DNA from: Naegleria gruberi
Taxonomy: Eukaryota
Strand: one strand, 5' to 3'
DNA: 1,456 nucleotides
Assembly: GCA_000004985.1 (NCBI GenBank)
Contig: GG739417.1
Both the position numbers and the translations under genes were made by a program. Of this stretch, positions 1 to 1,456 are shown one piece after another. Under the pieces are notes generated by a model that saw only the letters and a program-made list of their open reading frames with translations, was not told where the DNA came from and ran no database searches. Numbering within the stretch: position 1 is the first letter of the stretch; each line of letters begins with the position of its first letter.

Positions 1-81
1 AACATCAATAACAGATACAATTGAAATTAATCCCCATATATGTAAACCAATCCATATAATAACACTAATATATAATAAATA
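1..81 (-). other. Third hydrophobic, TM-like segment (NYLLYISVIIWIGLHIGGLISIVSVIDV) running off the low-coordinate edge of the window
   Basis: The + sequence here (taa/ata/aat/cca/acc/atg/tat/ccc/tcc...) decodes on the minus strand as an L/Y/I/S/V/W/G-rich run of about 27 aa. It is preceded by the acidic EDESP. Confidence 0.45.
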
Positions 82-1456
82 ATTTGGTGATTCATCTTCT
101 TGTATTGTTGTTGTTGAAGTTGTTGTTGTTGGTATTATATTATTATTAGATCCACTATTATTTAAATTATTATTTATGGAAATTGAATTATTTAATGAAT
201 TTTTTAATTGTTGTTGTAATTGTTGTGGATCAGTTGTAGTTGTTGTTGTAGTTGTTATAGTACTATTATTAGTCATATTATTATTTTTATTTTGAAAATA
301 ATTACTATTATTAATATTTAAATTATTCGAACTTTCCATATTTGTATTTGAATTAACATTTATAGAATTATTTAAAGAATTTCTATTCATTAAATTTGAA
401 TTATAATTTAAAATTTCATTATAATAAAAAACATCATCATCTTTTAAAGGTTCAAATCTAACAGTTGTTCCATTTTCTAAAATTGTTTCTTCTTGTAATT
501 GTTTTTTTTTAAATAATTGTTTTTTTTTAAATAAACTAATTGAATCTTGATGTTCAAATTTGTAAGTATGTTTTTTTAAATTCTTTTTTTCTAATTGTTT
601 TTTATTTTTTTTTAATAATTTAGTTTTTTTAAAACATTTAAAAATCATGAATGAAATTAAAAATAAAGAAAATAATAAACAATTAATAGAATTAGATAAA
701 ATAATAAATTTCATATAATTTTTAGTACATGATATTTCTATTATCATTCCAATAATAAAAATAGTTAAAAATAATAAAAATAAAAAAGTAAATAAAGTAA
801 TAAAAATAGAATGTGCAATAATAGAAGATAACCAATATTGATATCTAAACCATTTCATTGATCTACCTTGATATAAAGTTTGACTTTCATAAACTTGTAC
901 TAAATTTTTAAATCCAACAACTCTATCAAATATTGGATCATCTCTAAATGTTGTTATTGATTTCTCTTCATTCATTTCACTTAAAGATGAATAACTTTTT
1001 AATATTGATTTGGAACTTGAATTCTTTTTTAAATTATTTAAATTATTTAAATTAATATTTAAATTATTATTGTTAGATTTTGAATTATTTAAATTATTAT
1101 TATTATTAGGTAATGATTCTACATTATTTTCATGTATTAAACTACCTTTAGAATTATATCTAACATTTGATACTGTTGTTGTTGTTATTGTATTATTATT
1201 GGATGTATTATTATTTTGATTTTGATTGGAAATAAAAGATTGATTGGTATGTGTTGTTGTAAAACTATTATTATTATTACTACTAATAAAACTCATATTA
1301 TAATTTGTTATATTTGATGTTATTTCATCTAAATGATTATTTAAATTATCATTAATATTATTATTTAATAAATTATTTAATGATTTTTGATTTAAATTAT
1401 TAGTTGAATTATTATTACTATTTTGTATTATATTTGATATTTGTGATGATGTTATT
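1..1456 (-). CDS. Internal fragment of a large N/T/Q/K-rich low-complexity integral membrane protein, open at both ends (no start or stop in window). The minus-strand frame uses + triplets 1-3 ... 1453-1455. I translated this frame by hand (reverse-complement of + triplets starting at positions congruent to 1 mod 3). Reading minus, 1455 down to 1, it gives approximately: ITSSQISNIIQNSNNNSTNNLNQKSLNNLLNNNINDNLNNHLDEITSNITNYNMSFISSNNNNSFTTTHTNQSFISNQNQNNNTSNNNTITTTTVSNVRYNSKGSLIHENNVESLPNNNNNLNNSKSNNNNLNINLNNLNNLKKNSSSKSILKSYSSLSEMNEEKSITTFRDDPIFDRVVGFKNLVQVYESQTLYQGRSMKWFRYQYWLSSIIAHSIFITLFTFLFLLFLTIFIIGMIIEISCTKNYMKFIILSNSINCLLFSLFLISFMIFKCFKKTKLLKKNKKQLEKKNLKKHTYKFEHQDSISLFKKKQLFKKKQLQEETILENGTTVRFEPLKDDDVFYYNEILNYNSNLMNRNSLNNSINVNSNTNMESSNNLNINNSNYFQNKNNMTNNSTITTTTTTTTDPQQLQQQLKNSLNNSISINNLNNSGSNNNIIPTTTTSTTIQEDESPNYLLYISVIIWIGLHIGGLISIVSVIDV
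   Basis: Every occurrence of TTA, CTA or TCA on the + strand (the reverse complements of TAA/TAG/TGA) falls in the other two phases. None starts at a position congruent to 1 mod 3 anywhere in 1-1456. About 485 stop-free codons by chance in DNA this AT-rich is essentially impossible. The + strand itself is riddled with TAA/TGA/TAG. Codon usage is strongly Dictyostelium-like (N=AAT, Q=CAA, T=ACA/ACT, K=AAA, L=TTA, I=ATT). No minus-strand intron donor (acttac on +) is visible, which fits a single exon across the window. Confidence 0.82.
104..130. repeat. (TGT)n microsatellite interrupted by gaag. It encodes poly-Thr (TTTTSTTT) on the minus strand via ACA codons.
   Basis: attgttgttgttgaagttgttgttgttgg: TGT triplets in phase with the minus-strand frame. 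Confidence 0.85.
208..258. repeat. Compound trinucleotide tract: (TTG)n, which is CAA poly-Gln (QQLQQQ), abutting (TGT/AGT)n, which is ACA/ACT poly-Thr (eight T in a row) on the minus strand
   Basis: ttgttgttgtaattgttgtggatcagttgtagttgttgttgtagttgttatag. The triplet phase switches from ttg to tgt at the ggatc junction, giving ...TITTTTTTTTDPQQLQQQLK. Confidence 0.85.
499..534. repeat. Perfect 18-bp tandem duplication, ttgtttttttttaaataa x2 (499-516 and 517-534). It is in frame and encodes LFKKKQ-LFKKKQ on the minus strand.
   Basis: Letter-by-letter comparison: ttg + T9 + aaataa occurs twice, head to tail, with zero mismatches. 18 nt is 6 codons, so the frame is preserved. Confidence 0.9.
631..687 (-). 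other. Predicted transmembrane helix 2 within the minus-strand ORF (INCLLFSLFLISFMIFKCF, about 19 aa), followed at once by a Lys-rich segment
   Basis: A hydrophobic run lying 12-15 residues after TM1, which looks like a helical hairpin. It is followed by KCFKKTKLLKKNKKQLEKKNLKK, a positive-inside style flank. Confidence 0.5.
739..807 (-). other. Predicted transmembrane helix 1 within the minus-strand ORF (IFITLFTFLFLLFLTIFIIGMII, about 23 aa)
   Basis: An uninterrupted run of I/F/L/T/G/M codons (revcomp of aat/aaa/taa/agt/tcc/cat/tat on +). It is flanked by polar or charged residues: WLSSIIAHS upstream and EISCTKNYMK downstream. Confidence 0.6.
1031..1067. repeat. Imperfect 9-bp tandem repeat (aaattattt / aattattta family, about 4 units). 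In frame, it encodes an (N-N-L)n style tract (LNNSKSNNNNLNINLNNLNNL).
   Basis: aaattattt aaattattt aaattaata tttaaattatt: period 9 with 1-2 substitutions per unit. Confidence 0.7.
1093..1107. repeat. (ATT)5 microsatellite, which is (AAT)5 poly-Asn on the coding strand
   Basis: attattattattatt in frame; it translates to NNNNN. Confidence 0.85.
1174..1186. repeat. (TGT)4 microsatellite encoding TTTT on the minus strand. A second short (TGT)3 lies at 1252-1260.
   Basis: tgttgttgttgtt, and later gtgttgttgt. Confidence 0.8.
1264..1284. repeat. act(att)4actact, encoding SSNNNNS on the minus strand
   Basis: actattattattattactact in phase with the ORF. Confidence 0.8.

Follow-up and report, generated by a model that had tools for sequence, protein, structure and literature searches.

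The closest described relatives of the locus are three proteins, and no annotation is attached to any member of the family. The hypothetical protein ABK040_013453 of Willaertia magna (KAL9641532.1; P0002) is an uncharacterised protein of 462 aa, whose gene consists of one 1389-nt exon and sits, with ordinary nuclear genes around it, on a contig of 475 kb. An environmental protein of 444 aa (P0001) comes from JGI metagenome 3300002220, and an unnamed protein product of Naegleria fowleri (CAG4707986.1; P0003) has 595 aa. Judged by similarity, they belong to a family of 444-595-aa proteins seen so far in Heterolobosea (Willaertia and Naegleria) and on one environmental contig only. Synaptophysin (MARVEL), sarcospan, and peripherin-2 (tetraspanin-like) are four-pass systems available for comparison. 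Two further systems are relevant in part. D. discoideum-type genes combine extreme A+T content with coding tracts of AAT, CAA, and ACA and a preference for TTA, AGA, and CAA; the Asn, Gln, and Thr homopolymer tracts of Dictyostelium have been described (in part, PMC3188802). PPP1R15A/GADD34 carries, in a disordered region, an RVxF-phi-phi segment (KVRFSEKVTVHFL) with the spacing V-x-F-x-x-x-V-x-V, its two parts being 555-KVRF-558 and 564-VHFL-567 (PMC12723162). The strict RVxF consensus is [KR][KR][VI]psi[FW], with F, I, M, Y, D, and P excluded at psi (PMC12723162).

The window, i.e., the whole stretch of DNA analysed here, is 1456 nt long and 83.2% A+T, which agrees with the value of over 80% in an earlier note on this DNA. 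One minus-strand phase, read from plus position 1455 down to plus position 1, comprises 485 codons with no stop, against 20, 49, 50, 73, and 98 stops in the remaining five frames. The earlier note had reported this phase, and had named an in-frame TTA, CTA, or TCA at a plus position congruent to 1 mod 3 as the observation that would speak against it. No such triplet is present, compared with 98 and 50 in the two other phases. From base composition, stops are expected at 10.5% of codons, and the probability of finding none in 485 is ~5e-24. Among 1000 shuffles that kept the dinucleotide content, the longest run without a stop, over all frames, was 60 codons on average and 129 at most. The G+C content at codon positions 1, 2, and 3 is 18, 27, and 5%, respectively, and codon use is nearly uniform for Leu (TTA, 49/49), Asn (AAT, 98/99), Gln (CAA, 22/22), and Arg (AGA, 7/7). 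Codon periodicity and a surplus of stops in the alternative frames were found in each sub-segment, the first 53 codons included. The coding signal is as strong as had been claimed, given 485 open codons against a shuffle maximum of 129 and a third-position G+C of 5%. A long stop-free frame in A+T-rich DNA is a reliable sign of a gene.

An exhaustive HMMER (phmmer) search of 1.84 billion (1.84e9) representative proteins returned the three homologues, with E values of 1.7e-17 (P0001), 6e-16 (P0002, aligned to query residues 85-484), and 5e-6 (P0003). Composition-adjusted pairwise BLASTP of the window protein gave 3e-26 for P0001 and 9e-18 for P0002. The similarity is significant outside the low-complexity regions. 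In the alignment of the four sequences, in which P0003 is included without TM1, 28-29 columns in collinear blocks are invariant, and the window protein retains all of them. The signature motifs follow one another in the same order in all members: [KR]x[VI]xF-xxx-VxV; C-[DT]-K-x-Y..LS[DN]..C..F.LF; K[FL]xHQ[DN]S; and W..LH.WG..S..SVID. The minus-strand frame is therefore, with high confidence, a genuine protein-coding gene for a member of this predicted four-TM family, and the homologues with their collinear motifs bear out the earlier reading of a real gene. The window would be the fourth, highly divergent member of an unannotated four-pass family, whose conserved motifs it sharpens. The result has no bearing on any long-standing open question.

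The best match, P0001, is 34-42% identical to the window protein over the RVxF-like block, TM1, TM2, the HQDS motif, and TM3. Its contig has a G+C content of 39%, its central loop is short and free of Asn/Thr tracts, and the LEPLKD motif is absent. P0002 shows the motif order of the window: [IV]RYNS, KxVxF-xxx-VxV, TM1, the C-D-K loop, TM2, the basic stretch, KHQNSISL, LEPIKDED, and W..LH.WG..S..SVID. However, its identity to the window is only 27-28%, and the low-complexity insertions differ. P0002 is complete, with TM4 and a stop, whereas the window fragment is cut at TM3; the G+C content of the Willaertia locus is 28% (21% at third positions), compared with 17% and 5% for the window. P0003 has in common with the window family KKIYF-NEQ-VQI, TM2, KFVHQDSFSL, LEPLKDEE, and W..LH.WGL.SIVSVID.GTC. 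Unlike the window, its deposited model has no TM1, a non-hydrophobic C-terminus, and a much longer N-terminal arm; the missing TM1 and the non-hydrophobic C-terminus are probably a gene-model problem.

Scans of the window protein and its homologues against Pfam and NCBIfam gave noise only, as did single-sequence and profile searches of PDB sequences for a solved relative. No Pfam profile or specific fold matched the known four-TM families (MARVEL, tetraspanin, claudin/PMP22, etc.). A word-index protein search yielded no match with the central 212 aa or with the trimmed alignment A3, and P0002 alone with alignment A2, for which the list of candidates filled up with low-complexity words. Metagenome and viral contigs contained no copy of an exact 36-mer of the window, and the family profile detected no relatives in metagenome contigs, viral contigs, or contigs of prokaryotic genomes. 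Therefore, there is no evidence of a viral or prokaryotic origin. An origin in the mitochondrial DNA of Acrasis kona, which is also 83.3% A+T, was considered and rejected, since the homologues are nuclear and the phmmer search would have picked up an mtDNA ORF if one had been deposited. Introns were likewise ruled out: the frame is free of stops, the homology blocks keep their order within a single phase, and just one weak donor-like GTAATT was found. The window holds an intact piece, without introns, of a protein-coding gene of eukaryotic nuclear type; the gene lies on the minus strand and comes from the extremely A+T-rich, Dictyostelium-like genome of an amoeba-like eukaryote. The features are listed in Table 1.

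Table 1. Features of the 1456-nt window (plus-strand coordinates; amino acids numbered along the 485-codon frame; membrane segments and topology are predictions).
Feature	Position	Strand	Remarks
Uninterrupted CDS, 485 codons	1..1455	-	No gene start or stop in the window; internal-to-C-proximal gene fragment
N-terminal Asn/Ser/Thr-rich low-complexity arm, aa 1-147	1015..1455	-	Predicted disordered, cytosolic; pLDDT <50 in the modelled part
First in-frame ATG, codon 54	1294..1296	-	Possible start, probably internal
Conserved VRYNS patch	1150-1164	-	Invariant S102 (alignment A1)
Juxtamembrane block RVVGFKNLVQVYESQTLYQG, aa 178-197	865..924	-	Invariant F182, V186, E190, T193, Y195
TM1, aa 208-239	739..834	-	Hydropathy peak 2.96; AF2 helix, pLDDT ~80; His of A-H-S conserved (alignment A5)
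Short exoplasmic loop EISCTKNY	715..738	-	Alignments A2 and A5
TM2, aa 248-272	640..714	-	Hydropathy; AF2 helix; pattern Y..LS[DN]..[NC]C..F.LF
Lys-rich stretch just past TM2	562..639	-	8 K+R in the first 15 aa
KFEHQDSISLF, cytosolic loop	529..561	-	Invariant H302, Q303, S305, L308
Perfect in-frame 18-nt tandem duplication, LFKKKQ twice	496..534	-	TRF period 18, 2.2 copies, 100% match
Acidic motif RFEPLKDDD (family LEP[LI]KD[DE])	433..459	-	Invariant P336, K338
Asn/Thr/Gln low-complexity insertion, 110 aa, cytosolic loop	91..420	-	pLDDT 30-35
TM3 with W..LH.WG..S..SVID	1..81	-	AF2 helix, pLDDT ~78; window ends 1 residue later
69-aa ORF	1010..1219	+	TTG start; Leu/Phe/Lys-rich; lacks its own periodicity; enclosed by the minus-strand CDS that homology supports

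The earlier note had the gene continue past both edges. At the 3' side this was upheld: the frame has no stop, and the complete homologues extend about 35-45 residues beyond SVID, with a G-T-C loop and then another hydrophobic helix, the fourth, so the gene runs past plus position 1. By comparison with these homologues, TM4, the C-terminus, and the stop must lie outside the window. At the 5' side, continuation past the window edge is probable, and an in-frame ATG stands at codon 54. The 53 codons upstream of Met54 are open with a third-position G+C of 0%, the chance of accidental openness is ~0.002, and the other same-strand frames hold 9 and 15 stops across them; a start at Met54 would also match the N-terminal length of the Willaertia homologue. 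A full-length product of roughly 525 aa or more is expected, which is ordinary beside homologues of 444-595 aa, and the description of the gene as large was overstated.

We infer from hydropathy, homology, and structure prediction that the product crosses the membrane four times and that its long cytosolic arms are disordered. The three hydrophobic segments in the window correspond to TM1-TM3, and TM4 is seen in P0001 and P0002 only. AF2 modelled the helices of the window core at pLDDT ~80, and the complete core of P0001 as a four-helix architecture. Because of the Lys-rich stretch after TM2, the positive-inside rule places the central loop in the cytosol; the first 15 aa past TM2 are also enriched in K+R in the homologues (5 in P0001, 6 in P0002). 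Both termini and the long central loop would thus be cytosolic, with the Lys/Arg pile-up past TM2, and two short exoplasmic hairpin loops would each bear a conserved Cys (C-D/T-K and G-T-C), between which a disulfide could form. The Cys of the first loop is invariant in the three homologues having the segment, and the loop is 8-9 aa long in all members. Invariant residues in and next to TM2 are Y247, S254, C259, F262, L264, and F265. The TM3 motif is the best-conserved part of the whole protein, with 10 of 17 residues invariant (W468, L471, H472, W474, G475, S478, S481, V482, I483, and D484). Its conserved polar face may lie opposite the conserved His of TM1 and the Ser-Asp/Asn of TM2. The 110-aa Asn/Thr/Gln insertion in the cytosolic loop is lineage-specific and has no counterpart in P0001 or P0003 (alignments A1 and A2). 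The Asn/Thr/Gln tracts are lineage-specific and belong to a type of low-complexity insertion that builds up in A+T-rich genomes. An internal duplication, in which the TM1-TM2 hairpin would correspond to the TM3-TM4 hairpin, was suggested by a weak BLASTP line and was rejected (hhalign probability 0.2%).

Because the family has no annotation, domain, or solved relative, any proposal of function comes from motif and topology reasoning alone. Tentatively, the helical bundle may be the working core and provide a polar site within the membrane that would accommodate an ion, a metal, or a partner helix, and the disordered arms may be regulatory or serve docking via short motifs. The first candidate for a docking motif would be the block [KR]x[VI]xF-xxx-V-x-V just before TM1, which is similar to the RVxF-phi-phi site of PP1 partners. 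Its full family pattern is [KR]x[VI]xF-xxx-V-x-[VI]-x-E-xx-T-x-Y, with V/I kept at +4 and +6 past the motif Phe; in P0001, the counterpart of the GADD34 segment is LVGFSEHVQVR. The loose pattern [RK]x0-1[VI]{P}[FW] matches once per protein in 4/4 members at the same aligned position, and it also occurs in ~50% of shuffled sequences. The strict consensus was found in none of them: RVVGF of the window and KLVGF of P0001 have no second basic residue, and psi is an excluded residue in KNVDF of P0002 (D) and KKIYF of P0003 (Y). The likeness to GADD34 covers ~10 residues only. The juxtamembrane block thus bears a weak resemblance to an RVxF docking motif.

It is rather unlikely that the TM part is a mere anchor and that the protein is a membrane-tethered scaffold acting through its cytosolic motifs (RVxF-like, HQDSxSL, and LEPLKDE). 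Three conserved short motifs do stand within otherwise unalignable cytosolic regions of low pLDDT, and the spacing [KR]x[VI]xF-xxx-VxV is that of KVRF-SEK-VTV in GADD34. However, the conservation of TM3 exceeds the needs of a passive anchor, and all four members fail the strict RVxF consensus. A functional helical bundle with docking arms remains the preferred proposal. A bolder joint reading is unlikely: the fragment would come from an unsequenced, ultra-A+T-rich amoeba, either a heterolobosean whose genome has a Dictyostelium-like composition or a member of a dictyostelid-like lineage, that carries a family otherwise confined to Heterolobosea, and this family would be a class, not recognised before, of four-helix proteins that are embedded in the membrane and dock PP1 or handle ions.

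A recently inactivated pseudogene or gene fragment (e.g., a truncated duplicate) with its lesion outside the window is very improbable. It would fit a gene whose start and stop both lie outside the window and whose protein is missing from a 15-billion-protein collection, and the long low-complexity insertions could mean relaxed constraint. However, 1455 nt at 83% A+T contain no frameshift or stop, every residue invariant among the homologues is kept, the complete TM3 motif included, and absence from the databases is no surprise if the organism is unannotated or unsequenced.

There is scarcely any probability that the frame is no gene and was simply left open by in-phase trinucleotide repeats, such as (AAT)n, (ACA)n, and (CAA)n, in A+T-rich DNA without coding function. 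Low-complexity sequence of Asn, Thr, Ser, and Gln makes up about half of the frame, with 99 Asn among its 485 aa, and TRF detected many arrays of period 3, 9, 12, and 18 in the window; tracts of this kind necessarily leave one phase open. However, the core outside the repeats (aa 148-345 and 456-485) is just as free of stops, and all segments share one phase and the 18/27/5% G+C periodicity. The core also carries homology to three independent proteins, with E down to 1e-17 library-wide, and because of this homology the repeat explanation is effectively refuted.

A real gene on the plus strand, be it the 69-aa ORF or the plus frame with only 20 stops, has a negligible probability: the sole ORFs of notable size in the ORF list are all on the plus strand and that frame has fewer stops than the others, but 20 stops still interrupt it, and the 69-aa ORF starts at TTG and reads poly-Leu/Phe/Lys, the reverse complement of Asn/Lys/Glu codons. 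Genes with biased codon use usually cast such a shadow, a low stop count, on the antisense strand. The 69-aa ORF, which is the longest one listed, as the earlier note had it, is not a gene but the antisense shadow of Asn-rich coding sequence. The real gene is missing from the list because it overruns both ends of the window; the ORF tool's own description states that ORFs running off either end are left unlisted, which confirms the explanation proposed before. As a point of quality control, an ORF list that needs both ends in the window hides the only real gene of a short window.

Rfam and tRNA scans of the window found no RNA gene, and bacterial promoter and terminator scans, irrelevant here, gave the same as shuffles. 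The earlier note had proposed a BLASTP-type comparison with dictyostelid proteomes, but neither the 1.84e9 representatives nor the word-index search yielded a dictyostelid homologue, although D. discoideum AX4 proteins are part of the collection, and the homologues are heterolobosean or environmental only. The dictyostelid origin that this implied is not supported by the searches and is doubtful, though the source could still be a dictyostelid species that is unannotated or unsampled. The A+T content of 83%, the third-position G+C of 5%, the use of TTA, AAT, CAA, and AGA, and the Asn/Thr/Gln tracts are compatible with a dictyostelid and also common to other A+T-rich protists. The resemblance of the window to Dictyostelium is compositional and is not phylogenetic evidence. 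A small phylogenetic puzzle is that a gene of Dictyostelium-like composition has only heterolobosean relatives.

The window holds an intact protein-coding gene that is cut by the window edges; it is an ordinary gene. The A+T content of the 1456 nt is 83.2%. Six-frame translation gave 485 sense codons without a stop in the minus-strand phase from + 1455 to + 1, against 20, 49, 50, 73, and 98 stops in the remaining five frames. TTA, CTA, or TCA, by which the earlier note had proposed to check its stop-free phase, occurred at no + position congruent to 1 mod 3 across the window, and 98 and 50 times in the other two phases. Given the strand's base composition, 10.5% of codons should be stops; hence, the probability of 485 codons without a stop is approximately 5e-24. 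Across 1000 shuffles that preserved dinucleotides, the longest run without a stop in any frame was 60 codons on average and 129 at most. The longest entry of the mechanical ORF list is only 69 aa, on the + strand. By its own description, the list leaves out ORFs running off either end, which was the reason the note had given for its silence.

On sequence evidence, the gene product adds a new and divergent member to a family of uncharacterised multi-pass membrane proteins. A word-index protein search with the central 212 residues gave no match. An exhaustive phmmer search of 1.84 billion cluster representatives matched exactly three proteins: an environmental homologue on a 3.3-kb JGI metagenome contig (P0001, 444 aa, E 1.7e-17), Willaertia magna hypothetical protein KAL9641532.1 (P0002, 462 aa, E 6e-16, aligned to query 85-484), and Naegleria fowleri CAG4707986.1 (P0003, 595 aa, E 5e-6). 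Composition-adjusted BLASTP gave 3e-26 for P0001 and 9e-18 for P0002. The reading of a real gene was thus correct in essentials and is supported by homologues. The window protein itself was found neither among the 1.84 billion representatives nor by the word-index search, the exact window sequence was absent from the collections of metagenome and of viral contigs, and scans with the family profile yielded no relatives in metagenome, viral, or prokaryotic genome contigs. In Willaertia, the gene consists of one 1389-nt exon and lies on a 475-kb contig, where its neighbours are ordinary nuclear genes, RCC1/WD40, transferase, and nucleotidyltransferase genes among them. On the metagenome contig (L001), the P0001 gene adjoins an RNA ligase gene with a T4 Rnl2-type C-terminal domain (PF09414, PF18043; 1471-2574, minus strand). 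P0003 as deposited is without the whole TM1 segment common to the other three members (columns ~460-512 of alignment A1) and has a non-hydrophobic tail in place of TM4, which is probably a gene-model error, e.g. a false intron.

After SVID, the two complete homologues, P0001 and P0002, continue with x-G-T-C and a fourth hydrophobic helix (35-45 residues together) before the stop; P0003 keeps the G-T-C loop. Because the window ends one residue past SVID, TM4, the C-terminus, and the stop are expected beyond + position 1, past which the gene, by comparison with its homologues, must continue. On the 5' side, the first in-frame ATG is codon 54. The 53 codons before it are open with a third-position G+C of 0%, 9 and 15 stops fall in the other two frames of the strand over this stretch, and the local probability that such a run is open by accident is ~0.002; therefore, the CDS probably extends beyond + 1456. 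Translation could instead start at Met54; 31 residues would then precede the first position that aligns, close to the 23 in Willaertia. The continuation past both edges claimed earlier is accordingly firm at + position 1 and probable on the 5' side, where a Met54 start also fits. The whole protein should be ~525 aa long or somewhat longer, within the homologue range of 444-595 aa, so the gene described as large is not unusually so. The single phase, collinear blocks, and absence of in-frame stops gave no sign of an intron within the window.

Asn/Ser/Thr/Gln low complexity makes up about half of the window protein (99 Asn), and TRF reported many arrays with periods of 3, 9, 12, and 18. The open frame might then be mere in-phase simple sequence; tracts of this kind necessarily leave one phase open, and the stop-free run alone therefore overstates the coding evidence. 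However, codon periodicity in the minus-strand frame is marked: G+C is 18, 27, and 5% at codon positions 1, 2, and 3, and four amino acids fall almost wholly on one codon each (Leu TTA 49/49, Asn AAT 98/99, Gln CAA 22/22, Arg AGA 7/7). This periodicity, and the stop excess in the alternative frames, are kept in all six sub-segments, non-repetitive ones included, and the homologues match non-repetitive parts of the protein. Periodicity, sub-segment consistency, and homologues together settle the coding question. + strand frame 2, with 20 stops, is markedly below the other frames and contains the 69-aa ORF; this is the shadow that the codon-biased gene casts on the antisense strand, and a second gene there was rejected.

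Alignments A1 and A2, each of the window protein together with P0001, P0002, and P0003, contain 28-29 invariant columns in collinear blocks. The sharply conserved motifs of this orphan family are one of two main points of interest.

Features of the window and its protein, with the conserved blocks of the family
Feature	Window position (nt)	Residues (aa)	Remark
First in-frame ATG	1294-1296	54	minus strand
Longest listed ORF	1010-1219		+ strand
RVVGFKNLVQV	892-924	178-188	just before TM1
TM1		217-235	hydropathy
TM2		257-275	hydropathy
TM3		465-483	hydropathy
Perfect 18-nt tandem duplication	496-534		2.2 copies, 100% match
Coding-strand A runs	502-510, 520-528, 571-577, 584-590, 605-613, 624-630		7-9 nt
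Asn/Thr/Gln tract	91-420		110 aa
[VI]RYNS small patch			A1/A2
[KR]x[VI]xF-xxx-V-x-[VI]-x-E-xx-T-x-Y			A1/A2
Hydrophobic helix 1 with A/T-H-S/I			A1/A2
Loop of 8-9 residues with C-[DT]-K-x-Y			A1/A2
Helix 2 with LS[DN]..[NC]C..F.LF			A1/A2
Lys/Arg-rich stretch			A1/A2
K[FL]xHQ[DN]SxSL			A1/A2
LEP[LI]KD[DE]			A1/A2
Helix 3 with W..LH.WG..S..SVID			A1/A2

AlphaFold2 with the four-sequence alignment placed helices (pLDDT ~80) at exactly the three hydropathy segments and left the rest of the window protein disordered (pLDDT 30-45); the complete P0001 core was modelled as four long helices (pLDDT ~70). Directly after TM2, Lys and Arg occupy 8 of 15 residues in the window protein (5 in P0001, 6 in P0002), and the TM1-TM2 and TM3-TM4 loops are neutral or acidic stretches of 8-10 residues. 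The positive-inside rule is an established guide to membrane topology; from it, the N-terminal arm, central loop, and C-terminus are predicted to be cytosolic and the two short loops exoplasmic. A conserved Cys is present in each short loop, and a disulfide could therefore join the two loops. Conservation within the protein is strongest in TM3, whose invariant residues (W468, L471/H472, G475, S478, and S481) recur every 3-4 positions and would therefore share one helical face. Judged from the alignment, this conservation exceeds the needs of a passive anchor. A suspected internal duplication of the two hairpins was rejected (hhalign probability 0.2%).

Pfam and NCBIfam gave only noise for all four family proteins, as did sequence and profile searches of the PDB, and Foldseek returned nothing at E <= 0.001. 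The block before TM1 offers one lead: every one of the four proteins matches a loose PP1-docking pattern, [RK]x0-1[VI]{P}[FW], once only, and always at this alignment position. The spacing of the block, V-x-F-xxx-V-x-V, is also that found in the GADD34 docking segment KVRF-SEK-VTV (PMC12723162). The strict RVxF consensus [KR][KR][VI]psi[FW] (PMC12723162) failed, however: two members are without the second basic residue, and the other two have D or Y at x. About half of the shuffled sequences contain the loose motif too. PP1 docking is therefore treated as a hypothesis, and a putative role of the block in it seems unlikely. Tentatively, the protein would comprise a membrane core of four helices with a polar site inside the membrane, in which a conserved His (TM1) and Ser-Asp/Asn (TM2) could face the invariant side of TM3, and disordered cytosolic arms flanking the core would carry conserved regulatory or docking motifs.

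Composition, codon choice, and Asn/Thr/Gln tracts of the kind seen here are familiar from Dictyostelium (PMC3188802). The window looks Dictyostelium-like in all three, a compositional likeness and not phylogeny. A dictyostelid affinity, as the earlier note had implied, was not borne out: no dictyostelid protein matched among the 1.84 billion phmmer representatives or in the word-index search, although the D. discoideum AX4 proteome was in the searched collection (an exact actin look-up returned EAL accessions on an 8.5-Mb contig). The named relatives are heteroloboseans only, and their mismatch with the composition is the other main point of interest. Their genomes are much less A+T-rich: the Willaertia locus has 28% G+C (third-position G+C of the P0002 gene, 21%) and Naegleria has 33-37% (PMC12482156). 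The P0001 contig has 39% G+C.

In Willaertia P0002, the acidic motif is one unit, LEPIKDEDSNY, just before TM3 (residues ~375-395), whereas in the window protein the Asn/Thr/Gln tract separates EPLKDDD from EDESPNY, as if insertion of low-complexity sequence had split the motif or duplicated it. The tandem duplication is in frame and encodes LFKKKQ-LFKKKQ, which follows directly on the conserved KFxHQDSxSLF motif; slippage within the coding sequence seems to have produced it recently. The six A runs encode Lys runs; intra-ORF poly-A tracks are known to be tolerated only in a few A+T-rich eukaryotes, e.g. Plasmodium and Dictyostelium.

Follow-up and report, generated by a model that had tools for sequence, protein, structure and literature searches.

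The stretch of DNA analysed here (1,456 nucleotides; hereafter, the window) is the central part of the gene for a conserved four-helix ('tetraspan') membrane protein of amoeboid protists, and a conserved segment just ahead of the first helix plausibly looks most like a PP1 docking site. We observed an open reading frame (ORF) with homologues, membrane helices in a four-helix architecture, and conservation of the motifs; from these short linear motifs, we tentatively suggest that the window protein may be a membrane-embedded PP1-docking protein.

The window codes for an internal part of a conserved protein

On the minus strand (offset 1 of the reverse complement; positions 1..1455), the translation of the whole window gives 485 codons with no stop, and the ORF runs off both ends; the longest open frame found among 500 base shuffles of the window was of 107 codons. 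The GC content of the window is 17%, short tandem repeats are abundant, and the GC3 of the ORF is 5%. A low GC content and many short tandem repeats are what would be expected if the frame were open by accident in AT-rich, repeat-rich DNA, but this reading, which has next to no probability left, is already refuted by 485 open codons where shuffles gave no more than 107, by significant protein homologues and by the restriction of conservation to their non-repetitive blocks. The ORF belongs to the interior of a gene whose product is a multi-pass membrane protein, interrupted by long Asn/Thr/Gln-rich insertions. A Rfam scan of either strand gave no match, and the plus strand of the window held nothing beyond short low-complexity ORFs.

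An exhaustive HMMER search of 1.84 billion protein representatives returned four relatives of the window protein (P0001-P0004), with E values of 3.7e-17, 2.4e-9, 5.2e-6 and 8.5e-5; they come from Willaertia, Naegleria and two environmental AT-rich eukaryotes, and for two of the four (L001 and the Willaertia L003) a single-exon gene was found on a eukaryotic contig. The alignments of all four begin at query residue 21-22, which is R178, and run through the first two helices, in keeping with the proposal of a preliminary description of this DNA that this region is the functional core and the best handle for homology detection. That description had also named a refutation test, the conservation of an aromatic-rich island against that of its N-rich flanks. 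Its outcome favoured the description: in the relatives, the five-sequence alignment shows gaps or no conservation in place of the N-rich tracts, whereas the island is kept from R178 onward; the relatives, however, are Heterolobosea and environmental eukaryotes and not the dictyostelids in which the description had advised looking for orthologues. No dictyostelid orthologue was retrieved; the GC3 of 5% would fit the Dictyostelium origin that the description assumed. The N/T/Q tracts are lineage-specific insertions and the non-repetitive blocks are the real protein. The latter comprise a SILK motif, an RVxF-like motif, helices 1-3 and two loop motifs.

Pfam scans (E up to 10 for the window protein, up to 1 for P0001-P0004) gave nothing at or near gathering scores for any of the five proteins. 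PDB sequence and profile searches gave chance matches only, to Nup53 and antibody heavy chains (E 0.05-1.3), and neither a solved relative nor a specific fold match was found for the window protein. LRRC8, pannexin, connexin, synaptophysin, tetraspanin and sarcospan are generic four-helix (tetraspan) comparators; no specific sequence or fold match to connexin, pannexin, LRRC8, tetraspanin, MARVEL or claudin was detected. A word-indexed protein search, run with the core and again with the five-sequence alignment, gave no match; as the relatives are present in that collection, this negative is uninformative. Contig scans (two metagenome and one viral) returned no confirmed locus.

Membrane helices and topology

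Helix 1 (L209-I239; 739..831, minus strand) is 31 aa long, with a Kyte-Doolittle peak of 2.96 and conserved H215, F222 and G236, and helix 2 (F250-F272; 640..708, minus strand) is 23 aa long, with a peak of 2.14 and a gap-free identity of 0.38; S254, D/N255, C259 and F262 are conserved in helix 2, C259 and F262 being invariant, and N258 is found in three of the five proteins. Between the helices lies a loop of 10 residues (E240-K249, EISCTKNYMK; 709..738, minus strand), predicted to be non-cytosolic, with C243-x-K245-x-Y247 conserved in every alignment row that covers it. Two hydrophobic helices of about 23 and 19 aa with a spacer of about 13 residues had been described earlier; the two segments are real, but those figures agree only roughly with the lengths given here. 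In 2000 whole-protein shuffles, a 19-aa Kyte-Doolittle value of 2.14 was reached in 2.3% and one of 2.96 never. Plain addition of Hessa-2005 values gave -6.1 for helix 1 and +0.5 for helix 2, so that helix 2 is marginal alone; single-sequence AlphaFold2 (AF2) modelled both segments as helices, with a pLDDT of about 90.

A third helix (Y459-V485; 1..81, minus strand), cut by the window end, has a Kyte-Doolittle peak of 2.33 and is the region of highest identity (0.52), with W468, H472, W474, S478 and I483-D484 invariant. This helix (window 81-1) went unmentioned in the preliminary description. Past helix 3, all full-length relatives continue with GTC and then a fourth helix; the order in the alignment is helix 1, the C-x-K-x-Y loop, helix 2, a variable loop, helix 3 (W..LH.WG..S..SVID), GTC and helix 4. 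The AF2 model of P0001, built on the five-sequence alignment, shows four helices with a pLDDT of about 80, and values below 50 over the first 55 residues and in the central loop; its helix 56-91 aligns with helix 1, and its helices 209-236 and 246-278 correspond to the helix 3 region onward. The segment before helix 1 has a net charge of +3, the short loop one of +1 and the segment that follows helix 2 one of +8. Because of this positive-inside charge distribution, the short loop E240-K249 probably lies on the far side of the membrane, and we infer that the N-terminus is cytosolic, as is the long, low-complexity loop joining helix 2 to helix 3, with the C243-Y247 loop on the opposite face. C243 and the GTC cysteine are thus predicted to be lumenal or extracellular, and they may form a disulfide.

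The aromatic-rich island

The island (RDDPIFDRVVGFKNLVQVYESQTLYQGRSMKWFRYQYW; aa 171-208) had been placed within positions 631-860, where only its last 10 residues fall; it maps to 945-832 on the minus strand. It is indeed non-repetitive and aromatic-rich unlike its flanks, with a 20-aa Shannon entropy of 3.3-3.6 bits, as against 1.7-2.6 bits in the N-rich flanks, and 4-8 W/Y/F/R residues per 20 aa, as against 0-3. The view of the whole island as the core does not extend to its first seven residues (RDDPIFD, aa 171-177; 925..945, minus strand), which are unconserved and partly gaps, with an identity of 0.05 to the relatives. The island ends in SMKWFRYQYW (S199-W208; 832..861, minus strand), an aromatic and basic stretch at the predicted cytosolic start of helix 1, in which conservation falls on the columns of F203 and W208; [FY]W is present in all four alignment rows having the belt region, and basic residues follow it in the relatives. 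By these features and by the net charges before helix 1 and after helix 2, the stretch behaves as an interfacial belt, as had been suggested. The suggestion of an amphipathic region fared less well: hydrophobic moments are unremarkable, and the conserved part of the island combines low AlphaFold confidence with the pattern of a linear docking motif. Single-sequence AF2 drew a helix over aa 174-194 with a pLDDT of about 50, the island is unstructured in the alignment-based model, and pLDDT is 37-53 across the RVxF-like segment in both models. The low pLDDT of the conserved segment fits a disordered region, as weak evidence, the alignment having only five sequences.

Candidate PP1 docking motifs

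Strong conservation in the family sets in with the block R178-V-V-G-F182 (910..924, minus strand), a candidate RVxF-type motif in which F182 is invariant. From R178 on, all five proteins read [KR]-x-[VI]-x-F-x3-V-x-[VI], and RVVGF, KLVGF, KNVDF, KTVRF and KKIYF occupy the same alignment columns. Of the definitions of RVxF due to Wakula, Hendrickx and Meiselbach (PMC3792071), the Wakula consensus ([RK]-x(0,1)-[VI]-{P}-[FW]) is satisfied in five of five proteins, the strict Hendrickx consensus ([KRL][KRSTAMVHNQ][VI]{FIMYDP}[FW]) in two, the window protein (RVVGF) and P0003 (KTVRF), and the Meiselbach definition in P0003 only. Disfavoured residues stand at the x position in P0002 (D) and P0004 (Y), and P0001 has L at position 2. 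In the segment that follows (KNLVQVYESQTLYQGR, K183-R198; 862..909, minus strand), V186, T193 and Y195 are invariant; counted from the F of RVxF, V is invariant at +4, V or I is found at +6 in all five proteins, and E at +8 in four. V188-Y189 occupies the phi-phi position, five residues past F182, although the second phi position is variable (Y/R/T/Q/R), and the basic R198 stands eight residues past phi-phi.

A canonical SILK-type motif ([GS]IL[KR]), S150-I-L-K153 (997..1008, minus strand), is present 28 residues upstream of the RVxF-like motif; a match to this pattern is expected 0.09 times per shuffle. The relatives have KPILK, RPILK or KPLL aligned to SILK150, with canonical copies at SILK96 in P0002 and SILR46 in P0003, and with PILK in place of [GS]ILK in P0001 and P0004. 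Thus, SILK or [PS]ILK occurs 18-63 residues upstream of the RVxF-like motif in all five proteins, in canonical form in three. In true PP1 sites, SILK is N-terminal to RVxF, which has a basic flank before it and an acidic one after it (PMC3792071), and both the motif order and the flanks of the family agree with this pattern. When the order of the accessory motifs was tested, with 4xpn and 2o8a as references for the spacing, SILK was found N-terminal to RVxF and the first phi at F+6, phi-phi being expected 5-8 residues after RVxF; the motif lies in a region predicted to be disordered (from its pLDDT) and cytosolic (from the positive-inside charge pattern). Loose RVxF matches are expected 0.6-1.4 times per protein; when each N-terminal region was shuffled 20000 times, the motif combination arose at a frequency of 1.5e-4 or less, with the V@+4/phi@+6 pattern partly chosen post hoc. 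PP1 docking SLiMs are used by distant protists, for example in Leishmania PNUTS (PMC10731240).

Motifs in the predicted cytosolic loop

The most conserved soluble block of the protein is KFEHQDSISLFK (K299-K310; 526..561, minus strand), a Ser-containing candidate phospho-site with 0.59 identity among aligned cells; P0003 has KFRDSIVL at this place, and the other three relatives have K[FL]KHQ[DN]SxSL. Further on, F334-D341 (FEPLKDDD; 433..456, minus strand) has the motif (L/F)EP[LI]K D[ED], found as LEPIKD, LEPLND and LEPLKD in P0002-P0004, with 0.04-0.07 matches expected per shuffle. A PP2A-B56 LxxIxE reading of LEPLKD[DE] was rejected because D replaces E at position 6, which fails the ELM pattern; the window copy reads FEPLKD.

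Alternative readings

The notion of a hairpin anchor, in which an amphipathic or interfacial helix and the two-helix hairpin would have the anchoring of a low-complexity protein as their sole role, draws on two hydrophobic helices and a short loop that are real, on the aromatic and basic belt at aa 199-208 and on the helix drawn by single-sequence AF2 over aa 174-194. Nonetheless, we consider it improbable and largely refuted: helices 1 and 2 belong to a four-helix bundle in the relatives, with helix 3 at window 1-81, the hydrophobic moments and the unstructured island of the alignment-based model speak against an amphipathic helix, and a role beyond anchoring is suggested by the conserved polar residues that the helices carry (H215, S254, D/N255, C259, H472, S478 and D484, and N258 in three of the five proteins). 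Very improbable, in turn, is a wedge hairpin of the reticulon-homology or Pex24/Pho86 type, which would shape membranes of the ER or of peroxisomes, its 31-aa segment dipping into one leaflet. The first hydrophobic segment is unusually long, and the core has weak Pfam matches to Pho86 (E 0.0011) and Pex24p (E 0.44), but the scores (18.8 bits against a gathering score of 29.3 for Pho86; 10 against 26.8 for Pex24p) are far too low and come from the window core alone, and scans of the four relatives (E up to 1) gave no match to either family. Moreover, the equivalent segment in P0003 is of about 25 aa, the helices modelled by AF2 are straight and spanning, within a four-helix bundle, and a conserved Cys in each short loop fits a lumenal or extracellular face. 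A reticulon-type hairpin was rejected on the sub-threshold Pfam scores, the unmatched relatives and the spanning AF2 helices.

A more serious alternative retains the same four-helix protein and takes the VxF...VxV.E..T.Y.G block as a strand-forming element and not as a PP1 site; the element would serve another partner, oligomerisation or packing on the protein's own cytosolic loop, and the RVxF and SILK matches would be coincidental. We regard this reading as doubtful but quite possible, as loose RVxF matches are common, the strict RVxF definitions fail in at least three of the five members, and the alternating V-x-V is typical of any beta-strand. In addition, the invariant T193 and Y195 and the conserved G197 and F203 fall outside all known PP1 motifs and could instead serve another partner or belong to a small folded structure. 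Against this stand three PP1-type motifs in the right order and with the right spacing in five of five proteins, a combination rare in shuffles (see above), and neither AF2 model offers an intramolecular packing partner for a strand.

A putative membrane-embedded dock for PP1

If the window protein is a PP1-docking protein, aa 178-198 (window 862-924) and SILK (aa 150-153) would form a disordered juxtamembrane dock for the PP1 catalytic subunit, laid out as SILK, about 28 residues, RVxF, five residues, phi-phi, eight residues and Arg. Docked PP1 would be held no further than about 25 residues from the bilayer. Its substrate could then be the conserved cytosolic loop of the protein itself (KFxHQDSxSL), or membrane proteins nearby, and dephosphorylation would regulate the activity of the four-helix bundle, whatever its role. 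In this scheme the topology, the binding of PP1, its substrate and the role of the four helices are all predicted. A bolder proposal, which we think rather unlikely, is that the family represents a new class of integral-membrane PP1 regulatory subunit in Amoebozoa-like and heterolobosean amoebae, with a SILK-RVxF-phi-phi dock within about 25 residues of a channel- or transporter-like bundle with membrane-embedded His and Asp, and with its own Ser loop (KHQDSxSL) as the substrate; it could even be a membrane-anchored holophosphatase for a soluble substrate where PPP1R15 homologues are absent.

Should the docking reading be true, a membrane-embedded PP1 regulatory subunit would be added for amoeboid protists, lineages for which no described PP1 regulators turned up in this work, and V180, F182, S305 and S307 would provide a testable handle on an anonymous tetraspan family; should it be wrong, the family would simply add to the conserved hypothetical membrane proteins. 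In both cases, what is gained in practice is the annotation of a low-complexity ORF.

Comparison with known PP1 systems

PPP1R15A/GADD34 and PPP1R15B/CReP resemble the window family in having a disordered RVxF motif with phi-phi after five residues. In the PP1 complex 4xpn, GADD34 reads KVRF-SEKVT-VH, with V564/H565 as phi-phi (PMC10743859), and KVRFSEKVTVH aligns gap-free with LVGFSEHVQVR of P0001 and VVGFKNLVQVY of the window protein. Both families are tethered to membranes, PPP1R15 through an N-terminal amphipathic helix (PMC10743859), whereas the window family is anchored by spanning helices and its candidate dock lies about 25 residues from the membrane, not at the other end of the protein; no sequence homology between the two extends past the motif. 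The window family has no evident region for recruiting eIF2-alpha or G-actin, no PP1-binding Pfam domain (PP1c-binding included) was matched at E up to 10 (window protein) or 1 (P0001-P0004), and the PDB profile search returned no PPP1R15 chain.

Polycystin-1 and the nuclear-envelope protein LAP1B, like the window family, are integral to membranes and have an RVxF-type motif on the cytosolic or nucleoplasmic side; they are PP1 regulators and also PP1 substrates (PMC3366979; PMC3792071). Their folds and families are unrelated to that of the window protein, and PP1 binding is experimental for them but motif-based here. Inhibitor-2, in the PP1 complex 2o8a, also has its SILK-type motif N-terminal to RVxF, with GILK 31 residues before KSQKW, compared with 26-28 residues in three family members, and the local context is similar (RPIKGILKNKTS in inhibitor-2; RPILKTS, KPILKKS and KSILKS in the family). 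In contrast to inhibitor-2, the family is without the HYNE-region helix, shares no homology with it and has P for G/S before IL in two members. Spinophilin, in the PP1 complex 3egg, is a further reference for the segment after RVxF.

A long open frame and its relatives

The window (1456 bases, 17% GC) is open from end to end on the minus strand (offset 1 of the reverse complement; 485 codons, no stop); the longest frame open by chance, in 500 base shuffles read in all six frames, was 107 codons. GC3 is 5% in this frame and codon use is extremely AT-biased (AAT for 98 of 99 Asn, TTA for 49 of 49 Leu and CAA for 22 of 22 Gln; among the Ile codons ATA makes up 45% and ATC is absent). Asn represents 20% of the residues of the window protein, which has long N-, T- and Q-rich tracts. 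Such a composition would suit a genome of dictyostelid type, the origin presumed at the outset, and that origin is plausible. The plus strand holds short low-complexity ORFs only, and Rfam gave no matches in the window. The view that the frame is not a gene is refuted, and we regard it as next to impossible.

Pfam and PDB sequence searches with the window protein returned nothing significant. With HMMER, 1.84 billion representatives were searched exhaustively, and four proteins matched. P0001 (444 aa; E 3.7e-17), from a 3.3-kb, 38% GC JGI metagenome contig, is the closest relative found, at 41% identity. P0002 (462 aa; E 2.4e-9) is a hypothetical protein encoded by a single-exon gene of Willaertia magna (Heterolobosea; GCA_041937235.1), and P0003 (615 aa; E 5.2e-6) is encoded by an intronless gene adjoining Sec1, FH2 and Med6 genes on a 29-kb, 26% GC eukaryotic contig. 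P0004 (595 aa; E 8.5e-5) is an unnamed product labelled Naegleria fowleri (CAG4707986.1); it is without helices 1 and 4 but keeps the flanking motifs, and so looks like a gene-model error with skipped sequence. In three of the four relatives the match starts at query residue 21-22 (R178) and runs through both helices. A word-indexed protein search with the core query and with the five-sequence alignment gave no match, although P0001-P0004 are in that collection, and no family member came out of two scans of metagenomes or one of viral sequences. Since the word-indexed search and the metagenome scans miss family members even with exact segments of proteins in the collection, the absence of dictyostelid orthologues from the results is uninformative.

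In the five-sequence alignment (window protein and P0001-P0004), the conserved blocks are, from N- to C-terminus, a KPILK/SILK motif, separated by some 25 residues of variable sequence from [KR]-x-[VI]-x-F-x3-V-x-[VI]-x-E-x2-T-x-Y-x-G; a belt of aromatic and basic residues that closes with [FY]W; helix 1, in which one His is invariant; a loop of ten residues with C-x-K-x-Y; helix 2, with Y-I-x-L-S-[DN]-x2-N-C-x2-F; a basic stretch, then a long loop of variable sequence with K[FL]xHQDSxSL and (L/F)EP[LI]KD[DE]; helix 3, with W-x2-L-H-x-W-G-x2-S-x2-S-V-I-D; and G-T-C, helix 4 and the C-terminus. Identity of the relatives to the window protein is 0.05 for RDDPIFD, 0.39 for R178-W208, 0.38 for helix 2, 0.59 for KFEHQDSISLFK and 0.52 for helix 3.

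A four-helix membrane protein

The preliminary description placed an aromatic-rich island, leading into a two-helix membrane hairpin, at 631-860. The peptide is present (aa 171-208) but maps to 945-832, positions 631-860 holding its last ten residues and the two hydrophobic segments. It is indeed of higher complexity than its flanks (entropy of 3.3-3.6 bits per 20 aa vs 1.7-2.6), with 4-8 W/Y/F/R residues per 20 aa vs 0-3, and it is conserved while the N-rich tracts are mostly gaps in the relatives, the opposite of the pattern named beforehand as counting against it. The helices, given as about 23 and 19 aa with a spacer of about 13, were also found, with other dimensions: L209-I239 (31 aa; peak Kyte-Doolittle mean 2.96) and F250-F272 (23 aa; 2.14), separated by the ten residues EISCTKNYMK. 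The lower peak was reached in 2.3% of whole-protein shuffles and the higher in none, and single-sequence AlphaFold2 models both segments as helices (pLDDT ~90).

In its original form, as a TM hairpin that follows a non-repetitive island, the finding is ordinary. The motif of helix 3 (aa 459-485; window 81-1, minus strand), W..LH.WG..S..SVID, is the most strongly conserved in the family, W468, H472, W474, S478, I483 and D484 being invariant; the helix is truncated where the window ends, after which the relatives have G-T-C and a fourth helix. AlphaFold2, with the five-sequence alignment, models residues 166-444 of P0001 as four helices (pLDDT ~80); pLDDT is below 50 in the central loop and in the first 55 residues modelled. 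Ahead of helix 1 the net charge is +3, the short loop has +1, and the stretch behind helix 2 has +8. In the topology predicted from this, the N-terminus and the long loop between helices 2 and 3 are cytosolic, and both short loops, each with a Cys, face the opposite side of the membrane. Judged from the model and the charge pattern, the hairpin forms helices 1 and 2 of a bundle of four, in which polar residues within the membrane are conserved. A simple anchor with an interfacial helix would account for the two hydrophobic segments, but helices 3-4 and the polar residues contradict it, and we consider it unlikely; a reticulon-type wedge, below Pfam thresholds and at odds with the AlphaFold2 geometry, is most improbable. 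There is very little doubt that the four-helix membrane protein is real and conserved, and that it has a juxtamembrane motif that is both disordered and conserved.

H215 (helix 1) and H472 (helix 3) lie about equally deep, close to the cytosolic face, and the far face has D/N255 and D484 close to it, a placement that suggests a metal- or ion-binding site. Each short non-cytosolic loop has one conserved Cys (C243, window 727-729, and that of the G-T-C following helix 3 in the relatives); the two could form an inter-loop disulfide, as in connexin, pannexin and LRRC8-type tetraspans, where the loops are much longer.

Putative protein phosphatase 1 docking motifs in the island

The conserved part of the island has the form of docking motifs for protein phosphatase 1 (PP1). 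In identical alignment columns, all five proteins match the RVxF consensus of Wakula (RVVGF, KLVGF, KNVDF, KTVRF, KKIYF). Following the Phe, V is invariant at F+4 and V/I occurs at F+6 in all five. Speaking against a PP1 site, two of the five match the strict Hendrickx definition and one that of Meiselbach, and the second phi position is variable. In the GADD34 peptide of a solved PP1 complex, RKVRFSEKVTVHFL, KVRF is the RVxF motif and phi-phi is V564/H565, five residues past the Phe (PMC10743859); LVGFSEHVQVR of P0001 and VVGFKNLVQVY of the window protein both align with it gap-free. A segment of spinophilin bound to PP1, 24 residues long, gives a further match. A basic residue eight residues past phi-phi (R198 in the window protein, K in two relatives) has the position of a PNUTS-type Arg motif (PMC10731240). 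Upstream lies SILK, canonical in the window protein (aa 150-153) and P0002, SILR in P0003 and PILK at the aligned position of P0001 and P0004. True SILK sites are reportedly always N-terminal of RVxF (PMC3792071); in three members the two motifs are 26-28 residues apart, against 31 in inhibitor-2 (RPIKGILKNKTS...KSQKW). When the N-terminal region of each protein was shuffled 20000 times, the full combination arose at a frequency of at most 1.5e-4, for a pattern chosen in part once the data were known.

In the proposed mechanism, PP1c, the catalytic subunit, would dock on the disordered cytosolic SILK...RVxF-phi-phi segment, about 25 residues before helix 1, and be held at the membrane face of the bundle. 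A candidate substrate in cis readily suggests itself in KFxHQDSxSL, the most conserved soluble element of the cytosolic loop; PP1 may instead be targeted to substrates in the membrane nearby. Among membrane proteins, polycystin-1 and LAP1B set a precedent, each being at once a regulator and a substrate of PP1 (PMC3366979; PMC3792071). Invariant T193 and Y195 fall outside the PP1 motifs, leaving it conceivable, if somewhat doubtful, that the block binds another partner or forms a small folded element. We favour only tentatively, from motif patterns, the composite of a four-helix membrane protein docking PP1 near helix 1; the protein belongs to a family of protist tetraspans that is unannotated and in which a PP1-docking module is plausible. 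If the PP1 assignment holds, this is a further PP1-interacting membrane protein; if it fails, an anonymous conserved one.

The cytosolic loop contains two further linear motifs that are conserved: KFEHQDSISLFK (window 526-561, minus strand), a candidate phospho-site, and FEPLKDDD (433-456, minus strand; LEP[LI]KD[DE] in relatives). A PP2A-B56 LxxIxE reading of the latter, considered as relatives start L-E-P-I, fails the ELM pattern, position 6 being D and not E. In the basic loop, an exact 18-bp tandem duplication, TAATTGTTTTTTTTTAAA (window 496-534; 2.2 copies, 100% match), encodes an LFKKKQ repeat and looks like the product of recent slippage that kept the frame.
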